This document shows positions 1-39,408 of a stretch of DNA of 39,408 nucleotides, piece after piece. Numbering within the stretch: position 1 is the first letter of the stretch; each line of letters starts with the position of its first letter. The notes below the pieces were generated by a model, which was not told where the DNA came from, made no database searches, and worked only from the letters and a program-made list of their open reading frames with translations. Source of the DNA: a virus. A program made the translations under genes and the position numbers. The stretch is from the IMG/VR virus record IMGVR_UViG_3300030399_000045, positions 1 through 39,408 of that record. One strand, written 5' to 3'.

Positions 1-127
1 CAAAGACAAAAAGCTAATGAGCTTCAGGGTAAGCAAAAAGAAAAAGCGTTTGAACTTGAGGGAAAGAAAAAGGAAGCTTTAGCTCCATTTGAAGCAGGGT
101 TGGAAACGATTGATCAAATGAGAAAGA
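1..127. repeat. Terminal direct repeat, copy 1 (identical to 39282..39408)
   Basis: Base-by-base comparison shows nt 1-127 equal nt 39282-39408. The repeat lies inside an ORF that stays in phase across the junction. Confidence 0.97.
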
Positions 128-513
128 TTGGAGAAAAAAACAATTTGGGACGAGGTTCAGGATTATGGGCAATGGCTGGAGGAGAAACAGCGCGAGATAA
201 GGAAGAATATGAAAGACTTGGGAAATCATTGATATCATTGTCCAGCAATATTCCTATTCGAAATAAATCTGAATTTGAAACATTGGCACATGATCTTTTT
301 GATTCTTCATTACCCGATCAGGCTAGAGAAGGTATTTTGAATGCTATGGAAAATATTATTAAACGTAATATGAGCCAATACCAAGAAGGCGAGCAGGAAG
401 ATAAAGGCGAAATGGATGTGGATATGGCCATTGTTATGAAAGATAAAAATGGAAATGTATTTGATATTCCTCCTCATCTATATGAGCAAGCTAAAGCACA
501 AGGTTTAATGTAA
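1..513 (+). CDS. 3' part of a 254-aa ORF spanning the circular junction; putative internal virion protein
   Basis: Frame 1 is open from nt 1 to the stop at 511-513. It continues the ORF starting at 39030 (39030..39408 plus 128..513 = 765 nt, in phase). The product is charged and coiled-coil-like. The function call rests only on its position between a Gly-rich protein and the 699-aa protein. Confidence 0.6.
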   Translation, partial: QRQKANELQGKQKEKAFELEGKKKEALAPFEAGLETIDQMRKIGEKNNLGRGSGLWAMAGGETARDKEEYERLGKSLISLSSNIPIRNKSEFETLAHDLFDSSLPDQAREGILNAMENIIKRNMSQYQEGEQEDKGEMDVDMAIVMKDKNGNVFDIPPHLYEQAKAQGLM

Positions 514-2612
514 TGAATAAAGAAATAGATTTTTCTCAATACATGCGTAAAGATACTCCACAACAGACTGAAAAAATAGATTTTTCTCAATACATGCGCG
601 AACCTGAAAAAAAGAAAGAGAAAAAATCGTTATTGGAAAAAGGCGGAAGAATTGCTTCTCAATTTGCTTTAGGAGCTGCCGAGAATACTTTGCTTCCTTA
701 TGAAATTGCTATAGCTCCTCAAAATTCAAAAGACGCTCAGAACATGGCTTATAGAGAAACCGTCGGTGAGGACATTGAAAGACTTCTTGAGCAAAAATCA
801 ATGGGTCAATGGGATGAGCAAGATCAGGGATTGCTGGAGCATTTACAAAAGCAGATACAAGATCCTTCCGAATCAGAAAAATTCGTTCAAACAGCAGATC
901 TTGGTGTTAGAGGAATTGCAGAAAAAGTAACAGGACTTGATTTACAACCAGAAGGTGTTTTGGAACATGCAGCTAACTGGGCTGGATTCATAAAAGATCC
1001 TTCAAAAATAGTAAAACTATTTGAGACAGGAGTAAAGTTACCAGAATTGATCAAGGCAATCGCTCCATCAGGAAAAGAGGCATTGAGAGGATTAGGTGCA
1101 GGAACTGCTCTTGCGATGGCAGAAGAAGGGGAATTTGGACCTATTGGAACAATGGCTGCCGTTATAGCTGGCGATATAATGGGTGGAGGAGTAGCAGGCG
1201 CAATTAAAGGCGGAAAAAATCTTATAACTAATCCTAAAAAAACATTGGCAGAAGTTTCTACCAAATTCACTCCAAAAAAGAAATTGGATATACAAAAACA
1301 GATAATCAAAGAATTCAATGAATCAGGTTTGCAAGCTGATTTGGGAACAATTACAGATAGCAATTTGCTTAGATGGATGCAATCAAGATTAGCGCAATCA
1401 GGACTTACTGGAAAAGCTCTAGAAGAATCTATGCAGAACCTCACAAAGCAGATTGAAGGAGAATATGGGAATATCGCCAGATCATTAGGTGAGTTAAAAC
1501 ATGCCACTACTCATGAAGCTGGTGAAGCGGTAAAAGAAGGGATTAAGAAGATACGCGAAACCGAATTACAAGCCACAAGAGAGCTATACGAAAACGCAAA
1601 CATGGCATTAAAAGAAAACTCCTATGTTCATCCAAAAAATCTGGCTAAATCAATCGAGAATATTGAAAAACAATTAAAACCAGGAAAAATAAAATCCACT
1701 CAGCAAAATGCTGTTTTGAATATCTTGGATAAACTTAAGGAAGATGTATACGATGTGCAGGGTAATTTTAAGATGGCGCATATCAAAGATCTAATGAATA
1801 ATAAAATCGCATTGAACGATATCATAAATTACGAAGTTCAAGGTGGAACTAAGCAACTCTTGAAAGGCATTGTTTCCGAACTTGATAGAGCTATTATTTC
1901 TCATGGAAAAGAAAATCCTCATTTCTCAAAAAACTATATCAATGCAAACAAAAAGTTTTCTGAACATGCAAAAACATTTAGAAACAAAAACATTGAACAA
2001 TTAATGAGATCTGATCCTGACAAAGTCATGGGAAAAATGAATTCGGTTCAGGGAATAAGAGATTTGAATAAAGTTTTAAGCAAAAGTAATGAGGGAAAAG
2101 AAATATTCAATAATCTAAAAAGATTAAAACTTGAGAAGACCGTAGGTGATAATCTTACAGATAGCGTGACTAAACAGGCAAAACTTGGCGGATTTTCAAA
2201 ACTTCTGGAAAAAGGAAAAAACAGGGAAGTTATAAAAGAAATATTAGGAAGTGATGGTTTCAAAAGGTTGGAACGGTTACAGAAAAATGCTGGGAAATTA
2301 GCTGAATCAGTCAATAAATTCTATAATGCTTCAAAATCAGGGTCAGTTGCTACCGATGCAGCTATTATTGGCAAAGGAATGATGGATTTTTCCCATTTAC
2401 TAATGGGAAATCCTTGGCCTCTTGCTAAAACAGCAGGAAGTATTTTAGCAGCCAGACAATTAAGCAGTCTTATAGCCAATCCAGAATTCCTTAAACTTAC
2501 AGAAGAAGCGATTCTTGCAGCCGAAAAAGGCACACAAAAAGAATTAATAGAATCATTTGAGAAATTAGGCCCATATATTATGCAGGCTATAAATTCGGCC
2601 CCCGAGAGTTGA
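513..2612 (+). CDS. Large virion-associated protein (putative internal/ejection protein)
   Basis: 699-aa ORF with a TAATG overlap on the upstream stop. It has a duplicated IDFSQYMR motif and a Gly/Ala-rich hydrophobic segment (GAGTALAMA...GGGVAGAIKGG). The rest is K/E-rich and helical. Function is inferred from T7-like synteny only. Confidence 0.6.
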   Translation: MNKEIDFSQYMRKDTPQQTEKIDFSQYMREPEKKKEKKSLLEKGGRIASQFALGAAENTLLPYEIAIAPQNSKDAQNMAYRETVGEDIERLLEQKSMGQWDEQDQGLLEHLQKQIQDPSESEKFVQTADLGVRGIAEKVTGLDLQPEGVLEHAANWAGFIKDPSKIVKLFETGVKLPELIKAIAPSGKEALRGLGAGTALAMAEEGEFGPIGTMAAVIAGDIMGGGVAGAIKGGKNLITNPKKTLAEVSTKFTPKKKLDIQKQIIKEFNESGLQADLGTITDSNLLRWMQSRLAQSGLTGKALEESMQNLTKQIEGEYGNIARSLGELKHATTHEAGEAVKEGIKKIRETELQATRELYENANMALKENSYVHPKNLAKSIENIEKQLKPGKIKSTQQNAVLNILDKLKEDVYDVQGNFKMAHIKDLMNNKIALNDIINYEVQGGTKQLLKGIVSELDRAIISHGKENPHFSKNYINANKKFSEHAKTFRNKNIEQLMRSDPDKVMGKMNSVQGIRDLNKVLSKSNEGKEIFNNLKRLKLEKTVGDNLTDSVTKQAKLGGFSKLLEKGKNREVIKEILGSDGFKRLERLQKNAGKLAESVNKFYNASKSGSVATDAAIIGKGMMDFSHLLMGNPWPLAKTAGSILAARQLSSLIANPEFLKLTEEAILAAEKGTQKELIESFEKLGPYIMQAINSAPES
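523..598 (+). repeat. Perfect 25-bp direct repeat (523-547 and 574-598), in frame, period 51 nt
   Basis: aaatagatttttctcaatacatgcg occurs twice. It encodes IDFSQYMR twice in the 699-aa protein. Confidence 0.9.
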
Positions 2613-2665
2613 CAGTATCAAAGTAAAGAGCTATTGCAAAAATCATTAACCAGTACATAATTCAC

Positions 2666-2866
2666 CTATTTGTTTTTGTTTCTTTCTTCAATCGCACAGA
2701 GTCTTCCATGAAAATCTTTCATTTCTTCTTTTATGGAATCTATCGTTTGATGCATGGCATCGATTTTCTTATCAGTATGCAGCCATAAAGTAACGGTCGT
2801 TCCAAACATCACCAAAATCAACGCTATATTCGATCCAATGATTATTAAAACCTGATCCCAATTCAT
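2666..2866 (-). CDS. Small single-pass membrane protein (holin/lysis-accessory candidate)
   Basis: An internal ATG at 2866 is preceded by AGGAGAA. The 66-aa product is MNWDQVLIIIGSNIALILVMFGTTVTLWL followed by a charged coiled tail. It is a lone minus-strand gene inside the plus-strand structural block. Confidence 0.6.
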   Translation of the reverse strand: MNWDQVLIIIGSNIALILVMFGTTVTLWLHTDKKIDAMHQTIDSIKEEMKDFHGRLCAIEERNKNK

Positions 2867-3018
2867 GATTTTCTCCTGTTTCCATTCACTATATCTAAAT
2901 TCACATATCCGGGTAAGTCCGAAAGAAATCTTCAAAATCACATCCCTCATAAGATAAATGGGATATGACTCAGATTTAATTAAATTTTACTGTTTTTTAA
3001 TGCTAGCAAGATTTAGAT

Positions 3019-3260
3019 TTGGTAAACAGTGGTACAGCACCAGCAGGCGCAGTAGTTCCTTTGGCGAATGATGTATTTACTTATGTTCAAAGCGTTGTAT
3101 TGGCCGGCGCTAACATCGCTCAAACTGGTGTGACAGGGATCACGAAGTTGGTACGATTGTTAACGGAACATCATTTGTCATTAATGCATGGTTAACAACC
3201 AATGCAACTTCTCTTGCGACAACGGATGTTTCAGTTATTGGCTACATGATTGTTAACTAA
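3019..3260 (+). pseudogene. Frameshifted beta-rich ORF remnant with no canonical start
   Basis: Frame A (3019..3195) reads LVNSGTAPAGAVVPLANDVFTYVQSVVLAGANIAQTGVTGI. Frame B (3114..3260) reads EVGTIVNGTSFVINAWLTTNATSLATTDVSVIGYMIVN*. Together they read as one protein only with a -1 shift. There is no ATG or RBS, and the region is GC-richer than its flanks. Confidence 0.35.
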
Positions 3261-3277
3261 TTAAATTAAGGATAAAG

Positions 3278-3502
3278 ATGTTAAAGAATATTACATCACT
3301 GACGCATATAGTAGAAGGCAGAGCATACAATTTTCTATGTGATATAGATTCACCATTGAATCATGTCAAGGAAGCGCTTTTCCAGTTTCAGAAATACATT
3401 GGTCAGATTGAGGACTACGTAAAAGAGCAACAGGCATCTGCGGAAGCTCCTGCGGTAGATGAACCCCCTAAAGAGGCAACGGCATGTACACCACAAGAGT
3501 AA
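3278..3502 (+). CDS. Hypothetical protein
   Basis: 74-aa ORF with RBS AAGGATAAAG before the ATG. Confidence 0.6.
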   Translation: MLKNITSLTHIVEGRAYNFLCDIDSPLNHVKEALFQFQKYIGQIEDYVKEQQASAEAPAVDEPPKEATACTPQE

Positions 3503-3810
3503 CTTGGGAACCATTACGAAGTATAGATTCTGCTTTATTAACGGGTGTAATTTTTCATTCATTGGGAACGCCTTTAGCGTTCCCTTCCTATAAATGTAAA
3601 ATGGTTAATAATTCTAATGTTTTGGTACTTGTTTCCATTGATGGAGTTACTGCAATTGATGTATGCCCACCCAATTCATTTTGGCTTTATGATGAAGCAA
3701 TAACCAAACCTTATGAAGCTCTTCCGGCAAATACACAAATATTTGTAAAGGCGGCAACTCCTGGAACAGGATTAATTTATTTGGTTACGCAATATATTAT
3801 ACAAGGATAA
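3484..3810 (+). CDS. Hypothetical protein (probably virion-associated)
   Basis: 108-aa ORF immediately upstream of the fibre genes. It overlaps the previous gene by 19 nt. Confidence 0.55.
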   Translation: MYTTRVTWEPLRSIDSALLTGVIFHSLGTPLAFPSYKCKMVNNSNVLVLVSIDGVTAIDVCPPNSFWLYDEAITKPYEALPANTQIFVKAATPGTGLIYLVTQYIIQG

Positions 3811-3812
3811 CT

Positions 3813-4322
3813 ATGTCACAGGCAGGCATTATTAATATTGCTGGTGGAGGTGGTGGAGGCAGTCCAGTTCAGACTTTAACCGGCAATATCGGTCCAGCAG
3901 TACCGCCAACAGGCAATAATATTAATGTAATAGGCGGCACAGGGGTGAGTGTTTCTGGAAATGCAGGAACAAGCACCCTGACGATAAATGTAGCTAGCGA
4001 AGGGTTTACGTGGTCTGAAGAAAGTACAAGTTTTGCAGCAGCTGTTCAGAATGGTTATTTCTGTAATGCCAGTTTAACCGCAACTCTTCCCCCTACAGCT
4101 GGACTGACTATAGGAAATACTGTAATCATCTATGCTGATACAACAGGAACGGTTACGATATTAGCCCAGTCTGACCAAAAGATACAGGTTGGAAATGACA
4201 TTTCTGGTGACGGCGGAACTTCAGTTAGCAATACTCAAGGGAGTATTTTAGAGCTTATTTTTAAACCATCAGATTTAACCTGGCATACCCAAAGCTCGAT
4301 CGGATCGTGGGCGACTGTATAA
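3813..4322 (+). CDS. Tail fibre-like protein, short
   Basis: 169 aa with a Gly run (IAGGGGGGSPVQTLTGNIG). The VQTLTGN N-terminal module is shared with the next gene. The rest is beta-rich. RBS is AAGGA. Confidence 0.6.
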   Translation: MSQAGIINIAGGGGGGSPVQTLTGNIGPAVPPTGNNINVIGGTGVSVSGNAGTSTLTINVASEGFTWSEESTSFAAAVQNGYFCNASLTATLPPTAGLTIGNTVIIYADTTGTVTILAQSDQKIQVGNDISGDGGTSVSNTQGSILELIFKPSDLTWHTQSSIGSWATV

Positions 4323-4347
4323 AACGAAATAAACTAAGGAAACCTTT

Positions 4348-5895
4348 ATGGGCGCATCGAATGCATTGAATATCTCGCAACAGGGAGTGGTCTACTTTAA
4401 CGGGGTGAATTTATTTACCGGCGCGGATGGCATTTCGACGGGTTACGTGCTCACATCGAACGGTCCTGGTGTTATGCCATCCTTTCAATCTGTGAGTGCT
4501 TCAGGTGCGGTACAAACGTTAACTGGTAATTCTGGAGTAGCAACAGCCAGTTTGGGTAATATTAATGTCGTTACTTCCAATTCCACAGTCAAATTTGTAG
4601 GCGGTTCTTCCACCGTAACTCAAAATTTTGGAATAACAAATCTGATATTGGGATCTTCAGGATCTGCTATTTCCTCTGGTATTGTTAATGTTGGACTTGG
4701 TGAGAATGCTTTACTTAATTTGACAAGCGGATCTGGAAATACTGCAATTGGTTTTAGTAGTTTAAAGGCTCTGACAACCTCAACCAATACAACGGCGTTA
4801 GGTTATAACTCAGGATTATCTTTGACTAGTGGTCAAACAGCAAATACGCTGATTGGCGGATCAGCCGGCACTTTGCTTGTATCAGGTAGCAATAATACGG
4901 CTGTTGGAAATAACGCATTATCAAATGATGTCAGTTCTTCGAATAATACAGCAATAGGATCAGCATCACTTCAGGGTACTACTGGCGGAAATAATACAGC
5001 CATAGGTGTAGGCGCTGCAAATAGCATGATCGGAGGATCAAGCAATACAATTTTAGGTTACTCTTCTGCAAGCAATTATGAGGGTTCCGAATCAAGTAAT
5101 GTCATCATCGCAAATGCAGGTATACTCTCTGAATCAAATGCGTTAAGAATAGGAACGCAAGGAACAGGAGCTGGACAGCAGAATATTTGTTATATCGCAG
5201 GCATAACAGGAGCCACACCAGCAACCGGGAATACTCCGCAAGTAGTGCTTTGCGATAACATTGGAAATTTAGCCCCTATTAGCTCCAATACGGCTGGATA
5301 TGTTTTAACCAGCAATGGAACAGCGACACCAACGTTTCAGGCATCAACAGGGAATGTAGCAGGGCCAGGAACCAGTACGAGTCGGGCAATAGCTACGTGG
5401 AACGGTACGACGGGAATGGCATTATTTAACAATGCATCTGCCCAGATCAGTTCAGCAGGTGTAATGACCAACACAGCGCAACCTTGCTTTCTTGCAATTT
5501 CTCCCGGTGCTTCTGCGGTGACGGGTGATGGCACAGTCTATCAGGTTAATTTCAACGCTGCGACATTTGATCAAGCATCTAATTTCACATCAGGAGCGAG
5601 TTCGTTATTCACAGCTCCTGCAACAGGAAAATACTCTTTTACAGCAAACATAACATGGGGTCAGGGAATCGCAGCATTAGTAACCAGCTCGCTTTCATTA
5701 GTCGCTACTTCGATAACCATATCTAATTTAGAGCAATATCCTACTGTTTTTATAGGGTTTACGATTAGTCAGGCTATTAATTCAGTTATTTCTATGACAG
5801 CAGGAGATACATGTTATGTGACATGGCAAGTAAGTGGAGGCACAAAAATAGAATCATTGAGCTCGGGAAATTTTTCTGGTTATCAAATTTGTTAA
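4348..5895 (+). CDS. Tail fibre with NTA(I/V)G repeats and a C1q/TNF-like C-terminal head
   Basis: 515 aa. The N-terminus carries VQTLTGNSG and the middle has repeated GxxNTAIG/NTAVG/NTALG units. The C-terminus (PCFLA...GDGTVYQVNFNAATFDQ...FTAPATGKYSF...GDTCYV) looks like a C1q-type jelly roll. Confidence 0.7.
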   Translation: MGASNALNISQQGVVYFNGVNLFTGADGISTGYVLTSNGPGVMPSFQSVSASGAVQTLTGNSGVATASLGNINVVTSNSTVKFVGGSSTVTQNFGITNLILGSSGSAISSGIVNVGLGENALLNLTSGSGNTAIGFSSLKALTTSTNTTALGYNSGLSLTSGQTANTLIGGSAGTLLVSGSNNTAVGNNALSNDVSSSNNTAIGSASLQGTTGGNNTAIGVGAANSMIGGSSNTILGYSSASNYEGSESSNVIIANAGILSESNALRIGTQGTGAGQQNICYIAGITGATPATGNTPQVVLCDNIGNLAPISSNTAGYVLTSNGTATPTFQASTGNVAGPGTSTSRAIATWNGTTGMALFNNASAQISSAGVMTNTAQPCFLAISPGASAVTGDGTVYQVNFNAATFDQASNFTSGASSLFTAPATGKYSFTANITWGQGIAALVTSSLSLVATSITISNLEQYPTVFIGFTISQAINSVISMTAGDTCYVTWQVSGGTKIESLSSGNFSGYQIC

Positions 5896-5998
5896 AAGGG
5901 GGTTTATTATCGCGCTCATAGCAACAACGACACTTGACATCGTAGGTCAAACTCAAACGATCACTTTTTCTGAAGGAAGCACACAAGTCGATCAGATA

Positions 5999-6373
5999 GT
6001 GTATTCGAATAACCAGATTACTTTTGAGAACATCGCGGGCTATACTTTATCGAAATCCGATTTTGCACTATGGTTTCAATATCTTTTGGCTTACTCGCTT
6101 CTGTTAACGAAAAACTTTCCCATCACAAACATAAGTATTGGTTTGACCTTTCCTCTTTGTGAGTTTCAGACGACGATTACAAACCAGGGGACGAAAAGCC
6201 TTGGCTATCTACAACAGACAAGTGGCACGGATGTATTGAAAATCACATATCTGCCAATAGCAACATCAGCGGCTTTTGAAGTACGCGCCTCACCAATGAC
6301 GATATCTATGCAGGAATTCTTTATGACGATGCTGATTTTGCCACAATACGCGAATCAGGTAGCATTAAGCTGA
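5999..6373 (+). CDS. Hypothetical protein; the start is probably further upstream (see findings)
   Basis: GTG-started ORF. The same frame is open and protein-like back to 5897, behind the RBS AAAGGGGG, but has no canonical start there. Confidence 0.5.
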   Translation: MYSNNQITFENIAGYTLSKSDFALWFQYLLAYSLLLTKNFPITNISIGLTFPLCEFQTTITNQGTKSLGYLQQTSGTDVLKITYLPIATSAAFEVRASPMTISMQEFFMTMLILPQYANQVALS

Positions 6374-6595
6374 CCTAACAAAGGGTTCCTGTTGAATAAG
6401 CGCAGCTTTAAGATATTCTATGTCACGTTTAATCTGTTCATGTTCTTCTTGCTGCTCGTAATAAAGCTTAGCCAGGTCATTGTGGCGAGCGAACAGACCC
6501 CGACGGATATTGCCCAATCCTTTTTCAACCAGATCTATATGTGTTTTTAACCGGTCCACCTCCGTATCTGCAAACATATCAATTTGTATGTCCAT
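6365..6595 (-). CDS. Hypothetical coiled-coil protein
   Basis: 76-aa ORF, the last gene of the leftward operon. Confidence 0.55.
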   Translation of the reverse strand: MDIQIDMFADTEVDRLKTHIDLVEKGLGNIRRGLFARHNDLAKLYYEQQEEHEQIKRDIEYLKAALIQQEPFVRSA

Positions 6596-6722
6596 TTAAA
6601 GCCTCAAATAATATTTCGAACAATTTTTCTTCTGTAAAATTCAACCAAATTTGATCAAAAATAAATGTAATTTTTCGTTCACCAGCTTTATCTAAGTGAA
6701 TAAATAAATCTAATTCACTCAT
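6579..6722 (-). CDS. Hypothetical small protein (47 aa)
   Basis: Not in the ORF track because it is under 60 aa. It starts with an ATGA overlap on the stop of the 6719..6904 gene and fills the gap between the flanking genes: MSELDLFIHLDKAGERKITFIFDQIWLNFTEEKLFEILFEALNGHTN. Confidence 0.4.
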   Translation of the reverse strand: MSELDLFIHLDKAGERKITFIFDQIWLNFTEEKLFEILFEALNGHTN

Positions 6723-6904
6723 TCAAAACCCTCGTGATAATTTACCATATACTTTAATTCAGTTAGAGCATCCGCATGTCCTTTGTAATAGATCCATTGA
6801 GGAGTATTTTCCTCGCTATTATACATAATTTGATAGTCTTGATATATAGCCGAATTAAGGTAGGTCTCAAGCCATTTTTGGTTATCTAATTTGCATTCAA
6901 TCAT
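6719..6904 (-). CDS. Hypothetical protein
   Basis: 61-aa ORF with RBS AAGAGG, preceded by a promoter-like element. Confidence 0.55.
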   Translation of the reverse strand: MIECKLDNQKWLETYLNSAIYQDYQIMYNSEENTPQWIYYKGHADALTELKYMVNYHEGFE

Positions 6905-6922
6905 AATTGCCTCTTTGAAACC

Positions 6923-6951
6923 ATTATATGAAATTAGATATTTGTTGGGAA
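6923..6951 (-). promoter_or_regulatory. Sigma70-like promoter (TTCCCA-N17-TATAAT on the minus strand)
   Basis: Reverse complement of 6946-6951 is TTCCCA and of 6923-6928 is TATAAT, spaced 17 nt. It lies upstream of the 6904 start. Confidence 0.45.
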
Positions 6952-6989
6952 GAAAAAAAGCCGTTTTTTTTAGCTAAAAGGTAAACGGC
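6952..6989 (-). terminator. Intrinsic terminator-like hairpin (minus strand)
   Basis: GCCGTTT (6960-6966) pairs with AAACGGC (6983-6989), with an internal palindrome TTTTAGCTAAAA. On the minus strand a T7 run follows. Confidence 0.5.
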
Positions 6990-7138
6990 AACCTACTTGC
7001 TATTTTAAGGTGAGCAAGTGAAACAACCTTCTTTATTAATGACCTTCAAAGAATAACTGGTGGCAATACCCCGGGGATTGCGCTCATGCAGTGCGTTGCA
7101 AGCGAACAATTTTAGGGTCTTAGTCTTGACTGATTCAA

Positions 7139-7369
7139 TCATACAAAATTCCTGCCCATTTTAAAAGTACTATCGGCATAAGGGATGATTTGATCTTTAG
7201 CAACCCAGCACTCTCGCGAATGGACTGCCAAGAACTTGTTCCCGTCATGATCACGGATCCAAAGATCCATGTCCCAGGCGAAACTGGGAGGACTATTTTG
7301 ATGCCATACCATCACATGATTGAATTTCGTGCTGATATTAAACTCCTCCCAGTAGTTTTTAGTTGCCAT
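7139..7369 (-). CDS. Hypothetical protein
   Basis: I prefer the internal start MATKNYWEEF at 7369, because the longer version would overlap most of the upstream gene. Confidence 0.5.
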   Translation of the reverse strand: MATKNYWEEFNISTKFNHVMVWHQNSPPSFAWDMDLWIRDHDGNKFLAVHSRECWVAKDQIIPYADSTFKMGRNFV

Positions 7370-7622
7370 ACTTGTCATACTGGCAGGCTCCGCAATAGCG
7401 TGCAGCATCATTATTTCTATAGTCACACTTCGGACAAGTCCATTGTTCTTTCCTGTCGAATACACCGATATCCGCACTTCTAAAAAGCTCGTTAGGTTGT
7501 ATTGCTCCCAAAAATAAAGAGCCGGTTGCTAAAAATACATAGGCCAAAGCTTTGATCATAATTTGTGTGTCCGTTTGTTTAGTTTTCTTAAATAAGTCCT
7601 TAAATTCATCATTTGGGTTCAT
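7359..7622 (-). CDS. Membrane-anchored zinc-ribbon protein
   Basis: 87 aa with a hydrophobic segment (IKALAYVFLATGSLFLGAI) followed by CPKC...CGAC. Confidence 0.55.
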   Translation of the reverse strand: MNPNDEFKDLFKKTKQTDTQIMIKALAYVFLATGSLFLGAIQPNELFRSADIGVFDRKEQWTCPKCDYRNNDAARYCGACQYDKYGN

Positions 7623-8505
7623 GATAATTCTCCGTATCTAAAATTCCATCTATGGAAATTTTCCAATATTCTGTACCTTTCTTGCGGTATGCTTCAAGAT
7701 CAACTCCCGCAAGTTCGGGTATCTTGTCATAGCTGATGGCTCCCTTTCTTTTAACAATCTGGCACTTGACGCCTGCGCCTTTGCATCGTTCATTTTGAAC
7801 AAACTTAAGCAATTCGTCTCGGGCATAATCTTCAAGAATTTGCGCGTCAGTAAGATTGTTTTTTGCATATATCCATCGTTCGGTTGCTTTTTTCCATTCA
7901 TTGCTATTAATTAGTACATAATCCTTTTCGGTTAGTTCTGGGGGCACTTCTTGAAGAATATGATAATCCCAAAACTTCCTGGCCAAAGGAATATATATAT
8001 CCAAAAAAGCTTGATCTCTTTTTACCAAAATAGGCCTACACTTATGTCCCGGGTAATAGCTCCCGAAATACATCTGATCCAGATCATACACACGCATTTG
8101 ATGCTGCATTTGAGATATATAAAAATCAGGTATATCTCCGTTTTCAGTAAAGAATACGTGTTTATCAAGCCCCAGACATTTAATTTCAATGGCTATTTTT
8201 CTATCGAGATCAATGCCATCCAGGGAAGCCATAAGAAAGGGAAATTCGTCAGACACTTTGACATCATCGAAAAACACGATGCCCATTTCGTTACCGAAAT
8301 ACTCCCTTGCTTCCTCTTCCAGGTTTTTTCCGCGACGCATGGCGTAATTTTCTTTCTCTGCTTCTGCATACCCCAGTTTTTCACACCAAAGTTCATACGG
8401 TGTTTTCCACGGGGATATTCCTAAAATTACGGCAGCATCGGAAGCGCCGATATGGCGCCTCCTTAGTTCATGCCACTCTGGCGATCCCTGTTCAACCCTG
8501 GCCAT
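7609..8505 (-). CDS. YqaJ-type (lambda Exo-like) recombination exonuclease
   Basis: MARVEQGSPEWHELRRRHIGASDAAVILGISPWKTPYELW is the typical YqaJ N-terminus. The start at 8505 follows GAGAGG. The gene is adjacent to the ERF gene. Confidence 0.8.
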   Translation of the reverse strand: MARVEQGSPEWHELRRRHIGASDAAVILGISPWKTPYELWCEKLGYAEAEKENYAMRRGKNLEEEAREYFGNEMGIVFFDDVKVSDEFPFLMASLDGIDLDRKIAIEIKCLGLDKHVFFTENGDIPDFYISQMQHQMRVYDLDQMYFGSYYPGHKCRPILVKRDQAFLDIYIPLARKFWDYHILQEVPPELTEKDYVLINSNEWKKATERWIYAKNNLTDAQILEDYARDELLKFVQNERCKGAGVKCQIVKRKGAISYDKIPELAGVDLEAYRKKGTEYWKISIDGILDTENYHEPK

Positions 8506-9136
8506 TTTTAGCCTCTCTTTCTTTCTTTGCATTTAAGCATGAGGTGATAATATTTTTCATATGTCTTTTCTCGATATGCGAAAGAGTCATGACCTGATAA
8601 TGGGATAATAATTTATTAAGCAGCTCATCGTTTCCATCCAGCAAGATGACAATCTGTTTGATATCTCCATCTGAAATAAATTCTTTAGAGGGAAGTGGCT
8701 CCGTCTGAACAGGAGTATTTTTCTGAAACTTCTGTTTAGAATCATGCCCATCAGCAGAGTTTCCGTCATCGTCATCATCAGGAGCCACGCCGCAAATTGC
8801 GGACAAAGCGTATCTCCTCATATAAGTACATGCCTTACCTATTTCCTGGGCCTCGCGCTTGATGCTAATGATTGGCATGAATGATTTGATCCACTGACCG
8901 CTTGCATGGGCAAGAGTGGTGATTAAAATCGTTTCCGGGCCATTTACTTCAAACGTCTGTATGACAGCCAGACCATTTTTAGAAAGAGGAGCGCGGCAAG
9001 CATTCCAAACAGCGATTAAATTTGCGTACTTTGATTTATAAAAAGGGTTAGCACTATCTTTGATAGCTGCGGTAATGTCACCCTGCGCTTTAGATAAAGC
9101 GCAGGCTAGTTCATTAATTTCTTGCGATTGATTCAT
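8492..9136 (-). CDS. erf: ERF-family single-strand annealing protein
   Basis: ELACALSKAQGDI...NPFYKSKYANL...TYMRRYAL, followed by an acidic D-rich tail. The start at 9136 follows GAGGAA. Confidence 0.8.
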   Translation of the reverse strand: MNQSQEINELACALSKAQGDITAAIKDSANPFYKSKYANLIAVWNACRAPLSKNGLAVIQTFEVNGPETILITTLAHASGQWIKSFMPIISIKREAQEIGKACTYMRRYALSAICGVAPDDDDDGNSADGHDSKQKFQKNTPVQTEPLPSKEFISDGDIKQIVILLDGNDELLNKLLSHYQVMTLSHIEKRHMKNIITSCLNAKKEREAKNGQG

Positions 9137-9144
9137 TTTTTTCC

Positions 9145-9468
9145 TCAATATGTAAATTCTTGTTCGTCGTGTGAATAGGTGTACCGATCTACGACAGGTT
9201 TTTCGTCTTCTGCATAAATTTTTTGCATACGGCAGTCATCCAGGTAATCCGAAAACTCTTCTTTTTTACCCAACAGAGCCAGTAATTCTTCGATACATAA
9301 ATTTAAAGTTTCCCTGGCATATTCGTACTCATCTTCTTCGAGCATCTTATATGCGATCTTAAAAATAAGATCCGGCGCGCCAGGTTCATCCATGTAATAC
9401 GCCATTTTTCTAATACCGCTGTCTAAACATGAAATAAAATCATCAAAAAATCTATCAGTAAATTTCAT
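9145..9468 (-). CDS. Hypothetical acidic protein
   Basis: 107-aa ORF coupled to its neighbours. Confidence 0.55.
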   Translation of the reverse strand: MKFTDRFFDDFISCLDSGIRKMAYYMDEPGAPDLIFKIAYKMLEEDEYEYARETLNLCIEELLALLGKKEEFSDYLDDCRMQKIYAEDEKPVVDRYTYSHDEQEFTY

Positions 9469-9677
9469 GCTGCCACCTCATTTGCAATCATCCGACAATA
9501 TTGCTCAAAAAGATCCTTGTTAACTCGCCACAAATCGATGCCGACTTTAACCCGAAAGTACGTGTCATGATCCCATTGATACATTTTTTGATCGTAAACG
9601 GCATTCATGACATGCCCCATATAACTCAGGTCATCATCTATAGTTTTTAAGAAATTTAATACCACATTTTTCTTCAT
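9465..9677 (-). CDS. Hypothetical protein, first gene of the leftward operon
   Basis: The start at 9677 (MKKNVVLNF) follows AGGTGGA. Confidence 0.55.
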   Translation of the reverse strand: MKKNVVLNFLKTIDDDLSYMGHVMNAVYDQKMYQWDHDTYFRVKVGIDLWRVNKDLFEQYCRMIANEVAA

Positions 9678-9781
9678 AAATCCACCTATTGTTTTCATTG
9701 TAAAGCTGCTTTACATTGGCTGATCAACCTGCCCGTTTATGTCGATGATCGGGGCTCCAGGGATCTTGCTTTTGTGATTTG

Positions 9782-9810
9782 AATATAACATTTTGTATGA
9801 TTTAATGCAA
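9782..9810 (-). promoter_or_regulatory. Leftward promoter TTGCAT-N17-TATATT
   Basis: Reverse complement of 9805-9810 is TTGCAT and of 9782-9787 is TATATT, with a 17-nt spacer. The identical architecture recurs at 16396-16424. Confidence 0.6.
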
Positions 9811-9841
9811 TAAGAATTTAGATATTTTCTTAAATTCTTAT
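9810..9841. promoter_or_regulatory. Perfect 11-bp inverted repeat (operator candidate)
   Basis: ATAAGAATTTA (9810-9820) and TAAATTCTTAT (9831-9841) with a 10-nt spacer. It lies between the leftward -35 and the rightward -10. Confidence 0.6.
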
Positions 9842-9853
9842 GTCTGCTATACT
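9825..9853 (+). promoter_or_regulatory. Rightward promoter candidate (-10 TATACT)
   Basis: TATACT at 9848-9853, with only a weak -35 (TTTTCT). AAGGAGG and the ATG at 9877 follow. Confidence 0.4.
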
Positions 9854-9876
9854 ATTGGAAAAAAAGGAGGAAAATC

Positions 9877-10101
9877 ATGGAGATAAAGGAATATCTTGCT
9901 AAAAACAACATTACTCAAGCGCAAATGTCCCGTGAAATTGGCTATCATCAGCTTTACATGAGTCCGATTGTACAAAAGAAAACAATACCGGGAAAGAAAC
10001 TGGCATCTGCTATCGAGAAATATACGAAGGGAGAATGTACATTTGAGGAATTAAGACGAGAGAGAAAGAAAGACACTGGTCAGGCGGATATGTTTGAGTA
10101 A
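9877..10101 (+). CDS. Cro/YdaS-like HTH regulator
   Basis: 74 aa. NITQAQMSREIGYHQLYMS reads as an HTH. It is the first rightward gene at the divergent promoter region, with a strong RBS. Confidence 0.7.
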   Translation: MEIKEYLAKNNITQAQMSREIGYHQLYMSPIVQKKTIPGKKLASAIEKYTKGECTFEELRRERKKDTGQADMFE

Positions 10102-10174
10102 AGGGGGGCATTCCTGCGCCCCAGCATTGAGAACAAAAGGGCCCAGGATATAAATAGAGCACTGGCAATAAAAA

Positions 10175-10194
10175 AGCCACGGAAAACCGTGGCT
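10175..10194. terminator. Hairpin AGCCACGG-aaaa-CCGTGGCT
   Basis: 8-bp stem. An A-run lies upstream, which is a T-run on the minus strand; only TTAAT follows on the plus strand. Confidence 0.4.
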
Positions 10195-10304
10195 TAATCA
10201 TAGATTTTGCAGATCTATATCTAAAAACAATAGGTGAGCATAATATATATCATCTAAAAATAGAGGTCAAGGATGAAGCTACCAAAACACATGTCTCTTT
10301 CGTC

Positions 10305-10398
10305 GGGACACGGGACAGGGACGGGACAAATAGGGGACATGTCCCGACATTAAACGGGACAGACGGGACATGTGTCTTTAGACATGTCCCGATGTCCC
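10305..10398. repeat. GGGACA/TGTCCC iteron cluster (putative origin or regulator-binding array)
   Basis: GGGACA starts at 10305, 10312, 10323, 10334, 10356 and 10365. TGTCCC starts at 10340, 10385 and 10393. The palindrome GGGACATGTCCC spans 10334-10345. An AT-rich tract with ATCTAAAAA repeats lies at 10200-10260. Confidence 0.7.
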
Positions 10399-10689
10399 GA
10401 TGTTCTGTCCGGATTTTATGAACTGGCTGAAATAAACAAAAAGGGGATAGAGCATAATGATCATAAGAATTATTTTGATACAATAAAAAATTATTTTAGA
10501 AAAGAATTCACGTGTTTTTCGGAGAAAGATATTTCCATTGAGGAATATGAAAAGTGTAAAGAATTAGACGAACTTTGGGCTATTAGATGGTATCCCTATC
10601 AAACCACCAGTTTTAAAATAGTCTTTGCATCGACCTTGGAAAAGTGCCTTGAACTCGTCGAAGAGATGGAAAAAGATTGCGTTAAATAA
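10384..10689 (+). CDS. Hypothetical protein
   Basis: The ORF begins inside the iteron array. The first ATG is at 10384 (a GTG at 10372 is also possible) and there is no clear RBS. Confidence 0.45.
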   Translation: MSRCPDVLSGFYELAEINKKGIEHNDHKNYFDTIKNYFRKEFTCFSEKDISIEEYEKCKELDELWAIRWYPYQTTSFKIVFASTLEKCLELVEEMEKDCVK

Positions 10690-10726
10690 AAAAATTCAAC
10701 ACATTAAAAAAAACTGGAAAAAATCA

Positions 10727-10906
10727 ATGAAAAAGAATAAAGACAATTTTGAAATCGACGAAAATGCAACATTTAGATGCATTAGAACATGTCCTTATAC
10801 TATGGTGAGAGAAACCACACTAGATGAATTAGTGGACGCCTGTAATACCGGAAAAAGTCTTGATGAAATTAAAGAAATAATCAAGCAATTAGTACAGGAA
10901 CCTTAA
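10727..10906 (+). CDS. Hypothetical small protein
   Basis: I prefer the internal ATG (MKKNKDNFEID...) because the longer form overlaps the previous gene. Confidence 0.45.
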   Translation: MKKNKDNFEIDENATFRCIRTCPYTMVRETTLDELVDACNTGKSLDEIKEIIKQLVQEP

Positions 10907-10914
10907 AAAACAAA

Positions 10915-10935
10915 AGCCGGATGTTTAGTCCGGCT
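10915..10935. terminator. Hairpin AGCCGGA-tgtttag-TCCGGCT
   Basis: 7-bp stem 8 nt after the stop. An A-run lies upstream and TTAATG downstream. Confidence 0.4.
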
Positions 10936-11008
10936 TAATGCTATAACACGATCTTAATACTTCTTGTTATAGCAAATTAATCATTCCCAATCAAGGATAA
11001 ATTTTGCT

Positions 11009-11914
11009 ATGACTAATTACTCATTCGATATATCTCACGCACAAGACTTTGGAGATAGAGAAGCGATCTTCATTTTCAATCTTGCATTTTGGATTAATCA
11101 TAACCGTGCGAATAAAAAGAATTTTCATGATGGAAAAACTTGGACATATAACAGTCATGCAGCTTTTATCGAGATTTTTCCTTTTTGGACATCGAAACAA
11201 ATTAGACGGGTAATCGAAAGCTTGCTCGAACAGGGTGTAATAATTAAAGGAAATTATAATAAATCTTCATATGACCAAACTCTATGGTATGCTTTTGCTG
11301 ATGAAAGCAAGTTTTTACTCAATTTAGGAGACAGATGCCCAAAAGGGCAAATGGTCTTGCCTGAAAAGTCAAATGAAAATGCCCAAAAGGGCAAACCTAT
11401 ACCAGATATAAATCCCATATATAAAGAAGAACTACTACTAACGCTTGAAGAATTTACGGCATTGGGTTCGGAAAAAGAAGTAGTAGTATCTTCAGAAAAA
11501 AAAGAGAAAGCGACATCACTCCATCTCGAAGTTTTAAATATTTCTGAATCTACCAAGAAGTCCATTACAGCAAAATACACTGATGCGCAAATCAAACTTG
11601 CCGTCGAACGATGCCTTAAGTGGACATATAGAAATTCTGATGAACAGGGAATCTGGACAGCGCTGCACAAAGAAAAAGAATGGAATGACAACCCTGCATC
11701 CAATCAATTTGAAGAAAAAAACAAAAAATTCCTCGAATCTCTTATGCATTTGGACGGAAAGGAAATTGGGAATACGCTTATCACTATTGGGCATAAATAT
11801 ATTGAATTTGTATGTGGTCTTAAGAATAATACGTATCAGGTCGATCAGTCAGATTTTATCAATTTGGTGAAAAAATACATTCTGTACTTACAAGGAATTC
11901 AAAAAAATGCTTGA
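11009..11914 (+). CDS. Replication initiation-like protein (phage O/DnaD-like N-terminal wHTH)
   Basis: The N-terminus (REAIFIFNLAFWINHN...WTYNSHAAFIEIFPFWTSKQIRRVIESLLEQGVI) matches the pattern I associate with phage replication-initiator N-domains. It lies downstream of the iterons. Confidence 0.5.
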   Translation: MTNYSFDISHAQDFGDREAIFIFNLAFWINHNRANKKNFHDGKTWTYNSHAAFIEIFPFWTSKQIRRVIESLLEQGVIIKGNYNKSSYDQTLWYAFADESKFLLNLGDRCPKGQMVLPEKSNENAQKGKPIPDINPIYKEELLLTLEEFTALGSEKEVVVSSEKKEKATSLHLEVLNISESTKKSITAKYTDAQIKLAVERCLKWTYRNSDEQGIWTALHKEKEWNDNPASNQFEEKNKKFLESLMHLDGKEIGNTLITIGHKYIEFVCGLKNNTYQVDQSDFINLVKKYILYLQGIQKNA

Positions 11915-12185
11915 AATAGTGCAATGCAAGATCATAGAAAAAAATAAGTTGAAAGCCCAAGTCGCGGTCCGAATCCCGGAATGGCATCTAACCATCTTCG
12001 AAATAAGAATTTACGAAGATGGCGTAAAACGCTGGATATCGCTTCCCTGCTCGACTTATGACACTCAAGAAAAGAAAGTATACGTGAATACAATAAAGTT
12101 CGACACAAGCGAAATAAACCGCAAATTTCGCGATTCTGTGTTGATGGCATTTGATGAGTTTATCAAAAAGTTGGGTAATGAATGA
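11907..12185 (+). CDS. SpoVG-like nucleic-acid-binding protein
   Basis: The pattern KLKAQVAVRIPEWHLTIFEIRIYEDG..WISLP...FDT.EINRKFRDSVLMAFDEF parallels SpoVG, from memory. Confidence 0.4.
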   Translation: MLEIVQCKIIEKNKLKAQVAVRIPEWHLTIFEIRIYEDGVKRWISLPCSTYDTQEKKVYVNTIKFDTSEINRKFRDSVLMAFDEFIKKLGNE

Positions 12186-12430
12186 ATTTTTTTAGTTTAA
12201 CGGCGAATTTGATAGATGCAGCATTTTTGATTTTGGGAAAGGGAGGGAAACTTCTGAATGCGAGGCGTAATCGTTGGTGTTTTGTATGTGATATTGTATG
12301 TCTATCTTACTGGTTTTACATGAATATAAACCGGGGTTTGTATGCACAGGCTGGATCATGTATAGTCTCAACATGTTTATGCATTTATGGATTTTACAAC
12401 TGGGGAAGGCTAAATAAGGAAGGAAAATGA
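12182..12430 (+). CDS. Small membrane protein, PnuC-like fragment
   Basis: LLNARRNRWCF..DIV..SYWFYM....LYAQAG......CIYGFYNWGR resembles a PnuC N-terminal repeat. Confidence 0.4.
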   Translation: MNFFSLTANLIDAAFLILGKGGKLLNARRNRWCFVCDIVCLSYWFYMNINRGLYAQAGSCIVSTCLCIYGFYNWGRLNKEGK

Positions 12431-12729
12431 AAGAGATTAAAAAAGAAGCTGATAATACGGATTTTTATGATGGCATGGCCGTAATGGGTTTTAATATGTT
12501 GATCAAGGGTGCTTTTTTGTGCTACTTATCTGGTCGAGTGTCGCAAGCATTAGCCGATCCGAAGGAGTTCCTTGAGAAAATCACTCCCGTTGTCTATGAA
12601 GCCCTAATGGAATTTGAGCAATCTTTTGTAATCGAGCCAGATGGAGATCATCAAGTCTTGAAAGGTTCCGCAGGAATAAAAGAAATGTTAGATATATGCA
12701 GAGCATATTTAAATGCAAAGGACGAATAA
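12427..12729 (+). CDS. Hypothetical protein
   Basis: 100-aa ORF with an ATGA overlap. Confidence 0.55.
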   Translation: MKEIKKEADNTDFYDGMAVMGFNMLIKGAFLCYLSGRVSQALADPKEFLEKITPVVYEALMEFEQSFVIEPDGDHQVLKGSAGIKEMLDICRAYLNAKDE

Positions 12730-13138
12730 AGCTGGCTGGCGCACGATAGGAGCCAGGAAAATCTATTTTAAATCGGCGTGGGAAAACAATTATGCCTGTT
12801 ATCTGCAATTTTTGCTTGAGCATAGAAAAATACATAGTTGGCAATATGAACCACTAGACTTTTGGTTTTTAGAGATAAAGAGAGGAGTAAGAAGCTATAA
12901 GCCTGATTTTTTCGTGTTGCCGGTTCAAGGGGATGGTTACTGGGTAGAGGTGAAAGGTCATTATGACGCAAAGTCACTCACTAAAATCAAACGATTCAGG
13001 AAATACTACCCAAAAGAAATTTTAAAGTTGGTTGACAAGAAATGGTTTGAAAAATATGGTAAGGTTTACTGTTTTTTGCCCGGCTGGGAACCCGAAGGAT
13101 CGCCAAAATGTCTAAAACGCACACTGTCGCAGAGCTAA
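12713..13138 (+). CDS. PD-(D/E)xK-type nuclease (TnsA-N/DUF1064-like)
   Basis: YKPDFFVL....GYWVEVKG is the PD...E-x-K signature. Confidence 0.5.
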   Translation: MQRTNKAGWRTIGARKIYFKSAWENNYACYLQFLLEHRKIHSWQYEPLDFWFLEIKRGVRSYKPDFFVLPVQGDGYWVEVKGHYDAKSLTKIKRFRKYYPKEILKLVDKKWFEKYGKVYCFLPGWEPEGSPKCLKRTLSQS

Positions 13139-13299
13139 AATTAATCGACGCTATGAGCAATCGATGGAAAGAGTTTAAATATTTGCGACACAGAAAGCAT
13201 GATTTTGACATCGGTCATAAAGACTATATGACGATGAAGCAGCGCGAACAATTAATAGATTTATTATTTGACTTTATCGGGGTGCTAGATTATGACTAA
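13108..13299 (+). CDS. Hypothetical protein
   Basis: 63-aa ORF. Confidence 0.45.
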   Translation: MSKTHTVAELKLIDAMSNRWKEFKYLRHRKHDFDIGHKDYMTMKQREQLIDLLFDFIGVLDYD

Positions 13300-13447
13300 G
13301 TATGTGTTAGTGTTATTTTTATTTTTCCTAAGTGCGTGTACCTACTCGATCGTTCTTTCCTCAAGCGAAGGGGGTTCTAGCGGTTCAGTAGATGAAAAAC
13401 AGGATAATGCTCTTCAGGGGACTTTATCCGTACCAGCAAACTGGTAG
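13292..13447 (+). CDS. Small lipoprotein (51 aa)
   Basis: Not in the ORF track. MTKYVLVLFLFFLSAC has a signal peptide and an L-S-A-C lipobox. A strong terminator follows. Confidence 0.6.
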   Translation: MTKYVLVLFLFFLSACTYSIVLSSSEGGSSGSVDEKQDNALQGTLSVPANW

Positions 13448-13465
13448 TTTTTGTTTTAAGTGTCT

Positions 13466-13498
13466 GGCCCGGGAATCCTTACCCGGGTCTTTTTTTTT
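13466..13498 (+). terminator. Intrinsic terminator
   Basis: GGCCCGGG...CCCGGGTC stem followed by a T9 run. Confidence 0.8.
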
Positions 13499-13506
13499 GG
13501 ATAACT

Positions 13507-13737
13507 ATGAAATTTAAATATCGTTTTGAAATACTTTATGAACCTGCTGTGTTTAAAAAAGCACTTGAGTTTCTGCAAGCGTTTGACTTCGAAATTCAGG
13601 GGGTTGGAATAAAACATATACTCACATTCGAATCTGTCGATGATATTCCTATTTTTAAAATTAAAGAAAATATCACTGAAGCATATAAGTCAATGAATCT
13701 GCCGATATTGAGAATCCAAGGAGGCAAAGTTGAGTGA
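13507..13737 (+). CDS. Hypothetical protein
   Basis: 76-aa ORF. Confidence 0.5.
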   Translation: MKFKYRFEILYEPAVFKKALEFLQAFDFEIQGVGIKHILTFESVDDIPIFKIKENITEAYKSMNLPILRIQGGKVE

Positions 13738-14980
13738 TTTATCGTGGACAACAGAGATAAGAAAAATTAAAGGCCTCAAAGACTTTGATAAAAACCCCCG
13801 GCAAATTACAGAAGAACAGTTCGAAAGACTGAAACAGAGCATAAAAGATTTTGGATATGTCGAATTAGTGGCAGTAGATACAGACAATACAATCGTAGCG
13901 GGTCACATGCGTGTCCGGGCGATCAGAAAAGTACACGGCGACAGAGGGGAAATAGAAGTCAGAGTCCCTAGCAGAAAATTAACAGAACAGGAGCGTGAAA
14001 GATATGCGATCATTTCTAACAAAGTTACTGGAGATTGGGATTATGACACTCTTGCTAGTAGCTGGGATCTTGATATGCTATTTGATGTGGGTTTTGAGCC
14101 AGGAGCTTTTGATCTAGACCTGGGAGATGAAAAAAAAGAACCGATTGAAGATGACGAAACAGAAAGCATAGAGCCGGGAAAAGATGAAGATGCAAAAACA
14201 AAATTGGGCGACTTGTATGAGCTAAATGAACATAGAATTGTATGCGGAGATAGCACTAATCTGGAATATGTAAATTTATGTATGGGAGAAAATAAGCCCA
14301 TACTAATGGTGACTGATCCACCTTACGGCGTCGAATACAATGCTAAATGGCGCAGTCATGAAAAAATATTGGTCAAAGGAAGAAAAAAAGCAATATCGAT
14401 TGGAAAAGTACAAAATGATGATCGAGTGGATTGGTCCGAAGCACTAAAGCATTTTCCAGGCGATATTGCATATATTTGGTATGCTTCAACATTTTCTTCA
14501 CCCGTTCAAAATTCTCTTGAATCTTTAGAATACAAAATTGTATCTCAGATTATTTGGGTAAAACAACATTTTGCAATCTCAAGAGGCGACTATCATTGGA
14601 AACATGAACCTTGTTTTTATGCTGTAAAAAAAGACAAAAAACATAATTGGCAGGGAGCAAGAGACCAATCAACGTGCTGGGAAATAAAAAACTTATGTGC
14701 ATTTGGAAAATCGAATGAAGAACGAACAGCACACAGTACACAAAAGCCAATAGAATGCATGGCAAAACCAATACGCAATAATACGGGAGAGGGCCAAGGA
14801 GTATATGATCCATTTTTGGGAAGCGGAACAACGTTAATAGCAGCGGAAAATCTAAATCGAAAATGTTACGGAATAGAGATAAGCCCGGCATATATAGACA
14901 TTTGTATAAATCGATGGAAAAATCTGATGGAAAAAGAAAATAAGCCCTACAAGATCAAGATCAATGGAATTGAACAATAA
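13730..14980 (+). CDS. ParB-like nuclease domain fused to a DNA methyltransferase (DPPY, beta-class N6A/N4C)
   Basis: TTG start 5 nt after AGGAGG. The N-terminus has IVAGHMRVRA (ParB/Srx). The catalytic motif is VTDPPYG and the SAM motif is DPFLGSGTT near the C-terminus. Confidence 0.8.
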   Translation: MSDLSWTTEIRKIKGLKDFDKNPRQITEEQFERLKQSIKDFGYVELVAVDTDNTIVAGHMRVRAIRKVHGDRGEIEVRVPSRKLTEQERERYAIISNKVTGDWDYDTLASSWDLDMLFDVGFEPGAFDLDLGDEKKEPIEDDETESIEPGKDEDAKTKLGDLYELNEHRIVCGDSTNLEYVNLCMGENKPILMVTDPPYGVEYNAKWRSHEKILVKGRKKAISIGKVQNDDRVDWSEALKHFPGDIAYIWYASTFSSPVQNSLESLEYKIVSQIIWVKQHFAISRGDYHWKHEPCFYAVKKDKKHNWQGARDQSTCWEIKNLCAFGKSNEERTAHSTQKPIECMAKPIRNNTGEGQGVYDPFLGSGTTLIAAENLNRKCYGIEISPAYIDICINRWKNLMEKENKPYKIKINGIEQ

Positions 14981-14995
14981 ATTCCCCAAAGAGAC

Positions 14996-15160
14996 ATGAA
15001 AAGCATAACAGTTACAACGGAAATGTCAAAAGAATTAAGGGAAGCTTTATTTAGATTAGCTGATACCTCTTGCGAAAAAGGCCCCAAACCGCATAAGAGA
15101 AAAAATCTCTTAGATGAATTACTTGATAAGGAATGCCCCCATTGCGGGAAAGAGATATAA
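14996..15160 (+). CDS. Small ribbon-helix-helix-like protein (54 aa)
   Basis: Not in the ORF track. MKSITVTTEMSKELREALFRLAD is an RHH-like beta-alpha start, and CPHCG lies at the C-terminus. Confidence 0.4.
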   Translation: MKSITVTTEMSKELREALFRLADTSCEKGPKPHKRKNLLDELLDKECPHCGKEI

Positions 15161-15164
15161 ATTC

Positions 15165-15185
15165 CCCCGGACCCTTTGTCCGGGG
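15165..15185. terminator. Hairpin CCCCGGAC-ccttt-GTCCGGGG
   Basis: 8-bp GC stem right after the last rightward gene. There is no clear U-tract. Confidence 0.45.
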
Positions 15186-15260
15186 AAAATTTACTAAACC
15201 GTCTATCTAATAAAAAAAAACTATCTCTGTAAAAGTGTCCTTTGCCCATCGGCCTGACAC

Positions 15261-15294
15261 AAAAAAAACCGACACTCCCGGAAAGGAGTGCCGG
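15261..15294 (-). terminator. Intrinsic terminator for the leftward 17683-15341 block
   Basis: CCGACACTCC-cggaaa-GGAGTGCCGG stem. On the minus strand a T8 run follows. Confidence 0.75.
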
Positions 15295-15340
15295 ACAAAC
15301 AATAACAAGGATATCTCTTATGAAAAAAGTCATCCTAACC

Positions 15341-15517
15341 TTAATCAACTTTTTCTTTTAATTCAAGTCTTTCCATACATTTTCGACAAAGAATGTAATG
15401 CTTCCCGGACTCATCCAAAAATCCAGTGATTTTTCCAAATAAATGATCTGAAGATCCGCATATTGTACAAGTATAGTGAGATAAATCTGTTGGCTGCGAT
15501 ATGAATATTTCAATCAT
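15341..15517 (-). CDS. Zinc-ribbon protein (58 aa)
   Basis: Not in the ORF track. MIEIFISQPTDLSHYTCTICG...CRKC. It overlaps the upstream stop by a few nucleotides. Confidence 0.5.
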   Translation of the reverse strand: MIEIFISQPTDLSHYTCTICGSSDHLFGKITGFLDESGKHYILCRKCMERLELKEKVD

Positions 15518-15749
15518 GACTAATTTCCTTTTCCTTCAAATCAAGTTTTTGTTCGATTGTTTCTTGCTCGATCTCAATTTCAAAGCCAAATTTCTTCAAA
15601 ATTTCGTACTGCCGCCCGGAAATACAAACGGGACTCGGATTTTTGAACGCACTCAGTAAAAGTGTGGTTTTCTCATCGCATGGATACAAAAGTTTTCGGC
15701 CGTATTGGCTGCAAAATCTAAATTTGAGTTTCATTTTTTCTAAATTCAT
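15510..15749 (-). CDS. Hypothetical protein
   Basis: 79 aa with RBS AGGTGA. Confidence 0.55.
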   Translation of the reverse strand: MNLEKMKLKFRFCSQYGRKLLYPCDEKTTLLLSAFKNPSPVCISGRQYEILKKFGFEIEIEQETIEQKLDLKEKEISHD

Positions 15750-16036
15750 ATTTCACCTGCTGTTCGTAAGGGGATTGCTCCCGTTTTCATCAGTTTATAA
15801 ATTCCATCACTTAAATCTTCTCTAAATTCATCTTCATTCATGAAGAAAAATTCATCGTCTCCGATACACGCATATTCATATTCGTATATTTCCATCATGA
15901 AGTTATTTAATTTAATATGATGGGTTACCCGGCTGATCTTGCAATCAATAATTTCTATGGTATCGTATCCTAACGAGCTAGAGAAACCATGTTCTTTGCA
16001 ATATTCTTTGTCTAATTTAAATTTAAGTCCCTTCAT
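15746..16036 (-). CDS. Hypothetical acidic protein
   Basis: 96 aa with RBS AGGTGAGAAG. Confidence 0.55.
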   Translation of the reverse strand: MKGLKFKLDKEYCKEHGFSSSLGYDTIEIIDCKISRVTHHIKLNNFMMEIYEYEYACIGDDEFFFMNEDEFREDLSDGIYKLMKTGAIPLRTAGEI

Positions 16037-16084
16037 CTTCTCACCTATTGTTTCGGGGGATTGCTCCCCCTGTGTTTTACATTG

Positions 16085-16291
16085 CTAATGCATAGCTAAT
16101 GCATAATTAAATATTTCTTCTAAGCTAAACCCTGCTTCTGACAACGCATTAAGTTTTTCATCAACATGATGATCTGGGATTCTGGCGTCTATCACTTCAA
16201 ATAGCTCCTGTTTGAGTAAATCTCTTGTAAATCTTTCCCCAGTCACCCTATTGATCATTAGCTCTTTTGTTCCGCATTTTGATAAGATCAT
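16085..16291 (-). CDS. Hypothetical protein
   Basis: 68 aa with RBS AGGAGAA. Confidence 0.55.
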   Translation of the reverse strand: MILSKCGTKELMINRVTGERFTRDLLKQELFEVIDARIPDHHVDEKLNALSEAGFSLEEIFNYALAMH

Positions 16292-16395
16292 CGCTCTTCT
16301 CCTGTTTTGTTTGTTTAACTCGTTTTGCTCTCCGCCCTACTCTATCTGCGACTTTGCGATTATGTCGGCTCCAGATTTTCTCGCTTTGAAACATT

Positions 16396-16424
16396 AATAT
16401 AGCACGCTCGATGATTATATGCAA
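16396..16424 (-). promoter_or_regulatory. Promoter TTGCAT-N17-TATATT (minus strand)
   Basis: Same hexamers and spacing as the promoter at 9782-9810. It lies about 100 nt upstream of the 16291 start. Confidence 0.55.
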
Positions 16425-16463
16425 GTGTTAAATGCAAGGATTGAGAAAAAAGACGAAAAAAGA

Positions 16464-16491
16464 TTGACTAAAAAAATGTATTGTCTAACAT
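16464..16491 (+). promoter_or_regulatory. Promoter candidate TTGACT-N16-TAACAT
   Basis: It is divergent from the previous promoter and upstream of the terS region. Confidence 0.4.
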
Positions 16492-16517
16492 AGTCTTAAA
16501 ATACAATGGGTTACAAA

Positions 16518-16658
16518 ATGGACAAGAAGATTAAGAAAATTCAGAAAGATACGAAAAAACTCGCGAAAGAAGAATCGTCATTGCTCAAAGCAGATAAGAA
16601 AAGAGATAAGGTTTGCGATCTCGGAAAAGCAGTGATGAAAAAGAAACATAAGAAATAA
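16518..16658 (+). CDS. Very basic 46-aa peptide
   Basis: Not in the ORF track. MDKKIKKIQKDTKKLAKEE..., directly upstream of terS. Confidence 0.3.
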   Translation: MDKKIKKIQKDTKKLAKEESSLLKADKKRDKVCDLGKAVMKKKHKK

Positions 16659-16672
16659 CATATAGAGATATC

Positions 16673-17107
16673 ATGGCCGATGTCGGAAGACCTCCTATAC
16701 CACTGGATTGGGATTTGATTGAGCAGTTGACGCAGGCGCATTGTAATGGAGTCGAAATTGCTGCACGGTTGCGTATTGATACAGATACGTTATACAATCG
16801 TGTTAAAGAAAAATATGGTATGAATTTCTCGTGTTATTCGGCAAAATTCCAGGGAAGCGGAAAGGCATTATTGCGTCAACAACAGTTCAACAAGGCACTT
16901 AATACTAAATCATCAGGTAACGTCCAAATGCTAATGTGGCTCGGCAAGCAGCTGTTGGGGCAGAAGGAAACCAAAGAAGATCTAAACATCGACGAAAACA
17001 CTCTCAAACAGTTTGAGAACATCATGAAAATGATGAAAGACTCTCAAGACTTATCTCCAGCCCTAAATATAGATGATAATAGCAACATCATCGACAGCCA
17101 GTCATAA
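16673..17107 (+). CDS. terS: Terminase small subunit-like HTH protein
   Basis: MADVGRPPIPLDWDLIEQL...GVEIAARLRIDTDTLYNRV... and MLMWLGKQLLGQKE are typical of one TerS family, from memory. Confidence 0.6.
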   Translation: MADVGRPPIPLDWDLIEQLTQAHCNGVEIAARLRIDTDTLYNRVKEKYGMNFSCYSAKFQGSGKALLRQQQFNKALNTKSSGNVQMLMWLGKQLLGQKETKEDLNIDENTLKQFENIMKMMKDSQDLSPALNIDDNSNIIDSQS

Positions 17108-17451
17108 TGACTAATACTAGTCGACAAAGCCTGTGGAGGCAATTCCTCCAATCTCTTGATAAAGTCATCGAACATTTGCAAAAGCTCCTCACGAGTAGGT
17201 TTAGATGGTGCTGATATGTTTTCTAATACTTCTGGGACTGCTGATACTTGATCGGCATCTACAGTCTTAATTATTATTTCATTTTCAGCGTCATCAATTC
17301 TTATAAAATTAATCCAGTTTTTTGCTCGGCATTTATAAAAATTATTTCCTCCGTCTACAGATATCTCACCGCAATTACATGTGACATAATCATGCCCATG
17401 AGTACTCTCAATGACATCTTTGCATAGTTTACACTTCGCTCTGTTTCTCAT
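17044..17451 (-). CDS. Zinc-binding hypothetical protein
   Basis: 135 aa with CKLC...H.HDYVTCNCG. It converges on terS and overlaps it by 64 nt. Confidence 0.5.
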   Translation of the reverse strand: MRNRAKCKLCKDVIESTHGHDYVTCNCGEISVDGGNNFYKCRAKNWINFIRIDDAENEIIIKTVDADQVSAVPEVLENISAPSKPTREELLQMFDDFIKRLEELPPQALSTSISHYDWLSMMLLLSSIFRAGDKS

Positions 17452-17683
17452 GGTTCCCCAAAAATTCTTTCATTTCTATATAATCTTGTTTTTGAATGAC
17501 TACAACTTTTTTTAAGATTTCCTCAAATTCATCGGGAGAAACTCCCGCGCATACTGTGCTACGGATAAATAAAGCTGTAAATAATGTTATCATGTCAGAG
17601 TCACAAAAATTATTTTCATCAGCAAATTTACAGATGTATTCATACGCTTCTTGGCATAATCGAGTTAAATCACCCTCTTCCAT
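17429..17683 (-). CDS. Hypothetical protein
   Basis: I prefer the start MEEGDL at 17683 (AAGG upstream). Longer versions would collide head-on with the 17744 gene. Confidence 0.45.
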   Translation of the reverse strand: MEEGDLTRLCQEAYEYICKFADENNFCDSDMITLFTALFIRSTVCAGVSPDEFEEILKKVVVIQKQDYIEMKEFLGNHEKQSEV

Positions 17684-17743
17684 TTTGTTGCCTTTTATTT
17701 GATTTTGTGGGACCATTGGGTCCAAATATATCATAAATAATAT

Positions 17744-17995
17744 ATGGCAACAATTACAAAACGCGTCTATCAATCCGGCTATGTAGTTTACAGAATGCGT
17801 ATAAGACGCAAAGGCGTGCCAGTTTTTTGTATGACATTCGAAAGCCGCGAGGAAGCGGAATCGTGGATTTTAACACATGAGATTTTGTATATGTCTAATC
17901 CAAAAAAATACATTGAGCGTATGAATAAGTTGCGTCTTATACATCACAGATGTAGTAATACAGATTTTTGCATCTCTCATGAAAGGTGGGATTAA
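17744..17995 (+). CDS. Stand-alone tyrosine-integrase N-terminal (arm/AP2-like) domain homologue
   Basis: MATITKRVYQSGYVVYRMRIRRKGVPVFCMTFESREEAESW matches the N-termini of many phage integrases. It is only 83 aa with no catalytic domain. The stop overlaps the terL ATG (TAATG). Confidence 0.5.
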   Translation: MATITKRVYQSGYVVYRMRIRRKGVPVFCMTFESREEAESWILTHEILYMSNPKKYIERMNKLRLIHHRCSNTDFCISHERWD

Positions 17996-19281
17996 TGTTA
18001 GACCATCCTCCTCTATCCACAAAACAATTGGAGTTTATCCGCAATTCAACTGCACACTGGAACCTGGCGCATGGCTCTGTACGCTCTAGCAAGACTGTAT
18101 GCACGTTATTTAGATTTATGCAGGCTTGTTACGATTGCCCGGATAGCCAGATCTTCATGGTTGGCCACTCATCAGATACAATCTATCAAAATGCCATCCG
18201 GCTATTATTTGAGAGTGATCAGTTTGCTATCTTTAGACCATTTTGTACCTGGTATAGTGGCAAGAGACAGCTTAAGTTCCGGGATAAGACCATACAGACA
18301 ATGGGCGCGAGGGATGAAGGCGCTATCGGTCAATTTCAAGGCAAGACGATGAGTTTGGTTTATTGCGACGAAATGACCTTGTACCCTGAGAGTATAACTG
18401 ACATGATTGATACTCGCTTAAGCAATCCCCACAGCATGGGTTTCGCATCAATGAACCCCTCACACCCCAACCACAAGCTGAAAAAGTGGATAGACAAGGC
18501 TGAAGCAGGAGATAAGAATTACTATGCATTACATTTTACCCTAGATGATAACCCGTACGTTGACGAATCTTATAAACAGCGTATACGTGACAGCCTTTCT
18601 GGCCTGTTTTATAAGAGAAATTATTTGGGACTTTGGTGTCTAGCTCAGGGAGCGATATTCGATTTTTTTGATCATAATTTACATGTTGTTTCACGTCCTC
18701 CGTGTGCCGCAGAATATTGGATTGCATCTATAGATTATGGCACAGCTAACCCCTTTTGTTGTTTGCTGATAGGTGTGAGCACAGGTAGATATACACAAAC
18801 AGGTAAAAAGCTATGGGTCGAGAAAGAGTATTACTGGGACCCGGTTAAAACAGCCAGGCAGAAAGTAAACAGTGAATTTGCAGACGATGTCTGCACTTTT
18901 TTAGAACCATATGGTGTAAAGCAGCTTTACATTGACCCAAGCGCTGAAGCAATGCAAGTCGAACTTAGACGTAGAGGATTGCATCCCATACATGCAAATA
19001 ATGATGTCGAAAACGGTATACAGACGATGTGCAAAGAGATGAAGGACGGCAATCTGGTTGTGATGGATACATGCAAGAATACGATAAGAGAGATCGAGAG
19101 CTATGTCTGGGACCCGAAAGAGGCAGCAAAAGGCTTCGACGCACCATTGAAGAAGGATGACCACAGTCTAGATGCCCTAAGGTATGCCCTACAGACCCAT
19201 AAAGTGGTTGAGCCATATACTGACAAGCACAATCCAGATGAGTATAGACGTAATAGATATGACACAAGCAGGAGGTTTTAA
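17995..19281 (+). CDS. terL: Terminase large subunit
   Basis: ATG at 17995, 5 nt after AAGGTGG. It has a Walker A-like GSVRSSKT, a Walker B LVYCDE, and nuclease motifs IDYGTANPF and DDHSLDALRYA. Confidence 0.9.
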   Translation: MLDHPPLSTKQLEFIRNSTAHWNLAHGSVRSSKTVCTLFRFMQACYDCPDSQIFMVGHSSDTIYQNAIRLLFESDQFAIFRPFCTWYSGKRQLKFRDKTIQTMGARDEGAIGQFQGKTMSLVYCDEMTLYPESITDMIDTRLSNPHSMGFASMNPSHPNHKLKKWIDKAEAGDKNYYALHFTLDDNPYVDESYKQRIRDSLSGLFYKRNYLGLWCLAQGAIFDFFDHNLHVVSRPPCAAEYWIASIDYGTANPFCCLLIGVSTGRYTQTGKKLWVEKEYYWDPVKTARQKVNSEFADDVCTFLEPYGVKQLYIDPSAEAMQVELRRRGLHPIHANNDVENGIQTMCKEMKDGNLVVMDTCKNTIREIESYVWDPKEAAKGFDAPLKKDDHSLDALRYALQTHKVVEPYTDKHNPDEYRRNRYDTSRRF

Positions 19282-19290
19282 GGAATTGGA

Positions 19291-19488
19291 ATGGAAATAA
19301 TAATTAGACGTAAAAAAAAAGATCGTTGGTCTACAAAATTTGATTGTTGCCAATTTTGTGGAACAAATAAAAAGAAACACCAAAGTCATGGTTTATGCTC
19401 TGCGTGTTATAATAAAGCCTATAGAGATGCTGTTAAAAAAACAAAAAGCGTTAAAGAAAGACCTAATTCTATTTTGATAAATGATTGA
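19291..19488 (+). CDS. Small zinc-ribbon protein (inserted cassette)
   Basis: CCQFCG...HQSHGLCSACYNKAYR, with RBS AAGGA. It is flanked by the duplicated terL 3' end. Confidence 0.5.
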   Translation: MEIIIRRKKKDRWSTKFDCCQFCGTNKKKHQSHGLCSACYNKAYRDAVKKTKSVKERPNSILIND

Positions 19489-19496
19489 GATGACAA

Positions 19497-19553
19497 ATGA
19501 TCGCACAAGATGAATACAGACTTAATAGATATGATACTAGCAGGAGATTTTGA
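19497..19553 (+). repeat. Chimeric mini-ORF carrying a displaced second copy of the terL 3' end
   Basis: 19509-19553 match 19237-19281 at 38 of 45 nt, with mostly third-position differences (DEYRLNRYDTSRRF* against DEYRRNRYDTSRRF*). The first 13 nt, AATGATCGCACAA, equal the start of the gene at 19838. Confidence 0.85.
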
Positions 19554-19841
19554 ATGAAGTGGATGGAAACAGACGATGGACATTTTATAAATGTAAAACA
19601 TATTTCTTTTTTTTATCATCAAATAAACAATAATTCAATAGCAGTAGCTTTAAAGAGCGATTTGCGTAAAGCTTTACTTAAATTAAAGGATAATGAAGAT
19701 TCTGACTTGATAAATTGTTATATTATAGATGTAGTATGTTACATAGAAAATAATAAAGAAAATCTTATTTTTACTAAACAAGATTTTCAACACCTAGCAA
19801 ATCTTGTTTTTGGATATAATTACGATAAAGAGGACGAATGA
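19554..19841 (+). CDS. Hypothetical protein
   Basis: 95 aa. The ATG abuts the TGA of the displaced terL tail. Confidence 0.5.
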   Translation: MKWMETDDGHFINVKHISFFYHQINNNSIAVALKSDLRKALLKLKDNEDSDLINCYIIDVVCYIENNKENLIFTKQDFQHLANLVFGYNYDKEDE

Positions 19842-20086
19842 TCGCACAAATCGAAAAAGACTACAAAGCCCGCGGCGTATGCTCCACATCATATATCATG
19901 CGTAAATACAAATTAAATTCGTTAAAATCTCAGCAATACCTAAAAGAGTTGTCACTAGACTGTGAGAGCTATGACAGGAATGAGGACGGAGTGATCAGTG
20001 TCATATATTTGGTTAATACCAATCGCCGGGAAAAGGAACGGGGACCGAATTATAAAGGCAGAGATTTATTAAAAAACGATGTCTAA
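19838..20086 (+). CDS. Hypothetical protein
   Basis: 82 aa with an ATGA overlap. Confidence 0.5.
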   Translation: MIAQIEKDYKARGVCSTSYIMRKYKLNSLKSQQYLKELSLDCESYDRNEDGVISVIYLVNTNRREKERGPNYKGRDLLKNDV

Positions 20087-20186
20087 GACACGAGAAAATC
20101 TCGATGATGAAGTTAAAATTTGAAGTTTAGGTTAACATAATATATGATATCAGACGTAGATCATAAAACAGGTACAAAGGAATTCA

Positions 20187-20603
20187 ATGGATCGAAAACA
20201 CTTATACTTCCACTCATCAAACTTAAAATCAATAAGTGATATTAATAAAGATGAAAATTTTGAGCCAGCATTTCATTATAAGGATGTAAAAACTCATCCT
20301 AATGAATTTGGAAGGATTAAAACACGACAAAATTATTATCATTTACTCATTGGAAATTTGAGACAAAAAGGATGCGCCTGGTGTAAATCAGAACTTAAAA
20401 TAATAAAAACTAATTATCCTCCGACTATGGTTGGAGGTATTGCTATTGTATTACAGTGCATAAAATGCGGTTCGAGGGGACCTATTTGGGAAATGAATGA
20501 GAGTTTGGAAGGACATGAGGAAAGTATGGAAATAATTAAAGATAGAATGGAAGAAATGTATATGCAAAGAAAACCCTGGCATGATGATTTAGATGAAAGA
20601 TAA
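20187..20603 (+). CDS. Zinc-ribbon protein, Lar (restriction-alleviation)-like pattern
   Basis: CAWC...(22 aa)...CIKCGSRGP resembles the Lar-family ribbon, from memory. Confidence 0.35.
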   Translation: MDRKHLYFHSSNLKSISDINKDENFEPAFHYKDVKTHPNEFGRIKTRQNYYHLLIGNLRQKGCAWCKSELKIIKTNYPPTMVGGIAIVLQCIKCGSRGPIWEMNESLEGHEESMEIIKDRMEEMYMQRKPWHDDLDER

Positions 20604-20826
20604 AAATAAATTTTTTTGCATAGAACGAGATATTGAGGAGCTTTTATTGGAAGCCCATCAAAAAGGGGTAGAACAGGCAATAGACCTTTCTATTCGAACA
20701 GGGGTGCCACTGGTTGTGGAAGAAAACGGCAAAATCAAAGAGATCAAGCCACAATACAAATACGTCCGAGTTCCAATTCATGCTAAAAAAGTTAAATCGA
20801 GTTCACGTACTTCCCCGAAATTATGA
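20593..20826 (+). CDS. Hypothetical protein
   Basis: 77-aa ORF. Confidence 0.5.
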   Translation: MKDKNKFFCIERDIEELLLEAHQKGVEQAIDLSIRTGVPLVVEENGKIKEIKPQYKYVRVPIHAKKVKSSSRTSPKL

Positions 20827-20888
20827 CAAACTTTTTACTATTTTTAATAGTTTTAATTCTTTTGACAACAGATTTTAAAGGAAAATAA
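20823..20888 (+). CDS. 21-aa hydrophobic peptide
   Basis: ATGA-coupled to the previous stop. The peptide is MTNFLLFLIVLILLTTDFKGK. Confidence 0.25.
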   Translation: MTNFLLFLIVLILLTTDFKGK

Positions 20889-20971
20889 ACCCAATTATAT
20901 CCCACCTGATCCGCAACGCACGCAAAAAACTTGGTCATATAAATCAGATTATTTGCATGCGCTGCGAAGAT

Positions 20972-21688
20972 CTATCCGATTCTTTTATTCAGAGCGAGAT
21001 ATAAATTTTCATACGTCTCATCCCTCGTGCCGCGCGTTGCTAAAAAAATATATCTAAAGTTAAGTTCATCCACCAATTTCTCAAATTTTTCTCTGTTATT
21101 TTTGAACATATTAAAAAAAGAGTGTACATAATAATGTGTAAAAAGTAGTCTTGATTTACCTTTTATAATAATTTTTAACTCATTTACTTTAGAAAAATAT
21201 ATTTCGCAGAATTCAAAAAGCAATTCTTTTTCTCTCAAAACTAATTTACCTGTTTTAAAAGGATCAATCAATCTTGAAGTATTAGAATAAGATTTATTCA
21301 AGTCTAAAATCAAATATGGTTTTATTTTATATTTATCGCAAATTTCTTTCATAAAAACATATTCCGGGATATTTTGCATAGCATAAAAATGAAGAAAATC
21401 ATCTGTAAACCATCTCACTTGTTTATTATTAAGATTCGCTATTGTATCTACTGTTGCATTTTTATCTAAAATATAATAAATAGGAATCTTTCGCTCTTTA
21501 GCAGCTAAAAAACGATGCTGACCATCAATAATATTAAAATCTTTATCTATAATTATCGGGTGGCACTCAAATGATTTTGGAAAATCCTCATCTTTGATGA
21601 GAGAATTTAAGTGTTTTTGATTGATTTTCCTATTACAGCTAAAAAACTTGAATTTTTCATAATTTGTGGTATGCTCTATTTTAGACAT
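20972..21688 (-). CDS. ParB/Srx-fold nuclease-domain protein (DGQHR motif)
   Basis: HPIIIDKDFNIIDGQHRFLAAKERKIPIYYIL. It is a lone minus-strand gene between the terL block and the portal gene. Confidence 0.7.
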   Translation of the reverse strand: MSKIEHTTNYEKFKFFSCNRKINQKHLNSLIKDEDFPKSFECHPIIIDKDFNIIDGQHRFLAAKERKIPIYYILDKNATVDTIANLNNKQVRWFTDDFLHFYAMQNIPEYVFMKEICDKYKIKPYLILDLNKSYSNTSRLIDPFKTGKLVLREKELLFEFCEIYFSKVNELKIIIKGKSRLLFTHYYVHSFFNMFKNNREKFEKLVDELNFRYIFLATRGTRDETYENLYLALNKRIG

Positions 21689-21690
21689 GT

Positions 21691-21746
21691 CATATCCTTA
21701 TGTAGTGGGTTTGTGGTAAACGCATTATATAAGGATATGTTTTTTT
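21691..21746. promoter_or_regulatory. 11-bp-stem hairpin covering the SD of the ParB-like gene, with a T7 run on the plus strand
   Basis: CATATCCTTAT (21691-21701) pairs with ATAAGGATATG (21729-21739), and TTTTTTT follows. Confidence 0.5.
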
Positions 21747-21856
21747 AAATCAACTTTTCTAGATCTTATTCCTAAAAATCAAAAAAAATAACGTCAACAT
21801 AATTTGCCATAATAATTTCTTTGTTGTATGTTACTCCAATATAGCAGTTTGCAATT

Positions 21857-24037
21857 TTGGAGGCCATCATCGGACTATATTTGCCCCCTTGGAATAATGA
21901 CATCGAGCCGTCTCAAGCCAGCGTAAGGCAATGGCTGGATAATCTTTATTCAAAGATGCAGCCGATCGAACAGTCCCGGTGGAATCAAAGTAATATTGAT
22001 ACACTTTTTTATGCCGGTTGCCAGACATTCGTGAATAAATACTTTAATTTCAGCCCACAATCCTATCAACAATACTACTTTAATCTCATTCAGCAACCTG
22101 TCAATATGATTACAGGTTATCAGCGCCAGCACAGGAAATCTATCAACTATGTGCCATGTGATGGAGCTGATCCCAACACTACAGATCAATACACAAGACT
22201 AATGACCCATGTATGGAATAGTGGATCAAACCATGAGCAATATAGCAAGGCGTGCGAGTTAGCGGCTGTAGCTGGTCTGTGCCTAGCCCAGCCCTATCTA
22301 GACTATACTGTAGACGATAATGCACAGGGATCGCTAAAAATCAAGGTGTGGGAATACAATAGTTTTATCGTTGACCCATATGCCAGGGACCCCGGGTTTT
22401 CTGATGCCCAGTTCGTGTGGTGTCAGGAGTATATCAGCAAGAGGGAAGCCGAGTCGCGTTTCCCGGATAAGATACAAAATATATTGCCCATGTCAGGTTC
22501 TCCTCAGAGATATGGAAATTTTTATTTTCTTCCTGAAAATTATAACATGAGTCGTAATGACTTACTTGTGCTCTCATACGTATGGTACAAGTGGAAAACA
22601 AAGAAGAAACGACTTTACAGTGCCAAGAACAATCAGTTTTACGATTTTGCAGGCGGTGAAGAGCAACTGGATATGATTTTATATCATATTAAAGATATGG
22701 AAGTAGTCACTGTAGAAACGCCTTGCTGGAAACTTGCAACGGTATTAAATGATCAATTGATGTATCAGGGAGAAAACCCAATTGGTGATATTGGCATGCC
22801 TTTTGTACCAATATATTGGAATTATGACCCTCACATAAATTACTATGACTTGCGTGTAAGATCGCTTGTGCGAACTATGCGCGACCCGCAATTTTTGTTT
22901 AATTATAAGGTAATACAAAATAATGATATCGCAGCAGCTACAATTAACGCAGGATGGAAGCGTAAAATTGGAGCCGTAGCCAATGAGGATAATCTCAAGA
23001 AATCCGGTCAGGGATGGGATGTGATTATCAATGATGGTTATGAGATGACCGATGTAGAGAAGATAATCCCTTCTGCAGTACCTGAAAGTGATTTGGCTTT
23101 AGCCCAACAAATGGCAGATCTGATTTATAATACATCAGGTATCAACCTGGAAAACTGGTCAGGACAGCAGGATAAGCAGGTTTCCAGCCTCACAGTATTG
23201 CTTAAGCAAGCTGCCAATCTGATGGTATTCCAGAAGTACTTTGATCAATGGGATTATTCTTTAAAGTTAATTGGTGAAAAGATGCTCCAGATCGTACTCA
23301 ACAACTGGAACGCGGAGAAAGTGGGGATGATGATAGGTGAAGAACCAAGTCCGCACTTCTTTAGTAGAATCTTCGCCAAATATCAGGTAGTTGTTGAAGA
23401 AGGGCTGCTTACACCAACACAGAAGAACTTCCAGGCTCAGCAAATGCTTGAGATTAACGAACGCTTTGGTCGTGAAGTATTGCCAGCCAGCATGATCATA
23501 AAAGATATGAATATCCAAGGCAAAACCGAGATCATGGAATACTTGCAGCAGCAAGAACAACAGCAGGCAGCTATTGCGGAAGAAGCACAAGGCTTTGCTC
23601 ATGCTCTTGAAGCGGCCAAGTTGAAAGAATTGTATAGTAAGGCTGTTGCTAATATCGCAAGAGCAAGAGAAGATCACTCAAGATCTGAATCTAACCTCGG
23701 ATTGTATGAAGAGCGTCTAAGTATGATAGAACGCAATCGCGCTCTTTCTCTCAAAGAAAAACAGGCAGCTTTAACCTCATTACTTGAAAGCATCCAGAAA
23801 TTTGGTGAAATTGAAACGATGTATGCTGAAAACAAATTGAATATCGACGAAAGCAATATACGAAGCGAAGAAGAACTGGAAAAACAGGATGTCGAAAGAC
23901 GTACACAAGCTAATAAATTCTTTGAAGAGATAATGCAGAATGCGCCTGATATGGGTGGTCAGCAACAACAACAGCCGATGCAACAACCACAGCAGCAACA
24001 ACAAAATCCTGCACAAAATATGAGTGGGATGTTATAA
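21857..24037 (+). CDS. Portal protein
   Basis: 726 aa, lying between terL and scaffold/capsid, with N-terminal ...RWNQSNIDTLFYAGCQ... and a Gln-rich C-terminal tail. The start is uncertain: TTG at 21857, or a non-canonical codon after GGAGG. The first ATG is at 21956. Confidence 0.7.
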   Translation: MEAIIGLYLPPWNNDIEPSQASVRQWLDNLYSKMQPIEQSRWNQSNIDTLFYAGCQTFVNKYFNFSPQSYQQYYFNLIQQPVNMITGYQRQHRKSINYVPCDGADPNTTDQYTRLMTHVWNSGSNHEQYSKACELAAVAGLCLAQPYLDYTVDDNAQGSLKIKVWEYNSFIVDPYARDPGFSDAQFVWCQEYISKREAESRFPDKIQNILPMSGSPQRYGNFYFLPENYNMSRNDLLVLSYVWYKWKTKKKRLYSAKNNQFYDFAGGEEQLDMILYHIKDMEVVTVETPCWKLATVLNDQLMYQGENPIGDIGMPFVPIYWNYDPHINYYDLRVRSLVRTMRDPQFLFNYKVIQNNDIAAATINAGWKRKIGAVANEDNLKKSGQGWDVIINDGYEMTDVEKIIPSAVPESDLALAQQMADLIYNTSGINLENWSGQQDKQVSSLTVLLKQAANLMVFQKYFDQWDYSLKLIGEKMLQIVLNNWNAEKVGMMIGEEPSPHFFSRIFAKYQVVVEEGLLTPTQKNFQAQQMLEINERFGREVLPASMIIKDMNIQGKTEIMEYLQQQEQQQAAIAEEAQGFAHALEAAKLKELYSKAVANIARAREDHSRSESNLGLYEERLSMIERNRALSLKEKQAALTSLLESIQKFGEIETMYAENKLNIDESNIRSEEELEKQDVERRTQANKFFEEIMQNAPDMGGQQQQQPMQQPQQQQQNPAQNMSGML

Positions 24038-24069
24038 AGAAAGATAAATTAAAAGCCGGGGAGGCTAAT

Positions 24070-24330
24070 ATGAAACAACACGATGATTCCAGACCAGGGA
24101 CTTTCAAGTCCGGGGGCCAGAGGATTGATAATCATGCATGGTGGGGGGGAGCCAAGGGAAAAGACTCTGTATTTCCCGATGGTCCACATAAAACTAAAAA
24201 CGAATCTTCTGCACAAGGTGCTGGCAGTCTTATGAAATACGAAGATACTACAGAAGCTATCCGTGCAGTACAGGTAGTTGGCAAGAATAAAGTTAATGCT
24301 CACCCAAGCAAACCAGGATATAGAAATTAA
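24070..24330 (+). CDS. Hypothetical protein
   Basis: 86 aa with RBS GGGGAGG. Confidence 0.55.
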   Translation: MKQHDDSRPGTFKSGGQRIDNHAWWGGAKGKDSVFPDGPHKTKNESSAQGAGSLMKYEDTTEAIRAVQVVGKNKVNAHPSKPGYRN

Positions 24331-24439
24331 ATCATTTGACCGCCAGAAACAGATGTAAACTCTGTCCTGGAGTGAAGAAAGATCTACAGTAAATTGCGAG
24401 TTAGATTCTCGCGGCGGTACACCATTTAAAAGAGGTCTT

Positions 24440-24721
24440 ATGAAAAGAAATAAAGAACAGATCAATGCAGAATCAGGTTTTGCAGATCCTATTAAAATTA
24501 AAGAGCAGAGGGAAATAGACAAACCTGTGGATGGAAAAAACTCTCCCTGGGATTTTAGATGTCCCCAATATGACCAGAGAAGCAGCAATTTTATTAATGC
24601 AGGTACGCACTATGGTATAGGACGCACTCAGCCCGTCGGACATAAAGGCAATCCAGCAATGACAGCGGAAACTTTACCACAGAATCGTAGACAGGGAATG
24701 AGGGTAGATGAACGAGGATGA
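24440..24721 (+). CDS. Hypothetical protein
   Basis: 93 aa with RBS AAGAGG. Confidence 0.55.
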   Translation: MKRNKEQINAESGFADPIKIKEQREIDKPVDGKNSPWDFRCPQYDQRSSNFINAGTHYGIGRTQPVGHKGNPAMTAETLPQNRRQGMRVDERG

Positions 24722-24908
24722 AACTTTAATTGCTGAATATGGTTCAGCATCGAACTTGCATTTCCCTAAAGGAACAGCATATGATTCTAGCGGAAAAGAA
24801 ATTATAGAACCTATTTGTGATAAATGCAAAGAACTTAAAAATGCAATTTATGGAAAAGAAACAATGGCATGGATATGTTTAAACGGATGTGTAGATGATA
24901 AAGGATAA
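24708..24908 (+). CDS. Cys-rich small protein
   Basis: 66 aa with CDKC...CLNGC. Confidence 0.5.
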   Translation: MNEDETLIAEYGSASNLHFPKGTAYDSSGKEIIEPICDKCKELKNAIYGKETMAWICLNGCVDDKG

Positions 24909-24913
24909 TAAAG

Positions 24914-25093
24914 ATGAAAAAGGTTAAATCACTGAAACCTACAAAGCCTTTTCACACTTCCGCCAGTCAAAAGGGCAGTGGAGACTTTTACGGGCAGGCT
25001 AAACGCAATCCGATGGGAAAGATGGTGGAAGGCATGGGCGAGAGACCTTTAAATAAGAAAGGTCTTAAGAAACCGCCTCGCTCTCTTGCTTAA
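24914..25093 (+). CDS. Basic 59-aa protein
   Basis: Not in the ORF track. RBS AAGGA. The protein is MKKVKSLKPTKPFHTSASQKGSGDFYGQAKRNPMGKM... Confidence 0.45.
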   Translation: MKKVKSLKPTKPFHTSASQKGSGDFYGQAKRNPMGKMVEGMGERPLNKKGLKKPPRSLA

Positions 25094-25601
25094 ACCCATT
25101 CGAAATTATTTTATTGTGAATATCATTAATCTCTACTGCAAGTGCTTTATTTCTTTTAGCACTATGACTTATTTCTTTATAGATCTGGTTAATCTGCGCA
25201 TCGCTTAGATCATCTTCTTCAGCAGCCTCTAACTTTGCCCGGTTATTCTCAAACGCGTGAATACTTTGAACGACTGTTGCATTTTCTAACATGAGTCCGC
25301 ATTCGTATTGCTTCCACATCTCTCTCGCAGGTATCATCCAAATCACTTTTACTTTATCTGTTCCAGGATAACCTTTAAATAGCATGGAATTGGTCTGTGC
25401 TTTGGGCTTAGTAAGTCTGGGTTGCCAGATAATGCGCTTTGTTACGCCATCCTCATCTGTTCGAGTATGAGCGAATATATAAAATGCATGATCGCCGAAG
25501 GGTCTTTGATTAATGAGATTCTGACAACATTCGCTGATTGAGAAGGATTGTCCTGTAAAGTGCTTTAGGCGGTCATGTGCATCAAGTTTGTTTATTTTCA
25601 T
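25065..25601 (-). CDS. Hypothetical protein
   Basis: 178-aa ORF on the minus strand inside the structural block. Confidence 0.6.
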   Translation of the reverse strand: MKINKLDAHDRLKHFTGQSFSISECCQNLINQRPFGDHAFYIFAHTRTDEDGVTKRIIWQPRLTKPKAQTNSMLFKGYPGTDKVKVIWMIPAREMWKQYECGLMLENATVVQSIHAFENNRAKLEAAEEDDLSDAQINQIYKEISHSAKRNKALAVEINDIHNKIISNGFKQESEAVS

Positions 25602-25800
25602 TCTTTAAAATCTCATAAATTTGATCTAGATATCCTTTTGCCTGACCCATATGCTCAAACTCGCCGATTAACAAAAATCCAGCATTTTTTGATACACCAA
25701 ATCTAGCGAATACAGTCACATTTCTGGTTGATTCCATCCAAAAACATATGCAAGAATGCAAGTCAACCAGATTATTATTCTGTGTCTTAAACCATAGCAT
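25582..25800 (-). CDS. Hypothetical protein
   Basis: 72-aa ORF. Confidence 0.5.
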   Translation of the reverse strand: MLWFKTQNNNLVDLHSCICFWMESTRNVTVFARFGVSKNAGFLLIGEFEHMGQAKGYLDQIYEILKNENKQT

Positions 25801-25891
25801 TTTAAATACTTACCTTTACATTTATCCTAAAATTCTTTTTAATACAAATAAATCCAACCGCCCCTCGGCGTTATTGAGGAAAGGATAAGAT

Positions 25892-26542
25892 ATGACAGAA
25901 ACAGTAGTACAAAGTCAAGTTGAACAAAAGCCACAAGACAAAGAAATGAATTTTCGTGCCCTGGAAAATAAATACCAGCGCGCACTGGAACAGGAAAGAG
26001 CTGCAAGAATGGATGCAGAAAGACAATTGCAGGAAAGCAGACGAGCACCTCAACAAGACGAAGATGAAGATACCAGCGAACCTTACGTAGATCATAAGAA
26101 ATTAAATAAAAGGCTGAATCAGTTCGGAGAGCAATCCAAACAGCAGACTCAACAAGAAATCCAGAAAGCTGTCAATCATGCCATAGCGAATGAACGGAAA
26201 GAAACATGGCTTAAACAAAACTCTGATTTTTACGATGTTCTTCAGCATGCCGAGAAATTCGCACAGAAAGACCCTGAATTAGCTGAAACTATCCTACAAA
26301 TGCCAGAAGGCTTTGAAAGGCAGAAATTAGTCTACAAGACGATTAAATCAATGGGATTGCACCAGCCAGAACAAAAGCAAGCATCCATTCAAGAAAAAGT
26401 GGATGCAAACAGACGCAGTCCCTATTATCAACCCACTGGTGTGGGAAGTGCGCCCTATGGAAATACTGGTGACTTCAGCCCCGCAGGTCAGAAAAATGCT
26501 TATGCTAAAATGCAAGATCTTAAAAATAGGTTAAGAATATGA
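25892..26542 (+). CDS. Scaffolding protein candidate
   Basis: 216 aa, rich in Q, E, K and R and helical. It lies between portal and capsid, with RBS GAGGAAAGGA. Confidence 0.5.
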   Translation: MTETVVQSQVEQKPQDKEMNFRALENKYQRALEQERAARMDAERQLQESRRAPQQDEDEDTSEPYVDHKKLNKRLNQFGEQSKQQTQQEIQKAVNHAIANERKETWLKQNSDFYDVLQHAEKFAQKDPELAETILQMPEGFERQKLVYKTIKSMGLHQPEQKQASIQEKVDANRRSPYYQPTGVGSAPYGNTGDFSPAGQKNAYAKMQDLKNRLRI

Positions 26543-26694
26543 AAAAAGATATGAAACAGAAAAAAATCAAAAAAGTTATGGGCGAATTTGGAGAAGGTAA
26601 ATTGCATTCTGGATCTAAAAAAGGTCCAGTTGTGAAAGATAAAGCGCAAGCTCTAGCTATAGGATATAGCGAAGCGAAGAAAGGTAAAAAATAG
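26539..26694 (+). CDS. Small basic protein (KVM.EF.EGKL.SGS...QALAIGYSEAKK; I believe DUF6496-like)
   Basis: Not in the ORF track. 51 aa with an ATGA overlap. Confidence 0.45.
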   Translation: MKKDMKQKKIKKVMGEFGEGKLHSGSKKGPVVKDKAQALAIGYSEAKKGKK

Positions 26695-26712
26695 AAAGTG
26701 CATAGGAAAATT

Positions 26713-26868
26713 ATGAAAAATAATCCCATACAGGGAATCGCAATTGCTATTGGATTATCAGACTATTTAGCTGTTCCCATGAGGCAGGCTGAGGATTTGA
26801 TTTTAAGAGATTACATCTTCAGCACTGCATCCGAAGCAGGAATGAGCAAAAAAAAGAAGAAGATATGA
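26713..26868 (+). CDS. Mini-ORF carrying an uninterrupted, diverged copy of a capsid-gene segment
   Basis: SDYLAVPMRQAEDLILRDYIFSTA here compares with capsid exon 3/4 SDRLAVAMRQAED|LILRDYIVSAA. Confidence 0.5.
   Translation: MKNNPIQGIAIAIGLSDYLAVPMRQAEDLILRDYIFSTASEAGMSKKKKKI
26833..26862. repeat. 30-bp direct repeat, copy 1
   Basis: GAAGCAGGAATGAGCAAAAAAAAGAAGAAG compared with 26990-27019; the first 29 of 30 nt contain a single mismatch. Confidence 0.85.
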
Positions 26869-27002
26869 AAATAGAAGACATAAGAGATATACAAATCAAA
26901 ATTCGTGAAATGTATCCGCCTTCAGAATTATCACCTGAAATTTTGCAACAGATTATTTTTATATTGTTGGAATATCAAAACAAGTATCAGAAGCAAGAAT
27001 GA
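26865..27002 (+). CDS. Hypothetical 45-aa protein flanked by the 30-bp repeats
   Basis: Not in the ORF track. It has an ATGA overlap. Confidence 0.35.
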   Translation: MKIEDIRDIQIKIREMYPPSELSPEILQQIIFILLEYQNKYQKQE

Positions 27003-27019
27003 GCAAAAAAAAGAAGAAA
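26990..27019. repeat. 30-bp direct repeat, copy 2
   Basis: GAAGCAAGAATGAGCAAAAAAAAGAAGAAA. Confidence 0.85.
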
Positions 27020-27022
27020 TAA

Positions 27023-27268
27023 ATGAAATGTGCAAAATGTAACAGCGAACCAAACGGCAAATCCTTCACTGAAGGAGGGATTTGTTATGTATATTGCCAG
27101 CTATGTACCGATATTTTGGAATCTTATCGGCAAATCACTCATCAAAGTTTTCTTACTCCTGATCAGAGATTGAGTCAGATAGAAAGGAATATACGAGAAG
27201 CAAAAAAGAATCGCGCACTAGGAAAAAGTCTATGGCAGAATAGAATAGATGAATTACAAAGTAGCTAA
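27023..27268 (+). CDS. Zinc-ribbon protein
   Basis: 81 aa with CAKC...CQLC. Confidence 0.45.
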   Translation: MKCAKCNSEPNGKSFTEGGICYVYCQLCTDILESYRQITHQSFLTPDQRLSQIERNIREAKKNRALGKSLWQNRIDELQSS

Positions 27269-27488
27269 AATAATGGAAGCTATTTGCTCAGAATGTAAAA
27301 AAATCTATGAAGAAAGAAAAGAAGAAATTTTTTGTTTGATAGGTGAAGTAGATATGATTTGTTATGAATGTGCAAAAAAATCTAATAATATAGAAAATGA
27401 TATTATGTATCTGTATTGTGGAACATGTGAAAAATACTTTCATATTTTTTATGATAAAGATCACATAGAACGATGCGTTAAGGAATAA
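27249..27488 (+). CDS. Cys-rich protein
   Basis: 79 aa with CSEC..CYEC..CGTC. The start is uncertain; 27273 is an alternative. Confidence 0.45.
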   Translation: MNYKVAKIMEAICSECKKIYEERKEEIFCLIGEVDMICYECAKKSNNIENDIMYLYCGTCEKYFHIFYDKDHIERCVKE

Positions 27489-27489
27489 A

Positions 27490-27517
27490 TTGACTAAAAT
27501 TAACTTTATGCTATATT
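27490..27517 (+). promoter_or_regulatory. Promoter TTGACT-N16-TATATT upstream of the capsid gene
   Basis: The hexamers and spacing were read directly. About 150 nt of structured leader follows. Confidence 0.6.
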
Positions 27518-27675
27518 GAAATTTCGCGTGCAGCGTTAAGCATATCGCGTAAGAAGCATCGCACCCTTCACAAGCGTTAGAGGTCTCGCATCCTCAAAGA
27601 TATGATCGAGAACTGACGTAATCAGGCTCGTCTACCGATCATCATATCACACGAATCTCTCAACCCAAGGTTGAC

Positions 27676-30259
27676 ATGATTACGACAACCGGGTCACTTG
27701 GTCCGATGATATTGCAGTCGCTCGCGCCTGCTATGTTATACGTTCCAACCCCCATGATGAACTATATCACAGTCTGCGACAAGGTCAGTATGCCAGCTAA
27801 TGGCGGCACGACTTGCAGATTTATGAGGCCAAGAGCCTTACAGCCCCCAACGATTCAGTTGGGTAATTCTGGGATCGATAAACGGTGTGTCGATTTAAAA
27901 CCTTTTCTGATTGACTCGGAAGCCCCTCATACGGGTAACGAGGCGCAAGCTGAGCAATATGCTCTTGCAGCGTGAACGACTGAGCGAAAGGGACGCGAAA
28001 GCGTATGCAACAGTCTGATCTTGGACTATATATAAAATCCAAGAGGGAGATTCGAAGAAGTTTCCCCGCCTTGAGCTGCAAGGGGTCAAAAAAGTAACAG
28101 GGTGCCACCGGCACAAGTACCGCAAAGAGATATAATCGATTGGCGCAAATGGCGTTTTTTGGAACTGGGTGTATAATTAACGAACAAGTTATACTTCAAG
28201 ACCAAGAGGGTATTTTACTTGCAGCATAATGTTGGCGGGTCTATAATATAACCAAACCAAGAGGTTATATGAAAGATCCGGAAGAAAAGGAAATTATGGC
28301 TTATATTGCAGGACTCATCGATGGTGATGGTCATATAGGAATAAGAATTGGACCAAGAGGAAAATTATCACCTTTGATCCAGTTTCACAACTCTGTAAAA
28401 CAGGTTTCTGTTTATTTGAATAATTTATTCGGAGGAACAGTTGCCTATGACAAGCCAAAAAAAGAAAATGACCGTACTATATGGAAGTGGATGCTTCAAG
28501 GTTATGATGGATGCCAAAACTTTTTAAATAAAGTTAAAGAATTTTTAATTTTGAAGAAAGATTCTGCCAATCTCATGATAGAATTCTTATCCAATCCCCA
28601 TGATACTAAAGATTATTATCAAATATCAAAAGATTTAAATTTAAATAGAAAAATTGGATCTTACAATATTGATAATATTAATAGAAAAACTAGTGAGTGC
28701 CCCTATTTCTGGGCTTATTTAGCTGGTATTATGGACACAGACGGATCTTTTTCAATTGAAAGACAAGTGCGTAAAGCCGGTCAAGATAGAATGAAAAATG
28801 ATTTGGTTAAATTTCGACCAAAGATAATCTTGACTATGGTTAGCGAGAGGTCTATTCAATATATCCTTTCCAATTGTGAATATGGAGGATTATCGATCGT
28901 GAAAGCTAAAACAGCTTTAAGAGGATCGGCTTTTAGATTCTCTATTCAATCAAGATCAGATTCCATTGAATTTTTGAAAAGATGTATTCCTTTTCTTCAA
29001 ATAAAAGCAGTTCAAGCGGTAAAAATTTTGAATTTCTGTAGAAATTATAATCCCACAAATGGATTAGCAAGAATTCCAGAATCTGAAAAAGAATATCGCG
29101 AGAAATGTTATAAAGAAATAGTAATGCTGAACAACACGCCCTCTTAGCTATGACGTAATTGGTGTTAGCTTGGGTCAGTGATAGACTGGCTGTGGCGATG
29201 CGTCAAGCCGAGGATAGAGATTATGTCCTCGATAAACCTACTCTGATTGACTTGGAAGCCTAAGGGAAACTATGGCGACAGGGCGGAAGGCGTAAGCCGC
29301 CGTGAGAGACTGAGTGAGTGGGACCGAAAGGTATGCGACAGTCCGAACCAGGCAACGAAAGGCTTGGAGATAGGCAGAAATGACCTATCCACGTCAACAG
29401 ACGGGGTAACAGGTTGTTAATCCTTCGTGACTACATCGTCAGCGCAGCAACAGATATCAACTGCGGTGGTGGTATAAATGGTGACAACCCAACGAATCTT
29501 GCATTGTCAGATTGCAGTTTGGTTGCTACCACTTTGGACACAAATAACGCTTACAAGTTCATGACCGGTATTGAAGGCATGGATCGTTTTGGCACAGGCC
29601 CAATACGTAATTGTTATTTTATGCTATCGTCAACTGAATTACAGAGTGATTTTGATAACTTGGTTGGTCAAGGAGTGCTCAACAACTGGAATTATCCTAC
29701 TAATACCAGTGCGTTGCCCAGCGAATGGGGCTCCGTATTCAATTTAAGAATACTAACCAGCTCTGAAGCACCTGTAGCTAGACAAGCCAGTCCTATGAAT
29801 CAGGATATTTATTATAATACTGTTCTTGGCAAGCAAGCGATCACGCATATAAATCAGGATGGGTTAATGATGGCCCATGTAAAATCTTTGGTAATTGACT
29901 TGGAACTCCTCGCAGCATAGTCTGACGGACAACAAGGGGCAAGTGATAGAAAAAATGATAGTTTTTTTTTCCGAACGGCCTGAACGACTAAACCCAGAGA
30001 CGCCGAAAGGCGATACGATAGTCTGAACTCTATGGAAACATAGAGAGAGCGATCCGAAGAGGTTGCTCCGCCTGGCAACAGGTCACAAAAGTAACAGAAT
30101 GATTCCATGAACCTGATTTATCGTGATCCATATTATTCTGGCATGTTGGCACAGAATGCCACTCTAGCGGTGAAGTTTGCGCAAGCGCAAGCATTAACGC
30201 AGGATACAGCGATCCGAAACCTACTCTGCACGCGTTTATCTAACGCTGTAGGACCATAA
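27676..30259 (+). CDS. Major capsid protein (HK97-fold type), mosaic gene
   Basis: Proposed exons are 27676..27879, 28101..~28217, ~29162..29215, 29417..29864 and 30102..30259. The conceptual product is 326 aa. It shows the capsid-like pattern ...GGTTCRFMRPRAL...LGNSG...AQMAFFG...NEQVILQDQ...SDRLAVAMRQAEDLILRDYI...DPYYSG...LAVKF... Confidence 0.75.
27880..28100 (+). mobile_element. Group I-type intron A (ORF-less, about 221 nt)
   Basis: P1 pairs exon AUCGAU (27874-79) with GUCGAU (27889-94), with U.G at the splice site. P7 is GACUG (27978-82) with CAGUC (28011-15). P8 is ACGC-GAAA-GCGU. The 3' end is GUAACAGGGUG. The frame requires the 3' splice site after G28100, uncertain by about 4 nt. 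Confidence 0.7.
28219..28247 (+). promoter_or_regulatory. Promoter TTGCAG-N17-TATAAT inside the capsid gene, upstream of the endonuclease ORF
   Basis: The hexamers and 17-nt spacer were read directly. Confidence 0.5.
28246..28270 (+). promoter_or_regulatory. Hairpin occluding the endonuclease SD and start codon
   Basis: ATATAACC (28246-53) pairs with GGTTATAT (28263-70), with a 9-nt loop. The 5' arm overlaps the -10 element, so it would be absent from transcripts initiated at the internal promoter. Confidence 0.5.
28269..29147 (+). CDS. LAGLIDADG homing endonuclease (double-motif)
   Basis: 292 aa with two motifs, YIAGLIDGDGHIG and YLAGIMDTDGSFS. RBS is AAGAGG. Confidence 0.9.
   Translation: MKDPEEKEIMAYIAGLIDGDGHIGIRIGPRGKLSPLIQFHNSVKQVSVYLNNLFGGTVAYDKPKKENDRTIWKWMLQGYDGCQNFLNKVKEFLILKKDSANLMIEFLSNPHDTKDYYQISKDLNLNRKIGSYNIDNINRKTSECPYFWAYLAGIMDTDGSFSIERQVRKAGQDRMKNDLVKFRPKIILTMVSERSIQYILSNCEYGGLSIVKAKTALRGSAFRFSIQSRSDSIEFLKRCIPFLQIKAVQAVKILNFCRNYNPTNGLARIPESEKEYREKCYKEIVMLNNTPS
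29216..29416 (+). mobile_element. Group I-type intron B (ORF-less, 201 nt)
   Basis: P1 pairs exon GAGGAU (29210-15) with GUCCUC (29225-30). P7 is GACUG (29308-12) with CAGUC (29339-43). P8 is ACC-GAAA-GGU. The 3' end is GUAACAGGUUG. Ligation gives QAED|LILRDY, identical to the uninterrupted copy at 26713. Confidence 0.75.
29865..30101 (+). mobile_element. Group I-type intron C (ORF-less, 237 nt)
   Basis: P1 pairs exon AUGGGU (29859-64) with GCCCAU (29873-78). P7 is GACUA (29986-90) with UAGUC (30019-23), which covaries relative to A and B. P8 is CGCC-GAAA-GGCG. The 3' end is GUAACAGAAUG. Ligation is in frame (..NQDG-Y-SMNLIY..). Confidence 0.75.
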
Positions 30260-30269
30260 GGAGGTTATC

Positions 30270-31442
30270 GTGGCTGAATATTCAAGACTGGCAAGTGGAC
30301 AGGTGGTATCAACAGGCGGTCAGACTGCGGTTGTATTACCATTTATCCCTAATTTCATTGAGATTTATAACCAGACAAGAGCTATTGCAGCTTCAGGGGT
30401 TACAAATGCATCATGGATGACTGATATGGGTCAGGGAAGTGCTTTCCGTAGTTTGTATGGTACAGGAAATCAATTCATTGGTCCAACATCAGCTCTAACA
30501 ACAAGTGGATTAACTGCAGGTACTGGTTTTACAACCATTCAAGCAGGATTGTCCCTTCAATATGGACCATCTTATTATCATGCGGTTGTTTCAACAGCTG
30601 ATTTTTCGATTGCTCAATCTGGTGCTGGTGGTACTGGTCCTGCAACTACTATTACTACGGTAACAGCGCATGGACTAACTAATGGTAATTGGATTATTTT
30701 CCAGAATCTGGCACAAACCGCTACAACGGGTATGAATCAGATTGCAGGTATTCCTTTTATGGTAAGTGGAGTCACAGCGACCACATTTACCATTACCTGG
30801 GATACTTCTGGATCTAATTACACAGCGTTTAATACAGCAACATCTACAGGTAATATCGGATCGTTTAAAAAGATCCTATATCCTGTCTTGTATGCACCTG
30901 GAGTATCGTTTATTTCCTTACTGACTCTTGCAAATGTGACAACTGTAACAACTACAGCACCTCACAATTTCCAGGTAGGTCAGGAAATAGCCTTCAGAAT
31001 ACCTCAACCGTGGGGACCTACTCAGTTGAATCCGTTACCAAACGTAGTCATTCCGGGTAGTCCGATGTATGGATATGTGATTTCTGTAACAAATAGCACA
31101 ACCTTTGTGTGTAACATTAACTCTACGGGTTTCACCGCGTTTAATGTTAACCAACCGTTTGCTAACGTTCCAGGGTTACAGTTCCCTCAAGTGGTTGCTG
31201 TAGGTGATGTGAATACGGGCGGATTGCCAATTTCGGCTGGTTCTCAATTGTATCCATCTCCACAGGTGTTTAATGGATTTACTGCTAGTACTTCAACTGG
31301 TGTGAATACTATTAATGGTCCTGCTATTCAGGGGGCTTATATTAATGCAACATTCCAAGGATTTATAATCGGAAGCGGTATCTCTGGTACTGTTGGAGAT
31401 GTAATTTATTGGCGTTCGTATTTACACGATTTGAATACATAA
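30270..31442 (+). CDS. Abundant structural protein candidate (decoration/fibre-like, beta-rich)
   Basis: GTG start 6 nt after AAGGAGG, 390 aa. It contains two copies of a T-x-T-T-x-x-H-x-(F/L)-x-x-G module. It is co-transcribed with the capsid gene and followed by a strong terminator. Confidence 0.55.
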   Translation: MAEYSRLASGQVVSTGGQTAVVLPFIPNFIEIYNQTRAIAASGVTNASWMTDMGQGSAFRSLYGTGNQFIGPTSALTTSGLTAGTGFTTIQAGLSLQYGPSYYHAVVSTADFSIAQSGAGGTGPATTITTVTAHGLTNGNWIIFQNLAQTATTGMNQIAGIPFMVSGVTATTFTITWDTSGSNYTAFNTATSTGNIGSFKKILYPVLYAPGVSFISLLTLANVTTVTTTAPHNFQVGQEIAFRIPQPWGPTQLNPLPNVVIPGSPMYGYVISVTNSTTFVCNINSTGFTAFNVNQPFANVPGLQFPQVVAVGDVNTGGLPISAGSQLYPSPQVFNGFTASTSTGVNTINGPAIQGAYINATFQGFIIGSGISGTVGDVIYWRSYLHDLNT

Positions 31443-31487
31443 ATAAATTACGTCAGTTTGACGTGAATTATTAGTAGGATGATAAAT

Positions 31488-31513
31488 GGAGGGGATAATA
31501 TCCCCTCCCTTTT
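31488..31513 (+). terminator. Intrinsic terminator
   Basis: GGAGGGGAT-aat-ATCCCCTCC (9 bp) followed by CTTTT. Confidence 0.75.
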
Positions 31514-31527
31514 ACAAAGGAAACAAA

Positions 31528-31953
31528 ATGAGTTCTCCGCCATTAATCTTTGGCCCAGTGCCACCATATAGTAACCCACCAATCCAACCTCAATTCTACG
31601 CACCCAGTAAATTCTTCATATCGAATATCACATTAGGAGTAACAACTATTGTGACGACAACAGCAAATATGAATTATGTAGTAGGACAGCAAGTAAGATT
31701 GACTATTCCAAACGGATTTGGCTGTATCCAGTTAAATGAAATGCCAGCTTATGTGATTTCTTTACCTGCACTTAATCAAGTTGAACTTGATCTCTTTACT
31801 GCCGGACAGGATGGGTTCATTGCTTCATCCGCAACGACTCAACCCCAGATTACAGCTATTGGCGATATTAATCCTGGGGCTATCAATTCGCAGGGTCGAG
31901 TAAATAACTCAACTTTCATTCCAGGAAGTTTTATAGATATTTCTCCACTTTGA
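31528..31953 (+). CDS. Structural protein with the same beta-module
   Basis: I prefer the start MSSPPLIFG at 31528, because the track ATG at 31486 lies inside the terminator hairpin. The module is VTTIVTTTANMNYVVGQQVRLTIP. Confidence 0.55.
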   Translation: MSSPPLIFGPVPPYSNPPIQPQFYAPSKFFISNITLGVTTIVTTTANMNYVVGQQVRLTIPNGFGCIQLNEMPAYVISLPALNQVELDLFTAGQDGFIASSATTQPQITAIGDINPGAINSQGRVNNSTFIPGSFIDISPL

Positions 31954-32039
31954 TCAAAATATCTGTGCTCTTTTTTGCTTCGAAAGAGTATATATTAATT
32001 TATGAATAATTTTTATAACTACAACCGTATAGGTGACTT

Positions 32040-32633
32040 ATGAACGATACGAAGAAACCAAAAGTAACCCACTCAATGGCAGAAAAAGAACTGGATAAAG
32101 TCCAGGAGCAATTCGATAAATTCGATGGTGAAATAAAAGAAATGACAATGGACAGGATGAATCTTGCCCCCAAACAGGATTTGGAACCACAAACCAAGAT
32201 TGCGCAATCCGATATTGCCAAGATGAATGATGTCTACATTAAACCTAAAAGAACAATATCGAGTAAAGAAAAGTTTAATGAAAAATATCGAAGCGAATAT
32301 GAATTTGCGAAAGAATATGTTTGTATCATAGCTGAGAATAAAGAAATGATTGGGGAAACATTAGAGTTTTGGTCTAAACCCTTTCCGGGAATGCCATGTG
32401 AAGAATGGGCAATTCCTTCTAACAAACCAGTTAACGTGCCCAGATATGTAGCAGAGCAGATTAAACGAAAATATTATCATAGATTGGTGATGAAAGAGAA
32501 TGTAACTACACAAGCTATGCATATGGGTCAGTTTTATGGATCAATGGCCGCGGATACAACAGTTCAGAGGCTGGATGCGATTCCAGTAAGCAATAGAAAA
32601 TCAATATTTATGGGTTCAAACAATTTTAATTAG
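32040..32633 (+). CDS. Hypothetical virion-module protein
   Basis: 197 aa with RBS AGGTGA. Confidence 0.55.
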   Translation: MNDTKKPKVTHSMAEKELDKVQEQFDKFDGEIKEMTMDRMNLAPKQDLEPQTKIAQSDIAKMNDVYIKPKRTISSKEKFNEKYRSEYEFAKEYVCIIAENKEMIGETLEFWSKPFPGMPCEEWAIPSNKPVNVPRYVAEQIKRKYYHRLVMKENVTTQAMHMGQFYGSMAADTTVQRLDAIPVSNRKSIFMGSNNFN

Positions 32634-32642
32634 GTGAATAAA

Positions 32643-32765
32643 ATGGCTAAGCATCATTTGTCAGAAAAAGACGAAAAAAAGGGTGGTAAAGACTCTCACA
32701 AACACATGAAAGAAAAAGTAATGGAAAAGATGAAAGAAAAAAAACACGAGAAAAAGAAAAAATAA
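32643..32765 (+). CDS. Highly basic 40-aa peptide
   Basis: Not in the ORF track. RBS AGGTGA. The stop overlaps the next ATG (TAATG). Confidence 0.35.
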   Translation: MAKHHLSEKDEKKGGKDSHKHMKEKVMEKMKEKKHEKKKK

Positions 32766-32974
32766 TGGATTGGATACATCTTCCTGAAAGAATGAATATG
32801 CCACGAGAAGATAAATCATATCTTGTGGCTTATTACATAAAAGAATGGAAAAAATACTCCAGTCCCACATTAGCTTATTGGATAGAGGCTGAAGGTAGAT
32901 TTTTCAGTGCGCATACTTATTCAGCTCATGCATTGCTTGTAGATGTATGGCTGGAAATTCCTGATTTATCGTGA
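32765..32974 (+). CDS. DUF551-like small protein
   Basis: MDWIHLPERMNMP...YWIE...VDVWLEIPDL fits the W-I-x-x-x-x-LP ... W-x-x-lP pattern, from memory. Confidence 0.4.
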   Translation: MDWIHLPERMNMPREDKSYLVAYYIKEWKKYSSPTLAYWIEAEGRFFSAHTYSAHALLVDVWLEIPDLS

Positions 32975-34208
32975 GGAACAATTGAATACACTGCAAAATG
33001 TCATCACATACGTCAGAAGGATTATTAAAACCCCTTCTGATGCTACAATAACAGATAATCTGATCATTGATTATATCAACAGATTCTGGATTATGGATGT
33101 CGATGCCCGGATGCAGTTATTCGACCTTAAAACCAAATATCAGTTTTTAACAACTCCCGGCGTCGATCAATACAATATGCCATTGTATGATTTGCAGATT
33201 GAGCCGGGTGCACAGTCAATCGCTTCCTATCCAGTTTATCAGGGATTCTTGCCACCTGTATTTATAGATGGTATTCAAGTACCATTCTACACCTTAAGAA
33301 GCGAATTTAACAATCTCTGGCCAAACTATACCCAGTATCAACAGCAAGTTGGAATAGGTGATGGGACTAATGGTCCTTACACACTCACCCTGCAATTTCT
33401 TACTGGCAATACATCTCCACCGTTACCATTCAGTCTTCCTTTATCAGCATGTATCATCAGAGGACATGTAGACATCACGGGGATAATAGCAAGTGGTGCA
33501 AACATCGATCCGCCAATTGGTGCAACAGATGGAAGCACAATACCTCTTATTCCAACCACAAGCGTTTATTCTGCGGTCTACTTCACTTCAACAGGTGCGG
33601 ATGGAACAAATATCGTTATAGCTGACAGTGGTCAATTCCTGGAAGAAAATCAGAATTATGGTTTGCTAATGGAACCGGGCAATGCTCCTTTTGGTAATAC
33701 TGGATTAACAGGTACGCCACTTCCTTATTATAGTACCACACAAAATACCATTAACTATTTTTCAGGAGTGGCACAAAATGTCTATTTTCCTGCTCCTATA
33801 CCTACTGGTATGCCGATTAATGCGCAATGTTATTATTACCAGCTTGGTTTACCTCGATCGTGTCTCTTTTTTAATAACATCATTACACTAAGGGCGCCTC
33901 CCAATACCCAATATGTCGTTGAATTGGATGCCTATTTATCACCAGCAGCATTCCTTTCTTCTTCTCAGGCATTGCCTTACGCATATATGTCAGAATATAT
34001 TGCCAGAGGCGCAGCGAGAAAAATCCTCTCAGACACTGGTGATACTGAACAATTCGTGTTTTATGAACCCTTATTCAGAGAACAGGAGCTTCTTGTATGG
34101 AAACGCAGTCAAAGACAATGGACGAGTACAAGAACGCAGACGATTTATTCTGGTGGGGGATTAAGTGGTGGAGTGGGATCTATTGGAAATGGCATAGGAA
34201 TCAACTAA
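32943..34208 (+). CDS. Tail structural protein (gp11/adaptor-like by position)
   Basis: 421 aa directly upstream of the large gp12-like protein. An alternative TTG start at 32982 lies 4 nt after GAGGA. Confidence 0.5.
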   Translation: MYGWKFLIYREEQLNTLQNVITYVRRIIKTPSDATITDNLIIDYINRFWIMDVDARMQLFDLKTKYQFLTTPGVDQYNMPLYDLQIEPGAQSIASYPVYQGFLPPVFIDGIQVPFYTLRSEFNNLWPNYTQYQQQVGIGDGTNGPYTLTLQFLTGNTSPPLPFSLPLSACIIRGHVDITGIIASGANIDPPIGATDGSTIPLIPTTSVYSAVYFTSTGADGTNIVIADSGQFLEENQNYGLLMEPGNAPFGNTGLTGTPLPYYSTTQNTINYFSGVAQNVYFPAPIPTGMPINAQCYYYQLGLPRSCLFFNNIITLRAPPNTQYVVELDAYLSPAAFLSSSQALPYAYMSEYIARGAARKILSDTGDTEQFVFYEPLFREQELLVWKRSQRQWTSTRTQTIYSGGGLSGGVGSIGNGIGIN

Positions 34209-34217
34209 AGGGCAAAT

Positions 34218-34868
34218 ATGTATCTAACTTATTATAATAATGTTCCAAACGCACCTGACGATCCAGCAGATGATCAGCCAGATATGCAGACTAACACTCT
34301 ATCCATCAGTACGCTAATTGCTGTCGATCATATTGGTTTCCAAAACGTCCAGGGTGGTTGGCATACAGTCATACATCAGACATTACAGAATGGAGATCCT
34401 GCAACAATTCAAGGAATAAATCAATTATATGCAAAAAATTATACTCCTGATTCCACTGTAACATCTACATCAACCCAGTTATTCATGAGATCCGGTCCAG
34501 CTGCTATGGCTGTAGTGGGTCAAATCTCACAAATAACAGGATTTTTTAATCAAAATACAAACTCTAGTGATGGTTGGCAATGGATTGGTGGTACACTTAT
34601 TCAATGGGGAAAGGTCACACAAACCTTTCCTACGGGAACTACAACAGGAATGGTAACTTTTAAGGATAGAGTACCCGGAGCAATTCCTTTTATGAATAAT
34701 TGTTTTGCTGTATTCACTACTCTTCAATTTTCAGCAGCTTCTTTACCAGGAGATACTGCAACAGTTAGTATACGACCAAGTACTTTGTCAAAGTTAATGT
34801 TTAATTGGGATGTGCGTGCAAGAGATAATTCTTATATTGGTTTTTATTGGGTTGCCATAGGAAATTAA
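34218..34868 (+). CDS. Tail structural protein
   Basis: 216 aa with RBS AAAGGG. Confidence 0.5.
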   Translation: MYLTYYNNVPNAPDDPADDQPDMQTNTLSISTLIAVDHIGFQNVQGGWHTVIHQTLQNGDPATIQGINQLYAKNYTPDSTVTSTSTQLFMRSGPAAMAVVGQISQITGFFNQNTNSSDGWQWIGGTLIQWGKVTQTFPTGTTTGMVTFKDRVPGAIPFMNNCFAVFTTLQFSAASLPGDTATVSIRPSTLSKLMFNWDVRARDNSYIGFYWVAIGN

Positions 34869-37823
34869 ATGCCAGATCAGATTTATATAGGAAATTTTCC
34901 TGGAGGCCAAACAACAAATCGCCAAGCCTATGTAATAAATAATAATTCTTTTGTCACTCTTTTCAACGCATATGCCTGGCGTGGTCAGGTCAAAAGAAAG
35001 CGTGGAACACTCTATTTAGGCAGACTCACAAGACAAATCCAGTCAGTTCCATCAGGTCCTTTATCATGGCAATTTGGCCCAATTACTCTTGTCGCTGGAT
35101 TTGTCAATCTATTTACTTTTATTGGTCTAACGCCATCTTTGGGTGCTTCCATCACTCCAGGTTCAATCACTTTCGTAGTAGGAGCAAATACCTATACCGA
35201 ATCAGTTCCATTCTCCGGTGTCCTTGTCGGCACTCCAGCTGGATCAGGAACAATTAATTATGCTACTGGTGATGTAACTATTACAGCAGGTGGCGCAGGT
35301 CCAATGATAGGAACCTTTGCATATTTCCCCAGTCAACCATCACTTGGCCTGGAAGATTTTTCATCCAGTGTAACTACTTTTCAATATCCCTCTCTCTTGG
35401 CATTCGATCAAACCTATAGTTATCAATGCAATCAGGCCGCCTCTAATGCTTTTTTCTTTTCGACAAGTTACTATAAGATATCCAATAATCCAGTAGCCTG
35501 GACAGGCCAAAATTATCAGCAATTCTGGACAACGAACTATTCTGGGGCATTATGGGCAACGAATAACAAGCCAGGATTCAATTTTAAACTTATCCAATCT
35601 ATTGTTTTCAATAGTCCCCAACAATTAACGATTACTGTTTTAAATACTGTTGGCGTAGCACCTGTTATAGTTGGAGATATGGTATGGACAAATGAGATAG
35701 TCACTAATTCGACAGTGAATGCAGTAGCTAAATTGGCTTCAGTGAATGGACAAACAGGAACCGTTTTCAGTGTAACTGAAGGGCCTCCTGGAACTTTTAC
35801 ACTTGTAGTTAATTTTCCCAATTCCATTATTATTGATCCAGCCGCAGGTGATGCGGGAAAAATCTATTCTGGTGGCATAATTCAATTGCTGACCAATTCT
35901 TTGAATCAGGGGGCCGCACAGGATGGAATTCGCTGGTATGATGGCGATCCAACTAGTGGAACAGGATTGCCAACCGGAACAGGTAAAGGATGGGTTAATT
36001 TCGCTCCTCCTTTGACCGCTACGGCAGTTTCAATAGATAAACATCCCATTGGTACATATTATCTTGTTGGCGCCCTGGCGATCCTTCCTTTTAAAAACAG
36101 GATTTTGTTTTTCTCACCATCTATTCAAACTTCCTCGGGATTATTCTTTACGTTGCAAGACTCAGTTTTGTGGTCATGGGACGGTACGCCCTATTATGCC
36201 GGATTAGTACCAGCTGGACAAACTTTTGATATTCGTGTCTATTACGTCGATCAGACGGGACTCGGTGGTTATTTGCCAGCAGGGATATCAAATCCAATAG
36301 CCACAATTAGCAATAACGAAGATGCATTGCTAATAGGATTCGGAGGAGACGGCAGGAAGACCCGTTTTGTCTTTAGTGGAAATGATCTTAATCCATTTAG
36401 TTTTTACTTTATCAATTCGGAAATGCCATCATCAGCGACATATTCAGCAGTGGCTTTTGATAGAGGTGTGATAGATATTGGACCTTATGGAATAGCTATA
36501 ACGGATCAGCAATCATGCCAAAGAATAGATCTGGATATTCCAGATAGCGTTTTCCAGATTCAATCACCCAATCACGGTGTTGAAAGAGTAAATGCCATCA
36601 GAGATTTTTTTAGGGAATGGATTTATTTTTCTTATCCTGTAAATGATAGTCAATGGGTTTATCCGACACAAACCTTTCTTTTCAATTATCGTGATAATAC
36701 ATGGGCCATTCTCTATGAGAATTTTACAGCACATGGAAATTATCGTGCTTCAACGAAAAGAACATGGCAGACGCTGCCTTTTAAAACCTGGCAACAATGG
36801 AGAGAGCCTTGGAATGCAGGATCAAGCTCACAATTATTTCCCGATATTATAGCCGGGACCCCTCAAGGTTTCGTCTTAATTACTTCCCAGGGAACTGGAG
36901 AAGCCCAGTCCGGAACCATATCTGCAATAACAAATATGGGTGGACTTACTCAAATCACTTCATTTGATCATTGTGTTACAGATAAGAATATCAATACTGA
37001 TACATCAGATTTTCTATATTTCAATGGGTTGATTGGCATTCTTAATTCCACGATTACAGGAATTACTCTTGGCGCTTCTACGATAATAACGACAACGAAT
37101 ACTTTTTCTACTGGTCAATTTGTGACACCAACAGGAATTATGGGAACTACTCAACTGAATAACAATTCTTATTTAGTCCTGGCAGCTACTGGAGCAAATG
37201 TTACTCTTGATGTGGATTCAACTTTATTCACTCCCTGGGCAGCAGGAGGCACTTTACAATTTTCTTTCAATGGATTAGTTGGAAAAGTACTTCAGATAAT
37301 AGATGCTAATAACTTCATTGTAGACTTGTTATTTCCTCCAGGTACTTATGTTGGAGGGGGCACATTTGCAAGGTTATCTCAGCCTTTAATCCAGACCAAG
37401 CAATTCCCTTTTTATTGGGAAATAGGAAGAAAGATCAGGCTTTCAGTGCAGAAATATTTATTCGATGCAACGGCCAATTCACAGATCACCGTAGATATTT
37501 ACTTAAGCCAGGACGGAGATAATGCATGGAATAATCAATTTAACAGTGGTGTTCCCAATGGTCTAATCTATTCTCAGACATTATTTACCTGTCCTGAAAG
37601 CACGAATATTGGATTAACTCCTGCTAATACAAATTTACAGATGCCTATAGCAGAGAGTCAGAAAGCGATATGGCATAGATTTAACACAAGCTTGATTGGC
37701 GATTCAGTGCAGATAGGATTTACTTTAAGTGATGCACAGATGAAAAATATCACCTATGCAACCTCAGAAATTGCATTACAGGGCATTGAGTTAACCGTCA
37801 ATCCAGGACCACATTTAGCATGA
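34869..37823 (+). CDS. Large tail protein (T7 gp12 tail-tubular-B/nozzle-like)
   Basis: 984 aa. The N-terminus (GNFPGGQTTNRQAYVINNNSF..LFNAY.WRGQVKRKRGT) parallels the gp12 N-terminal pattern, from memory. It has one copy of the beta-module (STIITTTNTFSTGQFVTPTG). Confidence 0.5.
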   Translation: MPDQIYIGNFPGGQTTNRQAYVINNNSFVTLFNAYAWRGQVKRKRGTLYLGRLTRQIQSVPSGPLSWQFGPITLVAGFVNLFTFIGLTPSLGASITPGSITFVVGANTYTESVPFSGVLVGTPAGSGTINYATGDVTITAGGAGPMIGTFAYFPSQPSLGLEDFSSSVTTFQYPSLLAFDQTYSYQCNQAASNAFFFSTSYYKISNNPVAWTGQNYQQFWTTNYSGALWATNNKPGFNFKLIQSIVFNSPQQLTITVLNTVGVAPVIVGDMVWTNEIVTNSTVNAVAKLASVNGQTGTVFSVTEGPPGTFTLVVNFPNSIIIDPAAGDAGKIYSGGIIQLLTNSLNQGAAQDGIRWYDGDPTSGTGLPTGTGKGWVNFAPPLTATAVSIDKHPIGTYYLVGALAILPFKNRILFFSPSIQTSSGLFFTLQDSVLWSWDGTPYYAGLVPAGQTFDIRVYYVDQTGLGGYLPAGISNPIATISNNEDALLIGFGGDGRKTRFVFSGNDLNPFSFYFINSEMPSSATYSAVAFDRGVIDIGPYGIAITDQQSCQRIDLDIPDSVFQIQSPNHGVERVNAIRDFFREWIYFSYPVNDSQWVYPTQTFLFNYRDNTWAILYENFTAHGNYRASTKRTWQTLPFKTWQQWREPWNAGSSSQLFPDIIAGTPQGFVLITSQGTGEAQSGTISAITNMGGLTQITSFDHCVTDKNINTDTSDFLYFNGLIGILNSTITGITLGASTIITTTNTFSTGQFVTPTGIMGTTQLNNNSYLVLAATGANVTLDVDSTLFTPWAAGGTLQFSFNGLVGKVLQIIDANNFIVDLLFPPGTYVGGGTFARLSQPLIQTKQFPFYWEIGRKIRLSVQKYLFDATANSQITVDIYLSQDGDNAWNNQFNSGVPNGLIYSQTLFTCPESTNIGLTPANTNLQMPIAESQKAIWHRFNTSLIGDSVQIGFTLSDAQMKNITYATSEIALQGIELTVNPGPHLA

Positions 37824-38299
37824 ATACTAATATTCAACGCGGCCCTTATTTACGTGATCAAAGAAAATTTCCTGTCGAAATCAAGCTATTGAGCCGCCAG
37901 GTTGATGAAGCCTATATAGATATAGCAGCGACCGTGAATGCGAGAACGATAGGAATATTTTCCGATAACTTCATGATGGTGACCGGAGAATCCTGGTATT
38001 TGCAAGGTCAACCTCAGAAACAACAGACATTGAGGGAAGTGTATCAGTTTAGCGATGCTCTTTTGGCGATACCAACAGGAATCAATTTCAATTCGATAAC
38101 GAACTTTACGCGGATTTACGGTACTTTCTTTGATGGCACTTACTGGCAAGCTTTGCCTTATGTCGATGTGCTTCTTGTCACGAATCAAATTGGCGTGAAG
38201 GTTGATCCTGTAAGTGGTAATATAATAGTAACTAAAGGGGCATCAGCTCCAGCGATTCAGAATGGTTTGATTGTACTTGAATGGCTTTCACAATTTTAG
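37820..38299 (+). CDS. Hypothetical structural protein
   Basis: 159 aa with an ATGA overlap. Confidence 0.55.
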   Translation: MNTNIQRGPYLRDQRKFPVEIKLLSRQVDEAYIDIAATVNARTIGIFSDNFMMVTGESWYLQGQPQKQQTLREVYQFSDALLAIPTGINFNSITNFTRIYGTFFDGTYWQALPYVDVLLVTNQIGVKVDPVSGNIIVTKGASAPAIQNGLIVLEWLSQF

Positions 38300-38307
38300 G
38301 AGGAAAT

Positions 38308-39027
38308 ATGGCTTCATCAGATATGGGCATTTACGGATTTAAAAAATCATCCGGTAGCAAAAGAGGAAATTGGGAAGGGGATATCATGCCCGAAGGATAT
38401 TCAATGGGTCAAATCCAGCAATATGATCCCCAACAAATGGAGTTATATGGAAATTCACATAAGCATTTGGGGTCTGATAGCTATCTTTCCAAATTGGCTG
38501 GCGGAGATCAGGGGATCTTTGATGAAATTGAAGCCCCAGCTTGGAGGGATTTGCAGGAAGCTCAAGGAGGTCTCGCCTCAAGATTTAGCGGAATGGGAAT
38601 GGGTGGTAGAGGAAGTGCATTCCAGAACGCTGCAACCCAGCAATCCAGTGATTTTGCGATGAAGCTACAAGCACAAAGACATAATTTACGAAGCCAGGCT
38701 ATAAAAGATCTTATGGGGTTGAGTAGTGATTTGCTTGATAAACGGCCTTATGAAAGATTTAGAGTTGAGGACCCTGAAGATGAAGGAGTCAACTGGACGG
38801 GAATAGCTGGCGGGGTATTAGGAGGGGTCGGAGGATTCTTTGCCACGGGAGGTAATCCAATGGGAGCATTTGCTGGAGCTAGCACGGGTTATAATATTGG
38901 ATCAGGTTTTAGTGGTAGAAAAGGAAATGGACAGACTAATGACTATTCACCATTCATTAACCAGAACAAAGTCCAATCAGGTGGAATCTCAACAGGAAGT
39001 TCAGGCACAAGCACATATGGAGGGTAA
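38308..39027 (+). CDS. Gly-rich virion protein (internal protein candidate)
   Basis: The ATG at 38308 follows TAGGAGGAAAT. It has Gly-rich segments (GMGMGGRGS and GIAGGVLGGVGGFFATGGNPMGAFAGA). Confidence 0.55.
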   Translation: MASSDMGIYGFKKSSGSKRGNWEGDIMPEGYSMGQIQQYDPQQMELYGNSHKHLGSDSYLSKLAGGDQGIFDEIEAPAWRDLQEAQGGLASRFSGMGMGGRGSAFQNAATQQSSDFAMKLQAQRHNLRSQAIKDLMGLSSDLLDKRPYERFRVEDPEDEGVNWTGIAGGVLGGVGGFFATGGNPMGAFAGASTGYNIGSGFSGRKGNGQTNDYSPFINQNKVQSGGISTGSSGTSTYGG

Positions 39028-39029
39028 AT

Positions 39030-39408
39030 ATGACAGATACTATTAAAGCAAAAAGAAAGCCATCAACTGCGCAGAGATTCAATGAAGTGATCAATCGTGG
39101 GATGGAAGAACTGGGAAATTATCGCCAGCAACAGGTTCAACAATTGCAGATGAATCAACGAAATAAAGCTCTCCAGCAATTAACTGGTCAGGATTTATCG
39201 GGTCTTTCAGATGATCAACAGAATCTTGCTGTTAAATATTCCATGGAAAATCAAAATCAGCGCATGAAATATGAAAATGATCAAAGACAAAAAGCTAATG
39301 AGCTTCAGGGTAAGCAAAAAGAAAAAGCGTTTGAACTTGAGGGAAAGAAAAAGGAAGCTTTAGCTCCATTTGAAGCAGGGTTGGAAACGATTGATCAAAT
39401 GAGAAAGA
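39030..39408 (+). CDS. 5' part of the junction-spanning 254-aa ORF
   Basis: The ATG at 39030 comes 2 nt after the previous stop. There is no stop before the window end, and it is in phase with 1..513. Confidence 0.6.
   Translation, partial: MTDTIKAKRKPSTAQRFNEVINRGMEELGNYRQQQVQQLQMNQRNKALQQLTGQDLSGLSDDQQNLAVKYSMENQNQRMKYENDQRQKANELQGKQKEKAFELEGKKKEALAPFEAGLETIDQMRK
39282..39408. repeat. Terminal direct repeat, copy 2
   Basis: Identical to nt 1-127. Confidence 0.97.

Follow-up and report, generated by a model that had tools for sequence, protein, structure and literature searches.

Microhomology-mediated template switching of the MMBIR/FoSTeS type leaves templated insertions, which have been described mainly in cellular genomes. 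Partial duplications of host genes are known to adjoin homing-endonuclease genes, with examples in fungal mitochondria and in the 'genes in pieces' of T4-type phages (covered in part by PMC2988022). In phages, the endonucleases of introns act on co-infecting relatives and mark the boundaries of genetic exchange (PMC11620839; PMC10448857).

The locus described here belongs to a phage genome of ~39 kb, available as the record IMGVR_UViG_3300030399_000045 and referred to below as the window, meaning the whole stretch of 39,408 nucleotides that was analysed. Upstream of a major capsid gene with several interruptions lies a mini-ORF of 51 codons, the middle of which matches the capsid protein and the ends of which match the small protein family DUF6496 (Table 1). 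The mini-ORF is probably a chimeric orphan frame left as a recombination scar, in which a snippet of a capsid gene sits in a DUF6496 remnant.

Table 1. Features of the window, with positions counted from its first nucleotide.
Feature	Position	Strand	Remarks
P22-type portal gene	21857-24037		Pfam E 2e-60
Scaffold-like coiled-coil gene	25892-26542
Intact DUF6496 gene	26539-26694	+	51 aa; Pfam PF20106, E 7.9e-7, above gathering score
Mini-ORF	26713-26868	+	51 aa + stop; product P0001
Mini-ORF left flank	26719-26760	+	NNPIQGIAIAIGLS; putative copy of the conserved DUF6496 C-terminal motif
Capsid-derived patch	26758-26835	+	SDYLAVPMRQAEDLILRDYIFSTASE; 26 codons, homologous to capsid residues 110-135
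GAGGAT	26791-26796	+	hexamer pairing with GTCCTC of intron B in the capsid gene; virtual intron-B site after 26796
33-nt direct repeat, copy 1	26829-26861	+	encodes mini-ORF tail SEAGMSKKKKK, DUF6496-tail-like
orf45	26865-27002	+	between the two 33-nt repeat copies
33-nt direct repeat, copy 2	26986-27018, on to stop (27022)	+	(V)SEARMSKKKKK and stop; putative second DUF6496 3' remnant
Interrupted major capsid gene	27676-30259
Capsid exon 1	27676-27879	+
Intron A	27880-28104	+
Capsid exon 2	28105-28211	+
LAGLIDADG endonuclease cassette	28212-29161	+	between capsid codons EG/VL; boundaries from intron-less homologues
LAGLIDADG ORF	28269-29147	+	Pfam LAGLIDADG_1, LAGLIDADG_3
Capsid exon 3	29162-29215	+
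Exon 3 part homologous to patch	29174-29215	+	VSDRLAVAMRQAED
Intron B	29216-29416	+	P1: GAGGAT/GTCCTC; 3' end GTAACAGGTTG resembles introns A and C
Capsid exon 4	29417-29864	+
Exon 4 start homologous to patch	29417-29455	+	LILRDYIVSAATD
Intron C	29865-30101	+
Capsid exon 5	30102-30259	+

The mini-ORF and its DUF6496 flanks

The distance between the scaffold and capsid genes is 1134 nt in the window and anything between 165 and 4587 nt among 71 relatives, and homologues of DUF6496 and of orf81 are present or absent there depending on the relative. DUF6496 genes were found in seven related phages, in some of them within this slot and in others ~3-3.3 kb downstream of the capsid start. The slot between scaffold and capsid is thus a hypervariable cargo slot. 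It also holds orf45, to which searches of Pfam, PHROGs, and 80 related loci returned no homologue.

Direct rereading of the mini-ORF returned the sequence quoted in an earlier reading made from the letters alone (the sequence-only reading); it begins MKNNPIQGIAIAIGLS and terminates SEAGMSKKKKKI. AGGA stands 5 nt ahead of its ATG, its TGA overlaps the ATG of orf45 (ATGA), and its frame is that of the intact upstream DUF6496 gene, with a TAG stop and six codons between the two. Since it has a usable ribosome-binding site and a place in the late operon, the mini-ORF is probably translated.

By its alignments, the mini-ORF is evidently a chimera in three parts, in which flanks left from a DUF6496 gene surround a foreign capsid snippet. 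Counterparts of the left flank occur in the DUF6496 genes of three relatives (L055, NKKQGIAIALSE; L013, KQAIAIGLSE; L010, TNPKQGIAIALSE), with which the similarity extends to the codon level, and its DNA, CAGGGAATCGCAATTGCT, matches CAAGGAATCGCTATTGCT of L055 at 16/18 nt. DUF6496 homologues in the matching slot are carried by L040, L071, and L013, and in relatives the C-termini of these proteins read ...NPKQGIAIALSEARKKGMKVGKK or ...KQAIAIGLSEARKAGEKVSKKKGKK. The sequence-only reading had left the left end of the capsid homology ambiguous, as AIAIGLS also resembles the small protein encoded just upstream; that end can now be assigned to DUF6496, and the right end is likewise DUF6496-derived, both on short motifs (10-14 aa) with modest scores.

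The tail of the mini-ORF is encoded by the first of two direct repeats of 33 nt (family D4), which flank orf45, are 94% identical, and are spaced 157 nt apart. The tail encoded by the second copy is read in a frame different from that of orf45. Since the two copies thus fall in different frames of annotated ORFs, the repeat is a duplication of the DUF6496 tail at the DNA level. A local DUF6496 HMM built from eight DUF6496 proteins matched the mini-ORF with E 9.3e-5 at Z=1 (a single target), the tail appearing as a second, weak domain. When this HMM was run on the 1159 six-frame stop-to-stop segments of the window, the true gene ranked first, the mini-ORF second, and a segment at 26939-27019 third, which contains the second repeat copy and ends in ...VSEARMSKKKKK directly before a stop. 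The region therefore comprises an intact DUF6496 gene as well as two remnants of a 3' end, and it is the first remnant that carries the capsid patch.

Joining position 26760 to 26990 in silico, with 26761-26989 excised, yields the peptide ...QGIAIAIGLSEARMSKKKKK, for which DUF6496 is the sole Pfam match among 24,736 families (E 0.0057, profile positions 39-52). Its score of 17.4 bits lies below the DUF6496 gathering score of 24 (58-position profile), as is expected for a fragment; the uncut mini-ORF has no Pfam match. The C-terminal motif of the family, QxIAIALSEAR followed by a basic tail, is present in the mini-ORF in the form QGIAIAIGLS...SEAGMSKKKKK, and the N-terminal motif GKLHSGSKKGP is absent both from the mini-ORF and from the 18 nt that follow the stop of the upstream gene. 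Judged by a score below threshold and by the C-terminal motif only, the mini-ORF is not a member of DUF6496.

The capsid-derived patch and its source

The part of the mini-ORF that aligns with the capsid is aa 15/16-41, corresponding to capsid residues 109/110-135, with L15 at 26755 possibly included. Aligned by BLASTP with the spliced capsid of the same phage, the mini-ORF shows 22/35 identities without gaps (pairwise E 5e-12), so that the similarity seen in the letters is statistically significant, and the match is continuous across the intron-B site; the core of the patch, MRQAEDLILRDYI, matches the phage's own capsid perfectly. With the related intron-less capsid P0006 as a tblastn query against the whole window, 26755-26835 was matched at 78% over 27 aa (E 2.9e-7), the sole capsid-like match outside the capsid gene in six frames. 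Amino acids 15-41 of the mini-ORF also match the capsid in all 80 related phage loci, at 70-81% identity over 27 aa.

It had been suggested that a weaker homology might extend leftward across the endonuclease insertion point, which the alignments contradict. Capsid homologues read ...QDQEG/VLAWVSERL... at this point, with no 'IL'; the 'IL' before the endonuclease is part of the insertion. When the mini-ORF is placed in the correct capsid register, a hydrophobic resemblance only is left to the left of Ser16, and the reconstituted endonuclease site (CAAGAGGGT/GTGTTAGCTTGG) is matched at 5/21 nt, a random level. The mini-ORF therefore aligns with the capsid over aa 15-41 only and not over the full length of ~322 aa, and it does not keep the residues that are invariant in this segment of the family. 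On these alignments, it is a capsid fragment and not a major capsid protein of the N4-gp56 family or HK97 fold. With P0006 and 27 close homologues as input, AlphaFold modelled the capsid with a helix at residues 102-135, the putative 'spine helix' of the sequence-only reading, but at no usable confidence (mean pLDDT 32), and no PDB relative of the capsid was found by sequence.

At the DNA level, the patch shares 50/81 nt and 9/27 third positions with the phage's own capsid gene, and a recount around the exon 3/4 junction again gave 18/27 nt; these values bear out the statement that most third positions differ and that the patch is not a recent self-duplication. Between any two capsid alleles, an average of 12/27 third positions agree here, and the patch shares 5-16/27 with the individual alleles, so that its divergence from the capsid of its own genome equals the level found between any two alleles. 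Since third positions are saturated throughout the capsid family, a conserved protein with scrambled third positions shows that the source was another allele, and does not show later selection. By this comparison, the patch is evidently foreign and comes from another allele of the same capsid family. One allele (L025/L091) contains 30 consecutive nt identical to the middle of the patch, and its sequence diverges on both flanks. As search patterns, neither the left nor the right third of the patch gave a match, and the middle third found L025/L091 only; neither an un-inserted ancestor nor a close source allele (at least 90% nt identity) was found. The GC and GC3 contents of the patch lie within the range of capsid alleles, so base composition is silent on residence time.

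Four substitutions in the patch (V109L, R112Y, A116P, and A132T) affect residues that vary hardly or not at all among 27 capsids, which indicates that the patch has been released from capsid-type constraint. The product of the mini-ORF was found only on contigs of essentially one phage: of the eight loci that carry it, which come from several samples, seven match the window at 100% identity along stretches of up to 10 kb, and the eighth differs in the portal gene only. An exhaustive phmmer search of 1.84 billion (1.84e9) representative proteins returned the mini-ORF itself only, as did a word-indexed search of 5.8e9 proteins, which is weak alone since it did not list the capsids either. No second capsid-like copy exists in the 80 related loci, and no PHROG contains the mini-ORF. 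A degenerate DNA pattern for VPMRQAEDLI found nothing in viral or metagenome contigs, and one for the junction between DUF6496 and capsid found nothing in metagenome contigs. In L074, tblastn gave the mini-ORF a second, weak match (28% identity, E 0.03), which was treated as noise. As far as these searches reach, the mini-ORF appears to be a singleton of one phage genotype, with no sign of a conserved role.

Both borders of the patch coincide with Ser-Asp/Glu codons that are common to the two genes. At the point of interruption, DUF6496 genes read CTT TCA GAA/G (Leu-Ser-Glu; CTTTCAGAA/G), and capsid alleles read GTN TCN GAR (Val-Ser-Glu) to the left of the patch region and GCNTCNGAA to its right, with GCN TCN GAA (Ala-Ser-Glu) in many alleles. 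The joints of the mini-ORF are TTA TCA GAC on the left and GCA TCC GAA on the right. The Ser-Glu pair occurs once in DUF6496 (LSE) and twice in the capsid, 25 codons apart (VSE...ASE). Since the joints fall on this codon pair, microhomology can account for them, and since the two genes have these Ser-Glu/Asp codons in a common frame, the chimera can stay open throughout without selection.

The interrupted capsid gene

With the spliced capsid as query, over 1000 proteins of ~322 aa without interruptions were retrieved, and the matches listed have identities of 80-87%. Homologues lie on contigs of 36-42 kb and are named 'N4-gp56 family major capsid protein' in their sources; in PHROGs, the family is a 'major head protein'. 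The exon map was set by alignment of the spliced product with 12 intron-less homologues, and the join of exons 3 and 4 (AED/LILRDY) was confirmed by 13 intron-less homologues. Introns A, B, and C are 201-237 nt long, are similar to one another, and each end in GTAACAGnnTG. A U able to pair with G directly precedes each of them, within a P1 helix of 6 bp (ATCGAT/GTCGAT, GAGGAT/GTCCTC, and ATGGGT/GCCCAT, respectively). No Rfam group I intron family was found in the window at gathering scores, nor at E<=10 over 27400-30300, and the intron calls are based on exon colinearity with intron-less homologues, on the P1 pairings, and on mutual similarity. Roseobacter phage CRP-118 and Desulfovibrio phage 7757 contain unannotated DNA similar to stretches of ~100 nt in introns A and C. 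When the frame of exon 3 is continued into intron B, 29216-29251 translate to RDYVLDKPTLID, which echoes RDYIVSAA of exon 4; the GATTA of this segment can pair in a P10-type helix with TAATC, with which exon 4 opens, and this probably explains the echo.

Within its cassette, the LAGLIDADG ORF is preceded by 57 nt and followed by 14 nt, too little space for a ribozyme of the kind seen in introns A-C. Either the insertion is spliced by some unfamiliar route, or expression of the capsid gene takes place in pieces. The ribosome-binding site and start codon of the endonuclease ORF lie within an 18-nt inverted repeat (28236-28253/28263-28280). The first bases of the insertion resemble a degenerate copy of the downstream VLAWV codons. 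As a candidate promoter upstream of this ORF, TTGCAG-17-TATAAT was not called by a consensus scan.

Relative to three intron-less relatives, exon 2 has an insertion of 2 nt (TG, 28141-28142) directly after ATCGAT, which places PPAQVPQRDIID and AQMAFFGTGC... in different frames and is present in every contig of the window phage that covers these positions. A T_TTT_TTG heptamer (28155-28161) lies in the upstream frame 13 nt downstream of the TG; a -1 slip there would restore the capsid frame and would turn the invariant AQMAFF into WRKWRFL. Eight relatives (L076, L081, and L083-L088) have one insertion of ~210-250 nt near capsid codons 22-31, and since these positions differ from those of the window's four interruptions, the capsid genes of this group have been invaded repeatedly. 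About 25 nt before the capsid start, a 52-nt element (27598-27650, GATATGATCGAGAACTGACGTAATCAGGCTCGTCTACCGATCATCATATC) is 85-98% identical in 37 related phages, compared with only ~70% for coding sequences. The element folds as a hairpin, a few pairs of which are kept through two-sided changes, and may serve the capsid gene as a conserved leader or a regulatory RNA. A promoter-like TTGACT-16-TATATT stands at 27490-27517. With its three related small introns, endonuclease cassette, and frame break, the capsid gene looks more remarkable than the mini-ORF.

Origin of the chimera and comparison with known systems

The sequence-only reading listed a recombination relic of an intron-less capsid allele among the possible meanings of the mini-ORF. 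This idea is favoured, and it is refined here to ~78 nt of a foreign allele within a DUF6496 remnant. A DUF6496 copy in the hypervariable slot would have been truncated, its 3' half being cut off from the conserved N-terminal part, and ~78 nt from an intron-less capsid allele of a related phage would have been copied into its ...AIA(IG)LS/EAR... motif. From the junctions, we infer that the piece may have entered through microhomology-guided template switching or illegitimate recombination at Ser-Glu/Asp codons (TCNGAR), perhaps while a break was being repaired or DNA replicated, within a concatemer or a mixed infection. The duplication of the DUF6496 tail that gave the 33-nt repeat around orf45 would have come with this event or after it; this order of events, like the presumed neutrality of the product, is part of the reconstruction. 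Against a scar, it can be said that the mini-ORF is intact, has its AGGA upstream of the ATG, and is translationally coupled to orf45, and that the amino acids of the patch are far better kept than its third positions, which would also fit a selected peptide. However, the open frame and the amino-acid conservation are equally explained by in-frame microhomology together with a source that was divergent at synonymous sites.

A special case of the scar explanation, which would supply its cause, is that the patch is a by-product of homing. Here, a co-infecting relative would have had its intron-less capsid gene cut by the LAGLIDADG enzyme at EG/VLAWV, and a break in the DUF6496 remnant would have captured the slightly resected end, either directly or as a copied fragment. 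The source allele is indeed foreign and intron-less, and the homology starts at S110, 15 nt downstream of the endonuclease insertion site (G104/V105), where a random 78-nt piece of the 966-nt gene would start within 15 nt of the site ~3% of the time. This proximity is, however, a single post-hoc coincidence, the Ser-Glu microhomology alone also explains the left junction, and no other captured fragments were seen, and a homing origin is therefore regarded as unlikely. It is rated even lower that the mini-ORF is a young functional gene, a 51-aa mimic of the long capsid helix that putatively binds capsid subunits and modulates assembly or poisons the assembly of related co-infecting phages. The open frame, the ribosome-binding site, the coupling to the next ORF, the location between the scaffold and capsid genes, and the perfectly kept core are consistent with such a peptide, which must at least be tolerated as the phage occurs in several samples. 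On the other hand, protein searches gave no homologue and the 80 relatives no counterpart, the substitutions at invariant capsid positions include a proline midway in the presumed helix, the phage's own capsid has the same helix and so offers no obvious discrimination between self and non-self, and the open frame is explained without selection. There is perhaps a slight chance that the chimera shows a gene shortly after its birth, with a capsid helix patch on a basic tail whose product is made along with the scaffold and capsid proteins and interacts with capsid subunits, or, in a related version, that the patch is a physical footprint of endonuclease-driven conflict between co-infecting phages.

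The earlier proposal of a decoy or second target, cleaved by the LAGLIDADG enzyme or entered by reverse splicing of intron B through GAGGAU, has become very improbable. The hexamer is kept in the mini-ORF, as had been claimed, and the TTGATT that follows it could form P10-like pairs (with wobbles) with GATTAT of intron B. Yet GAGGAT is not special, since it is present in 17/80 related capsid alleles (21%), and being nearly dictated by Glu-Asp, this 6-nt match is the whole of the intron-B case; as a criterion for an intron-B site, the hexamer is uninformative even though it is present. It is also true that the segment is intron-less exactly where intron B sits, but so are all 80 of the related capsid genes. 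With the endonuclease site matched at 5/21 nt only, the mini-ORF does not appear to be a target of the LAGLIDADG endonuclease, and neither the intron nor a copy of the endonuclease occupies the site in any contig. As for the capsid similarity being a chance or low-complexity artefact, the small size of the mini-ORF and the repeats at its ends (AIAIAI, KKKKK) could suggest as much, but the E-values of the pairwise comparison (5e-12) and of the related capsid against the whole window (2.9e-7), the match of the same 27 residues to all 80 related capsids, and a matching core that is not of low complexity already refute this, and its probability is negligible.

In itself, the mini-ORF, taken as an ordinary scar, is of little importance. 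It is a clean and well-delimited case of how pieces of essential genes can be copied in frame at codon-level microhomologies and so create orphan ORFs of seeming meaning. It also advises caution, in that protein conservation combined with scrambled third positions is no proof of selection if the source was already divergent.

Among known systems, phage mosaicism by illegitimate recombination ('morons' and cargo slots) is alike in the accessory ORFs that come and go between late genes, in the short sequences shared at junctions, and in the truncated gene copies left behind; it differs in that here a ~78-nt in-frame piece of an essential structural gene was apparently moved, and not a whole cassette. 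Insertions of the MMBIR/FoSTeS type resemble the mini-ORF in the short copy of an ectopic template, the microhomology at both junctions, and the local duplication (the 33-nt repeat), whereas the donor of the patch was apparently the allele of another genome, and the mechanism is here read from sequence alone. The partial duplications linked to homing-endonuclease genes share with this locus an extra copy of the endonuclease-site region of the invaded gene in an endonuclease-carrying genome. However, those duplications abut the endonuclease and are of the same allele, whereas the patch is separated from it by 1.4 kb, on the upstream side, has a diverged allele as its source, and is fused to an unrelated remnant. 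Compared with DUF6496 (PF20106) itself, the flanks of the mini-ORF reproduce the C-terminal motif and basic tail of the family, and the mini-ORF differs from it in its missing N-terminal half, its score below threshold, and the capsid sequence that interrupts the motif.

What the first reader, a model, noticed from the sequence alone, without database searches (positions are those of the whole stretch)
27676..30259. Major capsid gene carries three paralogous ORF-less group I-type introns
Seen directly:
1. Capsid segments. ORF-track pieces 27676..27975 and 29414..29920, plus unlisted frames 28101..28226, 29159..29215 and 30098..30259, read as successive segments of one capsid-like protein. The segments are ...GGTTCRFMRPRALQPPTIQLGNSGID / GATGTSTAKRYNRLAQMAFFGTGCIINEQVILQDQEGIL / VLAWVSDRLAVAMRQAED / LILRDYIVSAATD...INQDG / YSMNLIYRDPYYSGMLAQNATLAVKF... 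Each runs into stops soon after its break.
2. Paralogous inserts. Three breaks hold 200-240 nt GC-richer segments that are clearly related. They share a 5' element YUGAUUGACUYGGAA (27907, 29243, 29891). They share a core GA(A/G)NGACU(G/A), then a hairpin with a GAAA loop, then AU(G/A)CGA(C/U)AGUC(U/C)GA, with another hairpin straight after. They share the 3' end GUAACAGNNUG.
3. Individual P1 pairings. Each insert has its own 6-bp P1: AUCGAU/GUCGAU, GAGGAU/GUCCUC and AUGGGU/GCCCAU. The last exon base is always U opposite G, and the loops are 9, 9 and 8 nt.
4. Covariation. P7 is GACUG/CAGUC in A and B but GACUA/UAGUC in C. The P8 stems differ in sequence yet all close a GAAA loop.
5. Frame. Ligation at these sites keeps the reading frame. 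For intron B it reproduces QAED-LILRDY, exactly as in the uninterrupted copy at 26713.

Established knowledge: a U.G pair at the 5' splice site, a terminal G, and P7 strands bracketing P3'/P8 are hallmarks of group I introns. The AACGACUA...AUAGUCUG core and the ...AACANNNUG end look like T4 td-type phage introns as I remember them.

Three sibling introns in one structural (capsid) gene is unusual. The 3' splice site of intron A is the weak point: the frame requires G28100, whereas B and C use the G four nt further on.
Basis: partly seen in the sequence, partly recalled or inferred. Interest (0 to 1): 0.85.

Follow-up and report, generated by a model that had tools for sequence, protein, structure and literature searches.

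The report
Phage capsid gene riddled with introns
The major capsid gene of this complete ~39-kb phage genome is broken by three genuine group I self-splicing introns and by two further pieces (a 2-base insert and a 950-base endonuclease cassette) that have intron-style splice signals but no ribozyme, so they probably depend on the neighbouring ribozymes for removal.

Summary
The three paralogous inserts are real. They belong to a very large phage group I intron family. In that family the P3, P4, P5, P6, P7 and P8 helices, the P3/P7 pseudoknot and P1 all covary strongly. Rfam finds nothing, but it also misses the T4 td intron, so that test does not decide.

Uninterrupted homologues (86% identical, N4-gp56 family) confirm junctions B and C exactly. 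They correct junction A: its 3' splice site is G28104, not G28100.

- A 2-nt UG at 28141-28142, right after a second AUCGAU that matches intron A's guide. In 25 related haplotypes this insert is 1-4 nt and always ends in G. It always co-occurs with intron A, and it sits between exons that are each under purifying selection in their own frames.
- Insert X (28212-29161). It carries a LAGLIDADG gene and has no ribozyme core, but it has a canonical internal guide (P1 with a U.G pair, plus an adjacent P10) and a terminal G.

Relatives carry 35-95-nt core-less versions at three sites, each guide matching its own exon junction.

Best reading: three self-splicing introns, plus substrate-only introns removed by sibling ribozymes. 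The second part is inferred and has not been shown.

The parts
27490..27517 (+). Promoter-like site (TTGACT, 16-nt spacer, TATATT) upstream of the capsid gene. A 158-nt GC-richer leader follows it.
   Evidence: 10 of 12 consensus matches, with TG before the -10. This is a consensus match only.
27676..27879 (+). Capsid exon 1 (M...GNSGID). The last six bases, AUCGAU, form the 5' strand of P1 of intron A.
27880..28104 (+). Intron A, 225 nt, no ORF.
- IGS GUCGAU 27889-94.
- P10 guide CGGUG 27883-87, pairing with CACCG 28106-10.
- P3 27901-07 with 27986-92.
- P7 27978-82 with 28011-15.
- P8 27993-28004.
- 3' tail GUAACAGGGUG 28094-28104; the terminal G is G28104.
- The in-frame read-through peptide ends ...AEQYALAA, with the stop at 27973-75.
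   Evidence: R1 scores 115.6 bits. Homologue alignment. P10 covaries between CGGUG/CACCG and CGGCG/CGCCG. Coordinates.
28105..28140 (+). Capsid exon 2a (PPAQVPQRDIID). It ends in a second AUCGAU (28135-40) that also matches intron A's IGS.
   Evidence: In 24 distinct sequences, 8 variable codons change only synonymously and 2 show V/I changes. In the two wrong frames there are 0 synonymous-only and 10 amino-acid-changing codons.
28141..28142 (+). Micro-insert UG. It lies after AUCGAU and ends in G, and it shifts the reading frame by 2. It is a candidate 2-nt intron excised by ribozyme A. A possible P10 forms between GUGU 27885-88 and GCGC 28143-46.
   Evidence: Identical in six independent assemblies. 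Across 25 haplotypes the insert is G, UG, AG, UAG, UAAG, UUAG or UGAG. All end in G and all have intron A upstream.
28143..28211 (+). Capsid exon 2b (AQMAFFGTGCIINEQVILQDQEG). The last eight bases, AAGAGGGU (28204-11), form the 5' strand of P1 of insert X.
   Evidence: Eleven distinct sequences all translate identically.
28212..29161 (+). Insert X, 950 nt, 32% GC, with no ribozyme core.
- In-frame tail ILLAA plus stop at 28227-29.
- TTGCAG 28219-24, 17-nt spacer, TATAAT 28242-47.
- SD AAGAGG 28259-64.
- LAGLIDADG ORF 28269-29147.
- Internal guide AACAC (P10, 29133-37) + GCCCUCUU (P1, 29138-45).
- 16-nt tail ending in G29161.
   Evidence: Pfam PF00961 and PF14528. No R1 hit on the + strand. The guide is conserved in 17+ loci. 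In L173 and L174 it lies outside the ORF, and there are two wobble-compatible variants. Shuffle test: 61 of 20000.
29162..29215 (+). Capsid exon 3 (VLAWVSDRLAVAMRQAED). The first five bases, GUGUU, pair with X's P10 guide. The last six, GAGGAU, form the 5' strand of P1 of intron B.
29216..29416 (+). Intron B, 201 nt, no ORF.
- IGS GUCCUC 29225-30.
- P3 29237-43 with 29316-22.
- P7 29308-12 with 29339-43.
- P8 29323-32.
- 3' tail GUAACAGGUUG 29406-16.
- P10 of 5 bp between 29219-23 and 29418-22.
   Evidence: R1 scores 110 bits. Junction QAED|LILRDY is exact. The same site is occupied in L121, L138 and L173.
29417..29864 (+). Capsid exon 4 (LILRDY...INQDG plus the first base of a Tyr codon).
29865..30101 (+). 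Intron C, 237 nt, no ORF.
- IGS GCCCAU 29873-78.
- P3 29885-91 with 29994-30000.
- P7 29986-90 with 30019-23.
- P8 30001-12.
- 3' tail GUAACAGAAUG 30091-30101.
- The read-through peptide ends ...DLELLAA, with the stop at 29918-20.
   Evidence: R1 scores 92.4 bits. The junction restores a TAT Tyr codon, INQDG-Y-SMNL.
30102..30259 (+). Capsid exon 5 (..SMNLIYRDPYY...AVGP, stop). The spliced CDS is 969 nt and encodes 322 aa.
   Evidence: TIGR04387 capsid_maj_N4 scores 63 bits (cut-off 60) in one stretch over residues 26-303, which spans all five junctions.

Best explanation
The window is a complete, circularly assembled podovirus-like genome of about 39.3 kb. Its N4-gp56-family major capsid gene (27676-30259) is interrupted five times.

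(1) Supported by comparative evidence. Inserts A (27880-28104), B (29216-29416) and C (29865-30101) are compact, ORF-less group I introns of one very large phage intron family.
- Each presents its 5' splice site as a U.G pair in a 6-bp P1.
- Each has a P3-P8 / P4-P6 core with the P3/P7 pseudoknot and a bulged P7.
- Each ends in GUAACAGNNUG, and the last G is the 3' splice site.
- Removing them gives a contiguous capsid reading frame.

(2) Inferred. The 2-nt UG at 28141-42 and the 950-nt insert X (28212-29161) are intron derivatives that kept only the substrate side of a group I intron.
- UG follows a second AUCGAU that pairs with intron A's guide GUCGAU, ends in G, and its 3' exon can form P10 with A's guide extension. 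Ribozyme A would excise it by ordinary transesterification. This is the reaction known in vitro as trans excision-splicing.
- X carries its own guide (P10 strand AACAC + P1 strand GCCCUCUU), a terminal G, and a LAGLIDADG homing-endonuclease gene with its own -10 box and SD inside the P1 loop. It has no catalytic core. One of the complete sibling ribozymes on the same transcript would splice it. B starts 54 nt downstream and A ends 107 nt upstream.

(3) Inferred. The endonuclease spreads X by DNA homing and probably co-converts the neighbouring ORF-less introns. In-frame ...LAA-stop tails at the 5' ends of A, C and X mark products of unspliced mRNA for degradation.
For: Capsid identity and junctions.
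- There are 1363 homologues. The best are uninterrupted 322-323-aa proteins at 86% identity.
- The alignment is contiguous across B and C, and across A once 28105 is used.
- TIGR04387 is above its cut-off in one stretch across all junctions.

Group I nature.
- The 17-mer TGATTGACTYGGAAGCC occurs in at least 120 IMG/VR contigs.
- In a 61-sequence core alignment, 98.7% of cells are paired and 21 of 31 pairs show compensatory changes. 0 of 500 shuffles reach this, and slid controls give 38-45%.
- The P7 extension pair takes AU 46, GC 13, CG 1 and UA 1 across a bulged nucleotide.
- P1: among 203 introns with 87 different guides, 149 have 6/6 pairs with U.G, against a mean of 12 when guides are swapped.
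- P10 of intron A covaries.
- Family members split an RNR gene in Roseobacter phage CRP-118 and a coat gene in MW202674.
- Rfam's silence is uninformative. RF00028 finds the three Twort introns but not T4 td. R1 places weak hits (15-17 bits) on all three Twort introns.

The sequence is real. Six independent assemblies are 100% identical over 4 kb.

Micro-insert.
- In 25 haplotypes the insert is 1-4 nt (G 11, UG 6, AG 3, UAG 2, UAAG, UUAG and UGAG 1 each).
- All follow AUCGAU, all end in G, and all have intron A upstream.
- It is absent where intron A is absent.
- Some versions contain in-frame stops, and some lineages lack a slippery run.
- The flanking exons are each under purifying selection in their own frames.

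Insert X.
- The same site and the same guide are found in 17+ loci. In L173 and L174 the guide lies outside the ORF. Variants AGCAU and AACAU keep pairing only through G.U wobble.
- HE-less mini versions of 36-93 nt keep the guide and the tail.
- Core-less inserts at two other capsid sites carry guides matched to their own junctions. One shows a compensatory change: UUCGGU/GCCGAA versus UUUGGU/GCCAAA.
- Shuffle tests reach the observed pairing in 2-69 of 20000 trials.
- Every such gene also holds at least one complete ribozyme.

Chemical precedent. Ribozymes excise a single G that follows a U, using P1 + P10 and their own 3' G (PMC2532722). Engineered group I 'spliceozymes' remove 100-nt introns in E. 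coli (PMC4094466).
Against: - There is no RNA or protein data, so nothing here shows that any of the five pieces is actually removed.
- No Rfam hit, even at E<=10.
- The match to experimentally proven introns is weak: 15-17 bits on Twort and nothing significant on T4 td.
- A major capsid protein needs very efficient processing. Second-cycle or trans reactions are usually slow and compete with reverse splicing (PMC2532722).
- X's last three bases are an in-frame UUG or AUG in 16 of 17 lineages, so a separately translated C-terminal fragment cannot be excluded.
- It is unknown which ribozyme would serve X, and no docking element was found.
- In lineages where the micro-insert is a single G, exon 2b also lacks the G of a GAR codon 39 nt downstream. 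The simple model does not explain this.
- P10 of intron C is weak.
Confidence: 0.75

Rival explanations
1. Split capsid plus translational recoding. A, B and C are introns, but X is simply an endonuclease gene that split the capsid gene into two cistrons. The N-terminal part would end ...QEGILLAA*. The C-terminal part would start at UUG 29159 or GUG 29162. The UG would be bypassed by ribosomal frameshifting, for example a -1 shift at U_UUU_UUG 28153-59.
For: - An in-frame stop lies 6 codons into X, and an in-frame UUG or AUG is the last triplet of X in 16 of 17 lineages.
- The HE stop codon lies 11 nt before that triplet, so translational coupling is conceivable.
- A T6 run exists in the window.
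- Genes split by homing endonucleases that keep function are known, e.g. Aeh1 nrdA (from memory).
Against: - Micro-insert lengths of 1, 2, 3 and 4 nt would need different kinds of frameshift.
- UAG and UAAG versions put a stop codon directly after IID. L173, L174 and L186 encode FF as UUC UUC, with no slippery run.
- L162 ends X in AAG, not a start codon.
- There is no SD before the putative restart, although this genome uses strong SDs (AAGAGG before the HE, AAGGAGG before the next gene).
- This model does not explain an antisense copy of the exon junction with a G opposite the splice-site U. That copy is conserved in coding and non-coding contexts and at three different sites.
- A C-terminal LAA tail would be expected to destabilise the N-terminal fragment (inference).
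Confidence: 0.1
2. Defective gene. The UG frameshift and X are unrepaired lesions, so this capsid gene is a pseudogene in a decaying or helper-dependent element.
For: As it stands the DNA cannot encode a full capsid protein without extra processing. All six identical contigs may come from one site.
Against: - The same two lesions recur in many diverged lineages (HE 62-86% identical). The exons on both sides change almost only synonymously.
- The genome is complete, with intact portal and tail genes.
- The population was recovered in at least six assemblies.
Confidence: 0.04
3. Intron A uses G28100 as its terminal G, which restores the frame without removing UG. The product reads GID-GATGTSTAKRYNRL-AQMAFF.
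For: This choice keeps one open frame from exon 1 into AQMAFF. G28100, G28101 and G28102 are available guanosines.
Against: - It replaces 12 nearly invariant residues (PPAQVPQRDIID) that are still encoded perfectly from 28105 and evolve synonymously in that frame.
- The family alignment and the covarying P10 place the splice site after GUAACAGNNUG.
- It cannot work in relatives whose micro-insert is 1, 3 or 4 nt.
Confidence: 0.03
4. The small core-less inserts are autonomous minimal ribozymes, like the 56-81-nt putative group I introns of fungal rDNA, and need no sibling.
For: Harris and Rogers report 63-75-nt Phialophora introns with only P1, P7 and P10, one of which splices in vitro (PMC3160393).
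Against: - The 35-36-nt versions leave only 13-18 unstructured nucleotides beyond the guide, with no P7-like helix.
- A 1-4-nt insert cannot be catalytic.
- Every case sits in a gene that also has complete ribozymes.
Confidence: 0.05

Closest known systems
Staphylococcus phage Twort orf142 introns (three group I introns in one structural-module gene; GenBank AF132670, Landthaler & Shub 1999)
   Same: - Several related, ORF-less group I introns sit in one late gene.
- They share core motifs: AACGACUA ... AUAGUCUGAAC, a GAAA-capped P9, and a GUAACA..UG 3' end.
- Exon skipping by neighbouring ribozymes was reported there (title of the 1999 paper, from memory).
   Different: - Twort introns have P2 and a 70-80-nt P7.1/P7.2 insertion and are found by Rfam at 64-101 bits. 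A, B and C have neither element and get no Rfam hit.
- No core-less partners or micro-inserts are described for Twort.
Capsid-gene introns of mycobacteriophage LittleE and lactococcal phage Tuc2009 (PMC3706429)
   Same: An intron interrupts a major capsid gene of a tailed phage. LittleE's intron carries a homing endonuclease and is spliced efficiently.
   Different: Those genes have a single intron each. Here there are three complete introns plus two dependent pieces, and relatives carry introns at at least ten different capsid sites.
Trans excision-splicing (TES) by group I-derived ribozymes (Bell, Dotson, Testa; PMC2532722) and engineered 'spliceozymes' (PMC4094466)
   Same: - The TES substrate is a 5' exon ending in U and paired to the ribozyme guide (P1), then a bridge ending in G (as short as one G), then a 3' exon paired to the guide extension (P10).
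- This is the layout of AUCGAU|UG|GCGC in relation to intron A's guide.
- Spliceozymes remove 64-100-nt ribozyme-less introns from an mRNA in E. coli.
   Different: Those are laboratory constructs. Here the arrangement is natural, conserved and lies in an essential gene. Insert X carries its own guide strand instead of using the ribozyme's.
Small (56-81 nt) putative group I introns of fungal SSU rDNA (Phialophora, Porpidia; PMC3160393)
   Same: They are very short intervening sequences that keep P1 and P10 and end in G.
   Different: - The fungal ones are proposed to keep P7 and to self-splice.
- The phage mini-inserts (35-95 nt) and the micro-inserts (1-4 nt) have no P7.
- The phage inserts lie in protein-coding genes next to complete ribozymes.
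Collaborative homing of free-standing endonucleases with ORF-less introns (cyanophage psbA, Zeng/Bonocora/Shub 2009; from memory)
   Same: An endonuclease gene with its own expression signals lies beside ORF-less introns. Its cleavage of intronless alleles would mobilise them by co-conversion.
   Different: Here the endonuclease cassette sits inside the gene itself and has intron-type splice signals.
Split or trans-spliced group I introns of organelles (from memory)
   Same: The catalytic RNA and the splice sites do not lie on one continuous intron.
   Different: Those reassemble the two halves of one intron. Here a complete, independently spliced intron would also serve a separate, core-less one.

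Membership tests
Group I intron (A, B, C) | The 5' splice site follows a U that pairs with G in a P1 helix formed with an internal guide near the intron's 5' end | tested here: met
   All three have a 6-bp P1 with a terminal U.G pair. Family-wide, 149 of 203 introns with 87 different guides meet this, against about 12 when guides are swapped.
Group I intron (A, B, C) | The intron ends in G at the junction defined by intronless homologues | tested here: met
   The terminal bases are G28104, G29416 and G30101. The exon junctions reproduce GID|PPAQ, QAED|LILRDY and QDG-Y-SMN.
Group I intron (A, B, C) | Conserved core order P3-P4-P5-P5'-P4'-P6-P6'-P7-P3'-P8-P8'-P7', with a P3/P7 pseudoknot supported by covariation | tested here: met
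   98.7% of cells are paired and 21 of 31 pairs are compensatory. 0 of 500 shuffles reach this, and slid controls give 38-45%.
Group I intron (A, B, C) | A guanosine-binding P7 with a bulged nucleotide before an invariant G-C pair | tested here: met
   The G-C pair is present in 60 of 61 sequences. The flanking pair across the bulge takes AU 46, GC 13, CG 1 and UA 1. This is at the level of sequence and pairing only.
Group I intron (A, B, C) | P10 between the guide extension and the 3' exon | tested here: met
   A has 5 bp and covaries (CGGUG/CACCG versus CGGCG/CGCCG). B has 5 bp. C has only 3-4 bp, which is weak.
Group I intron (A, B, C) | A match to the curated model Rfam RF00028 | tested here: not met
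   No hit at the gathering score or at E<=10. In the control run the model finds the Twort introns but misses T4 td. Its incompleteness for phage introns is also noted in PMC11878797.
Group I intron (A, B, C) | Guanosine-dependent self-splicing | not testable with these tools
   Needs in vitro transcription or RT-PCR.
Subgroup IA2 (T4 td / Twort type) | P7.1/P7.2 helices between P7 and P3' | tested here: not met
   J7/3 is only 2-3 nt in A, B, C and the family. Twort has a 70-80-nt insertion at that position.
Subgroup IA2 (T4 td / Twort type) | Significant model or sequence similarity to proven IA2 introns | tested here: inconclusive
   R1 gives 15-17 bits (E 0.02-0.09) on all three Twort introns and 9-11 bits on the td region.
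LAGLIDADG homing endonuclease (ORF 28269-29147) | Two LAGLIDADG motifs and a Pfam match | tested here: met
   PF00961 at 3.7e-9 and PF14528 at 1.8e-5. The motifs read LIDGDGHIG and IMDTDGSFS.
Intron-encoded homing endonuclease in a self-splicing intron (insert X) | The host intron has its own ribozyme core | tested here: not met
   No R1 hit on the + strand within 28212-29161 with filters off. HE-less variants are only 36-93 nt long.
N4-gp56 family major capsid protein | The curated equivalog model is above its cut-off over the whole protein | tested here: met
   TIGR04387 scores 63 bits (cut-off 60) over residues 26-303. phrog_1357 scores 5e-10.
TES-type substrate (micro-insert 28141-42) | The 5' exon ends in U and pairs with a ribozyme guide, the excised bridge ends in G, and the 3' exon can form P10 | tested here: met
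   AUCGAU pairs with GUCGAU. All 25 haplotypes end in G. A 4-bp P10 (GYGY/GCRC) is possible in every lineage.
TES-type substrate (micro-insert 28141-42) | The excision actually happens | not testable with these tools
   No transcript data. No spliced protein is present in the 5.8-billion-protein collection; the best hit is 86% identical.

The most novel reading that the evidence does not exclude
This capsid gene and its relatives contain natural 'substrate-only' group I introns. They come in two forms.
- 1-4-nt micro-introns that end in G and borrow the guide of a neighbouring intron.
- 35-950-nt inserts that keep only a P1/P10 guide and a terminal G, with or without a homing-endonuclease gene.

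Both forms would be excised by complete sibling ribozymes on the same transcript. That would be a naturally evolved split between catalytic RNA and catalytically inert introns. It would be a group I counterpart of the step thought to have led from group II introns to the spliceosome, and a natural version of trans excision-splicing. A linked feature is that these introns encode in-frame ssrA-like ...LAA tails that would destroy proteins made from unspliced mRNA.
Probability: 0.5. Interest if true: 0.95.

Novelty: new variant of a known kind. Interest (0 to 1): 0.8.

Why it matters
Group I introns in phage late genes are known, so the three complete introns alone add only a large, Rfam-invisible family and an unusually intron-dense capsid gene.

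The two extra pieces change the picture. They are conserved across many lineages. They sit between exons that are clearly translated. They carry exactly the signals a group I ribozyme reads: U.G in P1, an adjacent P10 and a terminal G. Yet they cannot catalyse anything themselves.

If sibling ribozymes remove them, three things follow.
1. It would be the first natural case of group I ribozymes acting as shared splicing machinery for inert introns.
2. It would show that selfish introns can decay to a few nucleotides without killing the host gene.
3. It would give a directly testable system, one 2.7-kb transcript, for how trans-acting splicing catalysts evolve.

There are practical consequences too.
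- Gene callers break these capsid genes into fragments.
- Rfam-based intron surveys miss the family.
- Public records already contain unannotated members: the CRP-118 RNR gene, the MW202674 coat gene, and Desulfovibrio phage 7757.

Tried and rejected
- Rfam gave nothing on the window (gathering score), on 27450-30400 (E<=10), or on the CRP-118 and phage 7757 members. I kept this as a fact but rejected it as a refutation after the T4 td control.
- tblastn of the capsid against 50,697 phage records found no match, so there is no cultured relative.
- X as an intein: rejected. There is an in-frame stop at 28227-29, and the HE ORF and exon 3 are in different frames.
- X hiding a diverged ribozyme: rejected. 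R1 with filters off finds nothing on the + strand, and 36-nt versions exist.
- UG as an assembly error: rejected by six identical independent assemblies and by conservation of the site in 25 haplotypes.
- -1 frameshifting at U_UUU_UUG: rejected as a general mechanism. Relatives have 1-, 3- and 4-nt inserts, in-frame stops and UUC UUC codons.
- Translational hopping: rejected. No matching landing codon exists.
- Pairing between X's conserved 5' segment CUUGCAGC and GCUGCAAG in intron A's last hairpin: rejected. L175 and L176 encode the same LAA tail with synonymous codons (UUA GCC GCA), so the conservation is at the peptide level.
- Exon skipping by ribozyme B using GAGGGU 28206-11 as an alternative 5' site (one G.U replaces an A-U pair): noted as possible, but it would delete the conserved exon 3. 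Relatives with other B-type guides also cannot do it.
- I could not explain the second anomaly of the single-G lineages (see Noticed in passing).
- I did not find which element, if any, docks X's guide helix onto a particular ribozyme.

Full report
WHAT THE WINDOW IS

The 39,408-nt window carries a 127-nt terminal repeat, so it is a complete circular assembly of about 39.3 kb. It is 38.5% GC. It encodes a P22-type portal and a downstream structural module.

The conceptual capsid product has more than 1300 homologues. The best are uninterrupted 322-323-aa 'N4-gp56 family major capsid proteins' at 86% identity. No cultured phage relative exists among 50,697 records.

CHECK OF THE OBSERVATION

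The three inserts are related (68% mean column identity). They are GC-richer than the genome: 47.5%, 52% and 45% against 38.5%. The P1 helices, loop sizes, P7 variants and GAAA-capped P8 stems are exactly as described.

Alignment with twelve intronless homologues shows that junctions B (QAED|LILRDY) and C (INQDG-Y-SMNL) are exact. Junction A is not. Homologues read GID|PPAQVPQRDIID|AQMAFF, and PPAQVPQRDIID is encoded perfectly from 28105.

Two further interruptions were overlooked:
- two extra bases (UG, 28141-42) after IID;
- a 950-nt insert X (28212-29161) between QDQEG and VLAWVS, which carries a 292-aa double-motif LAGLIDADG ORF.

ARE A, B AND C GROUP I INTRONS?

Rfam gives no hit, even at E<=10. 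As a control I fetched the original Twort orf142 record and a T4-type td locus. RF00028 finds the three Twort introns at 64-101 bits but misses the td intron completely. Its silence therefore cannot refute the claim. A 2025 survey makes the same point about phage introns (PMC11878797).

Positive evidence comes from comparison.
- The conserved 17-mer TGATTGACTYGGAAGCC occurs in at least 120 IMG/VR contigs.
- Members sit between the two halves of a ribonucleotide reductase gene in Roseobacter phage CRP-118 and of a coat gene in GenBank MW202674.
- I tested the group I core order P3-P4-P5-P6-P7-P3'-P8-P7', with P7 as a pseudoknot, on a 61-sequence alignment. 98.7% of cells are paired and 21 of 31 pairs have compensatory changes. 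No shuffle out of 500 reaches this, and slid controls drop to 38-45%.
- The pair that extends P7 across a bulged nucleotide takes all four Watson-Crick forms. This is the geometry of the guanosine site.
- Among 203 distinct family introns with 87 different guide hexamers, 149 form a perfect 6-bp P1 with a terminal U.G at a fixed position. When guides are swapped the mean is 12.
- Intron A's P10 covaries: CGGUG/CACCG in the window, CGGCG/CGCCG in relatives.
- The covariance model R1 scores A, B and C at 116, 110 and 92 bits and nothing else in the window above 17 bits. It places its best outside hits, weakly (15-17 bits), on all three Twort introns with P3, J3/4, P7 and J8/7 aligned.

The family has no P2 and no P7.1/P7.2, so it is not IA2 (td/Twort type). 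I leave the subgroup open.

THE GENE STRUCTURE

The exons are 27676-27879, 28105-28140, 28143-28211, 29162-29215, 29417-29864 and 30102-30259. Together they give a 969-nt CDS and a 322-aa protein. That protein passes the curated N4 capsid model in one stretch across all five junctions.

THE 2-NT INSERT

Six independent assemblies are 100% identical over 4 kb, so UG is real. It directly follows a second AUCGAU (28135-40). That is the same hexamer that ends exon 1 and pairs with intron A's guide GUCGAU.

Searches of viral and metagenome contigs, made without requiring any intron, gave 25 distinct haplotypes of this site. The insert is G (11), UG (6), AG (3), UAG (2), UAAG, UUAG or UGAG.
- Every insert ends in G and follows AUCGAU.
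- Every insert has intron A, with guide GUCGAU, 36 nt upstream.
- Capsid genes without intron A have no insert.
- Exon 2a varies almost only synonymously in the PPAQ frame: 8 synonymous-only codons and 2 V/I changes, against 0 and 10 in the wrong frames.
- Eleven distinct exon 2b sequences all encode AQMAFFGTGCIINEQVILQDQEG.

Both exons are therefore translated in frames that the insert separates. This is a conserved recoding site.

Ribosomal frameshifting does not fit. The lengths are 1, 2, 3 and 4 nt. Two versions are or contain a stop codon directly after IID. Three lineages lack any slippery run.

The layout is the substrate of trans excision-splicing: a U-ended 5' exon paired to a guide, a bridge ending in G, and a 3' exon able to form a 4-bp P10 with the guide extension in every lineage. 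In that reaction group I ribozymes excise as little as one G, using their own 3'-terminal G (PMC2532722). The closest relatives of intron A (L025, L061) sit as full introns at exactly this IID| site, with the same P1. That suggests the micro-insert is the remnant of such a copy.

INSERT X

HE relatives at 62-86% identity lie at the same capsid site in many lineages. Four features are conserved.
1. An in-frame stop a few codons in, usually after ...LAA.
2. A TATAAT box, an SD and the HE ORF.
3. The sequence AACAC-GCCCUCUU. This is the antisense of the ligated junction AAGAGGGU|GUGUU, with a G opposite the splice-site U. In other words, it is a textbook internal guide with P1 and an adjacent P10.
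4. A tail of 13-17 nt ending in G.

The guide is coding in the window (..NTPS*) but lies after the stop codon in L173 and L174. The only variants (AGCAU, AACAU) keep pairing through G.U wobble. The conservation is therefore at the RNA level.

X has no ribozyme core. HE-less versions of 93, 56, 45, 44 and 36 nt keep just the guide and the tail.

Two other capsid sites in relatives carry core-less inserts with the same design but their own guides.
- AFFG|TGC: guide GCCAGU-GCCGAA, 61 nt. There is a compensatory change, UUCGGU/GCCGAA versus UUUGGU/GCCAAA.
- DRLA|VAM: guide GCUAU-GGCCAG, 35 nt.

Eleven contiguous P1+P10 pairs are reached in only 2-69 of 20,000 composition-preserving shuffles per case. 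All such genes contain complete family ribozymes. In the window, B begins 54 nt after X.

MECHANISM

Supported by comparison, though no transcript or protein data show it: A, B and C have all the sequence-level features of self-splicing group I introns, and their removal restores the capsid frame.

Inferred: UG is removed by ribozyme A. This would happen either in cis with exogenous G or by the excised intron's terminal G (the TES route). X's P1/P10 helix with its terminal G is processed by a sibling core.

Also inferred:
- the LAGLIDADG enzyme spreads X by homing and drags the adjacent ORF-less introns with it;
- the ...LAA tails tag products of unspliced mRNA for degradation.

I put 0.9 on the first part and about 0.5-0.55 on sibling-dependent removal.

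RIVALS

- A two-cistron capsid with recoding is the main rival. X ends in an in-frame UUG or AUG in 16 of 17 lineages. But it does not explain the guides, the U.G pair, L162's AAG ending, the missing SD, or the micro-insert lengths.
- A pseudogene is contradicted by purifying selection across lineages.
- Autonomous mini-ribozymes, as proposed for 56-81-nt fungal rDNA introns (PMC3160393), are implausible at 1-36 nt.

KNOWN VERSUS NEW

Already known:
- several group I introns in one phage late gene (Twort orf142);
- capsid-gene introns (LittleE, Tuc2009; PMC3706429);
- two or three introns per gene in Bastillevirinae (PMC11878797).

In this paper library I found no natural precedent for the following:
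- conserved 1-4-nt inserts with group I splice signals;
- core-less introns with a full internal guide sitting next to complete ribozymes;
- the frequent in-frame ssrA-like tails.

LIMITS

Everything rests on sequence comparison. No transcript or protein data were available, and no spliced product is present in the protein collection. The single-G lineages have a second, unexplained anomaly.

Noticed in passing
window 27880-27975, 28212-28229, 29865-29920; family loci L003-L208: Read-through from the upstream exon into the introns ends in ssrA-like tails: A ...NEAQAEQYALAA*, C ...DLELLAA*, X ...QEGILLAA*. Family-wide, 50 of 120 introns end in AA* in the exon frame (30 of them LAA), against 3 of 240 in the other frames. 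L175 and L176 encode LAA with synonymous codons. This suggests a degron for products of unspliced mRNA. I found no paper on it.
   Followed up: partly
L133/L157, L134/L144, L137/L166, L162, L184, L185, L194-L199, L205 (relatives, not the window): Where the micro-insert is a single G, exon 2b is one base short. AAU A(G/A) CAR GUG replaces AAU GAR CAR GUG, so the G of the Glu codon is missing 39 nt downstream. In these lineages I-I-N is always AUC AUC AAU, and AUCAAU is one mismatch from the guide target. It looks as if one G has moved from one site to the other. A ribozyme-mediated G transfer (excision, then insertion) would restore the canonical mRNA, but this is pure speculation.
   Followed up: partly
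window 26698-26868: A small ORF (56 aa) in the AT-rich region upstream of the capsid gene contains LSDYLAVPMRQAEDLILRDYIFSTASE. This is a recoded, AT-rich copy of capsid residues ~107-133 that spans intron site B without an intron. It has no orthologue in any related locus; only the capsid genes themselves match it. Its origin and role are unknown.
   Followed up: partly
relatives L010, L022, L031, L052, L089, L121, L175-L182, L191: Capsid genes of this family carry family introns at at least ten different sites: LAPAM|, |NYITV, GID|, PQRD|, IID|, AQMA|, FFG|, NEQV|, QEG|, LAVAM|, MRQA|, MRQAED|, GD|NPT and NWNYP|. Some genes have five or more interruptions.
   Followed up: partly
L001 (OR420741.1 35056-35455), L131 (MW202674.1 ~16872-17088), L002 (OR395405.1): Public phage records hold unannotated members of this intron family. 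One lies between two 'ribonucleotide reductase' CDS of Roseobacter phage CRP-118. One lies between two 'P22 coat protein' CDS of Podoviridae sp. ctn9Y15. One is in Desulfovibrio phage 7757, where an ORF follows P9.
   Followed up: partly
window 1-127 and 39282-39408: There is a 127-nt identical terminal repeat. The contig is a complete circular assembly, and the true genome is about 39,281 bp.
   Followed up: yes
window 27518-27675: A 158-nt leader lies between the promoter-like site and the capsid start codon. It is GC-richer (~46-50%) than the AT-rich region just upstream (27-34%). I did not examine its structure or function.
   Followed up: no
window 20278-20395 (+): This is the weakest notable R1 hit (16.8 bits, rough E 0.056). 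It lies inside ORF 20187-20603 and has a UAAAAAC..AAUGAAUUUGGAAGG..CGACA layout. It could be chance or a decayed intron fragment.
   Followed up: no
window 27023-27488: Two small AT-rich ORFs (81 and 79 aa) with paired CxxC motifs lie directly upstream of the capsid promoter. This ~800-nt region is 27-34% GC and looks like an insertion relative to the GC-richer structural genes.
   Followed up: no
window 28206-28211 vs 29225-29230: The end of exon 2b (GAGGGU) can also pair with intron B's guide GUCCUC, with one G.U replacing an A-U pair. Ribozyme B could therefore in principle skip X and exon 3 together, an in-frame 18-aa deletion. This echoes the exon skipping reported for Twort.
   Followed up: no

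Follow-up and report, generated by a model that had tools for sequence, protein, structure and literature searches.

A LAGLIDADG cassette in a phage capsid gene is a candidate core-less satellite of the neighbouring group I intron

The capsid gene in the window (the whole 39,408-nt stretch of viral DNA analysed) is split by a LAGLIDADG endonuclease cassette that has no ribozyme core, retains splice-site elements of group I type with conservation and covariation among its relatives, and is obligately linked to a complete group I intron; here, this is intron B, which starts 54 bases downstream of the cassette (Table 1). From these features, we infer that the cassette is probably a core-less satellite group I intron and that it is spliced by the core of intron B.

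Table 1. Features of the interrupted capsid gene and of the proposed satellite intron (positions in the window).
Feature	Position	Strand	Remark
Promoter-like site 5′ of the capsid gene, TTGACT-16-TATATT, TG-extended	27490..27517	+	Promoter scan
Capsid exon 1 (M1..GNSGID)	27676..27879	+	3′ end AUCGAU
Group I intron A, 225 nt	27880..28104	+	3′-terminal G; family covariance model 214 bits
Intron A guide GUCGAU	27889-27894	+	P10 guide GGUGU just before it
Capsid exon 2a, PPAQVPQRDIID	28105..28140	+	3′ end AUCGAU, the hexamer of exon 1
Extra TG	28141..28142	+	Frame-shifting; after U, G last
Capsid exon 2b, AQMAFFGTGCIINEQVILQDQEG	28143..28211	+
P1′ 5′ strand, AAGAGGGU	28204-28211	+	Last 8 nt of exon 2b
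Proposed core-less satellite intron with LAGLIDADG cassette, 950 nt	28212..29161	+
Putative endonuclease promoter, TTGCAG-N17-TATAAT	28219..28247	+	Weak -35; kept in relatives
Endonuclease RBS, AAGAGG	28259-28264	+
LAGLIDADG homing endonuclease ORF, double-motif, 292 aa	28269..29147	+	In the P1′ loop
Satellite internal guide, AACAC/GCCCUCUU (P1 + P10)	29133-29145	+	Overlaps the last ORF codons here
Px 5′ strand, UGACGUA	29151..29157	+	Pairs with exon 3
Satellite terminal G (omega-G′)	29161	+	Sole invariant base of the last triplet in relatives
Capsid exon 3, VLAWVSDRLAVAMRQAED, 54 nt	29162..29215	+
Px 3′ strand, UGCGUCA	29199-29205	+	In exon 3
5′ strand of intron B's P1, GAGGAU	29210-29215	+	Within exon 3
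Group I intron B, 201 nt	29216..29416	+	Proposed helper core; covariance model 153 bits
Intron B guide GUCCUC	29225-29230	+
Capsid exon 4	29417..29864	+
Group I intron C, 237 nt	29865..30101	+	Covariance model 188 bits
Capsid exon 5	30102..30259	+	Includes the stop codon

The gene encodes an N4-gp56-type capsid protein. Removal of introns A, B and C, the extra TG and the cassette leaves a 969-nt ORF, whose 322-aa product is collinear with uninterrupted capsid proteins and identical to protein P0001 at 292 of 322 residues. Introns A, B and C have a P1, a P10, a P3-P9 core with covariation and a terminal G, and their splice junctions regenerate the uninterrupted protein sequence. Compensatory changes were found by alifold in 32 of the 36 pairs among 16 members of the intron family, and covariation in P7 (GACUR/YAGUC) was seen by eye. 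Rfam is blind to this family (RF00028), as no intron, A, B and C included, was reported either at gathering thresholds on the whole window or at E ≤ 10 on 27300-30400. Among phage GenBank records, no relative of the capsid gene was found by DNA or protein, and there were three short matches to intron cores. A tblastn search of the window for a second capsid gene copy gave only a 65-nt junction fragment (26769-26834). The AlphaFold model of the capsid, made with 28 close homologues, had a pLDDT of 33, which is too low for checking the placement of the insertion next to a 'spine helix' in the original prediction.

That prediction described an insertion of about 940 bp, which is real and does split the capsid gene, with somewhat different limits. 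About 120 uninterrupted homologues (80-88% identical) read ...QDQEG/VLAWVS..., and the inserted block is therefore 28212-29161, placed exactly between Gly104 and Val105 of the capsid protein. This comparison with relatives lacking the cassette, which had been suggested as a check, fixes the insertion site and shows that the 'IL' of the earlier segment end ...QDQEGIL is not capsid sequence. As predicted, nearly all of the insertion is filled by one double-motif LAGLIDADG ORF (Pfam LAGLIDADG_1, PF00961, 3.7e-9; LAGLIDADG_3, PF14528, 1.8e-5), of which residues 6-114 and 148-261 each match I-CreI, I-MsoI or I-CvuI chains, with two LAGLIDADG domains within one chain. The TTGCAG (28219-24), TATAAT (28242-47) and AAGAGG (28259-64) motifs lie where they had been reported; TTGCAG agrees with the -35 consensus at 3 of 6 positions, which explains why the TTGCAG/TATAAT pair is unlisted by the promoter scan. 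The TAA that follows the upstream exon in the capsid frame was confirmed (28227-29). With this stop in frame, and with the ORF in another frame and starting at its first LAGLIDADG motif, the cassette is not an intein; Hint splicing blocks and an in-frame intein insertion were sought, and the endonuclease was the only domain type found.

Cassette alleles always have CAAGAGGGT/GTGTTAGC at the insertion site, and in 69 empty genes the site is free to vary synonymously, with Val105 never encoded by GTG. This candidate endonuclease target is present as an empty allele in one contig (L399), the one match obtained when the exact spliced junction was sought in viral contigs; it is genomic and not a cDNA. 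The putative target has also been given as CAAGAGGGT/GTGTTAGCTTGG.

The claim that the cassette itself contains no ribozyme or intein to remove it proved to be true. It lacks the catalytic core of a group I intron (P3-P9, the P3/P7 pseudoknot and the G-binding site): Rfam gave nothing inside the insertion at E ≤ 10, nhmmer with introns A, B and C as queries gave no match in the cassette, and the family covariance model, with filters off, scored the cassette at no more than 6.8 bits, compared to 214 for A, 188 for C and 153 for B. Nor did the covariance search find a full core overlapping the ends of the ORF, which had been named as the mark of an ordinary ORF-containing intron, and the 33-56-nt versions of the element are too short for any core. 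Hammerhead, twister, HDV, pistol and hatchet ribozymes were not found at the insertion ends, the Rfam matches at E ≤ 10 on 27300-30400 being four unrelated ones at chance level. A hairpin pattern for a full-length ancestor intron at QDQEG^VLAW returned 120+ unrelated matches, none in a capsid context; the pattern is unspecific.

The flanks of the ORF had been regarded as featureless, which holds for the P3-P9 core but not for the splice-site elements, since 29133-29145 forms a full P1 + P10 guide and 29151-57 pairs with exon 3. In P1′, AAGAGGGU (28204-11) pairs with GCCCUCUU (29138-45), with a U·G at the junction, and in P10′, the guide AACAC pairs with GUGUU (29162-66), the first 5 nt of exon 3. 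The reverse complement of AAGAGGGU/GUGUU, the exons as ligated, differs from the guide AACAC/GCCCUCUU only at the U·G wobble. The insertion is preceded by U and its last base is G, and the cassette has the group I features of a P1 with U·G, a P10 guide and a terminal G. The P1′ pairing is kept in all relatives and is predicted by MFE folds; as the cassette alleles all share their flanks, its invariance could partly be due to homing co-conversion and not to selection. In P10′, one relative (L338: exon GUACU, guide AGUAU) has two compensatory changes, the other variants being wobble changes only. In two others (L035 and L036), the guide is located past the ORF stop codon and is non-coding, and so it is conserved as RNA.

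About 45 related contigs, representing 44 distinct contexts together with variants, have the element at the same place in the capsid gene, in sizes of 33, 36, 43-56, 67, 79, 93, 313-397 and 946-989 nt, the 33-nt form being without the ORF and every length value modulo 3 being represented. The guide, the tail and the final G are kept in every copy, whatever its size, and, judged by sequence, these natural deletions map the essential parts of the element. A second family of the same design consists of mini-introns at RLA^VAM, 24 nt upstream of B, with their own matching guide, P10 and Px, each with compensatory changes.

The tail of the cassette pairs with exon 3 to form the helix Px, in which 89% of the cells are paired, compared to 25-44% in slid controls, and three pairs are altered on both sides (e.g., Arg CGC/CGU/AGA opposite GCG/ACG/UCU). 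The covariation score of Px is 0.228, against 0.122 ± 0.009 for shuffles (0 of 500 reach 0.228), and cognate duplexes have a mean of -11.1 kcal/mol compared to -6.8 for non-cognate ones. Across four intron positions, Px ends 7-10 nt 5′ of the 5′ splice site of the helper intron, and MFE folds of the natural mini-versions give P1′-Px-P1(B). An internal hairpin in exon 3, with apparent covariation in some alleles, is absent from the commonest allele type and was dropped. A complete group I intron lies 38-54 nt downstream in every cassette locus with enough sequence, and 9 of 32 capsid loci have intron B but no cassette; across these loci, the dependence appears to be one-way, of the cassette on the downstream intron and not the reverse.

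We propose that the cassette is a group I intron that would have lost its core and kept the parts that define its splice sites, namely the P1′ hairpin with the endonuclease gene in its loop, the P10′ guide AACAC and the terminal G. The 3′ tail, held on exon 3 by Px just 5′ of B's P1, would set P1′ beside the core of B, in which it could dock. Guanosine would attack after U28211, G29161 would enter the G-binding site of B and exon 2b would be joined to exon 3, after which B would remove itself through its own P1. A group I intron is by definition one that brings its own catalyst, and we know of no natural group I core that acts on a second P1; literature searches for such a core, or for a core-less intron served by its neighbour, gave no natural report. 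More broadly, and with confidence that falls a little short of even, the complete group I introns may form a natural 'spliceozyme', a set of shared splicing machines for neighbours reduced to splice-site signals. The clients of such a machine might, just as tentatively, range from the endonuclease carrier of ~950 nt and the hairpins of 33-56 nt to remnants of 1-4 nt (here TG), which would otherwise be lethal frameshifts.

As regards the TG, the reading frame originally given for exon 2 was wrong: PPAQVPQRDIID (28105-28140) is followed by TG and then by AQMAFF...QDQEG (28143-28211), and the gene is therefore also frameshifted, which had been overlooked. With the TG still in place, the sequence is AUCGAUUGGCGC. 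Extra nucleotides at this position (G, TG, AG, TTAG, TAAG or TGAG) occur only with intron A present, always after ATCGAT, and all end in G, and one relative (L086) has a full A-type intron exactly at this IID^AQ site. The guide of A can pair with AUCGAU/GCRC (6 + 4 bp) in 19 of 19 alleles, and variation in exons 2a and 2b is confined almost entirely to third codon positions, each exon being read in its own frame. Linkage and compatibility, on which the model rests, suggest that the TG is probably the 3′-terminal remnant of an intron at IID^AQ, removed via intron A's guide. This still smaller remnant, placed after the AUCGAU hexamer that A's guide recognises, would probably be cut out by A, acting either in cis or after its own release, through the chemistry of engineered trans-excision-splicing. 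ATCGAT, TG and intron A may also occur together because they were inherited as a single haplotype block. In L002-type alleles, one exon nucleotide is also missing 39 nt further downstream, and excision restores the frame only by losing Glu100, so another process may act there and possibly at the TG too; a search of those loci gave no guide for this second anomaly. The inserted nucleotides often give AGG or GAGG 5 nt upstream of the Met codon (AUG) of AQM, which fits a translation restart.

Such restarts are central to an alternative that we consider unlikely, in which the capsid protein is made in pieces by stops and restarts and the fragments assemble non-covalently, as with the T-even genes split by free-standing endonuclease genes. 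Under it, translation would stop at TAA 28227 (and, through the TG, already at a TAA near 28177) and restart, which is equally doubtful, at AUG 28149 and at UUG 29159 or GUG 29162. In most cassettes, the last triplet is indeed ATG or TTG and is in frame with GTG TTA, and the endonuclease stop codon 14 nt upstream makes a coupled restart conceivable; in several alleles, the nucleotides at 28141 create AGG, GAGG or AAGG at 5 nt upstream of the AQM Met codon and, in L036 and L059, also an immediate stop codon. However, the terminal triplet, taken in the original prediction as a TTG restart before GTG, is ATG, TTG, AAG, ACG, TAG or GTG by allele, with the final G alone invariant, so that it is not conserved as a start, and the junction, without a Shine-Dalgarno sequence before it, is enclosed in the conserved loop closed by Px. 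The downstream fragment has no conserved start codon and RBS, whereas the ORF-less versions of 33-56 nt retain exactly the elements of splicing type. The exon-complementary guide, the U·G wobble, the covarying Px and the obligate downstream intron would be left without a role, the middle piece in L002-type alleles would be a 13-residue peptide, and the supply of capsid protein, of which hundreds of copies are required, would hang on a restart after the endonuclease ORF. Nor do we favour group I splicing of the cassette in trans by any family member that has been released, whether A, B, C or an intron of a co-infecting genome, with Px serving what would be an improbable other purpose, such as protection of exon 3 or timing of B splicing. 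The transcript does contain three complete introns of one family, engineered ribozymes act in this way and the TG remnant itself would need a non-contiguous core, but Px follows the downstream intron at four sites with constant spacing, L044 and L039 lack intron A and have the cassette and B only, and the cassette is never found without an intron within 54 nt. Of the four earlier readings, the degenerate fourth intron dependent on the core of a sibling comes closest to the comparative data, which refine it: the cassette keeps its own guide and terminal G and is tethered in cis to B.

The frameshift at 28141-42 and the -1 deletion in L002-type alleles resemble lesions, and an intact endonuclease gene could drive super-Mendelian spread, as would suit non-functional capsid alleles that homing maintains in populations, with complementation from the intact capsid genes of co-infecting phages. 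We consider this, and with it the defective copy of the original prediction, very unlikely: the architecture recurs in diverged contigs, dozens of them and from many samples, including several near-complete genomes of 38-41 kb, each exon piece is conserved as coding and varies only synonymously in its own frame, many copies have lost the endonuclease and would have no driver, and the window contains no second capsid gene. The idea that ribosomes cross the interruptions, bypassing or frameshifting as in T4 gene 60, has still less to recommend it. An in-frame stop codon does follow the take-off position, and a mobile endonuclease cassette accompanies a bypass element in T4, but bypass is rejected because no codon before GUG UUA matches the GGU take-off codon; moreover, the gaps are spread over 33 to 989 nt, and the 1, 2 or 4 extra nucleotides at 28141 have no slippery sequence. 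Hardly any weight remains for splicing of B from a distal GAGGGU (28206-11), which would take out the cassette and exon 3. The proposed pairing with GUCCUC exists, via two wobbles, and the product is in frame, yet the protein encoded by exon 3 is invariant in all homologues, its synonymous changes are compensated in Px, and nine VAM-group loci have a helper with the guide GUGGCC, which is unable to pair with GAGGGU.

If the cassette is indeed spliced by the core of B, this would be the first natural group I core serving another intron, and ribozyme-dependent non-autonomous introns would exist in bacteria-infecting viruses, a parallel to the transition that has been proposed from introns that splice themselves to introns that share one machine. 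A homing endonuclease could then persist in an essential gene past the loss of its own ribozyme. Apparent frameshifts and 30-60-nt 'junk' inserts in metagenomic phage capsid genes would be accounted for, and an 'intron' of 1 or 2 nt would be a real category that gene callers miscall as a frameshift. For annotation, the rule would be a guide complementary to both exon ends plus a full intron within ~60 nt, and the 36-nt natural versions are ready minimal substrates for experiments.

ORF-bearing group I introns are known from phages, such as T4 td with I-TevI and the introns of SPO1 and Twort. Like these, the cassette interrupts an essential phage gene, has a P1 with U·G, a guide for P10 and a G as its last base, and bears in a loop an endonuclease gene with its own expression signals; unlike these, it has no P3-P9, has ORF-less forms of 33-56 nt and is tied to another intron by an exon helix. 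Free-standing endonuclease genes split T4 gene 39/60 (mobA) and nrdA of Aeromonas phage Aeh1 (mobE), where an endonuclease gene with its own promoter likewise lies in an essential gene without its own ribozyme or intein, and with a second small anomaly nearby. Those genes give two polypeptides, whereas here RNA elements of splicing type are conserved and downstream start signals are not. Organelle bipartite (trans-spliced) group I introns and twintrons also show group I splicing from non-contiguous parts, but as two halves rejoined or as nested complete introns, and not, as proposed here, as one core for two or three introns that flank micro-exons. Another parallel is found in degenerate group II and group III introns, and in the spliceosome idea, in which only splice-site signals are left and the catalytic RNA comes from elsewhere; the ribozyme class and the chemistry are different, and the helper here would be a still-selfish intron next door. 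In engineered trans-excision-splicing, group I ribozymes excise a single G after U (PMC2532722), as is proposed here for the remnants of 1-4 nt, and an engineered 'group I spliceozyme' removes core-less introns in E. coli (PMC4094466). In both, as in our model, a core reads the 5′ site by P1 and the 3′ site by P10 and G and removes a segment that has no catalysis of its own (PMC2532722, PMC4094466). Those systems are man-made and act in trans with the guide on the ribozyme, whereas here the cassette, as the substrate, has the guide itself and the TG would depend on that of intron A, and the helper would be an intron of the same transcript.

We set all junctions of the capsid gene by aligning uninterrupted homologues to the window, which holds a single capsid gene, of the N4-gp56 family; a homologue search of the window found no second copy. 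The homologues number more than 1000 (about 322 aa), and the nearest 120 are uninterrupted and 78-88% identical. In silico removal of the five non-exon segments leaves a 969-nt ORF, the predicted 322-aa product of which is collinear with the homologues and shares 292 of 322 residues with one uninterrupted homologue (P0001). The insertion described in the original prediction is real and its ORF (28269-29147) does encode a two-domain LAGLIDADG protein, but its limits had to be corrected: it starts at 28212 and not at 28218, as the homologues read QDQEG/VLAW, and exon 2 had been read in the wrong frame, with the TG frameshift overlooked.

Segments of the interrupted capsid gene in the window
Feature	Position	Basis
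exon 1	27676-27879	homologue alignment
intron A	27880-28104	homologue alignment
exon 2a	28105-28140	homologue alignment
extra bases TG	28141-42	homologue alignment
exon 2b	28143-28211	homologue alignment
cassette	28212-29161	homologue alignment
exon 3	29162-29215	homologue alignment
intron B	29216-29416	homologue alignment
exon 4	29417-29864	homologue alignment
intron C	29865-30101	homologue alignment
exon 5	30102-30259	homologue alignment

Sequence comparison showed that the complete group I introns A, B and C are mutually related; all three have U.G in P1 and end in G, and of the 36 pairs predicted in the P3-P9 fold of the family, 32 show compensatory changes. None of the three is detected by the Rfam group I model (RF00028), even when a 3-kb stretch is searched at E<=10. 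A covariance model made from 16 members of the intron family and run with filters off scored A at 214 bits, C at 188 and B at 153, found no ribozyme core in the cassette (at most 6.8 bits within it) and gave no score above 11 bits in the remainder of the window outside A, B and C. A search with nhmmer likewise found no core in the cassette, and the earlier claim that it lacks one is upheld. The pattern formed by the IGS of intron B plus its 5' exon had 57 further matches in viral contigs outside the capsid RQAED site.

The flanks of the cassette, in which no P3-P9 elements had been seen, do carry group I features: positions 29133-29145 are, judging from base complementarity, a complete P1+P10 internal guide. 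The sequence 5'-AACAC/GCCCUCUU-3' matches the ligated exons, AAGAGGGU/GUGUU, as their reverse complement, save for one A to G change, which gives the U.G wobble that typifies 5' splice sites of group I introns. The base before the cassette is U and its own last base is G. The guide lies about 930 nt past the 5' splice site, an arrangement that would fit an ORF placed in the P1 loop, and 16 nt remain after it. In the window, the last endonuclease codons overlap the guide, so translation and the formation of P1', its helix with the upstream exon, would be mutually exclusive on one molecule.

A search with the endonuclease protein gave eight viral contigs in which the cassette occupies this capsid site, pattern searches of viral and metagenome collections found the guide together with the exon-3 start in 44 distinct capsid contexts, and a separate search added two guide variants. 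The element measures 33, 36, 43-50, 56, 67, 79, 93, 313-397 or 946-989 nt, and the guide, the tail of about 13 nt and the final G are kept in every version. As these lengths cover all residues modulo 3 and the short versions contain in-frame stops, translation does not run through the element, nor is it an intein. Most copies end in the triplet ATG or TTG and others in AAG, ACG, TAG or GTG, the G alone being constant. The more divergent endonuclease ORF of L035 and L036 has its stop codon ahead of the guide, which argues that the guide is conserved as RNA and not as codons. In L338, exon start GUACU faces guide AGUAU, amounting to two compensatory changes in P10', the helix with the downstream exon. 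All cassette alleles read CAAGAGGGT/GTGTTAGC at the cassette site; across 69 empty capsid genes, synonymous positions there change freely, and none of the genes uses GTG for Val105.

A complete group I intron is present 38-54 nt downstream in every cassette locus with enough sequence, at one of four positions: within the Met117 codon, after VAMR, after RQA or after RQAED. In every case, the tail right after ...CUCUUAG pairs with an exon-3 stretch ending 7-10 nt ahead of the 5' splice site of this helper intron, and the constancy of the spacing at all four positions implies that the paired exon segment moves with the intron. This tether helix, Px, pairs UGACGUA (29151-57) with UGCGUCA (29199-205) in the window, and within the RQAED group the two sides covary, tails UUGGCGCA, UUGACGUA, UUGUCUUA and CCUGUCUGA occurring with exons CGC-CAA, CGU-CAA, AGA-CAA and AGA-CAG, respectively. 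In a 27-sequence alignment, 89% of cells were paired, with both sides changed in three pairs, a conservative count because that alignment has the window and L079 one column out of register; slid controls were 25-44% paired. The covariation score of 0.228, compared to 0.122 +/- 0.009 in shuffles, was reached by none of 500. Cognate tail/exon duplexes averaged -11.1 kcal/mol, compared to -6.8 for non-cognate ones, and MFE folds of the natural 33-56-nt versions placed three helices side by side, P1'-Px-P1(B). Where B lies at RQAED^, the capsid genes of viral contigs had the cassette in 17 cases, a continuous exon in nine, guide variants in two and another mini-insertion in four; the dependence is one-way, of the cassette on B and not of B on the cassette. 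Some helper introns (L044, L066, L062, L065, L114) have an ORF (0.3-0.7 kb) of their own within an early loop, and in these loci an endonuclease-less mini-cassette adjoins the ORF-bearing helper.

A second family of core-less elements, of 35-50 nt, was found at RLA^VAM, 24 nt before B (L361, L368, L387, L390). Its guide sets GGCCAAG opposite CUUGGCU, with U.G at the junction, its P10 guide is GCUAC against GUAGC (GCGAU against GUCGC in L361), and Px and the terminal G are as in the cassette. Hence, the satellite design is modular and recurrent.

Directly after ATCGAT (Ile80-Asp81), all cassette loci that also have intron A at GID^PP contain 1-4 extra nt (G, TG, AG, TTAG, TAAG or TGAG; 19 distinct alleles, all G-ending), and a pattern scan of viral contigs found such nucleotides, among capsid genes, only in loci with both cassette and intron A. 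Loci without intron A have no extra nt and mostly read ATTGAT; L114 has intron A, ATTGAT and no extra nt. In L086, a complete A-type intron occupies the exact TG site (3' end ...CAGTTTG/GCGCAA), so the extra nucleotides resemble the final bases of an intron of this kind. Exons 2a and 1 have the same terminal hexamer, and in every allele AUCGAU/GCRC is able to form 6+4 bp with A's guide GUCGAU and the GGYGY ahead of it. Variable sites fall at the third codon position of the exon's own frame in 10 of 12 cases in exon 2a and 15 of 16 in exon 2b, encoding two protein variants and one, respectively; both exons must then be translated and the extra bases neutralised. Their excision by intron A's core, in cis or as a freed intron, is a tentative proposal, which we hold less firmly than that for the cassette.

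Seven alleles (L002, L003, L006, L026, L054, L096, L099) do not fit the model. They have a G added after ATCGAT (window 28141) and are missing the G that opens the Glu100 codon, 39 nt further on (window-equivalent 28182), where L061 and L062 have a full intron at the exact position. Each of the two adjoining pieces is conserved in its own frame, and the truncated codon keeps the A/G variation of a GAR codon. Excision alone could only yield a capsid protein without Glu100 or Glu-Gln; a guide for this Glu100 junction was sought, neither it nor a mechanism was found, and some other process may be acting at these sites.

In related loci, capsid residues 68-117 are a hotspot with at least 12 distinct intron insertion sites over 50 residues, including GID^PP, RD^II, IID^AQ, MA^FF, inside Ile99, IIN^EQ, inside Val102, QEG^VL, RLA^VA, inside Met117, VAMR^, RQA^ and RQAED^ (L037, L038, L040, L042, L051, L056, L061, L062, L068, L086, L093, L097, L098, L099); some insertions leave micro-exons of 21-54 nt. 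One capsid allele, L399 (IMGVR_UViG_3300028800_000033), has the exact joins CAAGAGGGT/GTGTTAGC and GCCGAGGAT/TTAATC and neither cassette nor B, and is either an ideal uninvaded target or a case of precise loss of both elements. Upstream of the capsid gene, a small ORF (26698-26868) in an AT-rich block contains LAVPMRQAEDLILRDYIFSTAS (core 26769-26834), which copies, at about 70% identity and without interruption, the exon 3/exon 4 junction into which intron B is inserted. The gap from a scaffold-like gene (25892-26542) to the capsid gene contains two small AT-rich ORFs (27023-27488), of 81 and 79 aa, which have CxxC motifs in pairs and no PHROG match. The ATG is separated from the capsid promoter-like site by a leader of about 155 nt with higher G+C (27518-27675). 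This leader holds a long, imperfect hairpin (GAUAUGAUCGA...UACCGAUCAUCAUAUC), and L086 and L399 have similar sequence ahead of the capsid gene.

We propose that the cassette is a group I intron cut down to its substrate parts and spliced with the help of intron B, a well-supported but unproven model that replaces the original view that nothing can remove the insertion. The P1' hairpin would be kept beside intron B by Px and, most likely, docked by B's core; guanosine would cut after U28211, B's G-site would take G29161, and exon 2b would be joined to exon 3. This ligation would precede, or compete with, B's own splicing, and the endonuclease would be translated from the transcript of its own promoter or from the excised RNA. 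Alternatively, the capsid protein could be split, any freed intron could act on the cassette in trans, the alleles could be defective copies spread by homing, the insertion could be bypassed in translation, or B could use a distal 5' splice site. However, no single one of these covers at once the guide, its wobble, the covariation of the tether, the obligate presence of a neighbouring intron and the series of natural deletions.

The literature searches turned up no natural counterpart of a helper-spliced core-less group I intron, and the organisation is a variation on the group I intron arrangement not known before. Engineered ribozymes indicate that the proposed chemistry is feasible: trans-excision-splicing removes a segment set by P1, P10 and a G (PMC2532722), and a Tetrahymena 'spliceozyme' clears core-less introns in E. 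coli (PMC4094466).
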